Of a DNA stretch of 58,510 nt, positions 1 through 58,510 are shown piece after piece. The DNA comes from an uncultured Verrucomicrobiota bacterium (GTDB taxonomy: Bacteria; Verrucomicrobiota; Kiritimatiellia; RFP12; UBA1067): assembly GCA_945834475.1 (NCBI GenBank), contig CAMAHK010000005.1, positions 1 to 58,510 on the forward strand. The letters run 5' to 3'. How positions within the stretch are numbered: position 1 is the first letter of the stretch; the number at the start of each line of letters is the position of its first letter. The translations under genes were made by a program, and so were the position numbers. The notes under the pieces are model-generated. The model did no database searches and was not told where the DNA came from. It worked only from the letters and a program-made list of their open reading frames with translations.

Positions 1-720
1 GCGCTCGCGAAGACCGTGATGTTCGTCCACACGGCCGCCGACCCGACGGTCGAGTGCATGCTCGTCCCGGATGTCTCGCTCGCGGTCGCCGAGAAGTTCG
101 CGCTCAAGGGCAAGGACGTCCTCGTCCTTTTGACGGACATGACCTCGTTCGCGGACGCGATGAAGGAAATCGCGATCACGATGGAACAGATTCCCTCGAA
201 CCGCGGCTATCCTGGCGACCTCTACTCGCAGCTCGCCTCGCGTTACGAGAAGGCCGTCGACTTCGACGGCGCGGGCTCGATCACGATTCTCGCCGTCACG
301 ACGATGCCGGGCGACGACGTCACGCACCCGGTGCCGGACAACACGGGCTACATCACCGAAGGCCAGTTCTACCTCAAGAACGGACGCATCGAGCCGTTCG
401 GCTCGCTCTCGCGTCTGAAACAGCAGGTCAACAAGAACACGCGCGAAGACCACCGCACGGTGATGGACGCGATGATCAAACTCTACGCCCAGTACAAGGA
501 AACGGTCGAGAAGCAGTCCATGGGCTTCAAGATGTCCGACTGGGATTTGAAGCTCCTGACCTACGGCAAGGACTTCGAGAAGTCGATGATGGACCTTTCG
601 GTCAACATCCCGCTCGAAGAGGCCCTCGACCTCGGCTGGAAGATCCTCGCGAAGAACTTCGACAAGGGCGAAGTGGGCATCCCCTCCAAGCTCTCCGACA
701 AGTTCTGGCCCAAGGCCTAA
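1..720 (+). CDS. ntpB: V/A-type ATP synthase subunit B, 5'-truncated by window edge
   Basis: Motifs [54 protein letters not shown]; frame open from the window start. Confidence 0.93.
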
Positions 721-784
721 AGAGGAAGCGACAAAGAATAAGCGACAAAGGGGAAGCGACCTCCAGGTCGCTTATTAGAAAGCC

Positions 785-820
785 AAGACGCCATCACCAG
801 CAAGTGATGGCGTTTCTTTA
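785..820 (+). terminator. Intrinsic terminator after ATPase B
   Basis: ACGCCATCAC-cagcaa-GTGATGGCGT hairpin followed by TTCTTTA. Confidence 0.75.
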
Positions 821-823
821 TCT

Positions 824-853
824 CCAACGGGGGCGAGGCACTCCTGCCTCGCC
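824..853 (+). repeat. REP-like palindrome, CTCC-loop family
   Basis: CCAACGGG-GGCGAGGCA-ctcc-TGCCTCGCC; related copy at 42906-42938. Confidence 0.6.
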
Positions 854-948
854 ACAATGAACGCCAACCTCCCACCCAGCCGGACAATCTGACACACTCC
901 GCGCCAATTTGGCCCGAAGGTGTCCCGCTTTTCGGGCATTTAGGCGCT

Positions 949-964
949 TGGCACGGAGTTTACT
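949..964 (+). promoter_or_regulatory. Putative sigma54 (-24/-12) promoter of the hsp20 pair
   Basis: TGGCAC-GGAGT-TTACT versus consensus TGGCAC-N5-TTGCW (one mismatch), about 40 nt upstream of ATG. Confidence 0.45.
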
Positions 965-1004
965 TCTCCGTTGGTGACGATTTCAAAAGAAAGGAAACAC
1001 CAAC

Positions 1005-1403
1005 ATGAACACACTGATCAACATGAATCCCTGGGCGCTTCTGGACGAGCTCTTCGACACGCAGAGCCGGACAAGCCGGTTCGTGAGGGCTCACGCGGCG
1101 GGACGTTTTCCGCCGGCCAACGTCTATCTCGACGACCACGCGGTGATGATCGACCTGGAGCTTCCGGGGCGCACCGCCGCCGACGTCGACCTCACGCTTG
1201 AGGCGCAGGCGATCACGATCGCCGACAAGAAGCCGAAAGCCGAGGGCGCGGAGCAACCCGATCCGCCCGCCTGGAGCCGCCGCCTGGAGCTCCCCTTCCG
1301 TGTCAACATCGAGAAGGCCAACGCCAAGTTCACCAACGGCATCCTCCGCATCGAGCTTCCGAAGGCCGAGGCGGCGGGCGTCCGCAAGATCACCATTCAG
1401 TAA
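1005..1403 (+). CDS. Hsp20/alpha-crystallin family small heat shock protein
   Basis: FPPANVY, ELPG, AKFTNGILRIELPK, C-terminal KITIQ (IxI motif); SD AAGGA. Confidence 0.9.
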   Translation: MNTLINMNPWALLDELFDTQSRTSRFVRAHAAGRFPPANVYLDDHAVMIDLELPGRTAADVDLTLEAQAITIADKKPKAEGAEQPDPPAWSRRLELPFRVNIEKANAKFTNGILRIELPKAEAAGVRKITIQ

Positions 1404-1423
1404 TTTCAGAAAGGAAGACGATC

Positions 1424-1759
1424 ATGAACGAAGAGAAATTCGTGGTTCCCGCAGCGACCCTAGCCGAACAGCCCAACGCCTACGAGCTGAAGGTCGAAGT
1501 CCCCGGCATTGCAAAAGAGGATGCCGAACTGCATATGGACGGCAAGACGCTCTCGCTGAAGACGAAGGCAAAGTTCCAGAATCCGGCCGGCTTCCGCCAG
1601 GTCGCCGCCGAGTTCGAGCACTGCAACTACGCGATCAGCATCGATCTCCCGGAAATGGCCGATCCGGCCACCCTCACGGCCAAGCTCGAAAACGGCGTCC
1701 TCACCGTCGCCATCAAGAAGCGCGCCGAATCTCAACCCCAGAAGATCGAAATCCTCTAA
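1424..1759 (+). CDS. Hsp20/alpha-crystallin family small heat shock protein (short)
   Basis: VEVPGIAKED, AKLENGVLTVAIKK, C-terminal KIEIL. Confidence 0.88.
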   Translation: MNEEKFVVPAATLAEQPNAYELKVEVPGIAKEDAELHMDGKTLSLKTKAKFQNPAGFRQVAAEFEHCNYAISIDLPEMADPATLTAKLENGVLTVAIKKRAESQPQKIEIL

Positions 1760-1791
1760 GCTCGCCCTTAACTCCCAAGGAGCCAAGACAC

Positions 1792-1820
1792 AGAAGAGGA
1801 GGCGCCTCGCCTCCTCTTCC
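1792..1820. terminator. Hairpin between convergent hsp20 and galM (probable terminator)
   Basis: GAAGAGGAGGCG-cct-CGCCTCCTCTTC. Confidence 0.55.
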
Positions 1821-1824
1821 AACG

Positions 1825-2976
1825 TTACTTCGCCGAAAAACGGTATTCGGTCGTCGAGCGGAAAGTCTCGCCCGGACGCAGCACCGTCGTCGGGAAATCG
1901 GGACGGTTCGGCGAATCGGGATAATGCTGGGTCTCGAGCGCCATACCGGCAAATTGGCAAAGCGTCTTGCCGGCCTCCTTCGCCGGAAGATCCGTCGTCA
2001 TGTTCTGTGCGCCGTACATCTGCATGCAGGGCTCGGTCGTCCAGACCTCGACGCGGCGGCCCGAAACGGGGTCTTCCATCGTCGCGGCGGGATGCAGCTC
2101 GCCCATCTTGCCGTTCAGGACGAAGTTGTGGTCGTACCAGTTGTCCGTGCAGGCCAGCGACGCCTGCGCCGCCATCCAGTCGGCCTTCGCGTCGATCGGA
2201 CGCATCTCGCGGAAGTCGAAGCCCGTGCCCTCGACCGCGGCATTCTGCGTCGGAATCAGCCCCGCGTCCGTCTGCGTGTACTGATCGGCGAAGATCTGGA
2301 GGTTCTGCTTGAGGACATTGCCGCTCGCCTCGCCCGCCATGTTCCAGTAGGAATGGTGTGTGAGATTGATGACCGTCGGCTTGTCGGTCGTCGCCTCATA
2401 GTCGACGCGCCATGTGTTGCCGCGAACCGTGTAGGTCACTTTCGCCGTCACCGTTCCCGGGAAGCCCATGTCGCCGTCAGGCGAGACAAGCGTGAAGACG
2501 ACGCCCTTCTCGGCGTGGCCCTTCTTGAACGGCTCCGCCTTCCAGACCTTCGTATCCCAACCGTCCGGGCCCGCATGCAGGTTGCAATGACGCGGCGCCG
2601 GCTTCGTCTCGTTGAGGGCGAGCTGGTACTCCGTCCCGTCAATCGAGAACTTGCCGTCCTTGATGCGGTTGCCGAAGCGGCCGATCAGCGTACCCATCGA
2701 GAAGCCGAGCGTCTCGTACTCGCCGACCGTATTCCAGCCGAGCGTGACATCCGCAGTCTTGCCGTTGCGGTCAGGCGCGAAGCACTTGACGAGGCGTCCG
2801 CCGAAGTCCGAGACAACTAGCTTAAGGTCTCCGCCGGCCTGGATCGTGTAGAGATGCGCAGCTTCGCCAAACTTGGTCGTCCCCCAGTCCACGGCCCGCG
2901 GCACAGAGCACTTGCAATCACACCAACACCCGGCAAACAAACCCGCCACGACAACAGAAAGAATCTTAATATCCAT
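1825..2976 (-). CDS. galM: Aldose 1-epimerase (galactose mutarotase), probable lipoprotein
   Basis: GRFGNRI, LHAGPDGW, NLTHHSYWN, YDHNF, ALETQHYPDSPN; start re-called at MDIKILSVVVAGLFAGC (lipobox-like). Confidence 0.9.
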   Translation of the reverse strand: MDIKILSVVVAGLFAGCWCDCKCSVPRAVDWGTTKFGEAAHLYTIQAGGDLKLVVSDFGGRLVKCFAPDRNGKTADVTLGWNTVGEYETLGFSMGTLIGRFGNRIKDGKFSIDGTEYQLALNETKPAPRHCNLHAGPDGWDTKVWKAEPFKKGHAEKGVVFTLVSPDGDMGFPGTVTAKVTYTVRGNTWRVDYEATTDKPTVINLTHHSYWNMAGEASGNVLKQNLQIFADQYTQTDAGLIPTQNAAVEGTGFDFREMRPIDAKADWMAAQASLACTDNWYDHNFVLNGKMGELHPAATMEDPVSGRRVEVWTTEPCMQMYGAQNMTTDLPAKEAGKTLCQFAGMALETQHYPDSPNRPDFPTTVLRPGETFRSTTEYRFSAK

Positions 2977-3022
2977 TGTCCACCTCCACCTCTTTTCTCC
3001 ACCTATCTCTCCACCTATCTCC
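2971..3022 (+). repeat. Dispersed CCACCT/CAACCT-type repeat overlapping galM RBS/start
   Basis: TCCATTGTCCACCTCCACCTC...CTCCACCTATCT x2. Confidence 0.6.
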
Positions 3023-3026
3023 GCAA

Positions 3027-3659
3027 TCACGCCTTGAGCGTACCGAACGGCGAGAGCGTCGTGCCCGGCGCGACGTCCTTCAGAACGGGCGTACCGCACG
3101 CGACGATCGCGCCCTTGCCGACGGTCATGCCCGGCGCGGTGCAGCTGTTCGTACCCATGAAGACATCGTCTTTGATCTTCGTGTGGCCCGAAAGCGAAAC
3201 GCCCGGCGCGATGTTCGCGAAGTCGCCGACGACCGAGTCGTGGCCGACGCCCGCACGCGCGTTGATGATGACGAACTTGCCGATCTCCGTGCCGACCGAG
3301 ACGACCGCCTCGCAGGCGATGTACGTGCCATGCTTGAACTCGGTCGTCGGTGAGACCTGCGCCGAGGGATCGATCAGCGCCGGGAAGTCATGTCCGCGCA
3401 GCTGCGCATAGATTTTCCGACGGATCGCATTGTCGCCAATGGCGATGAAAACGGACGCGCCCGGATGATCCTTCGACGCCTTCTCGATCGAGCCGAGCAT
3501 CGGGTAGCCCTCGAAATTGCCCGTCGCCTTCTTCGGATCGTCGTCCGCAAAGCCGATCACGTTCCACTGCGGCTGCTGCGACGCCTTGTTGATGCGCTCG
3601 ACGGTCCACACCGCTTCACGTCCGAACCCACCAGCGCCAACAACGAACAGATCTCTCAT
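3027..3659 (-). CDS. Sugar O-acetyltransferase, NeuD/PglD family
   Basis: VVGAGGFGRE, FIAIGDNAIR, hexapeptide repeats (VGHDSVVGDFANIAPG); SD AGGAG. Confidence 0.88.
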   Translation of the reverse strand: MRDLFVVGAGGFGREAVWTVERINKASQQPQWNVIGFADDDPKKATGNFEGYPMLGSIEKASKDHPGASVFIAIGDNAIRRKIYAQLRGHDFPALIDPSAQVSPTTEFKHGTYIACEAVVSVGTEIGKFVIINARAGVGHDSVVGDFANIAPGVSLSGHTKIKDDVFMGTNSCTAPGMTVGKGAIVACGTPVLKDVAPGTTLSPFGTLKA

Positions 3660-3692
3660 GAGGTTTCTCCTTAGGAATGATTTGAGGATTAG

Positions 3693-3701
3693 ATTATACC
3701 A
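3693..3701 (-). promoter_or_regulatory. Extended -10 promoter (TGGTATAAT)
   Basis: Exact TGnTATAAT upstream of the acetyltransferase; the motif recurs at many operon starts in this window. Confidence 0.6.
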
Positions 3702-3738
3702 TACTTTCGCGACCAAATGTTCAGGACCGACGGACGGC

Positions 3739-5571
3739 TCACGGTTGACTCGCCGAGAACGAGAGACCACTCACTTCGCGCGGATGGTCACTTGAGCCCT
3801 CGACGGGCACGAACGTGCCGATCCACTTCCAGCCACCCTTCTTCGGCAGCGTCAGCTTGACGTGGTTGACACCCTTCTTGAGATGGATCGGCGTCGGGGC
3901 ACGATACCAGTAATCCTCGTCGACAAGCGGCGTTTCCTTCGGATTCCCGCCGACGCCGGGATGCGTCCAGTCGGGCGGCGGAATCGGAACGCCGTTCAGC
4001 TCGACCGTCGCGCCGTGCTTGTTCCACTGGCCGCGCTTCGGCGTCGGCGCGTCGCGGCTGCGCCCGTCGGACCGCGAGAAGCCCGTCATGCCGATCCATG
4101 CGCCGCAGTCGATTTCCCTCGGCGCCGTGATCCAGGTCTCGAGTACCGCCATGCCGTCCCCCTTCGGCCAATAGGCGCCCTGCGGATACCAGAAGTGACG
4201 CGGCGAGACCGTCGCCTGGGGAATGTCCGTCGCGACCACCGACCCGTCGGCGCCGTTCGTCATCTGCCACCGCATCGCCGTCTGGGCGACATAGGGAAAA
4301 GGATGCTTCAGGTTCGTCAGCACCCTGTCGCGCTGCGCGAGGAGTCGCCGCTCGAGATCGACCACCACCGCAAAGCGTGGATCGCTCGGATGCGGCAACC
4401 GTCCGTAGAGGTCGGACGCATCCTTTTCGCGTCCGCGCCAAAAGTTGTCCGCGAGTAGCGCCACGGCCGGGTAGACGAAGTTCATCCGCGCGACGTCCTC
4501 CGTCTCGGCGATCGCATCGTCGTGCCAGACGCACATCATCGCCCCGAGCTTCTCCTCGGGTGCGCCCCAGCGGCAGGGCTGCTGATAGGCGGCGACGCCT
4601 AGGATCTCCTCCGCGTCGACGTGGTTGACGTAGTAGAGGTTCTGCGAGTCGATGTAGCCGCACCGGTCACCACGCGGATCGGTCGCGCCACGCCAGAGGT
4701 GCTTGATGCCCTGTCCCGGCAGGCGGAGTCCCGGCGACCAGCCCATCAGCGTACGGCCGTGGCCCGTCACCTTGTTCGCCCAATAGTCGAGATGGCCCTG
4801 CGGCACCTTCTCGCCCGGCTCACGCGCCTCGTCCGTCCCAAGATGGATGATCGGTAGGTCCTCCTGCGGCAACAGTTCGCAGAGCTCGTCGATGAGGTCG
4901 CCGAGCATCACTTTCGCCTCTTCCGTCGCAAGCGTCTTGAAGCCCGTCGCCTTGCGGAACGCGAGGGTGTGTCCCGGCATGTCGAGCTCGACGATCACCG
5001 TGATGCCGCGCTTCTTCGCGTAGGCGACCGTCTCGCGGACCTCCCGCTGCGTGTAGAACTTGCCGACCTGACGCGAAAACGCCTTGTCGGCCTGCAGTTC
5101 GGGATGCCGCTTGGACTCGAGTCGCCAGCCGTAGTCGTCGGTGATGTGCCAATGGAAGACGTTCAGCTTGTACTTCGCCATGTGGTCCATCAGGTCGCGG
5201 ATCGACTCGACGGACTGGTAGTTGCGTCCGCAGTCGAGCATCACCCCGCGATACCTGAACGCCGGCCAGTCGCAGATCGTGCAGTCGGGGACAGTCCCCT
5301 TGCCGGCGAGCTTCTTGAGCTGTCCGAACGTGACGCGCGCGTAGCGCTGCCCTTCCGCATCGCCCGAGACACTCGGCCGCCCATTCTTGACACGCAGACA
5401 ATACGCGCCTGCTGAATCGTGCGCCGCGAGTTTCGGCTGCACGTCCGCACTTCGCGCCACGAATCGCGGCACGGGCAGGAGTTCGTCTAGACAATCCGCC
5501 CGCAGTGCCACCGCCGTCAGCGCGACGAGCAGTCCAAGCAAAACGCGGCAGGTGCACTTCACGGTCATCAT
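3739..5571 (-). CDS. Beta-N-acetylhexosaminidase, GH20, secreted
   Basis: DWPAFRYRGVMLDCGRNY, LNVFHWHITDDYGWR, ELDMPGH, IHLGTDE catalytic motif; N-terminal signal peptide. Confidence 0.88.
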   Translation of the reverse strand: MMTVKCTCRVLLGLLVALTAVALRADCLDELLPVPRFVARSADVQPKLAAHDSAGAYCLRVKNGRPSVSGDAEGQRYARVTFGQLKKLAGKGTVPDCTICDWPAFRYRGVMLDCGRNYQSVESIRDLMDHMAKYKLNVFHWHITDDYGWRLESKRHPELQADKAFSRQVGKFYTQREVRETVAYAKKRGITVIVELDMPGHTLAFRKATGFKTLATEEAKVMLGDLIDELCELLPQEDLPIIHLGTDEAREPGEKVPQGHLDYWANKVTGHGRTLMGWSPGLRLPGQGIKHLWRGATDPRGDRCGYIDSQNLYYVNHVDAEEILGVAAYQQPCRWGAPEEKLGAMMCVWHDDAIAETEDVARMNFVYPAVALLADNFWRGREKDASDLYGRLPHPSDPRFAVVVDLERRLLAQRDRVLTNLKHPFPYVAQTAMRWQMTNGADGSVVATDIPQATVSPRHFWYPQGAYWPKGDGMAVLETWITAPREIDCGAWIGMTGFSRSDGRSRDAPTPKRGQWNKHGATVELNGVPIPPPDWTHPGVGGNPKETPLVDEDYWYRAPTPIHLKKGVNHVKLTLPKKGGWKWIGTFVPVEGSSDHPREVSGLSFSASQP

Positions 5572-5582
5572 CCCGCATCCTC

Positions 5583-5999
5583 TCACGCGCGGTATTCCGC
5601 GCAGCTGTCCGCCGTTTCCCAGACCCTGACCGACGCGATCTGCGACGGCGCGGCAATCCGCGGGGCGAGGAGTTCGTGAAAGTACTTCGCGAGGTTCTCG
5701 GCCGTGGAACGGAACGGAATCGCGACGGTGCGCATGCCGTTCTTCTCGACGACCGCAGCGATCTCACATTCGCCGGCGGACGCGGTGTTGTAGATGAACG
5801 CGTGGTCGAACTTCTCGCAAATCACCTCGGTCGCGAGGTTCTTCAGCTCCTTGAAGTCGATGACCATGTCACGTGATTCGTCCCCGACCACCGACACGTC
5901 GACCCGATAGGTGTGTCCATGCAGGTTCTTGCAGAGCCCCTGATGGTTCGTGAGAATATGCGCCGCGTCAAACTTAACCGTCTTCGTTACCGTTGTCAT
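5583..5999 (-). CDS. queD: 6-carboxy-5,6,7,8-tetrahydropterin synthase
   Basis: FDAAH, CKNLHGHTY, MVIDF, STAENLA, VWET. Confidence 0.9.
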   Translation of the reverse strand: MTTVTKTVKFDAAHILTNHQGLCKNLHGHTYRVDVSVVGDESRDMVIDFKELKNLATEVICEKFDHAFIYNTASAGECEIAAVVEKNGMRTVAIPFRSTAENLAKYFHELLAPRIAAPSQIASVRVWETADSCAEYRA

Positions 6000-6006
6000 A
6001 AGTCGT

Positions 6007-6015
6007 ATTATAGCA
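6007..6015 (-). promoter_or_regulatory. Extended -10 promoter, leaderless configuration for queD
   Basis: TGCTATAAT 7 nt before ATG, no SD. Confidence 0.6.
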
Positions 6016-6024
6016 AATCACCCC

Positions 6025-6387
6025 TTATCGCTCGACGATGCGTCCGGAACCTTCGCGGTTCTCGTAATCGAGCAGGTAGCCCGAGAGCTGGCGGAGCGGG
6101 GCATTCGCCGACGAGAGCGTCGGCGTTTCCGGCGTTGCAAGCCCCACGACCGCGACACGCGTCGTGCCGGCCGTCACGACCGAGTAGGCGGGGAACACCG
6201 CCTCGCCCCTCGCGCGAAGCCGATCCCGATACGCAGCGACCTGCGCATAGGCAAGTGCCCCCTTCCGACCGATCTTCCCGTGAATGTCGTTCGTGTGAAG
6301 AATAGTCACCCGTCCCCCAAAGGAAACGAGTGACCACACCGCGACGATCAGTCCCCAAAAGACTTTACATCCACTCTTCAACTTCAA
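6025..6387 (-). pseudogene. Collapsed 5'-nucleotidase/metallophosphoesterase remnant
   Basis: Signal peptide + VTILHTNDIHG + PAYSVV..RVAVVGLATPET, but no DxGD or GNHEFD motifs; only 120 aa. Confidence 0.6.
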
Positions 6388-6403
6388 CTCCCGACTTCAA
6401 CTA
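6369..6403 (+). repeat. Dispersed CAACTT-type repeat
   Basis: TCCACTCTTCAACTTCAACTCCCGACTTCAACT; near-identical inverted copy inside htpG at about 56532-56564. Confidence 0.65.
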
Positions 6404-7114
6404 TTTCTTGCGCCCGAAGAACCTGAGCAGGTAGAGGAAGAGGTTGACGAAATCGAGGTAGAGGGCCAGTGCGTCCATGATGCCGACCTTCTGCAGAGAT
6501 TCCGAATCCATCGTCCCTTCCGCCGCGGCCATCTGCTTGATCTTCTGCGCGTCGTACATCGTCAGGCCCGAGAAAATTGCGATGCCCGCGAAGGTGATCA
6601 GCGTCTCGAGTCCCGTCGAATGCCAGAAGATGCCGACGACCATCGCAAGGATGAGTCCCCAGAGCGCCATGCCGCAAATCGAGCCGACGGACGAGAGATC
6701 GCCCTTTGTGAACGTCCCCCAGAGTGCCAACCCGCCGAACATGCCGGCCGTGATGAAGAAGACCTTCTGCACGAGCGCAAGTTCGTAGGCGATGAAGACA
6801 ACCGAGAGCGTGAGTCCGTTCACCGCGGCGTAAGCGGCGAAAAGAAGATAGGCGACCGCGGTCGGGAGCTTCCCGATCGCGGCGCTCAGCACGAAGACAA
6901 GCGCCAGCTCGGCAATGATGCAAATCGTAAAGCCGCCGCCCGTCAGGATGCGCTCCCAGAGTCCGCTCGTCCACGTGTACCACGCGACAAGGCCCGAGAG
7001 CGCCAACCCGCCGGCCATCCAACCGTAGACAATCTTGAAGACCGAGGCGACGGCGGTCGTCTGACGCGCCGTCTGATATCCCGGATTACCGAACTGCTTC
7101 TCGAAATCAATCAT
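6401..7114 (-). CDS. Bax inhibitor-1/YccA family membrane protein
   Basis: About 7 hydrophobic segments, YDAQKIK, ALALYLDFVNLFLYLLRFFG. Confidence 0.9.
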   Translation of the reverse strand: MIDFEKQFGNPGYQTARQTTAVASVFKIVYGWMAGGLALSGLVAWYTWTSGLWERILTGGGFTICIIAELALVFVLSAAIGKLPTAVAYLLFAAYAAVNGLTLSVVFIAYELALVQKVFFITAGMFGGLALWGTFTKGDLSSVGSICGMALWGLILAMVVGIFWHSTGLETLITFAGIAIFSGLTMYDAQKIKQMAAAEGTMDSESLQKVGIMDALALYLDFVNLFLYLLRFFGRKK

Positions 7115-7137
7115 CTCCTACCTCCACCTCAACCTCG

Positions 7138-7599
7138 TCACTGAACCATGACAGTACGCTGCTCGTAATGGCCGGGCTGCCAGACGCGGACAACCGTGCC
7201 GTTGGCCTGAACCTGATCGACGTAGCGTCCCTCGACCCAGACGTTCTGCACCGTCGTGACCGGCTGCTGGACGACCTGCTGCACCACGGGCTGCTGAACG
7301 ACCACGGGCTGCTGCACGACGACAGGCTGCGTCACCACGGTCGGCGTCGTCACGACAGTCGTCGAACGCGAGACAACGACGGGATCCGAGAACGCGCTGT
7401 AGGCGATTCCGCCGACAACGCCGCCGACGAACCCACCCCAGAAACCGTTGTGACCACGGTGGTGGTGGTGATGGTGAGACATGTGGTGCATCGGCATGTG
7501 ATGCGGCATCGGACGAGGACCGAAGCCGTGACGAGGTCCCGCGAAGGCACCGGCGGAGAGGGCGACGACGCCCAGAAGTGCAATGAGTTTCTTGTTCAT
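7138..7599 (-). CDS. Secreted His-rich, Val/Gln/Pro-rich hypothetical protein with YXWGXW-like repeats
   Basis: Signal peptide MNKKLIALLGVVALSAGAFA, His run, VVVQQP repeats, WVEGRY and WQPGHYE; SD AAGGA. Confidence 0.7.
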   Translation of the reverse strand: MNKKLIALLGVVALSAGAFAGPRHGFGPRPMPHHMPMHHMSHHHHHHRGHNGFWGGFVGGVVGGIAYSAFSDPVVVSRSTTVVTTPTVVTQPVVVQQPVVVQQPVVQQVVQQPVTTVQNVWVEGRYVDQVQANGTVVRVWQPGHYEQRTVMVQ

Positions 7600-7671
7600 G
7601 TTACGTTTTCCTTTCTGCCGAGCAAGGAAAGCCAGCCGACAAAATCTGACAAACTTTTTTAGCTGACTCAC

Positions 7672-7701
7672 ATTATATCAAATCCGCGACTATGGTATAA
7701 T
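7672..7701. promoter_or_regulatory. Back-to-back extended -10 promoters (minus 7672-7680, plus 7693-7701)
   Basis: TGATATAAT on minus and TGGTATAAT on plus between divergent genes. Confidence 0.6.
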
Positions 7702-7717
7702 ACTATTTTGTCGGCAT

Positions 7718-7753
7718 CCCCGTACCGCGAGCCGTCCTCGGCCGCGGCGTCTC
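7718..7753 (+). repeat. REP-like palindrome, CGTACCGCG family, in nadA 5' UTR
   Basis: CCCCGTACCGCGAGCCGTCCTCGGCCGCGGCGTCTC; homologous to copies at 17762, 17822, 20434, 20506. Confidence 0.7.
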
Positions 7754-7775
7754 CCAGCAATAAATCTGACATAAA

Positions 7776-8678
7776 ATGACGATCCAGGAAGAAATTCGCG
7801 CACTCGCAGCCGCCAAGAAGGCCGTTATCCTCGCCCACAACTACACGCGGGGCGAAGTCCAAGACGTCGCCGACTACACAGGCGACTCCCTCGAACTTGC
7901 CCGCAAGGCGGCTTCTGTCGAGGCAGAGACAATTGTTTTCTGCGGCGTCTACTTCATGGCCGAGACGGCGGCAATCCTGAATCCCGACAAGACCGTCCTC
8001 ATTCCCGACGCCTCCGCCGGCTGTCCAATGGCCGATATGATCACGGGCGCACAGGTCCGCGAGCTGAAGGCGAAGTACCCGGGCGCAAAAGCGGTCTGCT
8101 ACGTCAATTCGACCGCCGAGGTCAAGGCCGAGTGCGACATGTGCGTGACGAGCGGCAACGCCGAGCGCGTGATGAAGACGTTCGCCCCTGACGAGAAGAT
8201 CCTCTTCGTCCCCGACCAGCATCTCGGGGGACACATCGCCGGCCTTCTCGGCCGTGACTACACGCTCTGGCCGGGCTACTGTCCGACCCACCAGATGATC
8301 ACCCCGACGGCCATCGCCGAGGCCCGCGCCGCCCATCCGGGCGCGCCGGTTCTCGTCCATCCCGAATGCGCCAAGCCCGTCCGCGACGCGGCCGACCACG
8401 CGCTCTCGACGGGCGGCATGTGCGCCTTCGCCCGCGAGACGACGACAAAGGAAATTCTCGTCGGCACGGAAGTCGGCATCCTCCACCGTCTCCGCAAGGA
8501 GAATCCCGAGAAGACCTTCTACCCGATCGTCGAGCGCATGGTCTGTCCGAACATGAAGAAGACGACGCTCGAGAATCTCCGCGACTGCCTCAAGAATGGC
8601 GAAACGATCGTGACGGTTCCCGAAGAGATCGCAACCCGCGCCAAGCGCGCCGTCGAAGCGATGCTCGCGATCGCGTAG
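7776..8678 (+). CDS. nadA: Quinolinate synthase
   Basis: ILAHNY, GDSLELA, FCGVYFMAETA, AGCPMAD, YVNSTAEVKA, VHPEC, CPNMK. Confidence 0.96.
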   Translation: MTIQEEIRALAAAKKAVILAHNYTRGEVQDVADYTGDSLELARKAASVEAETIVFCGVYFMAETAAILNPDKTVLIPDASAGCPMADMITGAQVRELKAKYPGAKAVCYVNSTAEVKAECDMCVTSGNAERVMKTFAPDEKILFVPDQHLGGHIAGLLGRDYTLWPGYCPTHQMITPTAIAEARAAHPGAPVLVHPECAKPVRDAADHALSTGGMCAFARETTTKEILVGTEVGILHRLRKENPEKTFYPIVERMVCPNMKKTTLENLRDCLKNGETIVTVPEEIATRAKRAVEAMLAIA

Positions 8679-8843
8679 CACCGACTCCCCACCCCACACC
8701 CCTCACAACTCCGAATACCGTCCCCGCAACCGCAAAGGAGACGCGACATTCCCCTGGTCCGGTACAGCACACAGCGGTCTCGTGCGACGACGGAGTCGTG
8801 GCGGTTTCAGACGGCAACCTCGTCAACGCCTGAACAAGATCGT

Positions 8844-10256
8844 TCACCCGATGGAGCAAGGACCGTTCTCGCAGCCGCCCGGACAGGCCATGACCTCGAG
8901 GAAGTTCGTCGGGATCTTGCCCGACAGGTACATCTTGATCATCGCGATCTGCTTCTTGTCGATGCCGTTGATCTGCTTCGAGTTGAGCTTGAAGTCGGGG
9001 ATCTTCGAGAGCGCTTCCTTGATGACCGCCTCTGTGACGCCGCAGCTCTTCGAGTAGTTGCGGGCCGTCGCCTCGGCGGGACGCTCGACCGGATACGCCT
9101 CGCAGGTCATCACGTCGATGTTCCGCGCGGCGAGGATCGCCCCGAGCTCCTCGAACGAGAGCACGAAGTCGACGTCCTTCCGGCGCGCCTCGGACCGCTT
9201 CGCGACACACGGGCCGATGAAGACCGTCTTGAGCGTCGGGTTCTTCTCCTTCATCATCTCGCGCGAATAGACCATCGGGCTCGGCGTGAGCGAGACCTTG
9301 TCGATGAAATCGGGGAGGTGCTTCGCGACAAGGTTGACCCACGCGGGACAGCAGCTCGTCGTCATAAGCGTCTTCGGATCCCTCTCGTAGCGCTCGACGA
9401 ACTCCGCCGTCTCGTGACGCGTCGTCTTCTCGGCGCCGAGCGCGACTTCCATCACCTCCGCGAAACCCGCCTTCTTGCAGGCCGTCAGGAGCTGTTCGAT
9501 CTTACCGGGGAACGACTTCGTCGCCGCTGGGGCAACCATCGCGACGAGCTTCTCACCCTTCTTCATCGCGAGCAGGATCTGCATGAGCTGCGAACGCTCC
9601 ATCACCGCGCCGAACGGACACGCGTTGAAGCACTTGCCGCAGAAGATGCATTTCGCGAAATCGATCTGCGCGACACCGAACTCGTTCTTCTTGATCGCGC
9701 CGACGGGACACGCGTCCTCGCACGGCACACTCGTCTTCACAATCGCGTGGTACGGACACGCCGTCACGCACTTGCCGCACTTGATGCAGAGCGACTGGTC
9801 GATCACGCTCCGTCCGCCGACGATCGAGACCGCCTTCTTCGGACAGTTGTACATGCACGGACGCGCAAAGCAGCCACGGCAGTTCTCGGTTGTCACGACC
9901 TTCGCGTCAGGACAGCCCGAACACGCCGGTCCGCACACGGAAAGCGGCGACATGCGGTGGTCGAGCTTCGCATACGGATCCTTGCCCTGCTCGACATCGG
10001 CGATGATGTCATCGAGATAACTTGCGAGCATCTTTGCCTCGTCCGACTCGTCTTCGGTCGAATACCCGAGAAGCGCCATCAGGCGGTACTTGATGACCGC
10101 ACGGTCGTGATAGACGCAGCAACGCGAGCTCGGCTCGTTTTTCGGACGCATCTTGACGGCGATCTGGTCGATCTCCTCACGCAGCTTCCCCGCGTCGAAC
10201 GCACGGACAAGACGGATCGCCAACTCACGGCGAATGTATTGAGCAGCCTGATTCAT
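8844..10256 (-). CDS. Monomeric [FeFe]-hydrogenase with multiple ferredoxin-type 4Fe-4S motifs (group B-like)
   Basis: H-cluster motifs TSCCPAW, GPCVAKRSE, EVMACPGGCENG; several CxxCxxCxxxCP motifs. Confidence 0.9.
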   Translation of the reverse strand: MNQAAQYIRRELAIRLVRAFDAGKLREEIDQIAVKMRPKNEPSSRCCVYHDRAVIKYRLMALLGYSTEDESDEAKMLASYLDDIIADVEQGKDPYAKLDHRMSPLSVCGPACSGCPDAKVVTTENCRGCFARPCMYNCPKKAVSIVGGRSVIDQSLCIKCGKCVTACPYHAIVKTSVPCEDACPVGAIKKNEFGVAQIDFAKCIFCGKCFNACPFGAVMERSQLMQILLAMKKGEKLVAMVAPAATKSFPGKIEQLLTACKKAGFAEVMEVALGAEKTTRHETAEFVERYERDPKTLMTTSCCPAWVNLVAKHLPDFIDKVSLTPSPMVYSREMMKEKNPTLKTVFIGPCVAKRSEARRKDVDFVLSFEELGAILAARNIDVMTCEAYPVERPAEATARNYSKSCGVTEAVIKEALSKIPDFKLNSKQINGIDKKQIAMIKMYLSGKIPTNFLEVMACPGGCENGPCSIG

Positions 10257-10522
10257 CAGATTTCCTCCATTCCAAGAATTTCACGGATGCGGGCGACCAC
10301 CTTGTCCGGCGTCGCGCCCGCCATCGGTTCGGTTCCGTTGAAACGCACGTACGGAGCCCCGCCAAGCTTGTCATCATTGCACAGCCCCAGGCAGCCCTTC
10401 GCCTCAAACTCAACCTTGTCCTTCAGCTTCTCCGGAAGCCGTTCCTCAAGCCGCATCAGCTGCACGGCACCCAGCAGGTAGCACGCCGTGCCGCAACAAA
10501 TCTCAACCTTGACTTTCTCCAT
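10256..10522 (-). CDS. Thioredoxin-like [2Fe-2S] ferredoxin (NuoE-like domain)
   Basis: ICCGTACYLLGA ... GCLGLC ... APYV; TGATG coupling to the hydrogenase; start re-called at MEKVKVE. Confidence 0.82.
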   Translation of the reverse strand: MEKVKVEICCGTACYLLGAVQLMRLEERLPEKLKDKVEFEAKGCLGLCNDDKLGGAPYVRFNGTEPMAGATPDKVVARIREILGMEEI

Positions 10523-10595
10523 CTTCACTCCCTTGAAACAAGTATTGATACATATTTTACCAAAACCCACCGCGCAAAGCGAATGCCGAAAGCTG

Positions 10596-11375
10596 TCATT
10601 CGCGGACGCGGAAGGTCTCGATCGCCGACGCCTTCCGCGTAACCGGATCAAAATCGACAATCGCCCCTTCCAGCGTACAAGGTCCGTCGGCGACCTCAAA
10701 ACGCGCGGGAAGGCCCGTCACGAACTTCTTGGTGACCGGCTTGAGATCACGGCCGATCGAGGAGATGTACGGCCCCGTCATGCCGAGGTCGGTGAGATAG
10801 GCCGTCCCCTTCGGCAGCAGCATCGCGTCGGAGGTCTGCACGTGCGTATGCGTCCCCACGACGGCGGTCACGCGGCCGTCCAGATAATGGCCGAGCGTGA
10901 TCTTCTCGCTCGTCGCCTCGGCATGGAAATCTACGAAGACCGGAACGTCCTTCGGCATCTCGTTCAGTGCGCGATCGGCGGCCTTGAAGGGACAGTCCAC
11001 CGGATTCATGAAGACGCGCCCGTGCAGGTTGAGAATCGCAAAGCGGCAGGTCGGGAGCGTCACCAGACACCAGCCCTTGCCCGGACATTCGGACGGAAAA
11101 TTCGAAGGCCGCACCAAATTCGCAATCGCCCCGATCTGTCCCGGGAACTCCTTCTGCGCCCACGTGTGGTCCCCGAGCGTAATCGCATCCGCGCCCGCCT
11201 CGAAGATCTCCTTCGCGAGTGCCGCCGTAATACCCGAACCGGCCGCGCAGTTCTCGGCATTGACGACGACCGCCGCCAACCCCAGTTCCGCGCGCACACG
11301 CTTCAGATGTTTCTGAAGCATCCGCCGTCCGGGCCCCCCGACCACATCGCCAAGAAACAATATCCTCAACCTCAA
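10596..11375 (-). CDS. ymdB: YmdB/TIGR00282 family metallophosphoesterase
   Basis: ILFLGDVVGGPG, NAENCAAGSG, TLGDH, VDFHAEATSEK, GTHTHVQT, TDLGMTG; TTG start lies inside a repeat. Confidence 0.9.
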   Translation of the reverse strand: MRLRILFLGDVVGGPGRRMLQKHLKRVRAELGLAAVVVNAENCAAGSGITAALAKEIFEAGADAITLGDHTWAQKEFPGQIGAIANLVRPSNFPSECPGKGWCLVTLPTCRFAILNLHGRVFMNPVDCPFKAADRALNEMPKDVPVFVDFHAEATSEKITLGHYLDGRVTAVVGTHTHVQTSDAMLLPKGTAYLTDLGMTGPYISSIGRDLKPVTKKFVTGLPARFEVADGPCTLEGAIVDFDPVTRKASAIETFRVRE

Positions 11376-11393
11376 CCTCCAACCTCAACCTAC
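11364..11393 (+). repeat. Dispersed CAACCT-type repeat spanning the sel1 stop / ymdB start
   Basis: CAACCTCAACCTCCAACCTCAACCT (11367-11391), identical inverted copy at 41009-41033. Confidence 0.75.
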
Positions 11394-12103
11394 TTCTTCA
11401 GCCACTCCTGCGCGGCCTTGTCGCCCCTCACGGCCTTGGCCTTCATCCGCCAGAGGAGCGCCAGTTCGGGATTCCTCTCGACGCCATGTCCGTTCTCGAA
11501 ATTCGCCGAAACATAGTCCATGCCCTCGGGATGTCCCGCCTCGGCAGCCGCACGGAAGCACTGATGCGCCAGTGCAAAATCGGGCTCGCAGCCGAACCCG
11601 CGCAAATAACACGTCCCCAGGTTGATGTAACCGTTCGGATCACGCTGCGCCGCCGCACGCCGAAAGCAATTGAACCCTTGGGCAAGGGCCTTCTCCAGAC
11701 GATTCGTGTCGATCTTATGGTCAAAGGACGTCTGGATCAGAATCGACCCGAGCGCATTGAGCGCCTGAATGTTCCCGCCGTCCGCCGCCCGCTTGAGCAT
11801 CCGAAAGTCGTTCTTCTCCATCGAAAGCAAATACCACGCCAGCGGATTGTCGCGGTCTTCCGCGAGACGCCGGATCTTGTCGCGCGAAGCATCCGCATAC
11901 GCCTTGGCGGCCTTCGGATCCTTCGTCGTCACGCCAACAACGAACTGCTGGAGGGGCTTGCCCTCCTTCGCTTCCTTCAGGACGAGCTGCTGTGCTTCGG
12001 CGAACCGCGTCGGACTCGTCGCCGCCGCCGAATTGAGGAGCACGGCGATCGCGTCCGACGAGGACAGCGCGGCAACCAGCAGAAACGGCGTGAAGATGCT
12101 CAT
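11390..12103 (-). CDS. Sel1-repeat (TPR-like) protein, secreted
   Basis: NLGTCYLRGFGC..D..LA..CFRAAAEAGH, NGHGVERN..LA..W..KA..RG..A; signal-like N-terminus. Confidence 0.8.
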   Translation of the reverse strand: MSIFTPFLLVAALSSSDAIAVLLNSAAATSPTRFAEAQQLVLKEAKEGKPLQQFVVGVTTKDPKAAKAYADASRDKIRRLAEDRDNPLAWYLLSMEKNDFRMLKRAADGGNIQALNALGSILIQTSFDHKIDTNRLEKALAQGFNCFRRAAAQRDPNGYINLGTCYLRGFGCEPDFALAHQCFRAAAEAGHPEGMDYVSANFENGHGVERNPELALLWRMKAKAVRGDKAAQEWLKK

Positions 12104-12558
12104 GACCGGCTCCTGAATCCGAAGGGCAACGTGCCGTCATGCGCGAGGCCCTTGTAGGTCTTCCACGTCTTCTTGCGCGCCGAGATCGTCAGCATCCGTC
12201 CGCTGACCCCGAACCGCCACCAGGCGGGACGCTCCACGTCGACGATGTCAAACCCGTCGCGGATGAGCGAATAGACGTCAGGCACCGAGAGTCCCGCCTG
12301 ACGGCGCGTCTTCTCGGGCACGATGAAAAAGAGATGTCCGCTCGGCTTGAGGACGCGATGCGCCTCGCGGATCGAGGCCCGTGACACGGCCGCGCCGTCC
12401 ATCAACACGACTTCGAACTGCGCGTCCTCGTACGGAAACTCCGCCATCAGCGGAATCGCCCGATTCGCCTTGCCGCGATAGGCGGCAAAGCGCTCGGGGA
12501 GTATCGCGTTCGGGAAACCGACCTCGAGACTCGTTCTTACTTCGTCAAGACGAGGCAC
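12100..12558 (-). CDS. Short class I SAM-methyltransferase-like protein (start uncertain)
   Basis: FPYEDAQFEVV and EAHRVLKPSGHLFF motifs; GxGxG motif degenerate; ATGA overlap with the next gene. Confidence 0.55.
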   Translation of the reverse strand: MPRLDEVRTSLEVGFPNAILPERFAAYRGKANRAIPLMAEFPYEDAQFEVVLMDGAAVSRASIREAHRVLKPSGHLFFIVPEKTRRQAGLSVPDVYSLIRDGFDIVDVERPAWWRFGVSGRMLTISARKKTWKTYKGLAHDGTLPFGFRSRS

Positions 12559-13778
12559 AGGTCCGTTTCCTCTCGCGTTTCCATGTTCTTGAGGCGCGCC
12601 ACGCCCTTCTCGACATCGTCCGGACCGAGAAACACGGCCTTTGCCGCGCCGCAGAGATCCGCATGCGAGAAGAACTTCTTCGGCTTCTGCGCCTTGAGCG
12701 ACAGGTTCACGCATTCACCTTCGGCACGCAACTTCGCCGCGAGCGCCACCGCCGCGTCACGCTGCTCGGGGAACATGAAGCCGATCGCGACGCCGCTCTT
12801 CGTCTTCGCGGCATCCGCGCCGAGGCGGGACTTGAGAAGCTCCGTGACGACAACATCGCCGAAGCCGAGTCCAACCGCGCTCGTCGGCTCGCCGCCGATC
12901 GTCGTCAGCAGGTTATCATAGCGGCCGCCACCGAAGATCGCGCGGAACTCGCCCGCCGTGTCGAAGCACTCGAAGACGACACCTGTGTAGTAGCTGAGGC
13001 CGCGGATGACGCCGATGTCAAACATCAGCGCGTCCGCGAAGCCCGCAACTTCTGCGAGATGGAAGAGCTCAACGAGCTCGGGACACTTCTCATAGCTCTT
13101 CGTGTCCATAATCGCGAAGGTCGCCGTCACTTCCGCGTCGGAAAGCCCGCCATCCTTCAGCATCGCCGCGATCTCGCTGTCGGGCATCTTGCCGCGCTTG
13201 TCGAGCGCGAGGAAGACCTGCGCATGCTTCTCGGCGGCGATGCCGCTTTCTTGCAGGAGCTGTCCGAGGAACTTGCGCGAGGAGACGTGCACCTTGAAGT
13301 CCGCCGTCGTGAGGCCCATCCTCTTGAGGGCGTCGACCGCCGCGCCGATGACCTCGGCTTCCGCCAGCACGGCCTCTTCACCGATGATGTCCATGTTCCA
13401 CTGGTAGTGCTCGCGCTTGCGGCCCTTCGTCATGCGCTCGTAGCGGAAGCACTGCGCGATCGTCGTCCACTTGAGCGGAAACGCGAGCTCCTTCTGGCGC
13501 TGCGCGACCATGCGCGCGAGGGTCGGCGTCATCTCGGCGCGGAGCGCGAGGTGGCGGTCGCTCTTGTCATTGAAGTGGTAGATCTGCTCGCCGACCTCTT
13601 CGCCCGCCTTGCGTGCGAGGAGCTCGTAGCTCTCGACGACGCAGGCATCATAGGGAACGAAACCAGCCGCCTGTCCCGCCGCACGGAACGCATCGAAGAC
13701 GCGATTGCGCCAGACCATGTCCTCTGGATAAAAGTCGCGCATGCCGCGCGGCGCCTCAAAACTCAATTTCTCTGCCAT
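12537..13778 (-). CDS. hisS: Histidine--tRNA ligase
   Basis: PRGMRDF, LALRAEMTP, FRYER..KGRKREHYQ, RGLSYYTG, GGGRYD. Confidence 0.96.
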   Translation of the reverse strand: MAEKLSFEAPRGMRDFYPEDMVWRNRVFDAFRAAGQAAGFVPYDACVVESYELLARKAGEEVGEQIYHFNDKSDRHLALRAEMTPTLARMVAQRQKELAFPLKWTTIAQCFRYERMTKGRKREHYQWNMDIIGEEAVLAEAEVIGAAVDALKRMGLTTADFKVHVSSRKFLGQLLQESGIAAEKHAQVFLALDKRGKMPDSEIAAMLKDGGLSDAEVTATFAIMDTKSYEKCPELVELFHLAEVAGFADALMFDIGVIRGLSYYTGVVFECFDTAGEFRAIFGGGRYDNLLTTIGGEPTSAVGLGFGDVVVTELLKSRLGADAAKTKSGVAIGFMFPEQRDAAVALAAKLRAEGECVNLSLKAQKPKKFFSHADLCGAAKAVFLGPDDVEKGVARLKNMETREETDLCLVLTK

Positions 13779-13861
13779 ACCAATCCTTGTTACTGAACAA
13801 TCCTCGCGGACGCCGGAATCACGTTGTTGCGCACCAGCACGTCCAGCGCATTGTTGCCGAT

Positions 13862-13870
13862 ATTATATCA
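13862..13870 (-). promoter_or_regulatory. Extended -10 promoter for the hisS operon
   Basis: TGATATAAT. Confidence 0.55.
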
Positions 13871-13900
13871 AATTCATCTTCAGACGAAAACAGGCCACCG

Positions 13901-13950
13901 GCAAACAGCAAACAAGCCGCGGGGAAATCCGCGGCTCGTTTGCTGTTTGC
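13901..13950 (-). terminator. Terminator hairpin after fucO
   Basis: GCAAACAGCAAACAAGCCGCGG-ggaaat-CCGCGGCTCGTTTGCTGTTTGC long inverted repeat. Confidence 0.75.
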
Positions 13951-13965
13951 GCTCCGTCAGTCGGC

Positions 13966-15114
13966 TTACATGAGCCCCTTGTAGAGCTTCTCAATGTCCT
14001 TCACCGTCACCTCGCGCGGATTGCCCGGACGGCACGCATCGGCGTAGGCGGACTCGGCAAGGAACTTCACGTCCTCGGCCTTGAGGACGCCCTTGAGGTC
14101 CGCCGGGATGCCGACATCTTTCGAAAGCTTCTCGACCGCGGCAATCGCAGCCTTGCGCGCCTCGGCGACAGACATCTTGTCGGCGCCCTTCACGCCCATC
14201 GCGATCGCGATCTTCTTGTACTTGTCGCCCGTCTTCGCCGCGTTGAACTTCATCGCGGTCGGCAGGAGAATCGCACACGCCTTGCCGTGCGGCATATCGT
14301 AAAGCGCCGAAAGGCCGTGCGCCATCGAGTGGTCGATGCCGAGGCCGACGTTGGAGAAGCCCATGCCCGCGATGTACTGGCCAAGCGCCATACCTGCGCG
14401 GCCTTCCGGCTTGTTCGCGACAGCGTCACGGAGCGACGCGGAGATGAGGCGGATCGCCTCGAGGTGCATCATGTCGGTCATCGGGCACGCGGCCTTCGTG
14501 ATGAGACCCTCAATCGCGTGCGTGAGCGCGTCCATGCCTGTAAAGGCCGTCAGACCCTTCGGCATCGAGCTCATCATGTCGGGATCGACGAACGCGCAGA
14601 CCGGGATGTCGTGCGGATCGACGCAGACGAACTTGCGCTTCTTCTCGACGTCGGTGATGACATAGTTGATCGTCACCTCGGCGGCCGTGCCGGCCGTCGT
14701 CGGGACGGCGAGAATCGGCTTCGACGGCTTCGTCGTCGGCGAGAGGCCCTCGAGCGAACGGACGTCCGCAAACTTCGGGTTGTTGAGGATGATGCCGACG
14801 GCCTTCGCCGTGTCCATCGAGGAGCCGCCGCCGATCGCGATGATCGAGTCGGCCTTCGCCTTCTTCGCGGCCTTGACGCCCGCCTTCACGTTCTCAATCG
14901 TCGGATTCGGCTTGATCTCGGAGAAGACCGTGTACTTGACCTTCGCCTTGTCGAGGATATCCGTCACCTTCTTCGTCACGTTGAACTTGATGAGGTCCGG
15001 ATCGGAAAAGACAATCGGATTCCTCAGCCCGCGCGCCGCGAGCTCGGGAATGATCGACGCAATCGCGCCGGCGCCGTGATACGAGGTTTCGTTGAGGATG
15101 ATGCGGTTGACCAT
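13966..15114 (-). CDS. fucO: Lactaldehyde reductase (Fe-containing alcohol dehydrogenase)
   Basis: MVNRIILNETSYHGAGAI, GGGSSMDTAK, PTTAGTAAEVT, GMDALTHAIEG, MALGQYIAGMGFSNVGLG. Confidence 0.93.
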   Translation of the reverse strand: MVNRIILNETSYHGAGAIASIIPELAARGLRNPIVFSDPDLIKFNVTKKVTDILDKAKVKYTVFSEIKPNPTIENVKAGVKAAKKAKADSIIAIGGGSSMDTAKAVGIILNNPKFADVRSLEGLSPTTKPSKPILAVPTTAGTAAEVTINYVITDVEKKRKFVCVDPHDIPVCAFVDPDMMSSMPKGLTAFTGMDALTHAIEGLITKAACPMTDMMHLEAIRLISASLRDAVANKPEGRAGMALGQYIAGMGFSNVGLGIDHSMAHGLSALYDMPHGKACAILLPTAMKFNAAKTGDKYKKIAIAMGVKGADKMSVAEARKAAIAAVEKLSKDVGIPADLKGVLKAEDVKFLAESAYADACRPGNPREVTVKDIEKLYKGLM

Positions 15115-15151
15115 GGGACTCCTTGTGAGTGTCGTTGTTTGATGATGCGGA

Positions 15152-16009
15152 TCAGTAGAAGTTGCCGTAGGAGCGGATCTTCGCGTAACGGGCCTCGACG
15201 AGCTCGTCAGGCGTGAGCTTCTTGAGATCCTTGATCGCCTTCAGGACCGCCTTCTTCACGTTCGCGCACGCGACCTTGTGGTTCTTGTGGGCGCCGCCCG
15301 CCGGCTCGGGGACGATCTCGTCGATCGCGCCGAGCTTGATGAGCTCGTCGGCCGTGATCTTCAGGGCCTCGGCAGCGGCCGGGGCCATCTTGCCGTCACG
15401 CCACAGGATGCCCGCGCAGCCCTCGGGGGAGATGACGGAATAGACCGCGTTCTCCATCATGAGGATCTTGTCGCCGACCGCGATCGCAAGCGCACCGCCC
15501 GAACCGCCTTCGCCCGTGATGACGACGACGACCGGCGTCTTGAGGCCCGAGAAGAACTCGAGCGACTTCGCGATTGCCTCGGCCTGCCCGCGCTCCTCGG
15601 CCTCCTTGCCCGGATACGCGCCGGGGGTGTCGACGAACGTCACGATCGGATTGTGGAAACGCTCCGCGAGCTTCGCCAGGCGCATGGCCTTACGGTAACC
15701 GTCGGGATTCGCCATGCCGAAGTTCGAGGCCATGTTCTCCTCGACCGTCGCGCCCTTGTTGTGGCCGAGAATCAGCACCTTCTCATCGTCGATCATGCCG
15801 AAGCCCGCGACAAGCCCGCGGTCATCGTTGACGAGACGGTCGCCGTGGAGCTCCTCGAAATCGGAGCAGACGTTCGCGATGAAATCGTAGACGTGGGGAC
15901 GCTTCGCGTCACGCGCGATCTGAACCTTGTCCCAGGCCGTCATCGTCTTCTTGGCCGCCGCCTTCTTCGCCGGAGCCGCCTTCTTGGTAACAGTCTTCTT
16001 AGTAGTCAT
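15152..16009 (-). CDS. accA: Acetyl-CoA carboxylase carboxyltransferase alpha subunit
   Basis: ELHGDR, GYRKAMRL, DTPGAYPG..AEERGQ, GEGGSGGALA, YSVISPEGCA. Confidence 0.96.
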   Translation of the reverse strand: MTTKKTVTKKAAPAKKAAAKKTMTAWDKVQIARDAKRPHVYDFIANVCSDFEELHGDRLVNDDRGLVAGFGMIDDEKVLILGHNKGATVEENMASNFGMANPDGYRKAMRLAKLAERFHNPIVTFVDTPGAYPGKEAEERGQAEAIAKSLEFFSGLKTPVVVVITGEGGSGGALAIAVGDKILMMENAVYSVISPEGCAGILWRDGKMAPAAAEALKITADELIKLGAIDEIVPEPAGGAHKNHKVACANVKKAVLKAIKDLKKLTPDELVEARYAKIRSYGNFY

Positions 16010-16031
16010 GTTCCACCTACCTATTCCCTAA

Positions 16032-16862
16032 TCAAAAGCCCCAGAACCCGAGCATCTTCGCGAGAAAGTGCTTCATGTCCTTGCGCTCGACGATCTTGTC
16101 GATGAAGCCGTGCTTCTCGAGATACTCCGCCGTCTGGAAGTCGGCGGGAAGCTTCTGGCGGATCGTGTTCTCGATCACGCGACGGCCCGCGAAACCGATG
16201 AGGGCCTTCGGTTCCGTGACGTTGATGTCGCCGAGCATCGCGAACGACGCGGAGACGCCGCCCGTCGTCGGGTCGGTGCAGACCGCGATGTAGGGAAGGC
16301 CCGCGTCTTTCAGACGGCCGATCGCCGCCGAGGTCTTCGTCATCTGCATGAGCGAGAGGATGCCCTCGTGCATGCGCGCGCCGCCTGAGGCGCAGAAGAT
16401 GATGAGCGGACGCTTCTCCGCTATTGCCTGCTCGCACGCGCGGGCAATGCGCTCGCCCGTGCCCGTGCCGAGGGAGCCACCCATGAACGAGAAGTCCATC
16501 ACACCGAGCATCACCGGATGGCTCTCGATCGTGCAGGTGCCCATCACGACGGACTCGGTCTCGCCGAGTTTCGCGATCGTCGCCTCGACCTTCGGCTTGT
16601 ACGCGCCCGTCGCGTCATGGAAGTTGAGATGGTCGGAGTACGAGACCTCGCGGAAGACTTCCGTGAACGAATCCTTGTCCGCGACCTGTGCAATGCGCTC
16701 ACGCACGGCGAGACGCCCGTGGTAGTTGCACTTCGGACAGATGCAATTGTTGTCTTTCCAGACCTTCTTCTCGAAGTGGCTCTTGCACTTCGGGCAAATC
16801 GCCCACAACGCCTTCGCGGGCGGGATCTGCGGCTTCTCCGTCTTCGCTTCAAACCAGCTCAT
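16032..16862 (-). CDS. accD: Acetyl-CoA carboxylase carboxyltransferase beta subunit
   Basis: Zn-finger CPKC..CPKC, MDFSFMGGSLG, SGGARMHEG, PTTGGVSASFA, IGFAGRRVI. Confidence 0.96.
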   Translation of the reverse strand: MSWFEAKTEKPQIPPAKALWAICPKCKSHFEKKVWKDNNCICPKCNYHGRLAVRERIAQVADKDSFTEVFREVSYSDHLNFHDATGAYKPKVEATIAKLGETESVVMGTCTIESHPVMLGVMDFSFMGGSLGTGTGERIARACEQAIAEKRPLIIFCASGGARMHEGILSLMQMTKTSAAIGRLKDAGLPYIAVCTDPTTGGVSASFAMLGDINVTEPKALIGFAGRRVIENTIRQKLPADFQTAEYLEKHGFIDKIVERKDMKHFLAKMLGFWGF

Positions 16863-16895
16863 CGTAATTTCCTTTCAAAATCGAAAACCTAACAT

Positions 16896-16904
16896 ATTAT
16901 ATCA
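16896..16904 (-). promoter_or_regulatory. Extended -10 promoter for accD-accA-fucO
   Basis: TGATATAAT about 34 nt upstream of accD ATG. Confidence 0.55.
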
Positions 16905-16983
16905 CAAAATCGGCTGGCCTGACGACTCCCCTCAGCTCAATTTCCACGCGGCGGCGAGTAATGCTTGGTTCGGCAGATTCGGA

Positions 16984-17313
16984 TTAGGCCTTGACGATGA
17001 GGGCCATGAAGACGATGTCTTCGGTGCCCTTGACGTTGTCGAGACCGTGGCCCGAGCCGGAGGGCGTCCACGTCGAGTCGCCCGGCTTCACCATGCGCGT
17101 CGTGCCGTTGTCGTTGTACTCGCCCGAACCCGAGAGGATGAAATAACTCTCGCCCTCGCCGTGATGTTCGTGGTATCCGAGCGCCGAGCCAGCCGGGATC
17201 GTCACCTTCGCGTAGAGGCCGCACGTGTCACCGTACTCCGCTTCGTCGAGGATGCGCTCGATCTTGATTTCACCCTTGCCATTGGCACTCGGCAGACAAA
17301 ATACGCTTTTCAT
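16984..17313 (-). CDS. Cupin domain protein
   Basis: GYHEHHGEGESYFILSGSG ... PGD ... GSGHGL; start re-called at MKSVF. Confidence 0.85.
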   Translation of the reverse strand: MKSVFCLPSANGKGEIKIERILDEAEYGDTCGLYAKVTIPAGSALGYHEHHGEGESYFILSGSGEYNDNGTTRMVKPGDSTWTPSGSGHGLDNVKGTEDIVFMALIVKA

Positions 17314-17329
17314 TTCAGTTTTCTTTCGT

Positions 17330-18274
17330 TTAAATTGCGATGCGCTCGCCGCAACGGACACGCGTTTCAAGTCCCGCCGCCGAATTCGCGACAAGATCGG
17401 CATCAAACCTAACCGCTCCCGCCGGCGCGATGAAAATGACCGTCGACCCGCCGAACTTGAAATAGCCCTTCTCGGTGCCCTTCTTCTGCTCCGCGCCCGA
17501 ATAGGTCTGCACGATCGTCCCCACGCCGAACGCACCCACGTCCACAAGCCAGAAGTCGCCGAACGCCGCCTTCGCTTTCACGATCTGCCGCTCGTTGTCG
17601 GCATAGACGTCGGGATACTTCACGAGTGCAATCGGATTCACCGAATGATACTTCCCCGGAATCACCTGCGCTTCGCCCTCGACCGTGCAGTCGCAGGGAA
17701 AGTGGAAGCGATGGTAATCGACCGGCGCCAAGCGAATGACGGCGATGTCGTAGGCACCGCTCCGTACCGCGGTGCGTCCCGCCCGCGGCGTCTCCAAGCT
17801 AGCCGAACCCTTCTGTGTCAGCGCCGCGGGCGAGACGCACCGCGGTACGGGGCTGAACACCTCCCGCAGCGACCGCACCGCGCCCTTGAGCGGGAACGGC
17901 GTTTCCGCGTCGGCGTTCAAGTAGAGCATGAGCCTGCCGTCGGCGGGCGAGACGAGACCCTCCCCGACGGGACGCGCCCCCGGCTTCAGATGCCGCGTGA
18001 AGAACTCGTTGAACGAGCCGTACGCCTCGACCGGCTTCTCGGCCTCGTCCACAAGGCACCCCGGAATCGACGCAAGCGAACGGATCGCCTTTTTCGACTT
18101 GGGCGAGTCATAGTACCTGCCCATCAGGGCGGAGACGAGCTTCGAGCCAAAGAGGACCGGCCAGAGCGTGCGCCCGAGCAGCGTCTCGTACGCAAACTTG
18201 AGCGCCCCGTCGCCCATCACCGATTCGGTGACGGTCTCGCCGGTCGAACGGTCGATATAGCGGATGGTGCCCAT
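17330..18274 (-). CDS. psd: Phosphatidylserine decarboxylase proenzyme, with in-frame REP insertion
   Basis: FNEFFTR.LKPGARP, SPADG, RLAPVDYHRFHFP, YHSVNP, KGYFKFGGST autocleavage motif. Confidence 0.93.
   Translation of the reverse strand: MGTIRYIDRSTGETVTESVMGDGALKFAYETLLGRTLWPVLFGSKLVSALMGRYYDSPKSKKAIRSLASIPGCLVDEAEKPVEAYGSFNEFFTRHLKPGARPVGEGLVSPADGRLMLYLNADAETPFPLKGAVRSLREVFSPVPRCVSPAALTQKGSASLETPRAGRTAVRSGAYDIAVIRLAPVDYHRFHFPCDCTVEGEAQVIPGKYHSVNPIALVKYPDVYADNERQIVKAKAAFGDFWLVDVGAFGVGTIVQTYSGAEQKKGTEKGYFKFGGSTVIFIAPAGAVRFDADLVANSAAGLETRVRCGERIAI
17762..17852. repeat. Inverted REP doublet inside psd coding sequence
   Basis: CCGTACCGCGGTGCGTCCCGCCCGCGGCG (17762-) and its inverse CGCCGCGGGCGAGACGCACCGCGGTACGG (17822-). 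Confidence 0.85.
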
Positions 18275-18280
18275 GATTTG

Positions 18281-18895
18281 TTAGCGCGTGAGGAAGCCGC
18301 GCTTGACGGCCAGGTTGACGGCTTCGGTGCGGTCATCCGCGCCGAGTTTATAGAAGATCCGCTTCAGATGCATCTTGACGCTGTTCTCGCTGATGCCGAG
18401 CTTCTCGCCAATCTGGCGGTTGCCGAGCCCGTCCGCGACGGCCGTGAGCACCTCCGCCTCGCGCGGCGAAAGGCCCTTCGCGCCTTTGCGCGTCTCGTAG
18501 ATGCGGCGGATGTCGTCGGACATGAAGACCTCGCCGTTCATCGCCAAGCGGATCGCCCGCAGGATCTGGTCGACATTTGCCTCCTTCTGCACGTACCCGA
18601 GCGCACCACATTCGATGGACTGGTAGACGTCCTCCTCGACGTCGCTCGTCGTGAGCATGACGACGCGTGCCTTCGGACGTGCCGCCAGGATGGCCTTGAG
18701 CGCCTCCACGCCACTCAAGTCGGGCATACGCACGTCGAGCAGCGTCACGTCGGGTTCGACCGTCGAGACAAACTGTGCGGCCCCGCGTCCCCCGCCGAAC
18801 TCGCCGACGAAGGACATCTCGGGATCGGACGCAAGCACGTACTTGAGTCCCGCACGGACGACCACGTGATCGTCGATGATGGCGACCTTGATCAT
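18281..18895 (-). CDS. NarL/LuxR family DNA-binding response regulator (no adjacent kinase)
   Basis: IIDDH, LLDVRMP (phospho-Asp), LTT, GYVQK; LSPREAEVL..GLGNRQIG..L.ISENSVK.H. Confidence 0.92.
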   Translation of the reverse strand: MIKVAIIDDHVVVRAGLKYVLASDPEMSFVGEFGGGRGAAQFVSTVEPDVTLLDVRMPDLSGVEALKAILAARPKARVVMLTTSDVEEDVYQSIECGALGYVQKEANVDQILRAIRLAMNGEVFMSDDIRRIYETRKGAKGLSPREAEVLTAVADGLGNRQIGEKLGISENSVKMHLKRIFYKLGADDRTEAVNLAVKRGFLTR

Positions 18896-18896
18896 C

Positions 18897-20417
18897 TTAC
18901 TGCTGTCCGTTGAAAAGCTGGGTGGAGGCGTAGTACGGGTCGGACGTGTAGCGGCACGCGAGACGGCGGAGGCCCGCTTCGTCGCCCGGCGTCACGAGGT
19001 GCGTCATGTGCACTTCGCATGTCGCGAGCTCCGTGAGCTTCTCCATCGCGAGCTGCGCCGCGGGATTCGTCGTCGCCGAGATCGCGAGCGCGATCAGCGC
19101 CTCGTCGAGGTTGAGCGAGGTGTAGCCGCCCTTGAGGATGTCGTGCTTCATGTGCGCGACGGACTGTAGGATCGACGGCGCCAGGAGCGGCAGGCGGTCC
19201 GGAATGCCCGCGAGCTTCTTGATCGCGTTGAGGATCACCGCCGAGCACGCATGGAGCTCGTCGGAGTTCCGTCCCGTCACGATCTCACCCGACTTGAGCT
19301 GAATCGCCGCGGCCGACACGATGCGGCCGCCTTCCTTGCCCTTGCCCTGCTGACGCGCCGACTCGGCCGCGCCGCGCGCCGCGAGGGCGACGAGACGGTC
19401 CTCGGTCTTGAGTCCGAGCGAATCCATCAGCATCTTCGCGCGGTTGAGCGAATCGAGGTCGGTCGCCCCCTCGGCGTAGAGGCACTGGTAGCGCATATAG
19501 CGGCGGATGACCTCCTGCTTCGAGGCCTCCTGCACGACCGCGTCATCGACAATGCCGAAGCCGATACGGTTGACGCCCATGTCCGTCGGCGACTTGTAGG
19601 GACACTCCCCGCCCGTCATCTTCTCCCAAATCGTCTTGAGAAGCGGATACGCGTCGACGTCGCGGTTGTAGTTGACGGTGGTCTGTCCATACGCCGCGAG
19701 GTGATACGGATCGATCATGTTCTTGTCGTTCAGGTCGACCGTCGCCGCCTCGTACGCGACGTTGAGCGGATGGTGGAGCGGCATGTTCCACACGGGGAAG
19801 CTCTCGAACTTCGAGTAGCCCGCGAGCTTGCCGTTCTTGTACTCATGGTAAATCTGGCTGAGGCACGTCGCGAACTTGCCCGACCCGGGACCCGGCGCGG
19901 TGACGACGACGATCGGACGCTCCGCTGGGATGTAGTCGTTCTTGCCGTAGCCCTCGTCCGAAACGACCGTGTCAATGTCGGAAGGATAGCCCTGGGTCTT
20001 GTAGTGGTAGTAGACCTTGACGCCGCGGCCCTCGAGCTTCGAGCGGAACTGCTTCGCCGCCGTCTGTCCCTCGTAACGCGTGATGACGACGCCGCGCACG
20101 AGAAGCCCGAGCGCCGTGAGATCGTCGATGAGCTTCATCGCGTCATCGGCGTACGAAATGCCGAAGTCCGCGCGCATCTTCTTGCGCTCGATGTCGCCGG
20201 AATAGATGCAGAGGATGACTTCCGCCTGGTCCTTCAGCGTCTGCAGGAGCCGGAGCTTCACGTTCGGGTGGTATCCGGGAAGGCACCGCGCCGCGTGGAA
20301 GTCGTTCATCAGTTTGCCCCCGAACTCGAGGTAAAGGCGACCGTACTTGCCCGCGCGGCGACGAATCTCCTCCGACTGCTCCGCGAGATACTTCTCGTTG
20401 TCAAAGCCCTGTTTCAT
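18897..20417 (-). CDS. DUF1846 family protein
   Basis: MKQGFDNEKY, LYLEFGGKL..DFHAAR.LPG, TAPGPGSGK..CLSQ.YHE, YKSPTDMGVN; start re-called. Confidence 0.88.
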   Translation of the reverse strand: MKQGFDNEKYLAEQSEEIRRRAGKYGRLYLEFGGKLMNDFHAARCLPGYHPNVKLRLLQTLKDQAEVILCIYSGDIERKKMRADFGISYADDAMKLIDDLTALGLLVRGVVITRYEGQTAAKQFRSKLEGRGVKVYYHYKTQGYPSDIDTVVSDEGYGKNDYIPAERPIVVVTAPGPGSGKFATCLSQIYHEYKNGKLAGYSKFESFPVWNMPLHHPLNVAYEAATVDLNDKNMIDPYHLAAYGQTTVNYNRDVDAYPLLKTIWEKMTGGECPYKSPTDMGVNRIGFGIVDDAVVQEASKQEVIRRYMRYQCLYAEGATDLDSLNRAKMLMDSLGLKTEDRLVALAARGAAESARQQGKGKEGGRIVSAAAIQLKSGEIVTGRNSDELHACSAVILNAIKKLAGIPDRLPLLAPSILQSVAHMKHDILKGGYTSLNLDEALIALAISATTNPAAQLAMEKLTELATCEVHMTHLVTPGDEAGLRRLACRYTSDPYYASTQLFNGQQ

Positions 20418-20433
20418 AAAATCTTTCCCTGTC

Positions 20434-20537
20434 GACGCCGCGGGCGAGGACGCACCGCGGTACAGACTTCCGCCAACCCCGCACCGCGGTACAGACTTCC
20501 GCCAACCCCGTACCGCGGTGCGTCTCGCCCGCGGCAC
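20434..20537. repeat. REP cluster with a 29-bp tandem duplication
   Basis: Inverted REP + GCACCGCGGTACAGACTTCCGCCAACCCC x2 (20452-20480, 20481-20509) + direct REP. Confidence 0.85.
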
Positions 20538-20547
20538 TCACCCAGAA

Positions 20548-21111
20548 CTACCGGCCCATCTCCTTGAGGATTGCCTCGATCTTGCCCTTGCAGCGTCCGC
20601 AGCCGCCGCCCGCCTTCGTGAAGTTCGTCACTTCCTCGACCGTGGTGAGCTGGTTCTCAGTGATCACGCGGCGCACCTCGTTCTCCGAGACGTTGTAGCA
20701 CGTGCAAAGCAACTCTTCCTCGAGATTCTTGTCGGTGTTCTTGCCCGTCTCGTAGTTCTTGATCGCCGCCTCCATCGCCTCGCGGCCCATCACGGAGCAG
20801 TGCATCTTCTGCGGCGGAAGGCCGCCCAGGTAGTCCGCGATCTGCTGGTTCGTGATCGTCTTCGCCTCGTCGAGCGTCTTGCCGATGACCATCTCGGTCA
20901 GGGCCGAGCTGGACGCAATCGCGCTCGCACAGCCGAAGGTCTGGAATTTCGCTTCGCAAATCTTGCCGTCCGGTCCCAGTTTGAACTGAAACTTGAGCGC
21001 ATCGCCGCACGCGAGCGACCCCACCGTCGCCTCGCCGTCCGGATTGTCAATCTTGCCCACATTCCGGGGATTCCGGAAGTGGTCCATCATCTTTTCAGAA
21101 TAGTCCCACAT
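20548..21111 (-). CDS. nifU: Fe-S cluster scaffold NifU (IscU domain + BFD-like 2Fe-2S domain, no C-terminal Nfu domain)
   Basis: MWDYSEK..DHF.NPRN, ACGD, FGCASAIASSS, LGGLP..KMHCS, C.C...TKAGGGCGRC. Confidence 0.88.
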   Translation of the reverse strand: MWDYSEKMMDHFRNPRNVGKIDNPDGEATVGSLACGDALKFQFKLGPDGKICEAKFQTFGCASAIASSSALTEMVIGKTLDEAKTITNQQIADYLGGLPPQKMHCSVMGREAMEAAIKNYETGKNTDKNLEEELLCTCYNVSENEVRRVITENQLTTVEEVTNFTKAGGGCGRCKGKIEAILKEMGR

Positions 21112-21121
21112 ACGAGCAAGT

Positions 21122-21130
21122 ATTATATCA
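21122..21130 (-). promoter_or_regulatory. Extended -10 promoter, near-leaderless, for nifU
   Basis: TGATATAAT 10 nt before ATG, no SD. Confidence 0.55.
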
Positions 21131-23617
21131 AAAATTGCGCTGTGCGGAACAGGAAGCCGTCGTCAGGTCGCCGAGGTGCATGACCGTGAGCGCCGCCTTG
21201 AAGGCTTCGGACGTCACGTTGCCTTTCGGCGTGAAAGTGAGGACGCGCGGCGTCGACGGCACGAGCGTGATCGCGTTGTCGTCAAACTCGCCCGGAATCC
21301 CCTTCGCGTTCGCCCACACCCAGTACGCGGGTTTGTCCGTCGAGAGGATCACGCGGAAGCCGTCCACCTCGACCTTGACGTTCGCCTGCGGGAGCGCCAC
21401 ATCGTTGTAACGCTGCCGCACCGGGAAGTTCTCCGCGTAGACGTTGCCAATGAAGGCGAGGCGCAACGCCGAGGTCGGACGCACCTCGGCCGTGCCGACG
21501 ACCTGGGCCGAGCCCGCCGGAATCGTCGCGTGCGCAATCTTCACCGTCTTCTCCTTGCCGCCGTCAAACGGCGAATAGACCGCGACAATGTCGCCCTCGA
21601 TCGGCTTGTCCGTATCGTTGACGACCCGCACGGTGTCGTCGGGTGCGAGCACGACGTGCACGGGCTCGAAGAAGCGCTTCGCGAGATACTGGAGCGGCTT
21701 CCATTTGTTCACGACCGTCCCAGGCACATATTCCGTCGAGCTCCAGCTCGCGACCGGCCAGTTGTCGTTGAGCTGCCAGTAGAGCGTCCCCATGCAGCGC
21801 GGCTGCTCGGAGCGCCAGGCGTCGACCGCCATCTGAATCGCCATCGCCTGCTGGAACTGCGAGAGCAGGAGCTCGGAAGCGACATCCTTCACGGGATGGA
21901 AATAGCGCTCCATCGTCTCGCGGATGCGGCGGTTGCCGCCCGGGTTCTTCTGGTGCCACTCGAATTCGGGCGCCTTCGCGAGAATCTGCTCGCGCGTCGC
22001 GAACGTCTCGGCGACTTCCAACGACGGGAAGCTCTGGTAGCCGAACTCGCTGCAGAAGCGCGGCTTGAAGTTGTAGTAGTTGTCGAAGGGACTGTTCTCG
22101 TGCCAGACCGTCCAGTTGTGCATGTCGCCCTTCGAGTCGTCCTTCCAGGCATTGCCGAAGTCCCCGGGACCGCAACACGGCGAGCTCGGCCAGTACGTGC
22201 GCGTCGGGTCATAGCGCTTGACGAGTTCGTCCTGCATCTTCGAGCGCGCGACCCAGCAGGCGGTGTAGTACGGAAGGTCCTTCTTCGTCTCGTCGAACCA
22301 CTTGATCGCCCCGAGGCACTCGTTGTCGCCGCACCAGAGCGCGATAGACGCATGGTCGCGCAGGCGCTTGAGCTGATGCTTGAGTTCGCCGCGCACCTCG
22401 TCGAGGAACCAGTCCTCCGCCGGATAGACCGCGCACGAGTGCATCATGTCGTGCCATAGGAGAATGCCCATCTCGTCGCAAAGGTCGTAGAAGCAATCCT
22501 TCTCGTACTGCCCGCCGCCCCAGACGCGAATCATGTTCATGTTCGACGCCTTCGCGCTCGCCAGAAGATCGCGGTAGCGCGCGGGCGTCTGCTCGTTCTC
22601 GTACGCCGAGCAGGGAATCCAGTTCGCGCCCTTCATGAAAAGCCGCCGTCCGTTCACGCGGAAAACAAGCGAGAGCTCGTCCTTCCCGTCGGCGGACACG
22701 GTCTTCTCGTTCAGCACCTCGACCTTGCGGAGGCCGATGCGGTGATTGGTTGTTGGCTGTTGGTGATCGGTTGTTGGTGAAACGACCTTGCCGTTGTCGG
22801 CAAGCGAGTAGGTATAGAAGCGCTGCTCGCCCGCGCCGTTCGGCCACCAGAGGGGCGGATTGTCGATCTCGACAACATTCGTCACGCAAGTTCCGTCGCT
22901 CAGGTCGGCGAAGACGGTGAGCGTACAGTGCGAGAAGTCGGCGTTGAAATCCTGCGTCGAGTAGACATAGTCGACGCGCGGCTTGTCTGTCGCGATCAGC
23001 TTCACCGTGCCGCAGAAGCCGACGGCCTGCACCGACGGACCCCAGTCCCAACCGGCGTGACACGCGGGCTTGCGGATGAGCGCCTGGTTCTTCGACCACT
23101 GGACGTTGGACATCGGGAACGGACGACCCACCTTCTCGCGGCGCTTGTCGGCTTCCTTCTCGGGACTCCGGAAGACGCCTTCGATGCGGTTCTCACCCGC
23201 CCTCAGGTACGGCTTCACGTCGAACGTGTAACGCTGGAACCGGTCGAACGTCTCGCCGACGGTCGCACCGTTCACCTTGATCGTCGCGAACGTGTCGCAG
23301 TCCTCAAGTCGTAGCACAACGTCTTTCTTCGCGAGAAACGCCGCGTCGACCGTGAACGACCGTGCGACCGACCAATCGGCCTGACCGATCCAGAGGTTCG
23401 CGACCTCATTCGTGCCCGTGAACGAATCGGCAATGACCCCGAGCTTCAAAAGCGCACACGTGACGTCACCCGGCACCGCACACGGATATTCCGTCTGCAG
23501 CGTCGCAATGTCGCCCGGATAAATCCGCTTCGCCTGCCACTCACCCGCCAAGTCGAGTTCCGCCGCGCGAACACCCCCCGCCGCAACAACAATCGCCAAC
23601 AACAGATTTCTTTTCAT
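21128..23617 (-). CDS. Beta-mannosidase, GH2, secreted
   Basis: GWDWGP, LWWPNG.GEQ, KGANWIP, NMIRVWGGG.YE, WCGDNE, RFCSEFG.QSFP, YWQLNDNWP. Confidence 0.92.
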   Translation of the reverse strand: MKRNLLLAIVVAAGGVRAAELDLAGEWQAKRIYPGDIATLQTEYPCAVPGDVTCALLKLGVIADSFTGTNEVANLWIGQADWSVARSFTVDAAFLAKKDVVLRLEDCDTFATIKVNGATVGETFDRFQRYTFDVKPYLRAGENRIEGVFRSPEKEADKRREKVGRPFPMSNVQWSKNQALIRKPACHAGWDWGPSVQAVGFCGTVKLIATDKPRVDYVYSTQDFNADFSHCTLTVFADLSDGTCVTNVVEIDNPPLWWPNGAGEQRFYTYSLADNGKVVSPTTDHQQPTTNHRIGLRKVEVLNEKTVSADGKDELSLVFRVNGRRLFMKGANWIPCSAYENEQTPARYRDLLASAKASNMNMIRVWGGGQYEKDCFYDLCDEMGILLWHDMMHSCAVYPAEDWFLDEVRGELKHQLKRLRDHASIALWCGDNECLGAIKWFDETKKDLPYYTACWVARSKMQDELVKRYDPTRTYWPSSPCCGPGDFGNAWKDDSKGDMHNWTVWHENSPFDNYYNFKPRFCSEFGYQSFPSLEVAETFATREQILAKAPEFEWHQKNPGGNRRIRETMERYFHPVKDVASELLLSQFQQAMAIQMAVDAWRSEQPRCMGTLYWQLNDNWPVASWSSTEYVPGTVVNKWKPLQYLAKRFFEPVHVVLAPDDTVRVVNDTDKPIEGDIVAVYSPFDGGKEKTVKIAHATIPAGSAQVVGTAEVRPTSALRLAFIGNVYAENFPVRQRYNDVALPQANVKVEVDGFRVILSTDKPAYWVWANAKGIPGEFDDNAITLVPSTPRVLTFTPKGNVTSEAFKAALTVMHLGDLTTASCSAQRNF
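22741..22780 (-). repeat. Heptamer tandem repeat inside beta-mannosidase
   Basis: CACCAAC AACCGAT CACCAAC AGCCAAC AACCAAT CACC encoding PTTDHQQPTTNH. Confidence 0.65.
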
Positions 23618-23653
23618 ATGGATTCTTTTCTCAATTCAAAATGACACCAGCCA

Positions 23654-23662
23654 ATTATACCA
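23654..23662 (-). promoter_or_regulatory. Extended -10 promoter for beta-mannosidase
   Basis: TGGTATAAT. Confidence 0.55.
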
Positions 23663-23796
23663 AAATCGTCGACCCCAGAGCGGAACGCAAGCGCAAACTC
23701 AAAAGGAACGTTTACTCCGTCGCCAATCGCCCCCGCGAATTCCAAGCAGGGACGCCAAGATTCCCGTGAGGGTACGAGAACCGTCCGCCCCAGCAG

Positions 23797-23822
23797 GTAG
23801 GGCGGCCTCGATGAGGCCGCCG
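23797..23822 (+). repeat. GTAG-tagged REP-like palindrome
   Basis: GTAG-GGCGGCCTC-gat-GAGGCCGCC; degenerate inverted partner at about 23766-23794. Confidence 0.55.
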
Positions 23823-23918
23823 CACCCCAACGCACTCAACCATCCGCGATATTCGACGGATTACCCCCACCACGCCAACCGCACCATAGGGGTCAGTTCC
23901 TCGCCGCCTCCATTAAAG

Positions 23919-26900
23919 TCACCTACAACCAACAACGTCGTCACAGACGACATCCTTCCCCTCCGCACCGATAATCCTGACATCCTTCAGCATGACATTG
24001 TCCGCATGACGAATGTAAAGCCCCCGAGTCGGCAACATGCCGAATGTGTTGCCCTCAGGATAATTCCCTTCGCGTTCCGGTACGGGATTCGCCGCCGGAG
24101 GAGACTTTCCGGGCTTGCAGACAAGTGTCACGTTCTCCAACCGAACATCGCGCGGACGGCAGCCTTCGACGCCGGTGATGGAACTCGCGACAAACGACTC
24201 GGCGACCGCCTTCACATCGGCAATGAGGATGTCTCGCAGAATGCGCCGATTGCTCGGCGGCGTGCCGCAACTCCGCCCTGTGCGCGTTCCACCACGGACG
24301 AAGATCGGCACCATCATTCCCTTGATGTCGAAACCTCGGCAGGTGATTCCGGACACCTCCCCGCCGTCCACGCATTCGATGGCGATCCCCGCCATCCCTG
24401 CCAGCTCCTCTGGGCCTCCCGGCCACTCGCGCGTCCGGTTGTACAGAAACCACGGCTCGCCCCGGTGCGGACCGACGCGCGAGATAAAGTCTCGTCGCGG
24501 AGCCTCCGTGCGACAGTTCTCGAAAAGAACACTTCGAACGCTACCGTGGCTCGCAGTCCCGATCTTGAACGCATTGCAATTGGAGCGCCCGACACATCGC
24601 CGAACAGTCACGTTCTCCATCACGAACCCGGGATCGTTCGACTTAAGGCAAAAGGCATCATCCCCCGAATCGACGTCACAGTCCTCGATCAGCACGTTCC
24701 GCGCCTCTATGTCAAAACCATCGTTATTGGCGTTCGCATGGCTGTCTATCCGTACACGCCGCGCAACGACATTCTCACAGCATTTAAACACAACACCCCA
24801 GCTGGCCGCATCTCGCAACAGGAAATCCCCCAAACGGACATTGCGACAATTTGCAAAGAAAATTCCACAGGGGCGCCCCAGTTCACCTCCTCCTCTGCAA
24901 TCTTTCGGCTGCGGCCAAGCTCGCCCATTTCCATAAATCTCCCCAATACCCGTCACGGAGACGTTCGTCACGCCAACGGCTGAGACAACGGCACACCATG
25001 TCCTCTCGGAAAAGGGCAGATTCGTCGTCTGATAGTTCTCAAGACCGACGACACCCTCCAGTACGGAATCTTTCTGGAGATGGAGTTCAACATTGCTTCT
25101 CAGTGAAAGCTGCCCTACCGGATGTCGTCCCGGGGGAATATCAACCCGTCCGCCTCTTTTCGCCGCAGCATCTATCATCGCCTGCCAATGAGAAGTCTCA
25201 GTGGGTCCGAACAGGCGATCCCGCCCCAGCGAGTCCGTCATCTCAAAGACAAGGAGTCCCCCCTTCATCAGATCATCATGACGCAAAACAGGTCCGAGAA
25301 TCTCCCTGTCATTCAACGTCACGCGGCGAACAAAGAGATTCTTTTCCGAAAGTCCTCTCGCAACGACCGTCAGAACCTTGCCTTTCGGAAGCCGAAGCCG
25401 CACTTCCGGCAACTGCGGCGCCCCTATCACATAATCACCACCGCAAGGATCACACGGATAGAAGCCAAGGCAGGAAAAAACATACCAGGCACTCATCTGC
25501 CCGCAATCCTCATTTCCGCAGCACCCGTCCGCGCGACCCGTATAATAGGTTCGGCAAATCATCCGTACGACCTCAGCCGTACGGTCAGGACGGCCTGCCA
25601 GCGCATAGAGATAGGCAATATGATGCCCGGGCTCATTCGCGTGTTCATACCGTCCAAAGGGCGGCGCGCCTTCGTTCGTCTCGAACACGCGCAAGCGCAG
25701 TTCGCCAGTAACAGCCGACACCGGATGCGCAAAAAAACGGTCAAGCTTGGCGACGAACGCATCGCGTCCGCCGGCCAACTCGATTTGCCTTTCGACATCA
25801 TGCTGCGCATTGAACGTGTAAACCCAGGCGTCGGCTTCGGTACAGTCATACGGATTGGTTTCATTCGCGCGACGGAACTCGTCAAACGGAAAACGCCAAC
25901 GCCCCGTCGCGTCTCGGCCACGCACAAGTCCATAGGCGGAGTCATAATTGTTCGTCCAAAGATGCGAGCGTCTGGAAAAATCGGCCGCCACTGCGGAAAG
26001 CCCCCTTGCCGCAGACATCCTCGCGGCGCAAGACGCGTCATAACAGTATTCCAGGAGACGTGAGACCGGCTCCCGGCCGATGCGGTCAATTGGATAATAT
26101 CCGAACTCATCCAGCATGGGCCAATCCTCCTTGCGCTTCCCCGGATGAAGAACCGTCAGCGAATTCGTCACGGCCTCAAAGGCAAGATCGCGATCAAAGC
26201 CATCGACCCCCTTGAGATATGCATCAACCACGCACGGCACGGAATGGTTGCCGATCATGCAGAAGTTCTCACTCCCGACATACTCCCAGACCGGAAGATA
26301 GCCGCGTTCGCGATAGCTCCTGAGCATTGATGCGACGAAGCGCCCCGAAAGTTCCGGTGCAAAAATCGTATAGAGCGGAAATGCCGCGCGATACGTGTCC
26401 CAGGTCGAGAAAGTCGAGAAACGAGACGCTCCATCATCCTCCATTTCATTCGGCTGCTGAAATGCCCGATAGAGGGCCGTGTAGAAAACACGTAGGCTCG
26501 TCTCGTCCGCACCCGACACCGAGCAACGCGAGAGCCATCGCTCCCACTCCGCACATGCCGCCGCACGGACCGCATCAAAACTTCCGCCGCCTTCCGCCGC
26601 CAGATTGCGACGGGCGCCTATCTCGTCATGATTCGAAAGCGCCACCCGCACCTCAAGCGGCTCCCCTTCCCGCAAATCGAAGTCAAGCACATACCGATCG
26701 GCCTTTTCACCCGGATTGCGCAAAAGACGTTCGGCCCTCGTCCACATCCGATTGAAACGAACCGCAAATCCACAAGTTCGCGAAATCCAGGCCTGCGTGT
26801 GGTTACAGCCCTCAAGCGATCGGCCATCGGCGTTTAGGCGACTCATCGCATTTGTCACATGATTATGAATCGTGGCGTCTGGACGATGGACAAGCCCCGC

Positions 26901-27344
26901 CTGAAGATCGACGAGGAGCCGAGCTGGACGTTGGTTGTAATGAAACCGATAATATGCAACGCGTGCAGTTGCCGTGATCTCGACCCTCACGCCGAAATTC
27001 GTCAATGCGACGGCGTAATAGCCAGGTTCCGCCATTTCGCTCGTCACATCCTTCACGCCGCGCATATCCCAGACGGCAGATTCGCCCGAGAACGGCAGGA
27101 GGCGCACACTCCCTCCGGCAGGGCAACCGGTACCATTCAAATAATCCTGCGAGAAGCCGTAGATGCCAAGGTGGGATTTTCGATAGCCATTGCAGACAGA
27201 ACCGCCATCAAGAACCGTATCCGGACCGGGCTGAACCATGCCAAAGGGATGCGTCGGCCCAACAAGGCAATTCCCATTCCCCTCCGTGCCGACAAACGGA
27301 TTGACAAGCCCTACGACGAGCAAAAGCGCTGCGACAGACATCAA
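23919..27344 (-). CDS. GH92 alpha-mannosidase fused to a GH28 (polygalacturonase-like) domain
   Basis: VNPFVGT, PFGMVQPGPDT, STWDTYRA, CMIGNHS, YEHANEPGHH, GNEDCGQMSAW; then LRSNVELHL, NNDGFD, SGDDAFCLKS, KIGTAS. Confidence 0.88.
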   Translation of the reverse strand: MMSVAALLLVVGLVNPFVGTEGNGNCLVGPTHPFGMVQPGPDTVLDGGSVCNGYRKSHLGIYGFSQDYLNGTGCPAGGSVRLLPFSGESAVWDMRGVKDVTSEMAEPGYYAVALTNFGVRVEITATARVAYYRFHYNQRPARLLVDLQAGLVHRPDATIHNHVTNAMSRLNADGRSLEGCNHTQAWISRTCGFAVRFNRMWTRAERLLRNPGEKADRYVLDFDLREGEPLEVRVALSNHDEIGARRNLAAEGGGSFDAVRAAACAEWERWLSRCSVSGADETSLRVFYTALYRAFQQPNEMEDDGASRFSTFSTWDTYRAAFPLYTIFAPELSGRFVASMLRSYRERGYLPVWEYVGSENFCMIGNHSVPCVVDAYLKGVDGFDRDLAFEAVTNSLTVLHPGKRKEDWPMLDEFGYYPIDRIGREPVSRLLEYCYDASCAARMSAARGLSAVAADFSRRSHLWTNNYDSAYGLVRGRDATGRWRFPFDEFRRANETNPYDCTEADAWVYTFNAQHDVERQIELAGGRDAFVAKLDRFFAHPVSAVTGELRLRVFETNEGAPPFGRYEHANEPGHHIAYLYALAGRPDRTAEVVRMICRTYYTGRADGCCGNEDCGQMSAWYVFSCLGFYPCDPCGGDYVIGAPQLPEVRLRLPKGKVLTVVARGLSEKNLFVRRVTLNDREILGPVLRHDDLMKGGLLVFEMTDSLGRDRLFGPTETSHWQAMIDAAAKRGGRVDIPPGRHPVGQLSLRSNVELHLQKDSVLEGVVGLENYQTTNLPFSERTWCAVVSAVGVTNVSVTGIGEIYGNGRAWPQPKDCRGGGELGRPCGIFFANCRNVRLGDFLLRDAASWGVVFKCCENVVARRVRIDSHANANNDGFDIEARNVLIEDCDVDSGDDAFCLKSNDPGFVMENVTVRRCVGRSNCNAFKIGTASHGSVRSVLFENCRTEAPRRDFISRVGPHRGEPWFLYNRTREWPGGPEELAGMAGIAIECVDGGEVSGITCRGFDIKGMMVPIFVRGGTRTGRSCGTPPSNRRILRDILIADVKAVAESFVASSITGVEGCRPRDVRLENVTLVCKPGKSPPAANPVPEREGNYPEGNTFGMLPTRGLYIRHADNVMLKDVRIIGAEGKDVVCDDVVGCR

Positions 27345-27580
27345 AGAACAACCTCCTTGCCCGGTCCTTCGTAAACAAGCCGCCCGTCAACCGTGACACG
27401 CATCTTGACAGCGGAGAAGCGAATGTCAACGGAACGTCCCCGGTGGTGATAGCCACGCACATAGCCATCGGGCGCCGTGCAACGACGCAGATCAAGCGCA
27501 AGCGATTCAGCCGTGAAATCAACGGCCAAGACCGCGCAAAAGGCCCACAAGCCAAGGCAAACCAGGAAAATGCCTTTCAT
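27341..27580 (-). pseudogene. 79-aa signal-peptide mini-ORF, probable internally deleted CAZyme remnant
   Basis: Signal peptide followed directly by a beta-rich C-terminal-like segment; overlapping stop/start codons on both sides. Confidence 0.4.
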
Positions 27581-29591
27581 TGCGCGTTCCCCGCTTCAAG
27601 AGTCGCCTGCGCCCAGATGCCGCGCGGAAGCATCAGTTGTCCGTTTTTACAGCTTAACGGAATTGAATCTACATCAAGATGCCCCCTTACCGCCTCCATT
27701 GCCAGCCGTGGTCGCCTGACGACAAAGGACCAGCCACCGTTTTGAATTCCGCGCAACCCAACGGCAGGAAATCCGCACGACTCCCCGCCATCTTCGTCAA
27801 GCCCTGTGCGACTCAACGCGATTCGCCTTGATTTTCCAAGCGGCAATCCATCAAGAGACACGACGACAACCGTCGCAAATTCAACCGAGCCAGCGGCACG
27901 GTCCAGATTTTCAATAAGAAGGTGAGGGAATTCCCTATAAGGCCGCTGATGCGTCTTCCCGGAGAACGCCTCGACACACGGCGCGGACACGAGCAACTGG
28001 TGGCGAATGGTGTCGCGCACCAGCTCGTCCGTGTCGGAGACAAAGATTCCAGCAGTGGACGGCGGCGCGGGAGGCGCTGACACGCCAACACGATCCCGAA
28101 CATCCGCCTTCCGGAAAACCTTGCCGTAACCGCAGACCGACGCAGCGCCGTCAAACGGTAGTCTGACGCCAGCCCGCATCAAATCCCCATAATTGGACGC
28201 CCCCACCGGCAAGACGGGCTCCAATCGTTCGAACCTCCGCGCCGGCGACACCAGCCCCCTGCGAAAAATATACCCGCAAAGCGCAAAGTGATCAAGCATC
28301 TGCCCGTCTTTAACCAGAGAACCCAGGCTTGCTTCCCGCCCTTCCGCCTTGGCACTCCAGTCAATGGCGCTTACATCCTTGTCGCCGTGTTGGTAGGCGA
28401 ACCATGTGATGCCATCCAGATTCTGAAAACAACCGTAAGCTGCGGCATGAATCGGCAACATCGTCCGAACCTGACGCTTTGCTACGATGTCCTTGCCGCC
28501 CTCTGAAATGTTGAATTCGCCGAGAACATACGGCATGGTCAGGACCTTGTCCGAACCATTTTTTCATCCAGCCAATCGTCAGGGCTGCGCACGACCAGCG
28601 GATCTACATAAGCATGATCTTCAACGTAGTCTCCGACCCGAGACTGCCATTCCAATGCATCCTCGCCTCGCCACAGATTGCTGTAGCAGATCGCCGCGTG
28701 ACAACCAAGCGAGCGGACGAACCCCACCATGCGCTTGCCGTAGTCCTCGTCCACTGACCGGTAGAAGTCCGCCCGCAACCTGAGGTGCTCGGGCTTGCGA
28801 ACCTTTCTGAACTCCGGGACGTCCGCGACTCCGTGCGCAACAGCATACCTCCTCCAACGCGCCTGTATTTTTCGCTCAAAATACTCTGGAAACACATTGC
28901 CGCAAACGAGCGCATAGGCAAACGAACTTTCATTCACGATCTCGAGCGTCAACACCTGCGGATCCTCGCCATAAGACCTTCCTGTATGCGGATTCCGATG
29001 GAGAAGCAGTTCCTTCGTAAACTCACGCTGGAGCAGCTCGCAACGCTCATCGACCATCGGCAGAAGTTTTCGGACGTCAATCGACTTCTGCCAAGGACGG
29101 GAATTCAGTTCCTTGATCGCCGCCGTCCACTCCTCGGCGTCTGCGCCCGGGAGGATGCGAACGTCGCCCGGCAGGAACATCCGGCTGTTGTGCAATGACA
29201 ACTGCAAATAGATGCCTTGTCTTGCTAACGCCGCATTCAGCGCATCGAACGACTCCCAGGCGACGGGGTCCGGCGTTCGGGAGTCCTCCTTAAGCAAGGA
29301 AAGCCCCGAAACAGGAGATTGCCAGACCCAGTCTCGGCTCGGCCGCAGAAGATGATGCGGACGGACAAGATTCACGCTCATGCTCCGCAGACGTGATGCT
29401 ATCTTCTCCACGGCGTTGGTCGGAGGAAATGCAGACACCATGTTGACCCCCCAGAAACGGACAATTCGACCGTCGGCATCAACAAAGTGCCCGTCTTTTG
29501 CGACAATGCGCGGCAAGGATTCCGACCATCCAGCCAAAACGCAGGCAAAGACTACAAGGGCACCGACTACGAACGAGTTCTTGATCCTCAT
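27577..29591 (-). pseudogene. Secreted clan GH-A (GH5-like) glycoside hydrolase split by a frameshift near 28545
   Basis: ORF 28539-29591 (VRFWGVN, NLVRPHH, NPHTG.SY..DP, EIVNE, DHAY) continues in ORF 27577-28536 (PYVLGEFN, DGITWFAY). Confidence 0.7.
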
Positions 29592-29607
29592 ACCAGGCTC
29601 CTCTGAA

Positions 29608-31489
29608 TCAACGGAGAATTATCATGCGACCCGAACCGACGCTGGTGACCACGTACGAAAGCGCCCCCTCCGCCAGTACGAGTCTCCCCGTGCACCGGTT
29701 AGGCGGTATGACTTCGAACGCTTCCTCCGTAATTCCCGTGATAACGGCTTTTTCCGAATTCCAAGACAAAAGAGGATAGACCCCGCGAGACGGCGTGACA
29801 CCATCGGGGAATGACAACTTGAGCGTCACACCGGCAAGCCCACCGTCCGTTTCAAGGCTTGCGAAATCATTTGTCAGCGCAACACCCCCGTTCGGCGTGA
29901 GCGCCAGGTCAATCTTCGACCCCTTGTCAAGCTTCAGATTCCCTCCGAGCGAAAGCCCCTCCGACACATCCAAGACCCCGCCGGCCCCCACCTCAACCGT
30001 TGTGGCGCCGGACTGAATCAGCGCCCCCGGAACGGACGCCCCGTCAGTCAGCTTCAACGTCCCACCATTAAGATAGGTCGCACCCGTGTAAACCTGCTGG
30101 CCCGCCAGGGTCAGGATGCCCACCCCGCCCTTGACGAGCGTGAGCGGAATGTCGCCGTTGTCAACAAGTGAACCCGAAAACACCATGTCGTTAAACGCAT
30201 GAAGAAAAAGCTCTCCCGTCGCATAGCCGGACTTGAACGTGCCACCCGTAATGCTCGCGCCGTCCTTGGCGGTGGAAATCAACGCTCCGGACTGAAGCGA
30301 GACCGTCCATCCCGAATAGTCAAGCGCATCGCTCACGGCAATGTTAAGGCTTAACGGCGAAACGTCCTTCACCGATTTGATCTCCCCAGAATACGTCTTG
30401 ATCAGATAATGGACATCGTCTCTCAGGTTGTTAGGCCGGTCATCCTTGGTCGACACCTGTGATATCGTTCCTCCGGTCCCGACCTTAGCAAGATTGGAGC
30501 CGTTAAAGACAAGCCAACCGCCCCCCCCAGTCCTCGCCATCCGCCTCTCCGGTGAAGACTGCACTCAGCCCCCCATTCCAACTCACGGGAAAATCAATCG
30601 TTCCGCCAAGTCCGTCACGTCGGATCGACTTGAAGGAAAACGACGAGCCGGAATTGTACCCGCGAATCGCAGAATATCCGGCACCCACGACAAGATCATC
30701 CGCCTCAATCGGACTGCCTGGCTTGCCGTTCACGAAGATCGATCCGCCTCGAAGAATCAACGGCTTGCTCTTGTCAAACGGATTCGCATCCATTGTTGCC
30801 TGTGAGTAACCGCCAAAAGACAAGGCCGCACCGTTTTGAACCGTAATCGAACCGTTGACGAGAGAAGGCTTCGACAGCGAGAAAATCACCCGCTTGCCCG
30901 AACCGGACAGAACACCCGGATCCGACATTCCGCAACCGTCAAAGACCAGTGGCGTCAACACTTCGTCCGCACTCGACAGCCCGCCGTCGATCCAAACCGT
31001 GCCAGTAGAATTGTTGCTCGACAATCTGAACGCCCGCCAGACCTGCGCGGCACCAAGGGCAACCGACGACTTGAACTGGAGATGCGAATTTGGGGACAGA
31101 ATGCCGTCTGTGACGCCCCCTGACCCGACGGTGAATGCGTCGCCGTCGAAAATGACGTATATCCACGAAGGAATCTCGCCCCTCGTCTCAAGCGCATGAC
31201 ACCCAACGACCCCTGACGAGGCGTCGACATTCACCGTTGCCGAGGCCCAGGCGCCCGACTGCATCGTCACGCGCACGACATCCGAGTTGTCAGACCAAAC
31301 CTCGCGCGTCACGCCACCATCCGATGTCCAAAGCGCAGTCCGTCCAAAATCCCACGTTCCGCCAGGATATGCGCGAAGCGTCGAAGCTCCATCATCCCAC
31401 TCTTCCATGATCTTCGAATAAGACAATCCCGGCACAAAAATAAGCGCAATGACGAATGCGCCACATCGACTCGCATGCCTCAATTTCAT
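29608..31489 (-). pseudogene. Secreted autotransporter-associated beta-strand repeat protein, frameshifted at a G8 tract (30521-30528)
   Basis: Signal peptide MKLRH..GLSYS; LVKGGVGILTLAGQQVYTGATYLNGGTL repeat; deleting one G joins ORFs 30503-31489 and 29608-30564. Confidence 0.7.
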
Positions 31490-31522
31490 TTTTTCAGGAC
31501 CCTTTCTGCCTATAGCGCAGGA

Positions 31523-31531
31523 ATTATACCA
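31523..31531 (-). promoter_or_regulatory. Extended -10 promoter for the 31.5-23.9 kb CAZyme operon
   Basis: TGGTATAAT; SD AAAGG downstream. Confidence 0.55.
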
Positions 31532-31755
31532 CAACCCCGCGCGGAACAGGGGAATGTCTGCGCATTTAATATAGGAACTGATTCGCAATCTGCTGAATCA
31601 CTTCGCCGTTGCGATGCGGGCGATCAGGTCATTCACCCAGAAAATCGCCTCATCCAAAAGGAACGGAATGATGCCGACACCCCATCCGCGGCCAATCACC
31701 AACCCTTCGGGCTCGACTATGCCGAGGGATATTCCGCGGGCGGCTCTCGAGGCTG

Positions 31756-32916
31756 TCAGTGCTTCGCCCGCCAGCGGGCGAGGGACATGCCGGTCGCCTT
31801 GGTGAAGACGGCCCGAAGAGAGCGACAGTCGCGATAGCCGCACTTGAGGTAGATGTCGTTCACGTTGAGCTTGCGGTCCGTCAGGAGCTCCTTCGCGCGG
31901 GCGATGCGCACGGCGATGATCTCGTCCCGGATCGAGCGCTTCGCGACTTCCCGGAAGCGCAGTTCGGCCGTGCGGACCTTGAGCCCCATCTCGCGGATGA
32001 CGTCCGCCGCCGTAATGCCATCACAGGCATGCTGCCGCACATACTCGACCGCCCGCACGGCGCGGATGTCCACTCGTTCGGTCTTGCGCGTCGAGTGACG
32101 TCGCTCAAGCGGCGTCGAGCCGAACGAAAGGACGACTGGCTCAAGATCCGACCTACGGAAGCGCCGTGCGAGAAGTCCTGCCGCAAGGCGACCCGAGCGC
32201 ACGAAGTCCGGCGCGACGCTGGAAAGCGTCGGCACCGTGTTCTCGCAGACAAGCTCGTCGTTGTCGACGCCCATCACGGCCATCTCCTCAGGCACGGCAA
32301 TCCCCGACCGCGTCGCCGCGCGCAACACGTGCACGGCCATCTCGTCATTCGCCGCGAGAACGCCGCAGGGTTTGGGCAAGGAAGCCACAAACGCATCGAG
32401 CCGCCGTGCGAACGCCGCACTGTCCTCGTTTTTCGGTCGGTTCCACGAGTCGAACGCCACAACGACCTTGCCCCGAGCGGACAGTTCCTGACGGAAGATC
32501 GCCTCCCGTTCAATCGACCACTCACGACGCGTCCGATAATGGACGAAGCCATAGGCATCGAAGTGCCGCATGAGCAATTCACGTGCCGCCTTCTTGACAA
32601 CGTCGACCGAATCATGCCGCACGCCGAAGTAACGCGAACCGACCACCGCCGCATCCACGTCGCAATAGACAACCTTTTGGTCTGCGAAGTCTCCGACGGC
32701 ACAGCCCCTGTGCCGAAAGACCCCGCCCTCAACGATCACACCGTCCGGCTTCCAGTAATCAAGGACGGGGCGAATGCCATGACCAAGTTCTCCGACATCG
32801 ACAGACTCGACTTGCCAGTCTTCATGCCGCGCCACGGCATAAACACCCGCCAGCCGCCGTCGCCACATCATAAACGCGCTTTCGTAGATATAGAGAACCG
32901 TCTTCACCTGCCACAA
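31756..32916 (-). CDS. XylR-type transcriptional regulator (LacI-like ligand-binding domain + AraC HTH)
   Basis: WSIERE..F, LPKPCGVLAAND, VPEEMAVMGVDNDE, PTLSSV, R.A.AKELL, CGY...L...F...TG. Confidence 0.88.
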   Translation of the reverse strand: MWQVKTVLYIYESAFMMWRRRLAGVYAVARHEDWQVESVDVGELGHGIRPVLDYWKPDGVIVEGGVFRHRGCAVGDFADQKVVYCDVDAAVVGSRYFGVRHDSVDVVKKAARELLMRHFDAYGFVHYRTRREWSIEREAIFRQELSARGKVVVAFDSWNRPKNEDSAAFARRLDAFVASLPKPCGVLAANDEMAVHVLRAATRSGIAVPEEMAVMGVDNDELVCENTVPTLSSVAPDFVRSGRLAAGLLARRFRRSDLEPVVLSFGSTPLERRHSTRKTERVDIRAVRAVEYVRQHACDGITAADVIREMGLKVRTAELRFREVAKRSIRDEIIAVRIARAKELLTDRKLNVNDIYLKCGYRDCRSLRAVFTKATGMSLARWRAKH

Positions 32917-32941
32917 TCTTTCACAACAAAGTCCACGGGGA

Positions 32942-33742
32942 TCACCTGGTCGCCTTCAAGCTAACGCCCGAGGGGACAGTCCCCAAATCGAGTTCGTAGA
33001 TGTCTCCCCGCAGACCGTCCCCCGCCCGGACCTGCCGCACGCCGCGCACAGGCGTCGAGAGCTCAAGCGCAAAGTGAATCTCGTAGCCGTTCCAGATCCA
33101 CATCTTGCGCGACCCTGTCACCGTCGTCGGCGTCGGGAAATCGCAGGTGGACGAAATCACGTACTTGCCCCAGCAGTCGCCGCTCCCGGGATTCGAAATA
33201 CCCCAGTCGAGGTCGAGGAGAAGCTTCACGGACTGCGCGTCCGTCGGCACGCGGAAACGATACGCGGCCGAATGCGCAAGGGCCGCGACCTCACAGTCGA
33301 TTCCACGCCCCTTCTCATCGATCGTCACCGCATACGAACCGGGCGCGGCGCGTTCCGTCGCCTTCACAATGAAGTCGACATGGTCCCAGTAGTCGTTGTC
33401 CGGCCCTTCCACAACGATCGGCTCGGGATCCTTCGCACCCTTCGCAAAGCCGAACGGCTTGTGTCCGTACGCATTCGGCACATTGACGCCGTCGAGCTCC
33501 GCAATCGCCACCGCCTGCACGACCGTGAAGCCCAGCCGTGCGCGGTTGTCGAGATAGCGAACCGCTTCCTCGCGGTCGAGTCGGTGGAAGAGCTCCCACG
33601 CCGTATCCCCCAGCCAGAAGAACGGTTCGCCCTTTCCCGTCATCAGGTAACGGCCCTCGGGATGAACCTTCAGCTCCGGCGTCGCCGCCAGAGCAAGACC
33701 GGACAAGCCCACCACTCCAATCATCAACACACGATTCATCAT
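32942..33742 (-). pseudogene. Chimeric remnant: DUF4038-like N-terminus joined to a GH92 N-terminal-domain fragment
   Basis: GEPFFWLGDTAWELFHRL..YLDNR...GFTVVQ..YWDHVDFIV then ERAAPGSYAV..EVAA..SAAYRF..LLLDL; no catalytic core. Confidence 0.6.
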
Positions 33743-33770
33743 CTGTCACTCCTCCACCTTGAAGGAAACG

Positions 33771-35090
33771 CTACATGTCTTTTATCGAGAAGCTACGATA
33801 AGAGACGGTGCGCGACCGTTTTTCCGGGTTCTTCTCGAAGAACGCCTCGGCTTTCACCCGCAAGACATCAAGCTTGATCCGATCGGCATCGCGCTTGATC
33901 TCGACAAATTCCAAGGTGTCGTTAAATTCGTTCTCGCCCACGCAATCAATTTCATTCTCCCCCTTACGATCCCACCAACCGCCAAGGCGAGAGTAGCGAT
34001 GCTCGCCAATCGACTTTTGCCGGAAGTAATCCTCCAGCGCCTGCCCTGAAAAGACATCGTAATCCCGCTCGACAAGTCCCTTTAACTCGTCGAACATCTC
34101 CACCTCCAGAAGATACCCGTACTTGAAGATGAAACGAAACCAGAATCTAAAGAAGCAGTCATCGATTCGATACAGGCAATTCTTCCGCTCGTTTGCCTCG
34201 AAGATCGGCTGCTTCTTCGCGATGAGCGCATAGTGGCGTTCCAGTTTGGTCAGATAGCCACTGACCTCGCTACCGCACGCCGTCTCAATGCGATCGCGGG
34301 ACGTCTTTCCCGCCGCAATCGCGGAAAGGATCGTGAAGTAGGTCGCATAGTCCTTGCCAAACTCTTCAATGAGAACAACCTTGCCTTCATCAAAGAAGGC
34401 CGAGTTCGGACGCACGATTTCGGCAATCATACCCTCTTTCGTCACAGCCCTTGCATCCATCAGCAACGCCACATAACGGGCGACGCCACCCGTAAAGGTC
34501 CAAAGCGCCAGCAAATCTTCATTCGTATAGGAGGGATTGTGAAAGGTCAGAATCTCCTTCATGACAGGCACAGAGAACGGCGCCAACTTGATCCGCCCCG
34601 TATTGCGTCCGTAAAGCGGAGCCTCGCGATCCTCGAAGATCTGGCTCATCAGGCGATTGATGCTACCGCTAACGACAAGGTTCAGCTTTGCCCGAGAATG
34701 AAACGCATCCCAGTCACGAGAAATCTCGCTGAAAATCGATTCATCAACCTTCATGAAATCCTGAAACTCGTCAATCACCAAGGTTAATGGACGCGCACAC
34801 GCCTCTTCGCAAATGAAGCGGAAGATTTCCGAAAACCGTTCGATGCGTCCCGGCACGGCACGTCCCAGAACCTTCTCGGCAATCTCCTTGAACTCTGCAC
34901 AAAGATTGACCTGGGTCTTTCGGGAAACATAGAAGTAGATATAGGACTCGTCCGCATAAGCCTGTTTGACAAGCTCCGTCTTGCCCACACGCCGCCGCCC
35001 CGTCAACACCGTAAACCGCGCGGCCTCACGCGAGACCTCCCGAATCTTACGGAGCTCTTTGATCTCACTATCTCTACCAAAAAACTTCAT
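33771..35090 (-). CDS. ATPase_2 (archaeal-type P-loop ATPase) + DUF234 PD-(D/E)xK-like domain protein
   Basis: F.GR..E, GRRRVGKT, LVIDEFQ, PLYGR, FTGGV, D.FFRFWF, WWDRKGENEID..E.K; start re-called at MKFFGR. Confidence 0.88.
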   Translation of the reverse strand: MKFFGRDSEIKELRKIREVSREAARFTVLTGRRRVGKTELVKQAYADESYIYFYVSRKTQVNLCAEFKEIAEKVLGRAVPGRIERFSEIFRFICEEACARPLTLVIDEFQDFMKVDESIFSEISRDWDAFHSRAKLNLVVSGSINRLMSQIFEDREAPLYGRNTGRIKLAPFSVPVMKEILTFHNPSYTNEDLLALWTFTGGVARYVALLMDARAVTKEGMIAEIVRPNSAFFDEGKVVLIEEFGKDYATYFTILSAIAAGKTSRDRIETACGSEVSGYLTKLERHYALIAKKQPIFEANERKNCLYRIDDCFFRFWFRFIFKYGYLLEVEMFDELKGLVERDYDVFSGQALEDYFRQKSIGEHRYSRLGGWWDRKGENEIDCVGENEFNDTLEFVEIKRDADRIKLDVLRVKAEAFFEKNPEKRSRTVSYRSFSIKDM

Positions 35091-35102
35091 ATAATCAAAA
35101 TA

Positions 35103-35150
35103 CAATCACAAACTGCCGTTTCCGAACCAGCCATTTGCGCATATTATACA
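35103..35150 (-). promoter_or_regulatory. Promoter (TATAAT) with 15-bp-period operator-like units upstream of ATPase 1
   Basis: CAATCACAAACTGCC / GTTTCCGAACCAGCC / ATTTGCGCATATTAT; similar array upstream of ATPase 2. Confidence 0.45.
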
Positions 35151-35168
35151 CTGAATTGCGCTCTCTTG

Positions 35169-36527
35169 TCAACGCAACAAAGCGAAACTGACGGAAATGA
35201 CCTGTTCGCCAGATTCCGGTGCAATCATCGAGAAGGAGACCTGCTGCGCGCCGCCGTTCGGCGTGTTGAGCGGATGCGGACCTTCGGCGGGGGCGATTTT
35301 CCACTCGACCGCCGTGGGAGCCGTCACACGAAGGGTCTTCCCGCCGTCCGTCAGCGTCAGAACGTTGCCTTGGGCTGTTGCCTGCGCGCGTGTGATCATC
35401 TGCCAAGTGACAACTGCGCCCGGATTCCAGACGAGCGGCAGTTTGTCGCCGGAAGCCTTCGTGATCGTCGGATCGGCCCACAGCACCTCGAGCGGCGGCA
35501 ACCAGCCTTCCGCACCCTTCCGATGCGGTGCGCGAAGTGCATAGATTTCCTTCTCGCCGATGACGGAGGGATTCCCGAAACGCTTCGCGAACCACCAGAG
35601 GACCGTGTTCTCGCCGCGCTTGTCGGACGTGTCGGAGGTGCCGACCGTACGTCCCGAGGGACCCGTCACCATCACCGGATACATCCCCGCTGCCCGGAAG
35701 CCGGGCTGATCGCAGAGACCGAAGTCCGTGCCGCACGTGTGCTCGAGCAGGGCGATCGCGAAGACGTTGTAGCTCATGCCGTAGTGCCAGTAGCCGGGAC
35801 CTTCCGGATAGCAGCCGTTCGGCGCCAGGACCGCCATCGACTTCGGAAGCCCCTTGACGCACTCCTCGAGCATGTTCGCCGCGTCTTCGGGATGCCGCTC
35901 GCCCAGCGCGAGCGCCGCCCCGATGAGACCGCCGCGGCAGACCTGTCCCCAATTATTCGTCATCTTCTTCCAGCCGAGCGGCTGAAGGCCGACCTGAAGG
36001 CCAAGACGGTTGAGCCCCGCAGCGATTTCGTCGCGCGACGCGGCGGAGAGTCCGTCATACAGCCAGTCGTAGCCAATCGCGACGGCGAGCGTCATCTCGC
36101 CAACGTCGAGGAAGTGCGAGGGATTCCAGTCCGAGAACGCGCACACGGCCTTCAGCTCGCGCTCGCCACGCTCCAAGTACTTGCGCTCGCCCGTCAGGCG
36201 GTACGCCATTGCGAGATGCGAGAGGCGATAGAGCGCCTTGCGCGAGACGCCCAGAAGTCGCCGGCCGATCTGTTCGCGCGTCAGCACAGGCTTGCCGAGA
36301 AGATCGTCCGCCCGCGCGAGTACGCGCTGCGCGGCATACGCATTCGGCGTACCAGACTCGCGCAAATACGCCTTCGCCGCCTCAAAGTCATCCGCCGACG
36401 CGAAGAGCCGAGGATGCGGCAGCTTCGCCGCGTCCGCAACAGCCTTTTCAAATTCCGGCGCCGCCGCAAACGCGAGCATCGACGCGCCGGCCGCAATCGC
36501 GGCAACTGCCAATACGAGTTTCTTCAT
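35169..36527 (-). pseudogene. Heparinase II/III-like secreted protein, apparently with an internal in-frame deletion
   Basis: HPRLF, WNPSHFLDVGEM, NNWGQVC, YPEGPGYWHYG present; the usual central H.H.D.GSF region is absent before the C-terminal strands. Confidence 0.55.
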
Positions 36528-36656
36528 TTCGCCTCCTTGATTCGGATGAGATTCCTGCCCGGCACAGCCCGGTAATTGTCACCAAACGCCTTTCGTACGT
36601 TTTTCGTACAACTCGGCCCCGTAAATTCAAGACCACCCGAGGCCTATCTGCGAATT

Positions 36657-37973
36657 CTACATGTCTTCTATCGAATATCCTGCGAACGCCGGCACATAGT
36701 CGGCATATTTCGGAGTAGCTCGCAGAAAGGCCTGTGCACGCGTCTTAAGAACCTGCGGATTGATCTTCTCGGGATTGCGCTTCACTTCGGCAAAGAGGAT
36801 TCGCTTCTCGAGATCGTCGACGGCCACGATGTCGATTTCATTCTCGCCCTTACGGTCATACCAGTTGCCGATCGCCGTCCATTTGCCCGATTCCGCGAGC
36901 TTCATGCGAAAATACTGCTCAAGGGCAATTCCCGAGAAGACGGGATAGTCCCGCAGGATCAGACTCCGCAGCCGATCGTAGGCCTTGAGTTCAAGTGCCG
37001 ACTGATAACGATAGACAAAACGAAACCAAAAGCGGAGAAAGCAATCGTCAATCTGATAAAGCATATTCCGGCGCGACGCATCGCTTCCGAAGGGCGTCTT
37101 CTTGGCAACAACCGAATAGTCATCGCAAAGCTTCGTCAAATATCCCCCGACATCACTGCCGATGACATTCTCGATTTCGCTTCGGCTTGTCCGCCCGGAG
37201 GCAATGAGCGAAAGGATTGAAAAATAGGTCCCGTAATCCTTGCGGAACTCTTCGACCAGCAGAACCTTTCCCTCATTGAGAATCGGCGACGATTCTGAAA
37301 TCAAGGAGCCAACCATGTCCTCCAGTGAAAATGCAGCTGCATCCACAAGCTGCTCCACATACTTCGCAACGCCACCCGTAAAAGTCCACAGCGCCAACAA
37401 GGTCTCCGGATCGCGTCCGACGCCATGCTCCTTCAGGATTGTCTTTAACGTCGCAGTCGTGAACGGATTCAATCGAAAATCGCCCGTCGAACGGCCGTAA
37501 AGCGGCTGGTCAGCCGCGAAAATCTGTTCCATCAGGCGATTGATACTTCCGCAGACAACGAGATTGAGACGCGATTTCCCCTTGTAAAGATCCCAATCAC
37601 GCTGCATCGTGCTGTAAATGGACGGATTAACCCGAAGGAACTCCTGAAACTCGTCGATGACGAGCGTAAAGTGTTCCCGCACGGAAAGTTCCATCAAATA
37701 CCGAAACAAAGCTTCAACCGTCGCAATCTGCCCGGGAAGCGAAATTCCGAAATAGCGTTCGACCTCAGCCTGGAAATCAAGACACAAATCGGCTTCGTTC
37801 TTGCGTGCGACAAAGAAATAAAGATAATCACCTCCGCGATAGGCTTTCTCGAGCAGCGATGTCTTACCGACGCGCCGACGCCCCTTGAGAATCGTAAAAC
37901 AAGCGCGTTTCTTCGCCTTTTCCTGCACCTCTTCCAAAAACAGGATTTCTTTCTCGCGGTCGTAGAACTTCAT
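36657..37973 (-). CDS. ATPase_2 + DUF234 domain protein (paralogue of 33771-35090)
   Basis: MKFYDREKE, GRRRVGKT, LVIDEFQ, PLYGR, D.FLRFWF, WYDRKGENEIDIV..AEVK. Confidence 0.88.
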   Translation of the reverse strand: MKFYDREKEILFLEEVQEKAKKRACFTILKGRRRVGKTSLLEKAYRGGDYLYFFVARKNEADLCLDFQAEVERYFGISLPGQIATVEALFRYLMELSVREHFTLVIDEFQEFLRVNPSIYSTMQRDWDLYKGKSRLNLVVCGSINRLMEQIFAADQPLYGRSTGDFRLNPFTTATLKTILKEHGVGRDPETLLALWTFTGGVAKYVEQLVDAAAFSLEDMVGSLISESSPILNEGKVLLVEEFRKDYGTYFSILSLIASGRTSRSEIENVIGSDVGGYLTKLCDDYSVVAKKTPFGSDASRRNMLYQIDDCFLRFWFRFVYRYQSALELKAYDRLRSLILRDYPVFSGIALEQYFRMKLAESGKWTAIGNWYDRKGENEIDIVAVDDLEKRILFAEVKRNPEKINPQVLKTRAQAFLRATPKYADYVPAFAGYSIEDM

Positions 37974-37981
37974 AACACTCC

Positions 37982-38026
37982 GTTTCGTAAACCACCATTT
38001 ACGAAACCGTGGTTTACGGAACAGTA
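37982..38026 (-). promoter_or_regulatory. Three 15-bp-period palindromic operator-like units upstream of ATPase 2
   Basis: GTTTCGTAAAC / ATTTACGAAAC / GTTTACGGAAC. Confidence 0.55.
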
Positions 38027-38051
38027 GTTTATCAAAACACCCTGCCGCACG

Positions 38052-38334
38052 TCAAGACGACGGCGAACGCGGGAACGCGATCTTGTTTTCGCCCGGCACG
38101 AGCGGCGTACGACGAGAGCCCCAGACGAAAGTTCCCGGGAGGCCTTCCGGCAGCGTCACCACGCCGTGGGGACCCTTCTGGCCGAAGGTCAGGTCGAGCT
38201 TGACGAGTCCCTTCGGAGTCGGGGTCGTCGCGACGATTGTTTTGAGCGATCCCGGCTGCGACGCGATAGAGCCCCGCCAACCGCCGCCGCCAGGCCCGGA
38301 ATTTTTGCTCATAGACGTAAAGGATTGTCGTCAT
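38052..38334 (-). pseudogene. Deletion scar: XylR-type regulator 5' end joined out of frame to an alpha-L-rhamnosidase (GH78)-like 3' end
   Basis: MTTILYVYEQKFRAWRRRLAGLYRVA resembles the N-terminus of 31756-32916; other frame QPGSLK...TPTPKGLV...VTLPEGLPGTFVW. Confidence 0.6.
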
Positions 38335-38339
38335 TGCGC

Positions 38340-39446
38340 TTACTCGACGCCGAACTTCTCGGCCATGTCGGCGCCAACAGCCTCCCACCGCCAGCCGGTT
38401 GCCAGAGGATTGCTTTCGTCGTTCACGTCGTCCACGAACGCCGTCACCGTCGCACGGTTCGCGATCATCGTCGGCGCAACGTGGATCTCCTCGGCCCTTA
38501 CATTCAGCCAGTCAAGCGCCGCATCTGCTGCGTCCAGAACCTCGCTGATGTAGCGGCGATGCGGATTTTCGGGACATTCCTCCGCGGGCAGGGCCTCGGC
38601 CGCCGCAATCGCCGCCGCGTAACGGGACTTCACAAGCGCACCCTGTCCGTGACTCAGCCGATGCCGGAGCCGCTGCGCATCGCGCGTCTCGGCGAGGAAG
38701 ACGAGCGACTCGTCCTCCCCCAGCCAATTGCGCAGCAGGTCCCATTCTTTCGCCAGCTCTTCGCGCGCCGCAGCCAAGGACTTCAGGACGGCCAACCCAT
38801 GCGCATCGAGCCGCGCCCGGCGGAGTCGGATTTTCTTCCAGCCCTCTTCGGGATCGTAGTCCGCATAGAGCTCCGGATCATCGTACTTCCCAAGCTCTTC
38901 CTCAAGCCACGCCCGCGTGCCGAGTCCGTCCGTCCGCTTTAAGAGCTCCTCGCGCAACGCCGGCAGGTAACGAACGTCATCGAGCGCGTAGCGGACTTGC
39001 GCCTCGGAGAGCGGACGCTGCGTCCAGTCCGTGCACGTCTCGGTCTTGGGAAGCCCAACATCCAGCGCCTCAAAGAGAAGCTTCTGTAGCCCAATGCCCT
39101 GCGGGAATCCCGCGAACGCCGCCGCCAGCTGTGTGTCGAAGACATTCTGCGGCAACGCGCCGCAGTAATGATGAAGGTGCTGCAAATCCTGCCGCGCATC
39201 GTGCAGGATCTTGACGACGCTTGGATCGGCGATCAGTTCCGCGAGCGGGGCGGGATCGAACCCCTGCATCACGTCCACCGCCCAACTGGCCTCTCCGCCG
39301 CAGCCCATCTGCACAATGCCCAGGCGCGGACGATAGGTGCTTCGCCAAACAAACTCCGTATCCAGCGCGAGAATCCCCGACGCCCGGACCTGTTCGCAAG
39401 CCGCCGTCAGTTCCGGTAAGGTACGAATCAATTCTTTCATGTTCAT
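38340..39446 (-). CDS. rnd: Ribonuclease D
   Basis: ALDTEF, KILHDARQDL, FDTQLAA, TDWTQRPLS.AQ..YALDDV, HRDC-like C-terminus; ATGA overlap with the upstream fusion gene. Confidence 0.9.
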   Translation of the reverse strand: MNMKELIRTLPELTAACEQVRASGILALDTEFVWRSTYRPRLGIVQMGCGGEASWAVDVMQGFDPAPLAELIADPSVVKILHDARQDLQHLHHYCGALPQNVFDTQLAAAFAGFPQGIGLQKLLFEALDVGLPKTETCTDWTQRPLSEAQVRYALDDVRYLPALREELLKRTDGLGTRAWLEEELGKYDDPELYADYDPEEGWKKIRLRRARLDAHGLAVLKSLAAAREELAKEWDLLRNWLGEDESLVFLAETRDAQRLRHRLSHGQGALVKSRYAAAIAAAEALPAEECPENPHRRYISEVLDAADAALDWLNVRAEEIHVAPTMIANRATVTAFVDDVNDESNPLATGWRWEAVGADMAEKFGVE

Positions 39447-41515
39447 TTCACATTGATGCGCCGACGACACGACGGCGATGTCCAGTATATCTCGTCAAAC
39501 GCGCCCGCCTCCACCGGCGGCGCGTCGACCGGATCATTGACATAATTGGCGATGGCCGCGTAGCGACAACGCTCACCGAGCGCCGCCAGCGAATCAGGCA
39601 CCCCCTCGGGCAAAAGCCGAAGAACGGAATCTGTCGGATGCACCACCGCCGCGAGTTCACAAAGGAGTGTCGCCGAGTTCGCAGCGGACGCGACAAGCGC
39701 AATCGTAAAGCCCAGGTGCTCCGCCGCAGCTGCCGTCGTTGGACCAATCGCCGCGACCTTCGGCTTTGCCGCGCACGAGAGCAGTTCAGCATCGAGCGCC
39801 CGCAGCGCGTTCGCACTCGTCGCGACGAGCCAGTCCGCCGCCACGAACTGCGCGACCGTCACTGCGCCCGGCAAGGGACGGATCCGACCGACGGTCACCT
39901 CGGTGACGTCCGCGCCAGCCGCTCGCAGCCGTTCGGCCAATGCCGAGGGCGCGCCCCCCACCTTCGCAACAAGACAGCGCCGCCCGAAGGCGACGACGTC
40001 TCCGACAACAACGACCGCAGGCGCGGCGAATCCAGCCTCCGTCGCCGCCGCGGCGATCGTCTCCAACGGACCGCGCACCTCGCGCTGTGCTGCGGTCGTC
40101 CCCTCGGCGATCACGGCCGCGGGGGTTGACGGTGCGCGTCCCGCGGCGATAAGCCCGGACGCGATCTCGGCGAGCTGCGCGAAGCCCATCAGAAAGACGA
40201 GCGTCGTCTTCGGATCGCGCATCGATGCGTAATCCAGGTCGGTCGCCGAAAAATTCGCCCCGTGCGCCGTGATCACGCGAAACGACGTCGCGACGCCACG
40301 ATGCGTGACCGGAATCCCCGCCGCCTCGGGAACGGCCACCGCCGAAGTCACGCCCGGAATCGTCTCACAGGCGATCCCGTGTTCGCGCAGATACGCGATC
40401 TCCTCGCCGCCGCGTCCAAAGACAAACGCGTCCCCACCCTTCAGCCGCACGACTCGCCGATGGCGCGAGGCAAGTTGGGCGAGAAGCGCATTGATGTCGT
40501 CTTGCGAGGCGGAGTTGGAGAGTGGTGTTTTTCCGACGTTGTGGAGTTCGCAGGTCGGCGAGGCTTCCTTGAGGAGTTCCTTGGAAACGAGACGGTCGTA
40601 GACGATGGCGTCGGCCGCACGAATGGCCGCGAGTCCCTTCACCGTGATCAGCCCAGGATCGCCCGGACCCGCACCGACGAGCGTCACCTTAGGTGGCTCG
40701 GTCTTTTCGAAGAAACTCGTGAGGCGCAGTTCGCCGTCCTCAAGCGTCGCATACGCGGCGACCGCATCACGACACGTCGCGCCCGTCGTGCGGAGATACG
40801 CGCGCTCGGCCTGCGCCACCCGCTCGGCCGCGTCGTCGCCGAGCGCATCGATCTTTGCCTTGAGTTCGGCGTCGGACGCACGCACCTCAATCGCGAGCTG
40901 TCCCTGATTCGGCGCGGGAATCATCCACATCGGATCAAGCCGCTCCGTGATGACGTCGCTCCGCCCAAGCCGGTCCAGTCCCGCACAGGCGAGGACGAGG
41001 GCGTCAAGAGGTTGAGGTTGGAGGTTGAGGTTGACGACGGTGGAGTTGAAGAGTTTTTTAAGCCGCGTGTCGACATTGCCGCGGATGGGGACGAATTTGA
41101 GGTCGGGACGCCGCTCGCGGAGGAAGTGCGTGCGCCGAACGCTCCCCGTCGCGACGACTGCGCCACGCGGCAGTTCGTCGAGCGTCTTCCCCTCGCGCGA
41201 GACGAGCGCATCGCGCGGATCAGCGCGTGTCCACGCCTTTGCGAGAACGAGTCCCTCGGGCTCCGCCGCCGGAAGGTCTTTCATGCTGTGGACGAGCAAG
41301 TCGACTTCGCCCGCGAGAAGCCGGTCCTCAAGATCGCGCACGAACGCCCCCGCGCCGAGCGCCTCCAGCGGTTTCGTCTGATCGCGATCGCCGCGAGACG
41401 AGAGAACGACGATCTCGAACGAATCCCCCGGATACGCCGCCGCGAGCCGCGTCTTCACAAACTCGGCCTGAATAAGCGCCAGCTGCGATCCCCGACTGCC
41501 GATCTTATAATGCAT
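39443..41515 (-). CDS. hemC: Trifunctional HemC-CobA-HemD fusion (porphobilinogen deaminase / uroporphyrinogen-III methyltransferase / uroporphyrinogen-III synthase)
   Basis: KIGSRGSQLALIQ, VHSMKDLP, IRGNVDTRL, PAPNQG; LVGAGPGDPGLIT, RLKGGD.FVFGRGGEE, GIPVTHRG; TSANA, AAIGPTTA, WTSPS; start re-called at MHYKIG. Confidence 0.88.
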   Translation of the reverse strand: MHYKIGSRGSQLALIQAEFVKTRLAAAYPGDSFEIVVLSSRGDRDQTKPLEALGAGAFVRDLEDRLLAGEVDLLVHSMKDLPAAEPEGLVLAKAWTRADPRDALVSREGKTLDELPRGAVVATGSVRRTHFLRERRPDLKFVPIRGNVDTRLKKLFNSTVVNLNLQPQPLDALVLACAGLDRLGRSDVITERLDPMWMIPAPNQGQLAIEVRASDAELKAKIDALGDDAAERVAQAERAYLRTTGATCRDAVAAYATLEDGELRLTSFFEKTEPPKVTLVGAGPGDPGLITVKGLAAIRAADAIVYDRLVSKELLKEASPTCELHNVGKTPLSNSASQDDINALLAQLASRHRRVVRLKGGDAFVFGRGGEEIAYLREHGIACETIPGVTSAVAVPEAAGIPVTHRGVATSFRVITAHGANFSATDLDYASMRDPKTTLVFLMGFAQLAEIASGLIAAGRAPSTPAAVIAEGTTAAQREVRGPLETIAAAATEAGFAAPAVVVVGDVVAFGRRCLVAKVGGAPSALAERLRAAGADVTEVTVGRIRPLPGAVTVAQFVAADWLVATSANALRALDAELLSCAAKPKVAAIGPTTAAAAEHLGFTIALVASAANSATLLCELAAVVHPTDSVLRLLPEGVPDSLAALGERCRYAAIANYVNDPVDAPPVEAGAFDEIYWTSPSCRRRINVK
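41009..41033 (-). repeat. CAACCT-type repeat inserted in frame in the HemC domain
   Basis: Identical to 11367-11391; encodes NLNLQPQP. Confidence 0.75.
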
Positions 41516-41621
41516 TGAGCCACGCCTCCGTTTTAGCGACCGTCCCGTCCACAAACCGCATCTCCAGCCGCATAACCTCATCCGGCTGGCAAACGACAAT
41601 CTGATTTTCGTTCTCTTTCAT
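41505..41621 (-). pseudogene. 38-aa chimeric ORF: RhuM-like N-terminus fused to a duplicate of the HemA C-terminus
   Basis: MKENENQIVVCQPDEVMRLEMRFVDGT-VAKTEAWLNAL*; own TGGTATAAT at 41633-41641; stop overlaps hemC start. Confidence 0.6.
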
Positions 41622-42207
41622 CACCACGGGAAATTATACCAAAATTGCCCGTTTAACACCTGACCAGCGCGTGCACTTAAACTCCATTCGGTAATAATTT
41701 TCATTCGGCAAATCATTGAATTATTGGAAAACAACCCTCCTAATGTATATATATACTTGAGTAGCCCCCTTAGTAGTCTCATAAATGCGTAGTTTCACAA
41801 TCGAATATGGTGTTATCCCGGTTCGGCTTGAGGCAATACCAGGTCGAGTCTGTAATCGACATGTCGCAACGAATGGGACAACTTGGAGGTTTTCTCTACT
41901 ATGCGCTCGCAAGCGGTCTGAAACGAGTTTTTGCGCGCGGCGGAGGGAGGAAAGTCATGATGCCTGAAGAAACCGAGGTTGAGGATAGACAGATGCTGCT
42001 AAACCTCGATCTGTCGGGGTGAGATCAGTCTTTGCAGACTCCATAAGACGCCAAGTCCCATAAACGGGCCTCTCAGAGACGGCCAAAAACCGCTTCGTCG
42101 CGAAGTGGCTCGCTAGCGTTCGAAACAATGGGGGGAACTTCAGTCCGCCCTCTTGGAATTCCGTACACGATATGGTACACTATCGAGCACACGAAGGAGA
42201 ATCTCCC

Positions 42208-42543
42208 ATGACAGCAACAGCACCCCGAATGAGCGAAGACGTCCTTTCATTCTCAACGTACCGACGCACCTTGGCGGACTGCATCAACCGCACAGAACGC
42301 ACGCGGCGCCCGCTCTTCGTCACCCAGAACGGTCATGTCACAACTGTCGTCATGAACATTCGTGAATACGAAGCCGAGCAAGACGAACTCGCGCGATGGC
42401 GCGAACGCGAACAACTTTCACGCGATGTCGAGATTTCCCGGCGCGAATTCGCCGAGGGCAAAGGCATCCCACACAAGCAAGTCACGCAGGAAATGAATGA
42501 GATGATTCGCGGATGGATGCGCGAAGAAGGCCACCAATCATGA
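42208..42543 (+). CDS. Phd/YefM family antitoxin
   Basis: RPLFVTQNGHVTTVVMNIREYE; SD AAGGAG; promoter TTGGAA...TGGTACACT upstream. Confidence 0.82.
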   Translation: MTATAPRMSEDVLSFSTYRRTLADCINRTERTRRPLFVTQNGHVTTVVMNIREYEAEQDELARWREREQLSRDVEISRREFAEGKGIPHKQVTQEMNEMIRGWMREEGHQS

Positions 42544-42860
42544 CCGCCTGGTCGCCCCACGCCAAAGAATTGTTGCGCAGCATCCTTGCGACGATTCGCT
42601 TTGAACAATCCGCGGAAGACGCATTTCGCTGGAATGGTAAAATCGCCAAGGCCGTCGAGACACTAGACGACTTTCCCCTAAACGGCCGCAATATTCCAGT
42701 TGCATGCTTCACCACCATCCCCGAAAACCTTGACAACCTCCGCCAGACATTCTGCCTACCGTATCGCATTGTCTACGAAGTTGTCGAGAACGAAGTGCGC
42801 GTTCTCTCCATTCGCCATTCGCGAATGCTCGTCTCATCCGACGACACTATCTGGAACTAA
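42540..42860 (+). CDS. RelE/ParE family toxin
   Basis: WSPHA..L..I, LDDFPLNGR, YRIVYEV...V.VLSIRHSR; ATGA overlap with the antitoxin. Confidence 0.85.
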   Translation: MTAWSPHAKELLRSILATIRFEQSAEDAFRWNGKIAKAVETLDDFPLNGRNIPVACFTTIPENLDNLRQTFCLPYRIVYEVVENEVRVLSIRHSRMLVSSDDTIWN

Positions 42861-42905
42861 ACGATCCCCGAGCAACATCCATCTTTCACGCGCACAACGC
42901 CCACC

Positions 42906-42938
42906 CCAACGGGGGACGCGACACTCCTGTCGCGTCGC
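42906..42938 (+). repeat. REP-like palindrome, CTCC-loop family
   Basis: CCAACGGGG-GACGCGACA-ctcc-TGTCGCGTC; related to 824-853. Confidence 0.6.
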
Positions 42939-42975
42939 AGTCAAAACACAACACCCGCAAAGCGGGACGCGATAT

Positions 42976-43806
42976 TCATTCTTGTGAAACCGCAACACGG
43001 AAACCTAAATCGCATGCACTAGAATTTGGGAGTCCTCTATTGCGAGCCGCAGAGCGACTATAGAAGCTATTACCACTCCAGCCACCACCACGAAAAACTC
43101 GAAAATCGCCAGTTGAGCATCCCATGCGGTCAATTATTTCTTCTCCTAAACAATCCTCATAACAATCCTGACACCACTCCCAGACATTACCATGCATATC
43201 ATAAATCCCCCAGGCATTAGCACTTTTACATCCAACACAATGAGTCACACTTCCCGAATCCTCAGAACACCACCCCATTTCATCTATCTTTCCCGTCCCC
43301 GCATACGGTCCAGATGAACCTGCCCGACACGCATACTCCCATTCGCTCTCTGTCGGCAAGCGAAAGCCTGTTCCCGCCTTAGATAAGAAGTCCTGACAGG
43401 CACTCCAGGAAACTCTCTCAACGGGGAGAGAATCACCCTTGAAATTTGAAGGATTGTCTTTCATTACACTCCGCCACTGCGCCTGAGTAACCTCATACTT
43501 GCCAATCCAGAACCCCTTCGTCACTCTCACTCGATGCAAACTCTCGTTTTCACCACGGCCAGCTTCCAGCATCGGGCTACCCATATAGAACTCGCCTGGC
43601 GGACAATAAACAAGTTCTAATTTCTCTCCACCCGGCAGTTTAACTATCTTTACCACTCCCGTCGAGGCACAACACATTTCTTCGTGCAGCCTGGAGGTCG
43701 GCGTTTCCCTTTTCTCTGGCATCTCATCAGCTTTACGATGCTCCGAACAGCCGTTGCAAAGAAAGATCAGGAGTCCCACCATACAAAGGCCACCCAAAAG
43801 ATTCAT
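42976..43806 (-). CDS. FGE-sulfatase (SUMF1/CLec-fold) domain protein, probable lipoprotein
   Basis: PPGEFYMGS, KYEVTQAQW, PVERVSW, RLPTESEWEYACRAG, NAWGIYDMHGNVWEW, RGGGW, LGFRV; LCNGC lipobox-like. Confidence 0.88.
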   Translation of the reverse strand: MNLLGGLCMVGLLIFLCNGCSEHRKADEMPEKRETPTSRLHEEMCCASTGVVKIVKLPGGEKLELVYCPPGEFYMGSPMLEAGRGENESLHRVRVTKGFWIGKYEVTQAQWRSVMKDNPSNFKGDSLPVERVSWSACQDFLSKAGTGFRLPTESEWEYACRAGSSGPYAGTGKIDEMGWCSEDSGSVTHCVGCKSANAWGIYDMHGNVWEWCQDCYEDCLGEEIIDRMGCSTGDFRVFRGGGWSGNSFYSRSAARNRGLPNSSACDLGFRVAVSQE

Positions 43807-43969
43807 GGCACGGCCTCAACTTTGTGCGTTTTCAATTATCATTTAAAGCAAACCTCCATATCCCCTCGACCAAATACAACTTTACTTTGCGACAAGATTG
43901 AGCAGACAAGATTCACTGGGTTCGCAATCATCATAATTCAGGAAAATCAGACATCTCTTATGAGATAGT

Positions 43970-45634
43970 CTAATCCTGCGAGACTGCCAGGCGAAAACCG
44001 AGGTACTCACTTCTGTAAAACGGGCTGGCGTAGTCACGATAAGACTCAGCAAGACAACTCGCGTGATTACGCCACCCTCCACGACGATACACACGCTCCG
44101 AACTACCAACCTCACTCCGGTCTTCACACCACTCCCACACATTGTCATTCATATCGAAAAGCCCCCAGGCATTCGGTTCCTTCAATCCCACAGCTTGTAT
44201 ACCCCGCTCTTCTCGGTTATAACTGTACCTCCATGTTCGGCTCCCCATATCGGTTATACCTCCTGCGTGGCAGGCTGTTTCCCACTCTTTTTCATTCGGC
44301 AAACGATATCTACGGCCATCCATCTGACTAACACACCTGATAAATTCCTGACAGTCCTTCCAGGAAATATTCTCCACCGGGCGGTCAGGTCCACGATAGT
44401 CTGAGGGGTTACTCCCCATGACAGCCATCCACTGAAGTTGTGTTACTTCCGTCCGCTGCATCTGATAACGCTGTCCAGGAATCGCAATCATCTCCGAATT
44501 GGCGATGATCGGCCCGAGTGCATGGTCTTTGATATACGACGGAAGCGCATCAACAAACGCCTTGAGCTGCTTACCCATGGCCACATCACACGTGCAGACA
44601 TCTTCCGCGGATTTCTCCATCGTCCTATGATCCATATACCAGGCTTGCAATTGCCGGGAAAGCGCATTCATCTCGCGAACCAAATCATTGCGCTTAGCAA
44701 CGGCTGCCGCGAGCACGCGGCTATAACGCACATCATCCATCTGAATGTGTTGCTTAAACACCTCGGAAAGTAGCGCGTCGAGCTCCTTGAATTCACGCCC
44801 CATCTTCTGATAAATGGCGTTCGATTCTGGCGCATACTTAACAGCGAAATCGGATATCTTGCCCTCCATCGGATTCATCTCCAGGAGTGTATATCCAGCC
44901 CGTTCGACATTTTCAGGGAGCAGTCGAACGGCAAGTCGCTGCGTATCAATCTGTGCGAAGTCCTTGTCGGACAAAACGCCGAAACGACTCAAAAGCCAAT
45001 AATGGCAAAGTTCGTCATGGCAAATGAAACACTCAGTACGTGCCTTCACAAATTTCTCAAGAACCTTGTTGAATGAATTCCACCTTGGATCCGTAGACTT
45101 AATCATCCAAGGTTCTGAGAACTCTTCGTTGAAGATCTGCTGAAGTTCAACTAAAGCATCACGTTTCTTCTCGTAGTTGGCATAAGCGTTCGGCAAATAT
45201 TTCGTACCAAATTCCGACAGCAACGCTTCGCCCGCCAGCGCATCCGATTCTGACATGCCCAGCCGAGGCGATGACCACTTCGCCAGCCAGTCGGCCTTTT
45301 CATCGCGATTACGTCTGCGACCCCCGAGAAATGGATTCTCATACCGATAACCCTCGGAATAACACTTCTTGATGGCTGCCAGATCATGTTCAACCGTCTT
45401 TTCATAAAGAGCGGTCCGCATGGCAAGTCGCATCTTCTCCGACCGCCTCGCCTCTGCCCGCTCGCGCCAACCGTTTTGGTACTTAGCTGTAAAGCCCTCT
45501 AACGAAACATTCGCCTCTCCATCATCACTTGCCTGCCATGCCGCATACTCATCTTTACGCTCAGCGCTAATGCACCCACAAAGCGATACAAACAATACGA
45601 TGCACGACAACAGAACAACATTCTTATTCATCAA
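43970..45634 (-). CDS. Lipoprotein with a helical N-terminal region and C-terminal FGE-sulfatase/CLec domain
   Basis: LCGC lipobox; TEVTQLQW, PVENISW, RLPNEKEWE, PNAWGLFDMNDNVWEW, LGFRL. Confidence 0.82.
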   Translation of the reverse strand: MMNKNVVLLSCIVLFVSLCGCISAERKDEYAAWQASDDGEANVSLEGFTAKYQNGWRERAEARRSEKMRLAMRTALYEKTVEHDLAAIKKCYSEGYRYENPFLGGRRRNRDEKADWLAKWSSPRLGMSESDALAGEALLSEFGTKYLPNAYANYEKKRDALVELQQIFNEEFSEPWMIKSTDPRWNSFNKVLEKFVKARTECFICHDELCHYWLLSRFGVLSDKDFAQIDTQRLAVRLLPENVERAGYTLLEMNPMEGKISDFAVKYAPESNAIYQKMGREFKELDALLSEVFKQHIQMDDVRYSRVLAAAVAKRNDLVREMNALSRQLQAWYMDHRTMEKSAEDVCTCDVAMGKQLKAFVDALPSYIKDHALGPIIANSEMIAIPGQRYQMQRTEVTQLQWMAVMGSNPSDYRGPDRPVENISWKDCQEFIRCVSQMDGRRYRLPNEKEWETACHAGGITDMGSRTWRYSYNREERGIQAVGLKEPNAWGLFDMNDNVWEWCEDRSEVGSSERVYRRGGWRNHASCLAESYRDYASPFYRSEYLGFRLAVSQD

Positions 45635-45645
45635 TCAGTCTTTCT

Positions 45646-46380
45646 CTAGTCATTCAAGAAACTATTTACCTTCTTGTTCCGCCTGGCATTTGGATCTTCC
45701 GCCGTCAGATCTTCGATAGAAAATTTAGTCGGATCCTCATCAATTTCAATCATCATATCCTGAATCGTACCGAGGACATCATTTAGCGAATTAATCTCCG
45801 CAAGTGCCGCATTCATCTTCACCTGCTCGGCCTGCTGAACCAGCTTCATCCGCAAGGATACCAGTTCTCGCTTCTTCGTCTTCAGAACGCTCTTACGGAT
45901 GGACACCTTCTTGGCGATTGCCGTATTGTCCTTGTACTCCTTCTTGGCGAGCTCAACACGCTCCATCGCATCGGCGATTTTGTCATTGAGTTCGTCCTCA
46001 TCAAGGTCATAGCCGTTGACAGACACCGGCCACTGCCCGTTCGCAGCCTTGTACGCAGCTTTGGCTTTCTTGAGAAAGTTTTCGTATCGACTCTGCGTAC
46101 TCGTTGCATCTTCTGCCATCCGCATAGCCTTCTTCTCCATACGAACCAAGGTGATGTTCTGAACTTCGATCTTAGACTTCAACTTGTCGCAATTCGCAAT
46201 CTGATCCTGAAGGAAAAGATACGGATTCGCTTGAATATTCTCGCTCGTCCAGGTTGAATCCTGTCGGATCGCCTCACGGAGTTCAGCATTGCGAACAACA
46301 GACGGTGAGTTCGAGATAAGCACAGTATCAGCCATTACCGCCAACGGAAAAACCGCGACACAAGCAACAAGTTTATTCAC
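45646..46380 (-). CDS. Secreted long coiled-coil protein, possibly PspA/IM30-like
   Basis: GTG start with AAGGAG SD; signal peptide MNKLVACVAVFPLAVMA; heptad-rich K/E/A/L helices with a central WPVSVNG break. Confidence 0.7.
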   Translation of the reverse strand: MNKLVACVAVFPLAVMADTVLISNSPSVVRNAELREAIRQDSTWTSENIQANPYLFLQDQIANCDKLKSKIEVQNITLVRMEKKAMRMAEDATSTQSRYENFLKKAKAAYKAANGQWPVSVNGYDLDEDELNDKIADAMERVELAKKEYKDNTAIAKKVSIRKSVLKTKKRELVSLRMKLVQQAEQVKMNAALAEINSLNDVLGTIQDMMIEIDEDPTKFSIEDLTAEDPNARRNKKVNSFLND

Positions 46381-46397
46381 GACAATCTCCTTCGTAA

Positions 46398-46620
46398 TTT
46401 CTGCCGCGAACAATCGTGCAGAAAGAAACGGCCTCTCTCCGATCTCTTGAGAGGCCCTGAGAAAGCCTGATGTGAAATACGAAGAGAGGCACGCAAGTGT
46501 GTGCGTGTTGCTCTGCATCAGTATCGTCACATCAGAAATTTCTCAGGTTTCTCAAGACGATTGCTTTGCAGCGTTTATGTCTTGTCTCGGCGATTCACTT
46601 GCGTGCCTCGCGTCAACAAG
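46398..46620 (-). ncRNA. Candidate structured 5' leader/attenuator RNA
   Basis: 113-nt imperfect hairpin 46445-46557, overlapping terminator GGCCTCTC/GAGAGGCC + GTTTCTTTCT (46420-46456), 14-nt perfect complement 46596-46609 / 46486-46499. Confidence 0.55.
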
Positions 46621-46666
46621 ACGAATTATACCAAAAACTCCGCCGATTCGGGGCGGAGTTTTTTGG
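46573..46666 (-). repeat. 94-bp terminator-promoter-leader unit, copy 1
   Basis: AAAAACTCCGCC..GGCGGAGTTTTT hairpin + TGGTATAAT + leader ending ACAAGACATAAAC. Confidence 0.85.
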
Positions 46667-46690
46667 AAGTGCGCATACTGCCGGATTGAA

Positions 46691-47089
46691 TCAAACTTCC
46701 TTGAGAATCAAGTCCAACCCATTGATCTTGCGGAAATGCGCATCAAACGTCACCAACGGGGCGTTCTCTGACATCGCTTACGCGGCGATCCAAACATCGT
46801 TGATTGGAATCATTGCGCCAATAGCTTTTAACTCTGTGTAGATTCGCCCGTATGTCTCTGCCGCAGCACTTGTGACATCCAAAGCCCGAACACTCGAAAC
46901 AGAGAGGAACTTCTCAAGCGCAGTCTTATTCTGCTCATACCGAGATCCCTTCCTAAACCCCGCTTCGAGTTCTCCTAACACTACCACAGGAACGAGTACA
47001 GTATCATAAGTCGAGAGGAATTGAGCGATATCCATCCGCCCTCGCAACAGGAACGAATAGACATTTGTGTCAATCACAATACGCTTCAC
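46691..47089 (-). pseudogene. vapC: VapC (PIN domain) toxin with a premature TAA at 46778-46780
   Basis: IVIDTN, VLGELEAG, IPINDVWIAA*AMSENAPLVTFDAHF; the frame continues with PIN-type sequence to TGA at 46691. Confidence 0.85.
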
Positions 47090-47328
47090 TGCCAATCTCC
47101 CGGCACAACCGTACGACGGGTTGCATCTTGAAATTCGGCAAACTGATTCTCATCCCAGATTCCGCAAAACTGCTCGAACGGATTGTCGACCTTATCCGCG
47201 ACATAACCCATCTTCTCGACAAGGAAAGCGACAAAAAGAGCGCCAAGCTCAGCACTCGAACGAGTTCCATTGCGCGTCGCAAACGACACCGCATCCTGCG
47301 GCGCATCAATCGTCAGCGTATAGCTCAT
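47086..47328 (-). CDS. Putative VapB-like antitoxin
   Basis: 80 aa, SD AAGGAG, C-terminal F.G.W......EF motif, GTGA overlap with vapC. Confidence 0.7.
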   Translation of the reverse strand: MSYTLTIDAPQDAVSFATRNGTRSSAELGALFVAFLVEKMGYVADKVDNPFEQFCGIWDENQFAEFQDATRRTVVPGDWQ

Positions 47329-47370
47329 TGCCTTCTCCTTTCCCCTGATCGCGTAAATTGTCACAACTTA

Positions 47371-47463
47371 GTTTATGTCTTGTCTCGGCGATTCACTTGC
47401 GTGCCTCGCATCAACATTGCGAATTATAGCAAAAACTCCGCCGGTTCGGGGCGGAGTTTTTGG
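47371..47463 (-). repeat. 93-bp terminator-promoter-leader unit, copy 2 (also the hemA terminator)
   Basis: Six substitutions and one indel versus copy 1; TGCTATAAT at 47423-47431. Confidence 0.85.
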
Positions 47464-47479
47464 GGTGGAAACATCCATC

Positions 47480-48400
47480 TTAGGCGCGTGACAAAGCCTT
47501 AAGCCATGCCTCCGTTTTCGCCACCGATTCTTCCACGATCCGCAGGCCCTTCGCGAGAAGCGCCGCGCGTTCGGTGTGGTCGCCTTGGGCGAGTTCGCCG
47601 ATTGTCTCGAGACTGATGAGCATCGCCTGCGGATCGTCTGCGACACGCGGGTCCACATCGCGCGGCGAGGCGAGGTCGAGAAAGAGCGTCGGCTTCGTGA
47701 GCGCGAGGCGGTCCGCCGCGACAACCGTATGCGGCGAGGCCGTCGCCGACACAACGATATCGCTTTGGGCGATTTCCATGTACCGCGAGTCGTAAGGGAC
47801 AAGCCGTGCCCCGAGTCGCTGGGCGAGATCTGCCGCGCGTTCGGGACTCCGATTGCAGATCGCGAGCGCCGCCGCGCCGCGTTCGGCCGCAAGTTCGGCG
47901 GCGAGCGATCCAGTCCGTCCGCTGCCGATCACGAAGACGCGCTTCCCGCGGCAGCCGAGCCGACGCTCGACTTCGTCCATTCCCGCACGGCAGACCGACG
48001 GCGGAACGGCCCCGAGGTCGAGCTCGGTCTTCACGCGCTTCGCACAGGTGATCGCGTCCCGCAAGATGCGATCAAGTTCCTTGCCGACGTGTCCCTCGGT
48101 GCGCGCCGCAGCATAGGCGTCCTTGATCTGTCCGAGGATCTGATACTCACCCAGCACCATCGACTCCAGCCCCGCCGCGATTCGAAACAAATACGCCAAC
48201 GCCTCCCACGCCCCCCTTGTCTCCCGGGCGTCGCAAGTCGGAAGTCTCAAGTCCTCCCGACGATAGAAGAAGACTTCTTTGCGATTACACGTCGAGAGTA
48301 CCATATACTGCTCGAAATCGAGCGGACCCAGATCGACCTCCGCCTCGTGAAACGCAGCGCCCAGCGTCTTCCAACTTTCGCCTCGGTAGCCAAAGCCCAT
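47480..48400 (-). CDS. hemA: Glutamyl-tRNA reductase (short form)
   Basis: LSTCNRKE, AAGLESMVLGEYQILGQIK, VIGSGRTG, ICNRS, SATASPH, DLASPRDVD. Confidence 0.9.
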   Translation of the reverse strand: MGFGYRGESWKTLGAAFHEAEVDLGPLDFEQYMVLSTCNRKEVFFYRREDLRLPTCDARETRGAWEALAYLFRIAAGLESMVLGEYQILGQIKDAYAAARTEGHVGKELDRILRDAITCAKRVKTELDLGAVPPSVCRAGMDEVERRLGCRGKRVFVIGSGRTGSLAAELAAERGAAALAICNRSPERAADLAQRLGARLVPYDSRYMEIAQSDIVVSATASPHTVVAADRLALTKPTLFLDLASPRDVDPRVADDPQAMLISLETIGELAQGDHTERAALLAKGLRIVEESVAKTEAWLKALSRA

Positions 48401-49642
48401 TTACGCGCACTCCTTCGCGAAGAACTCGCGCACGACCGCAACCGTCCGCTCGAGCTCGTCCTGCGTGTGGGCGTCGGAAACGAAAAGCGCCTCGTAAGGG
48501 GACGGCGCCATGTAGATGCCGCGGTCGAGCAAGAATCGGTAGAACGCGGCAAAGCGCGCGTCGTTGCCGTGCCAGTCGATGCCGAGGAGCGAGCCGACCT
48601 GCGTGACCGTGATGAGATCGCCGCCCGCCCGCGCGAGGCCATCGGCGAGAAACGCGCCCTTCGCTGCGAGACGCGTATAGATCGCAGGATCAGCCGCCAA
48701 AAGTTTGAGCGTCGTCACGCCGGCCGCCGTCGCGAGCGGATTGCCCGAGAGCGTGCCCGCCTGATAGACGGGACCGTCCGGCGAAACTTCGTCCATCACG
48801 TCCGCGCGTCCTCCGTACACCGCCGCCGGGAGTCCCCCGCCAACGATCTTGCCGAGCGTCGTCAGGTCGGGCGTCACGCCGTAATAGGCCTGTGCGCCGC
48901 CCGCCGCGAGACGGAAACCCGTGATGACCTCGTCGAAGATGAGTAGCACCCCGTAGCGCGTTGTGAGCACACGGAGTCCCTCGAGGAAGCCGGGCGCGGG
49001 CAGGATGACGCCGTTGTTCGCGGCGACCGGCTCGACGATGACCGCGGCGACGCTCCCCGTGTGCGCGGCGAAGAGCGCCTCGACGGAGGCGAGGTCGTTG
49101 TATTCCGCGACGAGCGTATGCTTCGCGACATCGGCCGGCACGCCCGCCGAATCGGGCTCGCCCTGCGTTAGTGCGCCCGAACCAGCCTTGACGAGCATGC
49201 CGTCGGAGTGTCCGTGATAGCAGCTCGCGAACTTGATGATGTCATCGCGGCCCGTGAAGCCCCGCGCGACGCGGATCGCGCTCATCACGGCCTCCGTGCC
49301 CGAGGAGACCATCCGCAGTTTTTCCAACGACGGCATCAACGTGCGCACGCACTCGGCGAGTTCCGTCTCGCGGGCGGTCGGTGCGCCGTAGGTGAGACCC
49401 TTCAAGCACGCCTCCTGCACCGCCGCGACGACGGCTGGGTGCGCATGGCCAAGGATCGCGGGCCCCCACGAGCCGACATAGTCAATGTAGTCATTGCCCT
49501 CGACGTCCAAAAGATGGCTTCCCTTCGCCGCCGCCACGAACCGCGGTGCGACGCCCACGCGCAAACACGCCCGCACGGGCGAGTTCACCCCGCCCGGCAT
49601 CCGCCGCTTCGCTGCCGCGAAGAGTGCTTCATTCGTCGTCAT
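48401..49642 (-). CDS. hemL: Glutamate-1-semialdehyde 2,1-aminomutase
   Basis: PGGVNSPVRA, SSGTEAVMSAIR, YHGHSD, FDEVITGFR, TLGKIVGGGLP, YQAGTLSGNP. Confidence 0.96.
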   Translation of the reverse strand: MTTNEALFAAAKRRMPGGVNSPVRACLRVGVAPRFVAAAKGSHLLDVEGNDYIDYVGSWGPAILGHAHPAVVAAVQEACLKGLTYGAPTARETELAECVRTLMPSLEKLRMVSSGTEAVMSAIRVARGFTGRDDIIKFASCYHGHSDGMLVKAGSGALTQGEPDSAGVPADVAKHTLVAEYNDLASVEALFAAHTGSVAAVIVEPVAANNGVILPAPGFLEGLRVLTTRYGVLLIFDEVITGFRLAAGGAQAYYGVTPDLTTLGKIVGGGLPAAVYGGRADVMDEVSPDGPVYQAGTLSGNPLATAAGVTTLKLLAADPAIYTRLAAKGAFLADGLARAGGDLITVTQVGSLLGIDWHGNDARFAAFYRFLLDRGIYMAPSPYEALFVSDAHTQDELERTVAVVREFFAKECA

Positions 49643-50637
49643 CAAACCTCCTTGATCCAACGCGCGGCGTCGAGGGCGTGGTAGGTGATGATGAGCTGAG
49701 CCCCGGCCCGTTTGAGTCCGCGCAGATTCTCGAGGACGATCCGCCGCTCGTCGAGCCAGCCGTTCGCCGCGGCAGCCTTGACCATCGCATATTCGCCACT
49801 CACGTTGTACGCGACAAGCGGCACGTCGAACCGCTCGGACGCGGTCTTGAGAACATCCATGTACGCGAGCGCGGGCTTGATGATGACGAGATCGGCGCCC
49901 TCCGCGAGATCAGCCGCGATCTCACGCAGTGCCTCACGTCCGTTCGTGCCGTCCATCTGATAGGTCTGACGATCGCCGAACCCGGGTGCGCTCGCCGCAG
50001 CGTCACGGAACGGGCCATAATAGCCGGAGGCCGCCTTCGCGCTGTAGGACATGATCGGCGTCTCGACGAGTTTCGCCGCGTCCAGCGCCGCGCGAATCGC
50101 CGCGACCCGTCCGTCCATCATGTCGCTCGGCGCGACGATGTCCGCCCCCGCGGCGGCATACGCGACGGCCGCCTTCGCGAGTTGCGGCAGCGTCTCGTCG
50201 TTGAGGACACGGCCCTCGTGGACGAGTCCGCAATGACCGTGATCGGTGTATTCGCAGAGGCACACGTCCGCAATCACGACAAGTTCCGGCGCGCGCAACT
50301 TGATCGTGCGAATCGCACGGCAGACGACACCGTTCGGATCGGACGCACCTGAACCGACGGCGTCTTTCTTCGCAGGAATGCCAAAGAGGAGAACGCACTT
50401 GATCCCGCGTGCGACGATCTCGTCCACGAGCGGCTCGAGCCGATCGACCGAATAGCGGTTCACACCCGGCATTGACGGGACAGCCTCGACGACATCGTCC
50501 CCGTCGACCACAAAGATCGGATAGATCAACTCCGCAACCCGCACTTCATGCTCGCGTAGCATGTCCCTCAGAGCAGGCGACTTCCGCAACCGACGTCCCC
50601 GAAACATTGTGGAGCGGATTTCGTTAAACTTATCCAT
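49642..50637 (-). CDS. hemB: Porphobilinogen synthase (Zn-type)
   Basis: RRLR, DVCLCEYTDHGHCG, APSDMMDGR, YYGPFRDA, IKPALAYMD, AYNVSGEYAM; alternative start at 50607. Confidence 0.95.
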   Translation of the reverse strand: MDKFNEIRSTMFRGRRLRKSPALRDMLREHEVRVAELIYPIFVVDGDDVVEAVPSMPGVNRYSVDRLEPLVDEIVARGIKCVLLFGIPAKKDAVGSGASDPNGVVCRAIRTIKLRAPELVVIADVCLCEYTDHGHCGLVHEGRVLNDETLPQLAKAAVAYAAAGADIVAPSDMMDGRVAAIRAALDAAKLVETPIMSYSAKAASGYYGPFRDAAASAPGFGDRQTYQMDGTNGREALREIAADLAEGADLVIIKPALAYMDVLKTASERFDVPLVAYNVSGEYAMVKAAAANGWLDERRIVLENLRGLKRAGAQLIITYHALDAARWIKEV

Positions 50638-50669
50638 CTTTGTCTGCCTGTAAAATTCCGTTTCCCGTG

Positions 50670-53600
50670 TTAGAGGCCGATGACCTGGCCGTCCGTCACA
50701 AGACGGGCTTGAAGGGTCTCGTACGGGAGATCCTGCACGGCGCACCCGGCATCAATCGACAGCGCGGCGGCCGCACCGGCGGACTGTCCGAGCGCGAAGA
50801 AGACCGGCTCCATGCGGATCGACCCGAAAGCCATGTGCGAAGCCGACAGGCAGACCGGCACAAAAAGGTTCGTGCACTCCGTCTTCTTCGGAACGATCGC
50901 ACCGTAGTCGATGCCATAGGGCGGGAAACGGTTGCCGTCGAGACCCTTGTAATCCTCGATATTGCCCTCATTGTGCGCAAAGCCGTCCGCCCCGACATGG
51001 CGGCGCACATTGTGGGAGTCCATGCCGTACGCGCCCATCGCGACGGGACGCGTCACGCGTTGCGCCCCGCGGCAGTGGTGCTCGGTCATGACGGTGTCGC
51101 CGACCAGACGCCGCGCCTCGCGCACGTAAAGCTGGCTCTGCCAGCCGTTGCCAAGACCGTCCGCAAACTCATCACGGCACGTACCCCACTTCGCGACCTC
51201 CATACGGATCGGCTCCGGGACGCGCGGATCGTTCGCGAGCGTCCACATCAAACCCATCTGCCAGTCGAGGTGCGCCTTGAGGATCACCTTACGCTCGGCA
51301 TAGCTCGCCTCCGGCCACGCCCAGTTGCCGCCGATGAAGTCCGTCGAGACGCCCGTGCGGTTGTTCGTGTCGGTCTTGCGGTTCGGCATGCGCGAGTTGA
51401 TCCACGGCATGTAGGCCCAGTAGTCCTTGGCATGCGCGGCGAAACGCTCTTGAGGAATCGCCTCGAGATTGCGCAGGAGAAGTTCGTAATTGAGCGGATC
51501 GTATCCCGCGGGCTTCACGAACGGGATGCGGTTCGACGGATCGTCGGTGAGACACATCCGGAAGCAGTAGGCCTGCACACGCGTGTCGCCGTCGCCATCC
51601 TTCTCGCTCGGATCATACGGTTCGATCCCGGGGAGGAGTCCCGACGACGGATCGCCCTTGACGACATACGGGTCGATGCCCTTCTCGAGCTGGTGATTCG
51701 TCGCGAGCTTCGTCTCGATGCCGCTAATCGTCTCGCCATAGACCGCATTCGCCTCGCGTCCGACCGTGTAGCTCACGCCTGCCGCGGCCATGAGATCACC
51801 TTCGTAGGTCGCGTCAACAAACATCTTTCCCTTGTAAACCCGACCACTCTCCGCAACAAAAGAAACAATCCGCCGCTGTCCACCTCGACCTTCAACCTCA
51901 ACCTTCTTTCCCCGATCCAGCCATTCGCCGCGACGAATCTCGAGCGCATGCTTCTTCTCCCAGCCCTCGAGAATCTTGAGCGCGACGGACGGCTCGAACG
52001 TCCACATCGAATCGGTGCCCTTCGTGCCGGCGCACTGGCCGTCGGGCAGGTAGTCGGTGCGCTTCTCGTACGTCCAGTTCGCGTCGTCCTTGTAGTACGC
52101 GGCGACGTCCTTGTAGAACTGGAGCGCGAGTCCACCGAACGCCGTCTTGTTGCCGATGTCGGTCTGGCCGAGACCGCCCGTGGTAAGTCCGCCAATCCGC
52201 GTCTCCGGCGAGACGATCACCGCTGTCTTGCCGAGGGCCTGCGCCTCGATCGCGGCGGTGAGCGCCGCCGGCGACGAGCCGTAGATAACGACATCGCGCT
52301 CGACGACCTGATCCGACGAGCACCCCGACGCCAGACACGCGCCAACGCTCACGACGATCACGAGGGCTTTCGCCTGACGGATGGCAAAGACGACGAGGAC
52401 GACGGCGAGCGTCAGCAGAAAGCCCGTCGCGCCGCCCTTCACCCAGTCGATCGTCTCAGCCGCAAAGCTCTTGTAGAGGAGCGTCCCGAGCGCAATGGAC
52501 GAGACGATCATCATCAGCACCATCGGCACCCCCGTCAACCACGCCGGCTTGCGGTTCTTCATGAACCAGAGCGTCGCCGCGAGAAGCGTCAGCGCCGCGA
52601 GGAGCTGGTTCGCGGAGGCAAAGATCGTCCAGAGCTGCTTCGATGTCTGCGACGCGCCGAGCAAAAGCCCCGCCGCGAGAAGCACGACGATCAGTGTCCC
52701 CACATACATGTTGGACGCCACCTTGCGATTCCCAACAAGTTCTTGCCAAGAGAAGCGGGCGAGGCGGGTGCCGGCGTCGACGGTCGTCATCAGGAAGGCC
52801 GAGACGGAAAGAAGGATGAACGACTTCGCGATCAGGGTGCCCGTCGACTCGGGAATGCCGATGGACGCGAAGAACTTGACGCAGAAGCCCGCGATCGAGC
52901 CCGCGAAGAGCGTCACCGCTTCGTTGGACTGAATGGCCGTCACGTAGTCGGCCTGGCTCGCGTACGCCCCCGCGACGCCGATAAGCGCGATGATTGCGAG
53001 AACACCCTCGAGCAGCATGCCGCCGTAGGCGATCGGACGCACGCCCTTCTCGCTGTCAAGCTGCTTCGCCGAGGTGCCCGAGGCGACAAGCGCATGGAAG
53101 CCCGAGCACGCGCCGCAGGCGACGGTCACGAAGAGGAACGGGAAGAGATAGTCCGTGACACCCGCCTTGCCGACGGCCGCGAAGCCCGCGAACGCATCGA
53201 TGTTCAAGGTCGGATGCGCGACGAAGACGCCGATGAAGCCGAGCGCCATCATCGCGTAGAGAAGATAGGCGTTCAGGTAGTCGCGCGGCTGGAGGAGAAT
53301 CCAGACGGGACACGTCGAGGCGAAGAAGCAGTAGATGAGGAGCACGACAATCCAGACCATCCGCGTCGTTTCGGGCGCAAAACCGAAGAGCGCACAGAGA
53401 TCCAGCGGATAGAGGTTGCCGATCCAGACGAAGCCGAACATGAGCGGCACGAAGATGAGCGACATCCAGAGGACCGAGAGCTTGAACTTGTTGACGCAAA
53501 GGCCGAAGACAACCGCCTCGGCGATGAAGAGGAGCGATGCCGTCGCGATTGCCGGATCGGCGACGAACGTCCCGGCAATCGTGCGCGTGAATTCGGCGAG

Positions 53601-54026
53601 CACGAGGATGAGCGCCGACCAGCTGAAGAGGAGAAAGAGGATCTTGCCGGGCTTGCCGAGGATCGTGCCGATCACGGTGCCGATCGATTCGCCGCCGTGG
53701 CGGATCGAAAGAAAGAGCGCAATCATGTCGTGCGCTGCGCCGATGAAGATGCAGCCGAGGATGATCCAGAGCGCGACGGACGCCCAGCCGAATTCCGCGG
53801 CAAGGACAGGCCCCACAATCGGACCCGCGCCCGCGATGGCCGCGAAGTGGTGACCGAAGAGAACCGTCGGATGCGCGGGAATGAAGTCGATGCCGTCCTT
53901 CTTCGTGTGCGCGGGCGTCGGACGGGACGGGTCGATGCCGAGAATCCGCTCGATCTTTCGTGCGTAAAGAAAATAGCCGCCCAGGAAACAGGCAACGGCG
54001 ATGAGAAGTAACAGCGCTCCGTTCAT
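50670..54026 (-). CDS. cstA: Carbon starvation protein A (CstA) transporter fused to an FAD-dependent oxidoreductase
   Basis: TPAH..DG.DF.P, FGHHFAAIAGAGPIVGP, LLQPRDYLN, ACGACSGFHAL, F..ANQLLA; then DVVIYG, DATYEGDLMAAAG, LYVREARRL, GSIRMEPVF. Confidence 0.85.
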   Translation of the reverse strand: MNGALLLLIAVACFLGGYFLYARKIERILGIDPSRPTPAHTKKDGIDFIPAHPTVLFGHHFAAIAGAGPIVGPVLAAEFGWASVALWIILGCIFIGAAHDMIALFLSIRHGGESIGTVIGTILGKPGKILFLLFSWSALILVLAEFTRTIAGTFVADPAIATASLLFIAEAVVFGLCVNKFKLSVLWMSLIFVPLMFGFVWIGNLYPLDLCALFGFAPETTRMVWIVVLLIYCFFASTCPVWILLQPRDYLNAYLLYAMMALGFIGVFVAHPTLNIDAFAGFAAVGKAGVTDYLFPFLFVTVACGACSGFHALVASGTSAKQLDSEKGVRPIAYGGMLLEGVLAIIALIGVAGAYASQADYVTAIQSNEAVTLFAGSIAGFCVKFFASIGIPESTGTLIAKSFILLSVSAFLMTTVDAGTRLARFSWQELVGNRKVASNMYVGTLIVVLLAAGLLLGASQTSKQLWTIFASANQLLAALTLLAATLWFMKNRKPAWLTGVPMVLMMIVSSIALGTLLYKSFAAETIDWVKGGATGFLLTLAVVLVVFAIRQAKALVIVVSVGACLASGCSSDQVVERDVVIYGSSPAALTAAIEAQALGKTAVIVSPETRIGGLTTGGLGQTDIGNKTAFGGLALQFYKDVAAYYKDDANWTYEKRTDYLPDGQCAGTKGTDSMWTFEPSVALKILEGWEKKHALEIRRGEWLDRGKKVEVEGRGGQRRIVSFVAESGRVYKGKMFVDATYEGDLMAAAGVSYTVGREANAVYGETISGIETKLATNHQLEKGIDPYVVKGDPSSGLLPGIEPYDPSEKDGDGDTRVQAYCFRMCLTDDPSNRIPFVKPAGYDPLNYELLLRNLEAIPQERFAAHAKDYWAYMPWINSRMPNRKTDTNNRTGVSTDFIGGNWAWPEASYAERKVILKAHLDWQMGLMWTLANDPRVPEPIRMEVAKWGTCRDEFADGLGNGWQSQLYVREARRLVGDTVMTEHHCRGAQRVTRPVAMGAYGMDSHNVRRHVGADGFAHNEGNIEDYKGLDGNRFPPYGIDYGAIVPKKTECTNLFVPVCLSASHMAFGSIRMEPVFFALGQSAGAAAALSIDAGCAVQDLPYETLQARLVTDGQVIGL
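51876..51904 (+). repeat. CCACCT/CAACCT-type repeat in frame within the FAD domain
   Basis: CTGTCCACCTCGACCTTCAACCTCAACCT, encoding VEVEGRGGQ on minus. Confidence 0.65.
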
Positions 54027-54081
54027 CTTTCAGGTCCTCGTTGATAGAATCAAATATCTGGAAATCATCGGTCGCCTCCCC

Positions 54082-55488
54082 TTAACCCAGATAGACGTTC
54101 TGATCCCGCAGCGTCTTCTGCAGGAGGCTGCGGTCGAGCGCACGCGGCGTCACACCCTTCAGGGCCGCGAGCGCCGCAGCCGTACCCGCGGCCTGTCCCG
54201 TCACGAAGCACGGCGCGATCAGGCGGAACGTATCAATCGTGTCGCCCTTGCCGAGGCAGCGTCCGGCGCAGAGGAGGTTGTCGATGCGCTTCGGGAGAAT
54301 CTGCCGGTAGCAGACCGGGAACGCCGCGTGCGGACCGTCGTGTCCGCACCAGCCAATCGTGTCGTCGAACGCGAGGCCCTCGGCGATCTCCTTGCGGCCA
54401 ATGACGTATTCCGCGTCGATCAGGCGCGTCTGGCGCACACCGATCTGCGAAGCGGAGTTGGTCGTGTAGACCTTCTCCCAGCCGGGCGTGGCGCGCATTT
54501 TCTGGACATACTCCCAGTTCTCGCGGCGCTGGCTCACCTCGATGCGGCTGAGATCCTTCACCGACAGGCCGTTGGCCGTGTTCATCGAGCGTCCGCCCCA
54601 GCGCGCGTCAGGATTGCCCTCGTTGCCGCGCGTCGGGAACGCTGGCTTGTTCGGCGGCGGAACGATTGTGTCCATGTTGCCCCAGCGAAAAACCGTCGAG
54701 ATCGATCCGCTCACCTGCTGGTACTCGCCACCGGCCTTGAAGAGGAGGTCGGCGTCCCCCGTGCAGTCGACGACCTGCTTCGCGAGAATCGCCTTGCGGC
54801 CTTCCTTGGACTCGAAGACGATGCCTTGGACCTTGTCACCGTCCTGGATGACGTCAACGCCCCAGCAGTGGAAGAACATGTCAACCTTCGACTCGGCGAC
54901 CATCTCGTCCATCAGGTACTTCGCGCACTCGGGATCGATTGTCGGGAGCCACTGGTTCTTGGGGCACGTATTCGCGGCGGGACGGCAGAAGTCCGTGCCG
55001 AACGCCCCGGCGCGCTGCATGAACTCCTCGCAGATGCCGCGTGTGACAAGCGACCACTTCCCGCTCGCGCGGTCGCGCAGCGACGTCGCGAGCACGATGA
55101 GGACCATGCCGTTGGTGAAGAGACCGCCCAGAGAACCGTAGCGCTCGACAAGCGCGACCTTCGCACCCGTCCGCGCCGCCGAGACCGCTGCGGCGAATCC
55201 GGCGGGGCCGCCGCCGACGACGACCACGTCCGCAGTATGAAAGACCGGCAGCTCGTGCGCGGGCTCGATCACCTTGCCGTCCTTCAGACAGCAACTCGGA
55301 CCGTCCGAAACCGACGGCGCAAGAGGGAAGATGTGCTTGCCGAACCAGACGTTCTCGGGATCGCCGCAGCTGCCGGCGGGCAGCTTGGACATATCGGGAC
55401 AATACTCGTCCGCCCGAACGCCGCCCGTCGCCAACGCCGCGCCGGCGAGGCCGAACCGCTTGAGAAACTCACGCTTGCTGATGTTCAT
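54082..55488 (-). CDS. FAD-dependent oxidoreductase with Tat-like signal
   Basis: MNISKREFLKRFGLAGAALA; DVVVVGGGPAG..AA, ERYGSLGG, DCTGDAD, NLLCAGRC, TGQAAG.AAA. Confidence 0.85.
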   Translation of the reverse strand: MNISKREFLKRFGLAGAALATGGVRADEYCPDMSKLPAGSCGDPENVWFGKHIFPLAPSVSDGPSCCLKDGKVIEPAHELPVFHTADVVVVGGGPAGFAAAVSAARTGAKVALVERYGSLGGLFTNGMVLIVLATSLRDRASGKWSLVTRGICEEFMQRAGAFGTDFCRPAANTCPKNQWLPTIDPECAKYLMDEMVAESKVDMFFHCWGVDVIQDGDKVQGIVFESKEGRKAILAKQVVDCTGDADLLFKAGGEYQQVSGSISTVFRWGNMDTIVPPPNKPAFPTRGNEGNPDARWGGRSMNTANGLSVKDLSRIEVSQRRENWEYVQKMRATPGWEKVYTTNSASQIGVRQTRLIDAEYVIGRKEIAEGLAFDDTIGWCGHDGPHAAFPVCYRQILPKRIDNLLCAGRCLGKGDTIDTFRLIAPCFVTGQAAGTAAALAALKGVTPRALDRSLLQKTLRDQNVYLG

Positions 55489-55513
55489 GTCTCGTCTCTC
55501 CTTCACATTTAAA

Positions 55514-56416
55514 TTAGGTCCGAACCGCAAATTCCTCGGCGACGAAATCGGCGAGCGCGGTCTTCCAGTTCGGCGTGCGGTAGCCGAGGAGGTTGAGGAC
55601 GCTCTTCTTCAGCGCGGAGTTCTTCGGACGCGGCGCAGGGCGCGGATACTCGTCCGTCGTGCACGGCGTCACCTCGCGCGGGAAGCGGTCCCCGAGCAGG
55701 CGCTTCAGCTCAACGGTGAGGTCGTACCAGGTGCACTGGTCCTCGCACGTGCCGTGCACGATGCCCGAAACGTCCGGCTTCGTCAGAAGGAAGCGGATCG
55801 CGTCCGCAACGACCTTTGTGGACGTCGGATTGCCGCGCTGGTCGTCGACGACCTTGAGCGGAGCGCCCTCCTGCGCGCCGAGCTTCGCCATCGTATGGAG
55901 GAACGAGGGACCGCCCGAGCCATACAGCCACGCGATGCGCAGGATGACCGAATTGTCCGGATAAAGCATCTGGATCATCTGCTCGCCGGCGAACTTCGAG
56001 GCGCCATAGACCGTCCGCGGACGTGGAATGTCGGTCTCGCTCCAGGCCCACGGCTCCTTCGGCGGTTCGCCCGAGAAAACGTAGTCCGTCGAGATCGCGA
56101 TGAGACGCGCCCCGCACATCTTCGCCGCGAGCGCGACGTTGCGCGTGCCCTCCTCGTTCAACTTGAACGCGAGCTCGCGCTTCGTCTCGCAGTCGTCGAC
56201 CTTCGTCATCGCCGCGCAGTGGATGATGACGTCGGGCCGAACGGCCTGAACGGCCGACGCAAACCCCGCGTCGTCCGTAATGTCCCACTCCGGCAAGTCG
56301 GCGACCACAATTTCCGGCGGCTCACACAGGAGAGGCCCGCCCTCCGTAGTCGAGCAAAGCTCGCGAAGGAGGGTGCGCCCGAGCATTCCCTTTCCTCCTG
56401 TGATCAGGATCTTCAT
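55514..56416 (-). CDS. rfbD: dTDP-4-dehydrorhamnose reductase
   Basis: ILITGGKGMLG, HCAAMTKVDDCE, ISTDYVFSG, YGASK..GE, VVDDQRGNPT, A.RPKNS.L. Confidence 0.93.
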   Translation of the reverse strand: MKILITGGKGMLGRTLLRELCSTTEGGPLLCEPPEIVVADLPEWDITDDAGFASAVQAVRPDVIIHCAAMTKVDDCETKRELAFKLNEEGTRNVALAAKMCGARLIAISTDYVFSGEPPKEPWAWSETDIPRPRTVYGASKFAGEQMIQMLYPDNSVILRIAWLYGSGGPSFLHTMAKLGAQEGAPLKVVDDQRGNPTSTKVVADAIRFLLTKPDVSGIVHGTCEDQCTWYDLTVELKRLLGDRFPREVTPCTTDEYPRPAPRPKNSALKKSVLNLLGYRTPNWKTALADFVAEEFAVRT

Positions 56417-56427
56417 CGGTTCTCCCT

Positions 56428-58365
56428 TCACTTGAGCATCAGTTCCGCCAGCTTCTTCGCGAAGCGCGCGCCGTCCGTGACAGGCGACCCCTCGGCGATG
56501 AGCGCCGCGTCATAGAGGAACGCGATGTCGGAGTTGAAGTCGGAAGTTGAAGTCGAAGAATGGAGGTCCGCGAGCTTCTTGATGAGCGGATGCGCCGCGT
56601 TGATCTCGAGGATGCGCTTCTCGTCCGGCACCTGCTGGTTCATCGCGCGCATCATGCGCACCATCGACGGCGGCATCGCGTGCTCCTGCTGCACGAGGCA
56701 GCACGGCGAGTCGGTGAGGCGCGTCGAAACGCGGACGTCGGAGACGTTCGCCTCGAGAACCTTCTTGACGGACTCGAGGAACGGCTTCAGCTCCGCCGAT
56801 GCCTTCTCGTTCGCGTCCTTCGCGGCCTTCTGCTCGTCCTCGCTACCGAAGGCGACGTCGCCCTTCGAGACGTCGACGAACTTCTTGCCATCAAAGTCGC
56901 GAAGGGACTCGGTCAGGTACTCGTCGACGGGATCGCACCAGAGGAGGACGTCGCACCCGTGCTGGCGCGCCGACTCCAGGACCGGCGACTTGCGCGCGTC
57001 GGCTTCGCGTTCGGCGGTGATGTAGTAGATGTCCTTCTGCGTCGAGGGCATGTCCTTCACATAGTCCTCGAGGAAGACGCGCTTGCCTGCCTCGCCGCGC
57101 GCCGTCGGGTACTTGAGGAGCTTCTTGAGGCGGTCGGCCTCACTCCAGTCCGTATGGACGCCTTCCTTCAGCACCGTGCCGAAGTTCGTGTAGAACTCGT
57201 CGTACTTCGCCGCGTCCTTCTTCTTGAGGTCCTCGAGCGTCGAGAGGATCTTCTTCGTGACGGCCGTCTTGATCTTCTGGATGACCGCGTCATCCTGCAG
57301 CATCTCACGCGAGACGTTGAGCGGCAAGTCGGCAGAGTCGACGACGCCCTTCACGAAGCGGAGGTAACTCGGGAGAAGCATCTCGATGTCATCGCCGATG
57401 AAGACGTTGCGCACGTACAGGGAGAGTCCGCGCTTCTGCTGCGGCATGAAGAGGTCCATCGACGCCTTCTTCGGCAGAAAGAGAAGTGCCTTGAACTCGA
57501 CCGCGCCCTCGCCCGAGAACGGAATCGTCTCGAACGGACCGTCCCAGTCGTGCGTCAGGTGCTTGTAGAACTCGTCGTACTCCTCCTGCTTGACGTCCTT
57601 TTTCGTGCGCTTCCAGAGGGCGACCATCGTGTTGAGCGGCTTCGCCTCGTCCTCCTCACGGCGCTTCTTGTCCTCGTCCTTCTCGTCGGCCGGCGGATTG
57701 AGGTCCTTGAACGTCACGGGATACGCGATGAAGTCGGAATACTTCTTGATGAGCTCCGAGACGCGCCACTTGTCGAGATACTCGAGCTGGTCATCCCTGA
57801 GGTGCAACGTGATCGAAGTGCCGGGGAAATCGCGGTCGCCGTCGGAGATCGTGTACGAGCCCGACATGTCGGACTCCCACTTGTACGAGGTCGCGGTGCC
57901 GCGCTTGAGCGTCTCGACCGTCACCTTGTCGGCGACCATGAACGCCGCATAGAACCCGACGCCGAACTGGCCGATGAGTTCGGGCGCCCCTCCCGGCACG
58001 CCTTTCTCTCCATCTCCACCCTCAACCTCAACCTGCTTCGCCAGCATTTCGCGGAACTTCTTCGTGCCCGAGCTTGCGATCGTGCCGAGGTTCTGCTCGA
58101 GCTCCGCGGCGTCCATGCCCGTGCCGTTGTCGGAGATCATGAGCGTCTTCGCGTCCCTGTTCGCCGCGATCTGGATCTTCCACTCGGGATTGTCCGCGAT
58201 GAGCGACTTGTCGGTGAGCGAAAGGAACTTCGCACGGTCGATCGCGTCCGACGCGTTCGAGACGAGCTCGCGAAGGAAAATCTCCTTCTTCGAATAAAGG
58301 GAATTGACAACGAGATCAAGCATCTCCGCGATCTCGGCCTTAAACTGATTGGTTTTCTTTTCCAT
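56428..58365 (-). CDS. htpG: Molecular chaperone HtpG (Hsp90)
   Basis: SLYSKKEIFLRELVSNASDA, DNGTGM, LGTIASSGT, IGQFGVGFY, GVVDSADLPLNVSRE.LQ, ILEINA.H; start re-called at MEKKTNQF. Confidence 0.96.
   Translation of the reverse strand: MEKKTNQFKAEIAEMLDLVVNSLYSKKEIFLRELVSNASDAIDRAKFLSLTDKSLIADNPEWKIQIAANRDAKTLMISDNGTGMDAAELEQNLGTIASSGTKKFREMLAKQVEVEGGDGEKGVPGGAPELIGQFGVGFYAAFMVADKVTVETLKRGTATSYKWESDMSGSYTISDGDRDFPGTSITLHLRDDQLEYLDKWRVSELIKKYSDFIAYPVTFKDLNPPADEKDEDKKRREEDEAKPLNTMVALWKRTKKDVKQEEYDEFYKHLTHDWDGPFETIPFSGEGAVEFKALLFLPKKASMDLFMPQQKRGLSLYVRNVFIGDDIEMLLPSYLRFVKGVVDSADLPLNVSREMLQDDAVIQKIKTAVTKKILSTLEDLKKKDAAKYDEFYTNFGTVLKEGVHTDWSEADRLKKLLKYPTARGEAGKRVFLEDYVKDMPSTQKDIYYITAEREADARKSPVLESARQHGCDVLLWCDPVDEYLTESLRDFDGKKFVDVSKGDVAFGSEDEQKAAKDANEKASAELKPFLESVKKVLEANVSDVRVSTRLTDSPCCLVQQEHAMPPSMVRMMRAMNQQVPDEKRILEINAAHPLIKKLADLHSSTSTSDFNSDIAFLYDAALIAEGSPVTDGARFAKKLAELMLK
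56531..56565 (-). repeat. CAACTT-type repeat in frame in the htpG C-terminal region
   Basis: TCCATTCTTCGACTTCAACTTCCGACTTCAACT (minus), 3 mismatches versus 6370-6402; encodes HSSTSTSDFN. Confidence 0.7.
58006..58034 (+). repeat. CAACCT-type repeat in frame in the htpG N-domain lid region
   Basis: CTCTCCATCTCCACCCTCAACCTCAACCT, encodes VEVEGGDGE on minus. Confidence 0.65.
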
Positions 58366-58399
58366 GATTCGATTCTCTTGAAACAATTTTGAGAACGTA

Positions 58400-58408
58400 A
58401 TTATATCA
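58400..58408 (-). promoter_or_regulatory. Extended -10 promoter for the htpG operon
   Basis: TGATATAAT about 35 nt upstream of ATG. Confidence 0.55.
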
Positions 58409-58510
58409 TTTTCCTCCACTCTTCGCTTCGACGACAAGATCAAGGGGCGCATCTTTGGATTTTAAAACTTCTTCTCCCCATCTGCACCTACCGATAGCGG
58501 ACGCGCTCGC

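Follow-up and report, generated by a model that had tools for sequence, protein, structure and literature searches.

Organization of the Locus

The window, a stretch of 58,510 nucleotides from an uncultured bacterium of the Kiritimatiellia, carries on its minus strand a leader that runs from an extended -10 sequence, TGGTATAAT (46633-46625), to a gene for a 244-amino acid protein without a Pfam family. The translation start region (46378..46393) consists of the Shine-Dalgarno sequence GAAGGAG (46393-46387) and a GTG start codon (46380-46378). An earlier, sequence-only reading had placed a series of structures in this leader, and all of its coordinates were found to hold. The extended -10 is a putative promoter element. 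It is absent from the list of a consensus promoter scan because it has no -35 sequence; the promoter and terminator scan, whose output was no better than that of shuffled sequences, picked up neither the -10 nor the hairpin (c) described below. Two genes with formylglycine-generating-enzyme-like (FGE-sulfatase) domains follow the 244-amino acid reading frame (42976-45634, minus strand).

Upstream of the leader lies a vapBC toxin-antitoxin cassette (46691..47328, minus strand), consisting of vapB (47328-47086) and a PIN-domain vapC (47089-46691; PIN E-value 1.3e-9), and hemA-like and hemL-like genes are located upstream of the cassette. The cassette is flanked by direct repeats of 94 nt, both on the minus strand. 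Copy 1 (46573..46666) and copy 2, located ahead of vapB (47371..47464), are 93% identical, and each contains a perfect terminator-like hairpin, an extended -10 and a 5′ hairpin termed (a). The perfect hairpin of 12 bp at 46631..46664, which has A and U runs on its flanks, has the appearance of a bidirectional terminator for the cassette that precedes it. Hairpin (a) next to the 244-amino acid gene (46579..46622, minus strand) carries the 14-mer GAGGCACGCAAGUG (46609-46596), the exact complement of which is found at 46499-46486. A second copy of the 14-mer is located at 47394-47407. Since this copy sits within the direct repeat the two are not independent, and the 14-mer in the vapBC leader is a by-product of the duplication of the module. 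The action in trans that had been suggested for it is not needed to explain its presence.

Among the 117 genomes of the genus, vapBC together with the module was found only in the genome of the window (G000) and in G123. The vapBC promoter copy of G123 lacks hairpin (a), and the hairpin (a) next to the core still has 10 nt that are complementary to its own apex. In the sequence-only reading, hairpin (a) and its 14-mer had been part of the design of the switch; they are a subfamily-specific add-on. A paralogous locus in the genome of the window (C46) has the same layout, with module copies flanking a different antitoxin gene and a truncated PIN gene. In this locus (L002, G000:C46) the module copies are found at 1620-1750 and 2188-2295, and the repeats are about 108 nt as compared to 94 nt in the window. 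The two different toxin-antitoxin cassettes look like insertions by recombination between shared terminator-promoter modules. The vapC gene of the window contains an in-frame TAA at 46780-46778 (codon 104), while the 87% identical homologue in G123 is intact and has CAA at this position. One RNA-library contig likewise reads CAA at codon 104, and vapC in the window therefore looks inactivated by a single substitution.

The core element (46419..46579, minus strand) comprises a 5′ flank, a long hairpin, a tail and a U tract. Segment 1 (46556..46571) contains CUGCAA, the 5′ strand of a helix termed X, and GCAAUCGUC, which is the 5′ strand of helix Y and also of helix P0. The long hairpin (46445..46557), already recognized in the sequence-only reading, is built from helices P1-P5, is predicted from folding and covariation, and would act as antiterminator. 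On the 3′ side of its apex lies strand B, GCCUCUCUUCG (46480..46490), which pairs either with strand A in the hairpin or with strand C, CGGAGAGAGGCC (46430..46441), in the tail. Strand C is the 3′ arm of both the B:C helix, of 11 bp in this copy, and the local hairpin (c) (46430..46456). The latter is formed by GGCCUCUC (46456-46449) and GAGAGGCC (46437-46430), overlaps the 3′ strand of P1 at 46452-46445 and is followed directly by the U-rich tract GUUUCUUUCU (46420..46429). Further downstream, the 3′ strand of P0, ACGAUUGU (46410..46417), pairs with GCAAUCGU at 46564-46557; this duplex has a predicted energy of -8.0 kcal/mol and is part of the minimum-energy fold. A hairpin (d) (46398..46424), in which UUUCUGC (46424-46418) pairs with GCAGAAA (46404-46398), is an alternative to P0 and was absent from the minimum-energy folds of the 256-nt leader and of the growing-chain series. 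All of these elements are on the minus strand. For the 256-nt leader the predicted folding energy was -106.4 kcal/mol compared to -70.2 ± 4.6 kcal/mol for 200 dinucleotide shuffles (z -7.9), none of which was as good, and the minimum-energy fold of the leader includes the long hairpin of 113 nt.

A Multi-Copy RNA Family in Kiritimatiellia

The region 46579-46419 of the minus strand was found to be one copy of an RNA family of about 157 nt with many copies per genome. When the leader was used as a blastn query, several copies each of the region 46573-46422, at 70-87% identity, were detected in 18 of 36 other genomes of the genus. We built a covariance model, R1, from an alignment of 30 copies; it has 157 positions and 34 base pairs. 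The core element of the window covers R1 positions 1-157 with a score of 140.3 bits (E-value 9e-30), which is membership by construction only because this copy sat in the seed alignment of R1. Independent support for the core element comes from the homologous sequences in other genomes.

R1 gave about 390 matches in 96 of the 117 genus genomes, including 31 of the 32 high-quality ones, with 1-16 copies per matched genome. Five genomes that were searched in full had 11-16 copies each (66 RNA matches together), and the genome of the window has three full copies (C5, C46, and C38) and two partial copies. The copies are mostly located on different contigs and are thus dispersed, not arrayed. Within a genome, the copies share only about 70-80% identity. 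In one locus (L035, G010:C2, about 700-880) a GC-rich hairpin of about 55 nt is inserted between the conserved CAAUUUGCAACGCUGCAAAG block and the remaining core.

R1 also matched other families of the Kiritimatiellia. A class-wide sample of 151 genomes gave matches in 18, two of which belong to another family and carry 17 and 12 copies. A phylum-wide sample gave matches in 16 of 151 genomes, every one in families that were also in the class-wide draw, and zero matches were found in about 100 genomes of families unique to the phylum-wide draw. We also scanned named records for a 17-mer and checked the 80 resulting loci with R1. True members were found at 34 loci, nearly all labelled as Kiritimatiellae, Kiritimatiellia, Verrucomicrobia or Lentisphaerae metagenome-assembled genomes from rumen, omasum, cecum, and human gut. 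The other 46 loci were chance matches in unrelated taxa.

A scan of positions 45500-48500 against Rfam 15 gave no match, with best E-values of 1.5-8.8 and scores far below the gathering scores. For 20 related loci only a tRNA passed, and the upstream modules were without match too. A full-text literature search found no paper that links Kiritimatiellia (Kiritimatiell*) with regulatory RNA. Judged by its absence from Rfam and by the lack of a matching paper, the RNA family is not previously described. This is in agreement with the sequence-only reading, in which the leader was seen as a structured RNA belonging to no recognized family.

The Long Hairpin Is Maintained by Compensatory Changes

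Analysis of a MAFFT alignment with RNAalifold gave helices P1-P5, hereafter State I, with compensatory changes in 24 of the 34 pairs. In an alignment of 62 distinct homologues that is fitted by the model to State I (A3), 98.7% of the cells were paired and double changes were found in 31 of the 34 pairs. Slid controls reached 42-48%, and none of 500 shuffles, a control that ignores kinship among the sequences, was as good. On the structure-blind MAFFT alignment (A2) 98.3% of the cells were paired and 25 of the 34 pairs were doubly changed. Covariation among homologues had been named as a check of the proposed structure, and for State I it is far beyond chance.

Helices P1, P2 and the lower part of P3 vary freely among paralogues. 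One G:U pair is kept in 57 of the 62 sequences; G:U cells are common in general, and other non-pairs are rare. These strand-specific G:U pairs argue that the structure acts on a single strand and in this orientation. Together with the orientation bias described below, these pairs disfavor a DNA hairpin or a phased protein-binding array, which had been offered as an alternative to an RNA structure.

A Second, Mutually Exclusive Fold

The conserved primary-sequence blocks of the family are all strands of a second fold, State II. In State II strand B on the 3′ side of the apex (GCCUCUCUUCGUGU in the family) pairs with the conserved tail strand C (ACACGAAGAGAGGC) in a helix of 14-17 bp that is followed directly by the U tract. 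The remaining helices are X (CUGCAA with UUGCAG), Y (RUCGUY with GACGAY), Z (GAAAY with RUUUC), W (AGGC with GCCU) and P5, the last of which is the same as in State I. The arrangement of X, Y, Z, P5, and W recurred when B:C was enforced or in the unconstrained minimum-energy folds of several copies. For the energies of the two states given below, B:C was enforced by direction constraints, since a column-based enforcement mis-scored copies in which the tail is shifted by 1-2 nt.

Helix B:C was paired in 89.6% of the cells with double changes in 10 of 14 pairs (slid controls 46-67%). For X, Y, Z, and W together, 87.7% of the cells were paired, and 14 of 22 pairs had double changes (slid controls 34-49%). 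Helices X and Y were 87-97% paired across the family. On the MAFFT alignment all State II helices together were 91.7% paired and 15 of 34 pairs were doubly changed; this covariation rests on fewer events than that of State I, because the State II helices consist of conserved sequence. One pair in W was CG in 45 sequences, UA in 12, AU in two, GC in one, unpaired in one and a gap in one. One purine column was found to covary with two partners, a pyrimidine of P3 in State I (CG 15, UA 14) and a pyrimidine of the tail in State II (AU 13, GC 12). The P3 pyrimidine in turn has its State II partner in the 5′ flank. This double covariation is the signature of alternative partners.

Every State II helix but P5 needs nucleotides that are used in State I, and the two folds are therefore mutually exclusive. 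Averaged over the 58 copies analyzed, the predicted advantage of State I was 4.3 kcal/mol. In 21 copies the states were within 3 kcal/mol of each other, and State II was the more stable in nine. L056 and L059 are examples of copies with State II as the minimum-energy fold. Covariation support for both alternative folds is uncommon even among established riboswitches.

The U Tract and Accessory Features

At least five U in 8 nt were found within 12 nt after strand C in 55 of the 58 copies. P0 is formed by GCRRUCG in the 5′ flank and CGAUUGC, which comes shortly after the U tract. The P0 strands paired better with their own partners than with those of other copies (permutation p = 0.0055), and compensatory pairs identified by eye include GCAGUCG/CGACUGC, GCGAUC/GAUCGC, and GCUGUCG/CGGCGGC. 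P0 and helix Y have nucleotides in common, which assigns P0 to State I and to transcripts that read through. As P0 spans the U tract, it points to the existence of a functional read-through form, and the U tract could be structural.

A small hairpin, UUUGCA-N3-4-UGCAAA, overlaps the 5′ strand of X and is present in 43 of 58 copies; two divergent copies were seen by eye to have an UUUGCG/CGCAAA version of it. An extra pair of B-like and C-like strands (CCUCGAUUCGUGU ... GACACGGAACGAGGA) precedes P0 in 15 of 58 copies. The local hairpin (c) had been proposed as the terminator. For the window copy this holds in so far as hairpin (c) has its full 8 bp, is GC-rich and runs into GUUUCUUUCU. In the family as a whole it generally has a core of 4-6 bp, is paired in 71.8% of the cells and is strong only in the subfamily of the window; the conserved terminator helix is B:C, with the 89.6% given above.

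No conserved open reading frame was seen in the leaders. Start codons occur near strand C in a minority of copies and the peptides that they would encode are unconserved; the upstream modules were inspected by eye. Attenuation by a leader peptide was rejected, as no conserved short reading frame was seen to overlap segment 1.

Promoter-like modules are located 60-100 nt upstream of copies. The types recognized by eye were a terminator followed by TGnTATAAT and a hairpin, GGAAC-N16-17-CGG followed by a GC hairpin, and GUUCGGGAACUGA...CCCGAAC. The GGAAC-N16-17-CGG motif looks like an ECF-sigma promoter. Within the upstream 130 nt of L031, L032, L036, L038, L043, L047, and others, TGAAATGAAAGGAAC-N16-17-CGG is followed by a GGCGGGC-AACG-GCCCGCC hairpin. 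Some copies carry a GUUCGGGAACUGA...UUCCACCCCCGAAC module upstream.

Predicted Folding of the Window Copy

In the window copy, with its B:C helix of only 11 bp, State I was predicted to be about 7-10 kcal/mol more stable than State II. Hairpin (c) enters the minimum-energy fold once the tail is available; the predicted energy was -76.5 kcal/mol with hairpin (c) formed and -74.4 kcal/mol with P1 formed and the tail free. We also folded the chain as it grows. The duplex of the 14-mer with the apex was the minimum-energy fold with the 3′ end at 46480, the long hairpin then took over, and hairpin (c) appeared at 46425. The upstream 14-mer may hold strand B transiently during synthesis. Based on these predicted energies, the decision in the window copy is more likely one between P1 and a reinforced local hairpin (c) than one between State I and State II.

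The duplex between upstream sequence and apex is an outlier in the window copy (-23.3 kcal/mol). A general upstream competitor of this kind was rejected for the family; over 58 copies the mean energy was -14.5 kcal/mol with the own apex and -14.0 kcal/mol across copies (permutation p = 0.045). The sequence-only reading had proposed a logic of anti-antiterminator, antiterminator and terminator. It was right in kind, as the family has three-way competing helices that end in a U tract, and the energies make the scheme plausible at the window locus. Its assignment of hairpin (a) as the conserved anti-antiterminator did not stand, since the family uses the 5′ flank CUGCAAAGCRRUCGUY, which pairs with the 5′ arm of the long hairpin itself.

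Genomic Context

Of 58 copies, 52 are followed by a dominant open reading frame that has the same orientation as the RNA. The remaining six include at least two in which a forward reading frame is of equal length. The start codon is located 35-130 nt past strand C in most copies. Among 51 downstream reading frames, BspA-type LRR_5 was found in seven and no Pfam family in 23. Other families were Lectin_C, Peptidase_S8, Laminin_G_3, Peptidase_C13 (two), PEP-CTERM, GLUG, Lcl_C, FadL, and ankyrin, and further TIR_2, protein kinase, MBOAT, GtrA, PrsW, TM2, and others. By these assignments the downstream gene often encodes a predicted surface or secreted protein.

Among 48 related loci (e.g., L063, L067, L079, L024, L056, L039, L064, L071, and L034), 15 had a gene of the toxin-antitoxin or mobile type as the largest reading frame within 1 kb upstream. 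These were HepT-like (four), ORF6N (five), DUF3990 (two), Zeta (one), Fic (one), DUF4143/AAA (one), and rve (one), and they were often co-oriented with the RNA at a distance of 85-300 nt. A search for a regulator encoded next to the RNA found no consistent partner, either among the heterogeneous upstream neighbors of the 48 loci or in the five genomes with 66 RNA matches. The RNA-bearing contigs of these five genomes hold none of the 11 ORF6N genes and two of the four HepT genes, both of which adjoin an RNA copy.

Four RNA-library runs gave, on the window, short contig fragments of low depth from the conserved blocks and from vapBC, which may derive from carry-over DNA or from paralogues. One exact contig of 63 nt at 46559-46620 may have the same origin.

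A Candidate Transcription Attenuator

We consider it probable that the family is a new multi-copy, cis-acting leader RNA, a bistable transcription attenuator that is restricted, as searched, to Kiritimatiellia of animal guts. It has the parts of an attenuator, namely a stem followed by a U tract, an exclusive antiterminator that uses the 5′ strand of the terminator (B with A or with C) and an anti-antiterminator in X, Y, and Z. In State II, the presumed OFF state, the 5′ flank would pair with the 5′ arm of the hairpin through X, Y, and Z. This would withhold strand A and free strand B for strand C of the tail, and B:C together with the U tract would terminate transcription. As the B:C stem of 14-17 bp stands directly before the U tract, it resembles an intrinsic terminator; that it encloses about 45 nt, including helix W, is unusual for one. 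In State I, the presumed ON state, the long hairpin P1-P5 would sequester strand B and allow read-through, after which P0 would close and lock the whole element.

The elements would be synthesized in the order 5′ strands of X, Y, and Z, 5′ arm of the hairpin, strand B, 3′ arm of the hairpin and strand C. Since the 5′ domain can form first in this order, the OFF state may be the kinetic default. If segment 1 were blocked in any way, the long hairpin would be free to form, allowing read-through. The balance may be tipped by an effector. Candidates are a protein or a small molecule, or else the upstream leader module, which is variable and could target segment 1 or the small hairpin (UUUGCA..UGCAAA).

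The same folds could instead set ribosome access or RNase sensitivity, with the U/C tract and strand C being structural or acting as an anti-Shine-Dalgarno sequence. We regard such control of translation or RNA stability as unlikely. P0 pairs across the U tract, which implies a full-length leader with a conserved fold; the second B-like and C-like pair reaches the Shine-Dalgarno region in the 15 copies that have it, the start codon follows GAGAGG by 6-12 nt in some copies, and purine runs close to the Shine-Dalgarno sequence offer the U/C tract a pairing partner in L022 and in the window copy. However, most start codons lie 35-130 nt beyond strand C, the GAGAGG-proximal ones are not conserved, and 55 of 58 copies have what is classically the mark of a terminator, a long stem containing GC with at least 5-6 U immediately behind it. 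To a family of small RNAs acting in trans, with an own promoter, an end at the U tract and a CU-rich seed, CCUCUCUU, for Shine-Dalgarno regions, we give little credence. The promoter-like modules upstream, the terminator-like end, the many paralogous copies per genome and the fragments of conserved blocks in RNA-library contigs are what such a family would be expected to have, but the gene that follows closely is co-oriented in 52 of 58 copies, P0 is a conserved pairing with sequence past the U tract, and the CU-rich strand is buried in State I.

Multi-copy intergenic imperfect palindromes of about 150 nt may also be selfish DNA repeats of the MITE, ERIC, BOX, Correia or integron-attC type, transcribed merely by chance. 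The toxin-antitoxin or mobile-type genes just upstream of 15 of 48 copies and the duplicated modules around two different toxin-antitoxin cassettes in the genome of the window would fit such an origin. It is nevertheless highly improbable, as copies that are only 70-80% identical keep their pairing by compensatory changes, G:U pairs are common where other non-pairs are rare, the orientation is non-random with 52 of 58 co-oriented, and a second, non-palindromic fold covaries too. MITE, REP, ERIC or BOX elements would be near-identical copies in either orientation with terminal repeats and target duplications; by eye, no terminal inverted repeats or target duplications were seen at the ends of the element. 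Nor were RYYYAAC/GTTRRRY cores, expected of integron attC sites, seen by eye in the consensus, and the copies are dispersed over mostly different contigs. The sequence-only reading had held that a match to a known Rfam or MITE-type family would speak against it; the scans gave no Rfam match, and the MITE features named above were not seen.

Relation to Known Systems

The trp and pyr leaders use multi-hairpin attenuation with 1:2, 2:3, and 3:4 pairings, and PyrR, TRAP and T-box leaders are protein- or tRNA-dependent versions of it. The family resembles these classical attenuators in having three successive exclusive pairings that lead to a stem and a U tract in the 5′ leader of the gene that would be regulated. 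It differs from them in lacking a conserved leader peptide and a T-box, PyrR or other Rfam match, and in that the antiterminator is a 113-nt hairpin with freely varying stems, whereas the helices of the presumed OFF state are conserved in sequence.

The c-di-GMP-I (GEMM) RNAs are a multi-copy riboswitch class found before diverse genes for surface or secreted proteins, with terminator or antiterminator platforms. The family resembles this class in that a single genome has numerous copies, which lie in leaders of heterogeneous genes and often precede genes for surface proteins. It has no Rfam match, however, and no conserved unpaired pocket is evident, since the State II helices account for every conserved block. 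No motif for a binding protein was recognized either. ERIC, BOX, Correia, and integron attC elements are transcribed palindromic repeats or sites, sometimes located beside toxin-antitoxin cassettes. Like these, the copies are palindromic but imperfect, about 100-150 nt long and dispersed in intergenic regions, and their structure is better conserved than their sequence. Unlike these, they have an orientation bias, diverged paralogues with compensated pairs and a second covarying fold with a U tract, and they lack attC cores and terminal repeats.

Altogether, the family is a well-defined RNA switch candidate with both alternative folds supported by covariation, and R1 can be used immediately to annotate several hundred loci. 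It has 1-17 copies per genome and precedes genes for surface proteins, adhesin-like ones among them, in bacteria of gut and rumen. A broader reading, which we offer tentatively and hold to be possible but doubtful, is that the core serves as a shared expression platform, a two-state RNA switch that is portable and has been joined to at least three unrelated upstream modules and to different types of promoter. In response to a protein or small-molecule signal, it would set the accessory surface proteome of gut Kiritimatiellia, i.e., BspA-type LRR proteins, lectins, and proteases. If true, the family would form a new class, either of orphan riboswitch-like RNAs or of antitermination that depends on a protein, in a phylum for which regulatory RNAs are not known to have been described. 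The identity of the effector would reveal how these uncultured gut bacteria remodel their surface, and could add a sensing RNA or an RNA-binding regulator to those known.

Follow-up and report, generated by a model that had tools for sequence, protein, structure and literature searches.

The window, meaning the whole stretch of 58,510 nucleotides analysed here, comes from the genome of an uncultured Verrucomicrobiota bacterium, a metagenome bin that is 85.5% complete and in 134 contigs, and from which a recombinase or more copies of the unit described below could be missing. The minus strand is the coding strand for every gene of the repeat region, where the following features lie, given in order of transcription.

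47480..48400, minus strand: hemA, glutamyl-tRNA reductase (PF05201 and PF01488), whose 3′ end abuts copy 2 of the repeat unit
47371..47464, minus strand: unit copy 2 (upstream, truncated), with a left edge common to all four copies in the genome
about 47436-47456, minus strand: terminator hairpin of copy 2, with A and T runs on either side (47436-47451 by the scan tool)
47423-47428, minus strand: −10 hexamer of the copy 2 promoter, TGCTATAAT
47086..47331, minus strand: vapB-like small gene of 81 codons plus stop, overlapping the start of the PIN gene by 4 nt in GTGA
46691..47089, minus strand: vapC (PIN) toxin gene, interrupted by an in-frame TAA at 46778-46780
46573..46666, minus strand: unit copy 1 (downstream, complete), whose 5′ leader continues into the RNA core
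about 46638-46658, minus strand: terminator hairpin of copy 1 (46638-46653 by the scan tool)
46625-46630, minus strand: −10 hexamer of the copy 1 promoter, TGGTATAAT
46398..46586, minus strand: structured RNA leader of the attenuator type (covariance model, 143.4 bits)
45646..46380, minus strand: cargo gene 1, 244 aa, with a signal-peptide-like N-terminus and no family assignment
43970..45634, minus strand: cargo gene 2, 554 aa, with a C-terminal FGE-sulfatase (C-type-lectin-fold) domain (PF03781, E = 8.7e-21)

Read across its stop codon, the vapC gene matches PF01850 with 64.5 bits over positions 1-118 of the 120 in the profile; up to the stop it gives 39 bits over positions 1-98, and similarity to the VapC models of NCBIfam is weak. 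In contigs of the public pig-gut runs X2 and X3 the stop codon reads CAA (46780 A>G). The 81-codon gene matched no Pfam or NCBIfam family and is called an antitoxin by position only, an assignment that the 4-nt overlap with the toxin gene fits. Cargo gene 1 has orthologues in four congeners (76-80% identity), which also lie behind the RNA motif. Their upstream neighbours differ from those in the window, and hemA is found in none of them.

The original prediction described two direct repeats bracketing the toxin-antitoxin (TA) genes, and sequence comparison confirms them: each is 94 nt long (46573-46666 and 47371-47464), the start-to-start spacing is 798, 87 of the 94 positions agree in a gapless alignment, and the leader end, which is the first 39 nt on the plus strand, is identical in both. 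Each unit is, as proposed, a self-contained terminator-promoter-leader module, running on the minus strand through an A-run, a hairpin (CTCCGCC..GGCGGAG), a T-run, TG(G/C)TATAAT and the leader. The promoter call rests on TGnTATAAT and its conservation, since a promoter scan of both units returned no −35/−10 pair and only this extended −10 element. Copy 2 is placed between the hemA stop codon and the vapB-like gene, and its leader fragment ends in the 13-mer ACAAGACATAAAC at 47371, exactly before the point at which the RNA core would begin. What follows the two copies is also different, as had been noted: the 81-codon gene and the PIN gene lie past copy 2, while copy 1 leads into the structured RNA, the 244-aa secreted protein and the FGE-sulfatase-domain protein. 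A strong terminator is predicted between vapC and the second promoter.

The 94-nt unit is the front of a larger element: a terminator comes first, the TGnTATAAT promoter next, and the remainder of the unit is roughly the initial 45 nt of the 5′ leader of a structured RNA. The full leader is about 190 nt long; besides the GCTGCAAAG core it contains a long hairpin that covaries, a U-run and, as an alternative fold, a terminator helix in which GCCTCTCTTCGTAT pairs with the 3′ segment of the leader. The terminator helix and U-run are visible in the leader alignment. In the window the minimum free energy of the leader is -84.1 kcal/mol (z = -6.0). Compensatory changes were found by RNAalifold in 23 of the 36 pairs of the long hairpin, several of which show all four Watson-Crick types. 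In the alternative fold 93.8% of positions are paired, versus 36-57% when the partners are slid, both sides change in 13 of 31 pairs, and none of 500 shuffles equals the observed pairing. The two folds, antiterminator and terminator, are thus mutually exclusive and covary, with frequent G-U pairs, and in GTRTTTC the R covaries with each of its two partners. A search of window positions 45500-48000 against Rfam 15 (E<=10) returned sub-threshold chance matches only, the best at 21.4 bits versus a gathering threshold of 55, and the RNA family appears to be undescribed. It is predicted to act by attenuation, with transcription starting at the putative promoters. Two other readings of the RNA were dropped: a leader peptide, on account of indels that are not multiples of three and of covarying pairs, and an attC-like single-strand DNA site, which fits badly with an element that always points toward the downstream gene, has a promoter and a U-run, and often uses G-U pairs.

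Eight copies of the leader are present in this genome, each on a different contig, and five congeners carry 4-15. BLAST matches were found in 36 of 100 relatives, at query positions of about 105-262. A wider sample of 150 other genomes of the class gave hits in 14, and the leader occurs in several other families of the class. A same-strand open reading frame follows the RNA in 85 of 89 loci. A Pfam scan of 82 such downstream frames found BspA-type LRR, Sel1 and ankyrin proteins, papain-like proteases, lectins and TIR proteins, with 38 frames lacking a family; the leader precedes diverse secreted or surface-protein genes in gut Kiritimatiellia. The layout in other species is TGnTATAAT, about 10 nt, a variable hairpin and then CCGAGRGACAAGAYAWAAC, the promoter lying about 55 nt upstream of the leader RNA, and the 13-mer or close variants of it flank the RNA core.

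This distribution changes the meaning of the sharp boundary at ACAAGACATAAAC. The 13-mer is the true end of copy 2, as first read, but elsewhere it is the conserved 5′ flank of the RNA: the conserved part in relatives begins at that very boundary, and the flank is kept even in single-copy species. The assembly as a whole contains exactly four occurrences of the 13-mer, two of them in the window, where 100 shuffles lead one to expect 0.01. A search for units ending in it, together with their cargo, yields four copies in two pairs with varying continuations, rather than the window's two alone. The second pair lies on contig C46, around a different, decayed vapBC-like pair, so that each of the two pairs encloses a different decayed TA pair. 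The toxins of both are broken, by the TAA in the window and by internal deletions on C46. About 250 nt of homologous RNA follows each unit pair, and the homology of window copy 1 with C46 continues over that length. The two upstream copies are 94.7% identical to each other, versus 92.6% and 91.5% for the within-locus pairs. Past its four units this genome has vapBC, a second TA pair in remnant form, and two leader-cargo operons that differ from each other.

Contigs from public pig-gut runs add further continuations after the unit, one of which, from run X3, diverges from the window 5 nt past the 13-mer. In the contigs of other samples the common left edge of the four copies joins at least four different upstream sequences. 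These contigs are short and end at the repeats, and none joins across the TA segment. Neither an empty site nor a circle was seen, which, with contigs that stop at the repeats, does not speak for their absence. The comparison is limited to stretches with contig cover, which 45670-46340 lacks in runs X2, X3 and X5. A contig joint of 46494 to 47422 was discarded, having only 21 letters on one side and sitting on an inverted repeat. Among JGI metagenome contigs there were no matches to the terminator-promoter 23-mer or to the leader-end 20-mer.

The arrangement of a truncated leader copy, a TA module and a full leader recurs in seven other species, with PIN, MNT-HepT and DUF3990 modules in the bracketed position. 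In total, 8 of the 89 loci, the window included, have a direct repeat of their own promoter/leader 0.66-1.0 kb upstream with a TA-like module between, a count that leaves aside the flagged loci L073 (30-nt repeat, insert with no Pfam family), L121 (short inverted match) and L128 (simple tandem repeats). Each of the eight loci has a TA-like insert. The flanking repeats are specific to each locus in sequence, 28-204 nt long and 83-95% identical. At L081 and L116 the duplication covers only 28-36 nt around the core start and flanks the TA genes together with a conserved element. Measured from the RNA core, the ends of the truncated copies are at 0, +21, +13, +11, +7, +26, -55 and -90, the C46 pair thus ending 21 nt further in than the window pair, and the upstream copy at L131 has an extra short repeat up to +16. 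In 6 of 9 cases the end falls within 0 to +26, a stretch that is the most conserved among paralogous leaders. Even loci with the same MNT-HepT family differ in where the truncated leader meets the TA, and the MNT-HepT cassettes of seven loci are similar from the start codon onward only, with no common non-coding ends.

Bracketing is one part of a wider association. A classical TA module lies directly upstream of about a quarter of the leaders scanned: at 7 of 29 loci in relatives (same strand in six), at 12 of 58 further loci, and at 17 of 64 when loci singled out for upstream repeats are included. In four genomes, picked after such a neighbour had been seen, 4 of the 7 HepT genes lie less than 1 kb upstream of a leader, versus about 0.01 expected. 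A sequence motif upstream of the RNA that was defined in this analysis, the E element, is present at 14 of 26 TA-associated loci versus 3 of 36 loci lacking a TA. Loci with this element mostly have no TGnTAnAnT box between TA and RNA, and several have a promoter-like box that belongs to the TA itself, immediately 5′ of the TA start codon.

Taken together, these results show that the repeat is the front module of a multi-copy family of structured leaders, predicted to be attenuators, and make it probable that the arrangement in the window arose by recombination among dispersed leaders with no dedicated recombinase involved. Copy 1 would be the working front end of a leader, driving the secreted-protein operon, and copy 2 a second front end, truncated precisely at the start of the conserved RNA core and now probably serving as promoter and 5′ UTR of a vapBC pair whose toxin gene is already broken. 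The history would then be one of recombination among dispersed conserved leader sequences, not of a site-specific recombinase, by a Campbell-type or short-homology exchange or by illegitimate recombination at the long hairpin's base. The fallback offered by the original prediction, homologous recombination, is viable, and its interpretation as a whole is partly supported. The arrangement may persist under selection, because the TA pair and the downstream operon both need a promoter. Three features fit this history poorly. The clustering of junctions near the start of the RNA core, and a TA-like insert in all eight bracketed loci, are more regular than random illegitimate recombination predicts. 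Repeats of 83-95% identity, some of only 28-36 nt, are poor substrates for RecA-type exchange. Finally, junctions that differ within the same MNT-HepT family are not accounted for by the homology-driven spread of a single ancestral cassette.

A bolder reading, which we regard as possible and clearly less likely than the history above, is a cassette economy centred on the leader, in which an RNA leader found across the class would mark accessory surface-protein operons, and TA pairs would be captured repeatedly at the 5′ edge of its long hairpin with local duplication of promoter and leader. It is possible that this would proceed by a target-copying insertion mechanism, or by the wiring of RNase toxins and stress-responsive promoters into leader control. 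Each of these routes can also be considered in its own right.

The first is a targeted insertion of an unknown kind, by which TA modules would enter at the 5′ edge of the core and duplicate 28-200 nt of the target. The conserved element after the TA stop codon, carried along in many loci, would belong to the insert, and the machinery would act in trans; the outcome can be likened to a very long target-site duplication or to the duplication of the repeat in CRISPR adaptation. Repeats that are specific to the locus rather than carried with the TA family, the minimal duplications around the core start at L081 and L116, the clustering of 6 of 9 junctions, the uniformly TA-like inserts and the enrichment of the E element at TA-associated loci all point this way. 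However, junction positions range from -90 to +26, the duplicated lengths differ seven-fold, and 5-17% divergence separates the two copies. The duplication moreover has as its left edge the natural 5′ edge of the leader family, which a staggered cut is not expected to respect, no candidate enzyme is linked to the loci, and the cassettes have no conserved termini. We consider such an insertion unlikely.

The second, to which we would give the same low standing, is functional coupling: TA genes would be kept near leaders, and the duplicated promoter-leader would be a selected way of expressing both. Variants are that an autoregulated TA promoter drives leader and cargo, that the TA stabilises accessory genes against deletion, or that RNase toxins (PIN, HepT and RelE-type) act on the leader RNA. 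The frequency of classical TA modules directly upstream, which is far above chance, argues for coupling, as do the HepT genes of the four pre-selected genomes and the promoter boxes of the E-element loci, mostly missing between TA and RNA and in several cases present at the TA itself. In the window, however, the predicted terminator between vapC and the second promoter indicates that co-transcription is not the design, and the broken state of both TA toxins speaks against any joint role being essential in this strain. RNase activity is in any case common to most type II toxins, and TA genes and accessory surface genes both collect in variable regions.

The mechanism originally favoured, in which cassettes are stacked by a tyrosine recombinase (Xer at a dif-like site, or an integron-like integrase) crossing over at ACAAGACATAAAC, is now very improbable. 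It drew on a right arm that starts TTATGT and on a proposed 11-6-11 dyad at copy 2, and is compatible with the presence of more than two copies with varying cargo. The arms of the dyad are, however, complementary at only 6 of 11 positions, a score that 174 of the 3972 positions in the 4 kb around it also reach and that is therefore at chance level. The left arm is part of the vapB 5′ UTR and is absent at copy 1 and at both C46 copies; on our reading of the sequences, a close relative of it probably lies within 17 letters after the promoter in contigs of other strains. Two Xer-like open frames are present in the genome, on contigs C16 and C13, but are uninformative because XerC and XerD are present in nearly all bacteria. 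Tyrosine-recombinase genes gave nine Pfam matches, in seven reading frames of the assembly, all of them on contigs other than C5 and C46. The best score against the integron integrase model (TIGR02249) is 77.8 bits versus a cut-off of 265, in an assembly whose 85.5% completeness means that absence of the gene is not proven. Nor is there a single-promoter array of promoterless cassettes, each unit having a terminator and TGnTATAAT, and the units repeat directly over 94-204 nt instead of forming 28-bp sites that alternate in orientation. The variation of the junction points, with the second pair ending at +21 and other species at seven other points, largely refutes this mechanism. Together with the chance-level dyad, the missing integrase match, the lack of a tyrosine recombinase on either contig and the lack of common ends in the MNT-HepT cassettes, it leaves a Xer or integron mechanism unsupported. 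The tidy boundary with its XerD-like half-site proved to be the conserved flank of an RNA, kept in single-copy species, and not a recombination core.

Least credible of all is a one-off local tandem duplication with no wider meaning, for which two copies 798 bp apart and 93% identical might speak, and which we rejected on the C46 pair bracketing a different TA, on the recurrence of the architecture in seven other species of the 89-locus set, and on two upstream copies that are more alike than either within-locus pair.

The leader family thus appears to be an undescribed and strongly covarying one, present in many copies per genome of an uncultured gut and rumen lineage. Its cargo (BspA-LRR, Sel1, ankyrin, protease and lectin) is of the kind that would be expected to come into contact with the host or host glycans, and a common leader implies a common control signal. 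The recurring leader-TA-leader architecture lends itself to work on how TA pairs lacking a promoter move and gain expression signals with neither transposase nor integrase, and a leader-centred cassette economy, if true, would newly link TA modules with cis-regulatory RNA.

Precedents for parts of this arrangement exist in several known systems. Like terminator/antiterminator leaders, the RNA is a 5′-UTR element on the same strand as the downstream gene, with a promoter about 55 nt upstream and two exclusive covarying folds, one of which is a helix with a U-run. It differs from known attenuators and riboswitches in having no Rfam 15 match, in its 4-16 copies per genome before unrelated surface or secreted genes rather than those of one pathway, and in the TA module that is often found upstream. 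In chromosomal integron arrays, TA cassettes are found among accessory genes of unknown function, with hairpin-forming boundary repeats between them, and the present loci similarly have small TA modules and accessory genes parted by a repeated hairpin element. Unlike in integrons, IntI was not found in this assembly, the repeat is a promoter and RNA leader whose G-U pairing is strand-specific, a separate promoter and terminator are present in every unit, the copies are dispersed rather than arrayed, and the junctions vary. The pdif modules of Acinetobacter plasmids, in which 28-bp XerC/XerD sites in inverted pairs bracket short modules including TA pairs, likewise place such modules between repeated sites; here, in contrast, the repeats are direct, of 28-204 nt and locus-specific in sequence, and the dyad is at chance level. 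The TA genes themselves resemble type II systems (VapBC and MNT-HepT) in the PIN toxin gene, its small upstream partner and the 4-nt overlap, and MNT-HepT and PIN pairs hold the equivalent place in other species. They depart from the typical type II pattern in the nonsense codon of the toxin gene, in a partner of no recognised family, and in a promoter and leader borrowed from a neighbouring RNA family.

The original prediction placed two direct repeats in the window, and both are there: each is 94 nt long, they are spaced 798 nt apart, and they are identical at 87 of 94 positions, including 39 nt at the leader end. Read along the minus strand, the unit consists of an A-run, a 7-bp G+C hairpin, a T-run, TG(G/C)TATAAT and about 45 nt whose 3′ end is the 13-mer ACAAGACATAAAC, found twice in the window against 0.01 occurrences expected. 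Both hairpins scored as terminator-like in a terminator/promoter scan. The promoter scan found no −35/−10 pair at either unit, so the promoter is predicted to be of the extended −10 kind only. All genes of the locus are on the minus strand, in the order hemB, hemL, hemA, upstream copy (copy 2), small gene, PIN gene, downstream copy (copy 1) and two cargo genes.

Features of the window locus and of related copies in its genome
47480-48400, minus strand: hemA frame, just 306 aa, matching the GlutR N-terminal domain and the NAD-binding domain; no dimerisation-domain match among the domain matches listed
47371-47464, minus strand: upstream, truncated unit copy
46573-46666, minus strand: downstream, complete unit copy
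46398-46586, minus strand: RNA leader
46596-46614 and 47394-47412: 5′ leader segments complementary to 46481-46499 in the RNA core (19 nt at 89%)
Contig C46, 19600-20497: second unit pair (leader loci L004 and L176)
Contigs C38, 21830-21980, and C22, 30950-31097: two more leader copies, near-identical over 150 nt upstream, another duplicated leader front end, without a toxin-antitoxin (TA) module

The assembly, a bin of 134 contigs that is 85.5% complete, contains exactly four copies of the unit, in two pairs, one in the window and one on contig C46. The C46 copies are 550 nt apart and enclose a different small gene and a PIN remnant with internal deletions, neither of which reached any Pfam family; the remnant retains the first ~10 codons and the C-terminal part. 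C46 ends 75 nt upstream of its upstream copy, and its leader is followed by genes for a 410-aa secreted protein and a zinc-ribbon protein. All four units have the A-run of the terminator as their left edge. On the right, the window's upstream copy halts exactly before GCTGCAAAG and that of C46 extends 21 nt more, while the two downstream copies have about 250 nt of common sequence beyond the unit (87% identity).

With the downstream unit as BLAST query, 36 of 100 relatives were matched, among them 32 of the 60 congeners. Conservation covers query positions 105-262 and therefore begins at the "sharp boundary" of the original prediction. When each species was represented by one genome, a pattern scan gave at least 118 such stretches, nearly all in gut or rumen Kiritimatiellia bins. 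In an alignment of 92 copies the conserved part forms a long imperfect hairpin; compensatory changes occur in 23 of its 36 pairs, and several pairs show all four Watson-Crick types. The middle strand, GCCTCTCTTCGTRT, has an alternative partner in a 3′ segment preceding a U-run. Counted with a local 5′ hairpin, this alternative fold has 93.8% of its positions paired, compared with 36-57% for slid partners; 13 of its pairs changed on both sides, and none of 500 shuffles did as well. The purine of GTRTTTC covaries with both its partners. Judged from the alignment, two such covarying folds are the signature of a putative terminator/antiterminator switch. The element has frequent G-U pairs, always faces a downstream gene (same-strand ORF at 85 of 89 loci) and, in the window copy, has a folding energy of −84.1 kcal/mol (z = −6.0), so that it is an RNA and not a DNA site. 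Rfam 15 gave no match at E≤10. No article naming both Kiritimatiell* and riboswitch was found in the part of the literature covered, and the lineage names are absent from the main text of one human-microbiome RNA survey.

In the 5′ leader of both units, 14 nt match the complement of the core's central hairpin and CCUC segment without a mismatch and could be a further alternative pairing; the corresponding segment of the C46 downstream copy lacks this complementarity. A short form, with the hairpin core but no terminator part, is present at two leader loci (L210, 3703-3821; L212, 4088-4212), and many covariance-model matches in other genomes span model positions 27-138 only, which is this form. 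In two genomes (G048 and G039) the orthologues of cargo gene 1 have it 0.4-1.4 kb upstream, with a 413-aa gene in between in G048.

In other species, a subclade of the RNA family has TGnTATAAT, about 10 nt, a variable hairpin and then CCGAGRGACAAGAYAWAAC before the core. One locus, L074, has a 13-mer identical to the window's, and CAATTTGC occupies its place in most other copies. Because the equivalent layout precedes the core in other species, the unit is the native front end of the leader (the preceding gene's terminator, a promoter and the 5′ leader) and not a recombination core.

The covariance model found 8 copies in the window's genome, 4 to 15 in each of five congeners, and matches in 14 of a class-wide sample of 150 other genomes (≤16 per genome, several families). 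A Pfam scan of 82 of the 85 downstream proteins gave BspA-type LRR (11), Sel1 (6), papain-like protease (3), ankyrin (2) and TIR (2) domains, along with lectin, subtilase, FGE-sulfatase, zinc-ribbon and acyltransferase types; 38 had no Pfam family. Many begin with a signal-peptide-like sequence. Leader copies also stand in tandem on the same strand, at distances of 130 nt to 5.6 kb (genome G284, contig C212, 13838-14339; G077, C8, 9489-13254; G055, C13, 61057-66805), and tandem units able to recombine with each other therefore exist.

The sequence from −140 to +40 around the RNA core was compared with the rest of its own locus at 89 loci, which flagged 11 of them. At eight of these, the window among them, the locus's own promoter/leader recurs as a direct repeat 0.66-1.0 kb upstream, each time with a TA-like module as the insert: besides the window, PIN (L079, L081), DUF3791/DUF3990 (L093) and MNT-HepT (L116, L127, L131, L054). 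The remaining three differ from this pattern (L073 unexplained, L121 inverted, L128 simple repeats). The bracketing repeats are 28 to 204 nt long, 83-95% identical and locus-specific in sequence, even among loci with a common TA family. Counted from the G of GCTGCAAAG, the main repeat ends at 0 (window), +21 (C46), +13, +11, +7, +26, −55 and −90; at L131 its end is at −74, with another, short repeat reaching +16. Seven MNT-HepT cassettes are similar (74-89%) only from the start codon on, with no common non-coding ends among them.

TA neighbors were also counted in two samples, which cannot be summed because their genomes overlap. Among 29 relatives' loci, with all 202 upstream ORFs of ≥60 aa scanned, classical families lie ≤1.5 kb upstream at seven (PIN 2, MNT-HepT 4 and YafQ-RelB 1, the last on the other strand); four more have putative TA pairs (DUF3791/DUF3990, DUF4160/DUF2442, a DUF2204 nucleotidyltransferase, Fic). 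Among 58 further loci, with same-strand ORFs of 75-260 aa only, the count was 12, with the DUF2204 type at two more (17 of 64 once six loci flagged by repeat comparison are added). In four genomes with 35 leader matches, picked after such a neighbor had been noticed, 4 of 7 HepT genes lie ≤1 kb upstream of a leader on the same strand (~0.01 expected). Only four PIN genes, the window's included, are detectable in its genome. At L134 (oriented 268-1372) one leader is directly preceded by a stack of two modules, a HepT gene and a complete MNT-HepT pair, just 18 nt apart.

A conserved element lies 3′ of the TA stop codon at many loci; scored by a motif of our own definition, it is present at 14 of 26 TA-associated loci versus 3 of 36 without TA. 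It is about 70 nt long (..AAACTGAAATGAAAGGAA..ACAGTRAAACGRTA..GGCGGGG-loop-CCGCC). Its start is no more than ~30 nt from the stop codon, in TA modules unrelated to one another, and it extends toward the RNA core. Loci with it (L081, L093, L116, L054, L034, L048, L040, L036 and contig C122, 614-700, of the window's genome) mostly lack the TGnTATAAT box, and from sequence the element may belong to a long leader that is transcribed together with the TA genes.

Part of the stretch occurs in 14 public runs (7 studies, chiefly of pig gut); strains were compared on contigs of four runs, all interrupted at the repeats. Three runs have a vapB variant, ~10% different, that is linked to the promoter via 17 other letters in place of 67 nt containing the leader fragment. 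The terminator edge (47460-47462) has at least four different upstream continuations, one being the C46 flank, and one 1453-nt contig with vapC (95% identical) and the downstream unit diverges from the window 5 nt past the 13-mer. The predicted variation of sequence after the unit thus holds in other strains, at several different points. The vapC nonsense codon (46778-46780, minus strand) is TAA in the window and in run X1, and CAA in runs X2 and X3 (46780 A>G); the toxin was therefore inactivated recently in the window's strain.

We conclude that the unit is the leader's front end and that the upstream copy is a truncated leader, which would now serve expression of the TA pair. The arrangement probably arose when the many conserved leader copies recombined with one another, or by recombination at their hairpin base, and would be retained because the TA pair and the downstream part each need a promoter. 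Leader recombination does not fully explain the regularity of the pattern, since the insert is always a TA module, the junctions cluster at the core start and, at many loci, the conserved element lies 3′ of the TA stop codon. A target-copying insertion process may be the origin instead, or a functional tie of RNase toxins to the leader RNA may be involved.

Several results speak against stacking by a tyrosine recombinase or an integron-like system. No integron integrase reaches the cut-off in the assembly (best 77.8 bits versus 265), and its tyrosine-recombinase genes (nine Pfam matches, seven reading frames) are all on other contigs. The proposed 11-6-11 dyad matches at 6 of 11 positions, equalled by 4.4% of nearby positions, and its left arm is the vapB 5′ UTR. 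Junction positions are not constant among loci, and the repeats are direct and long.
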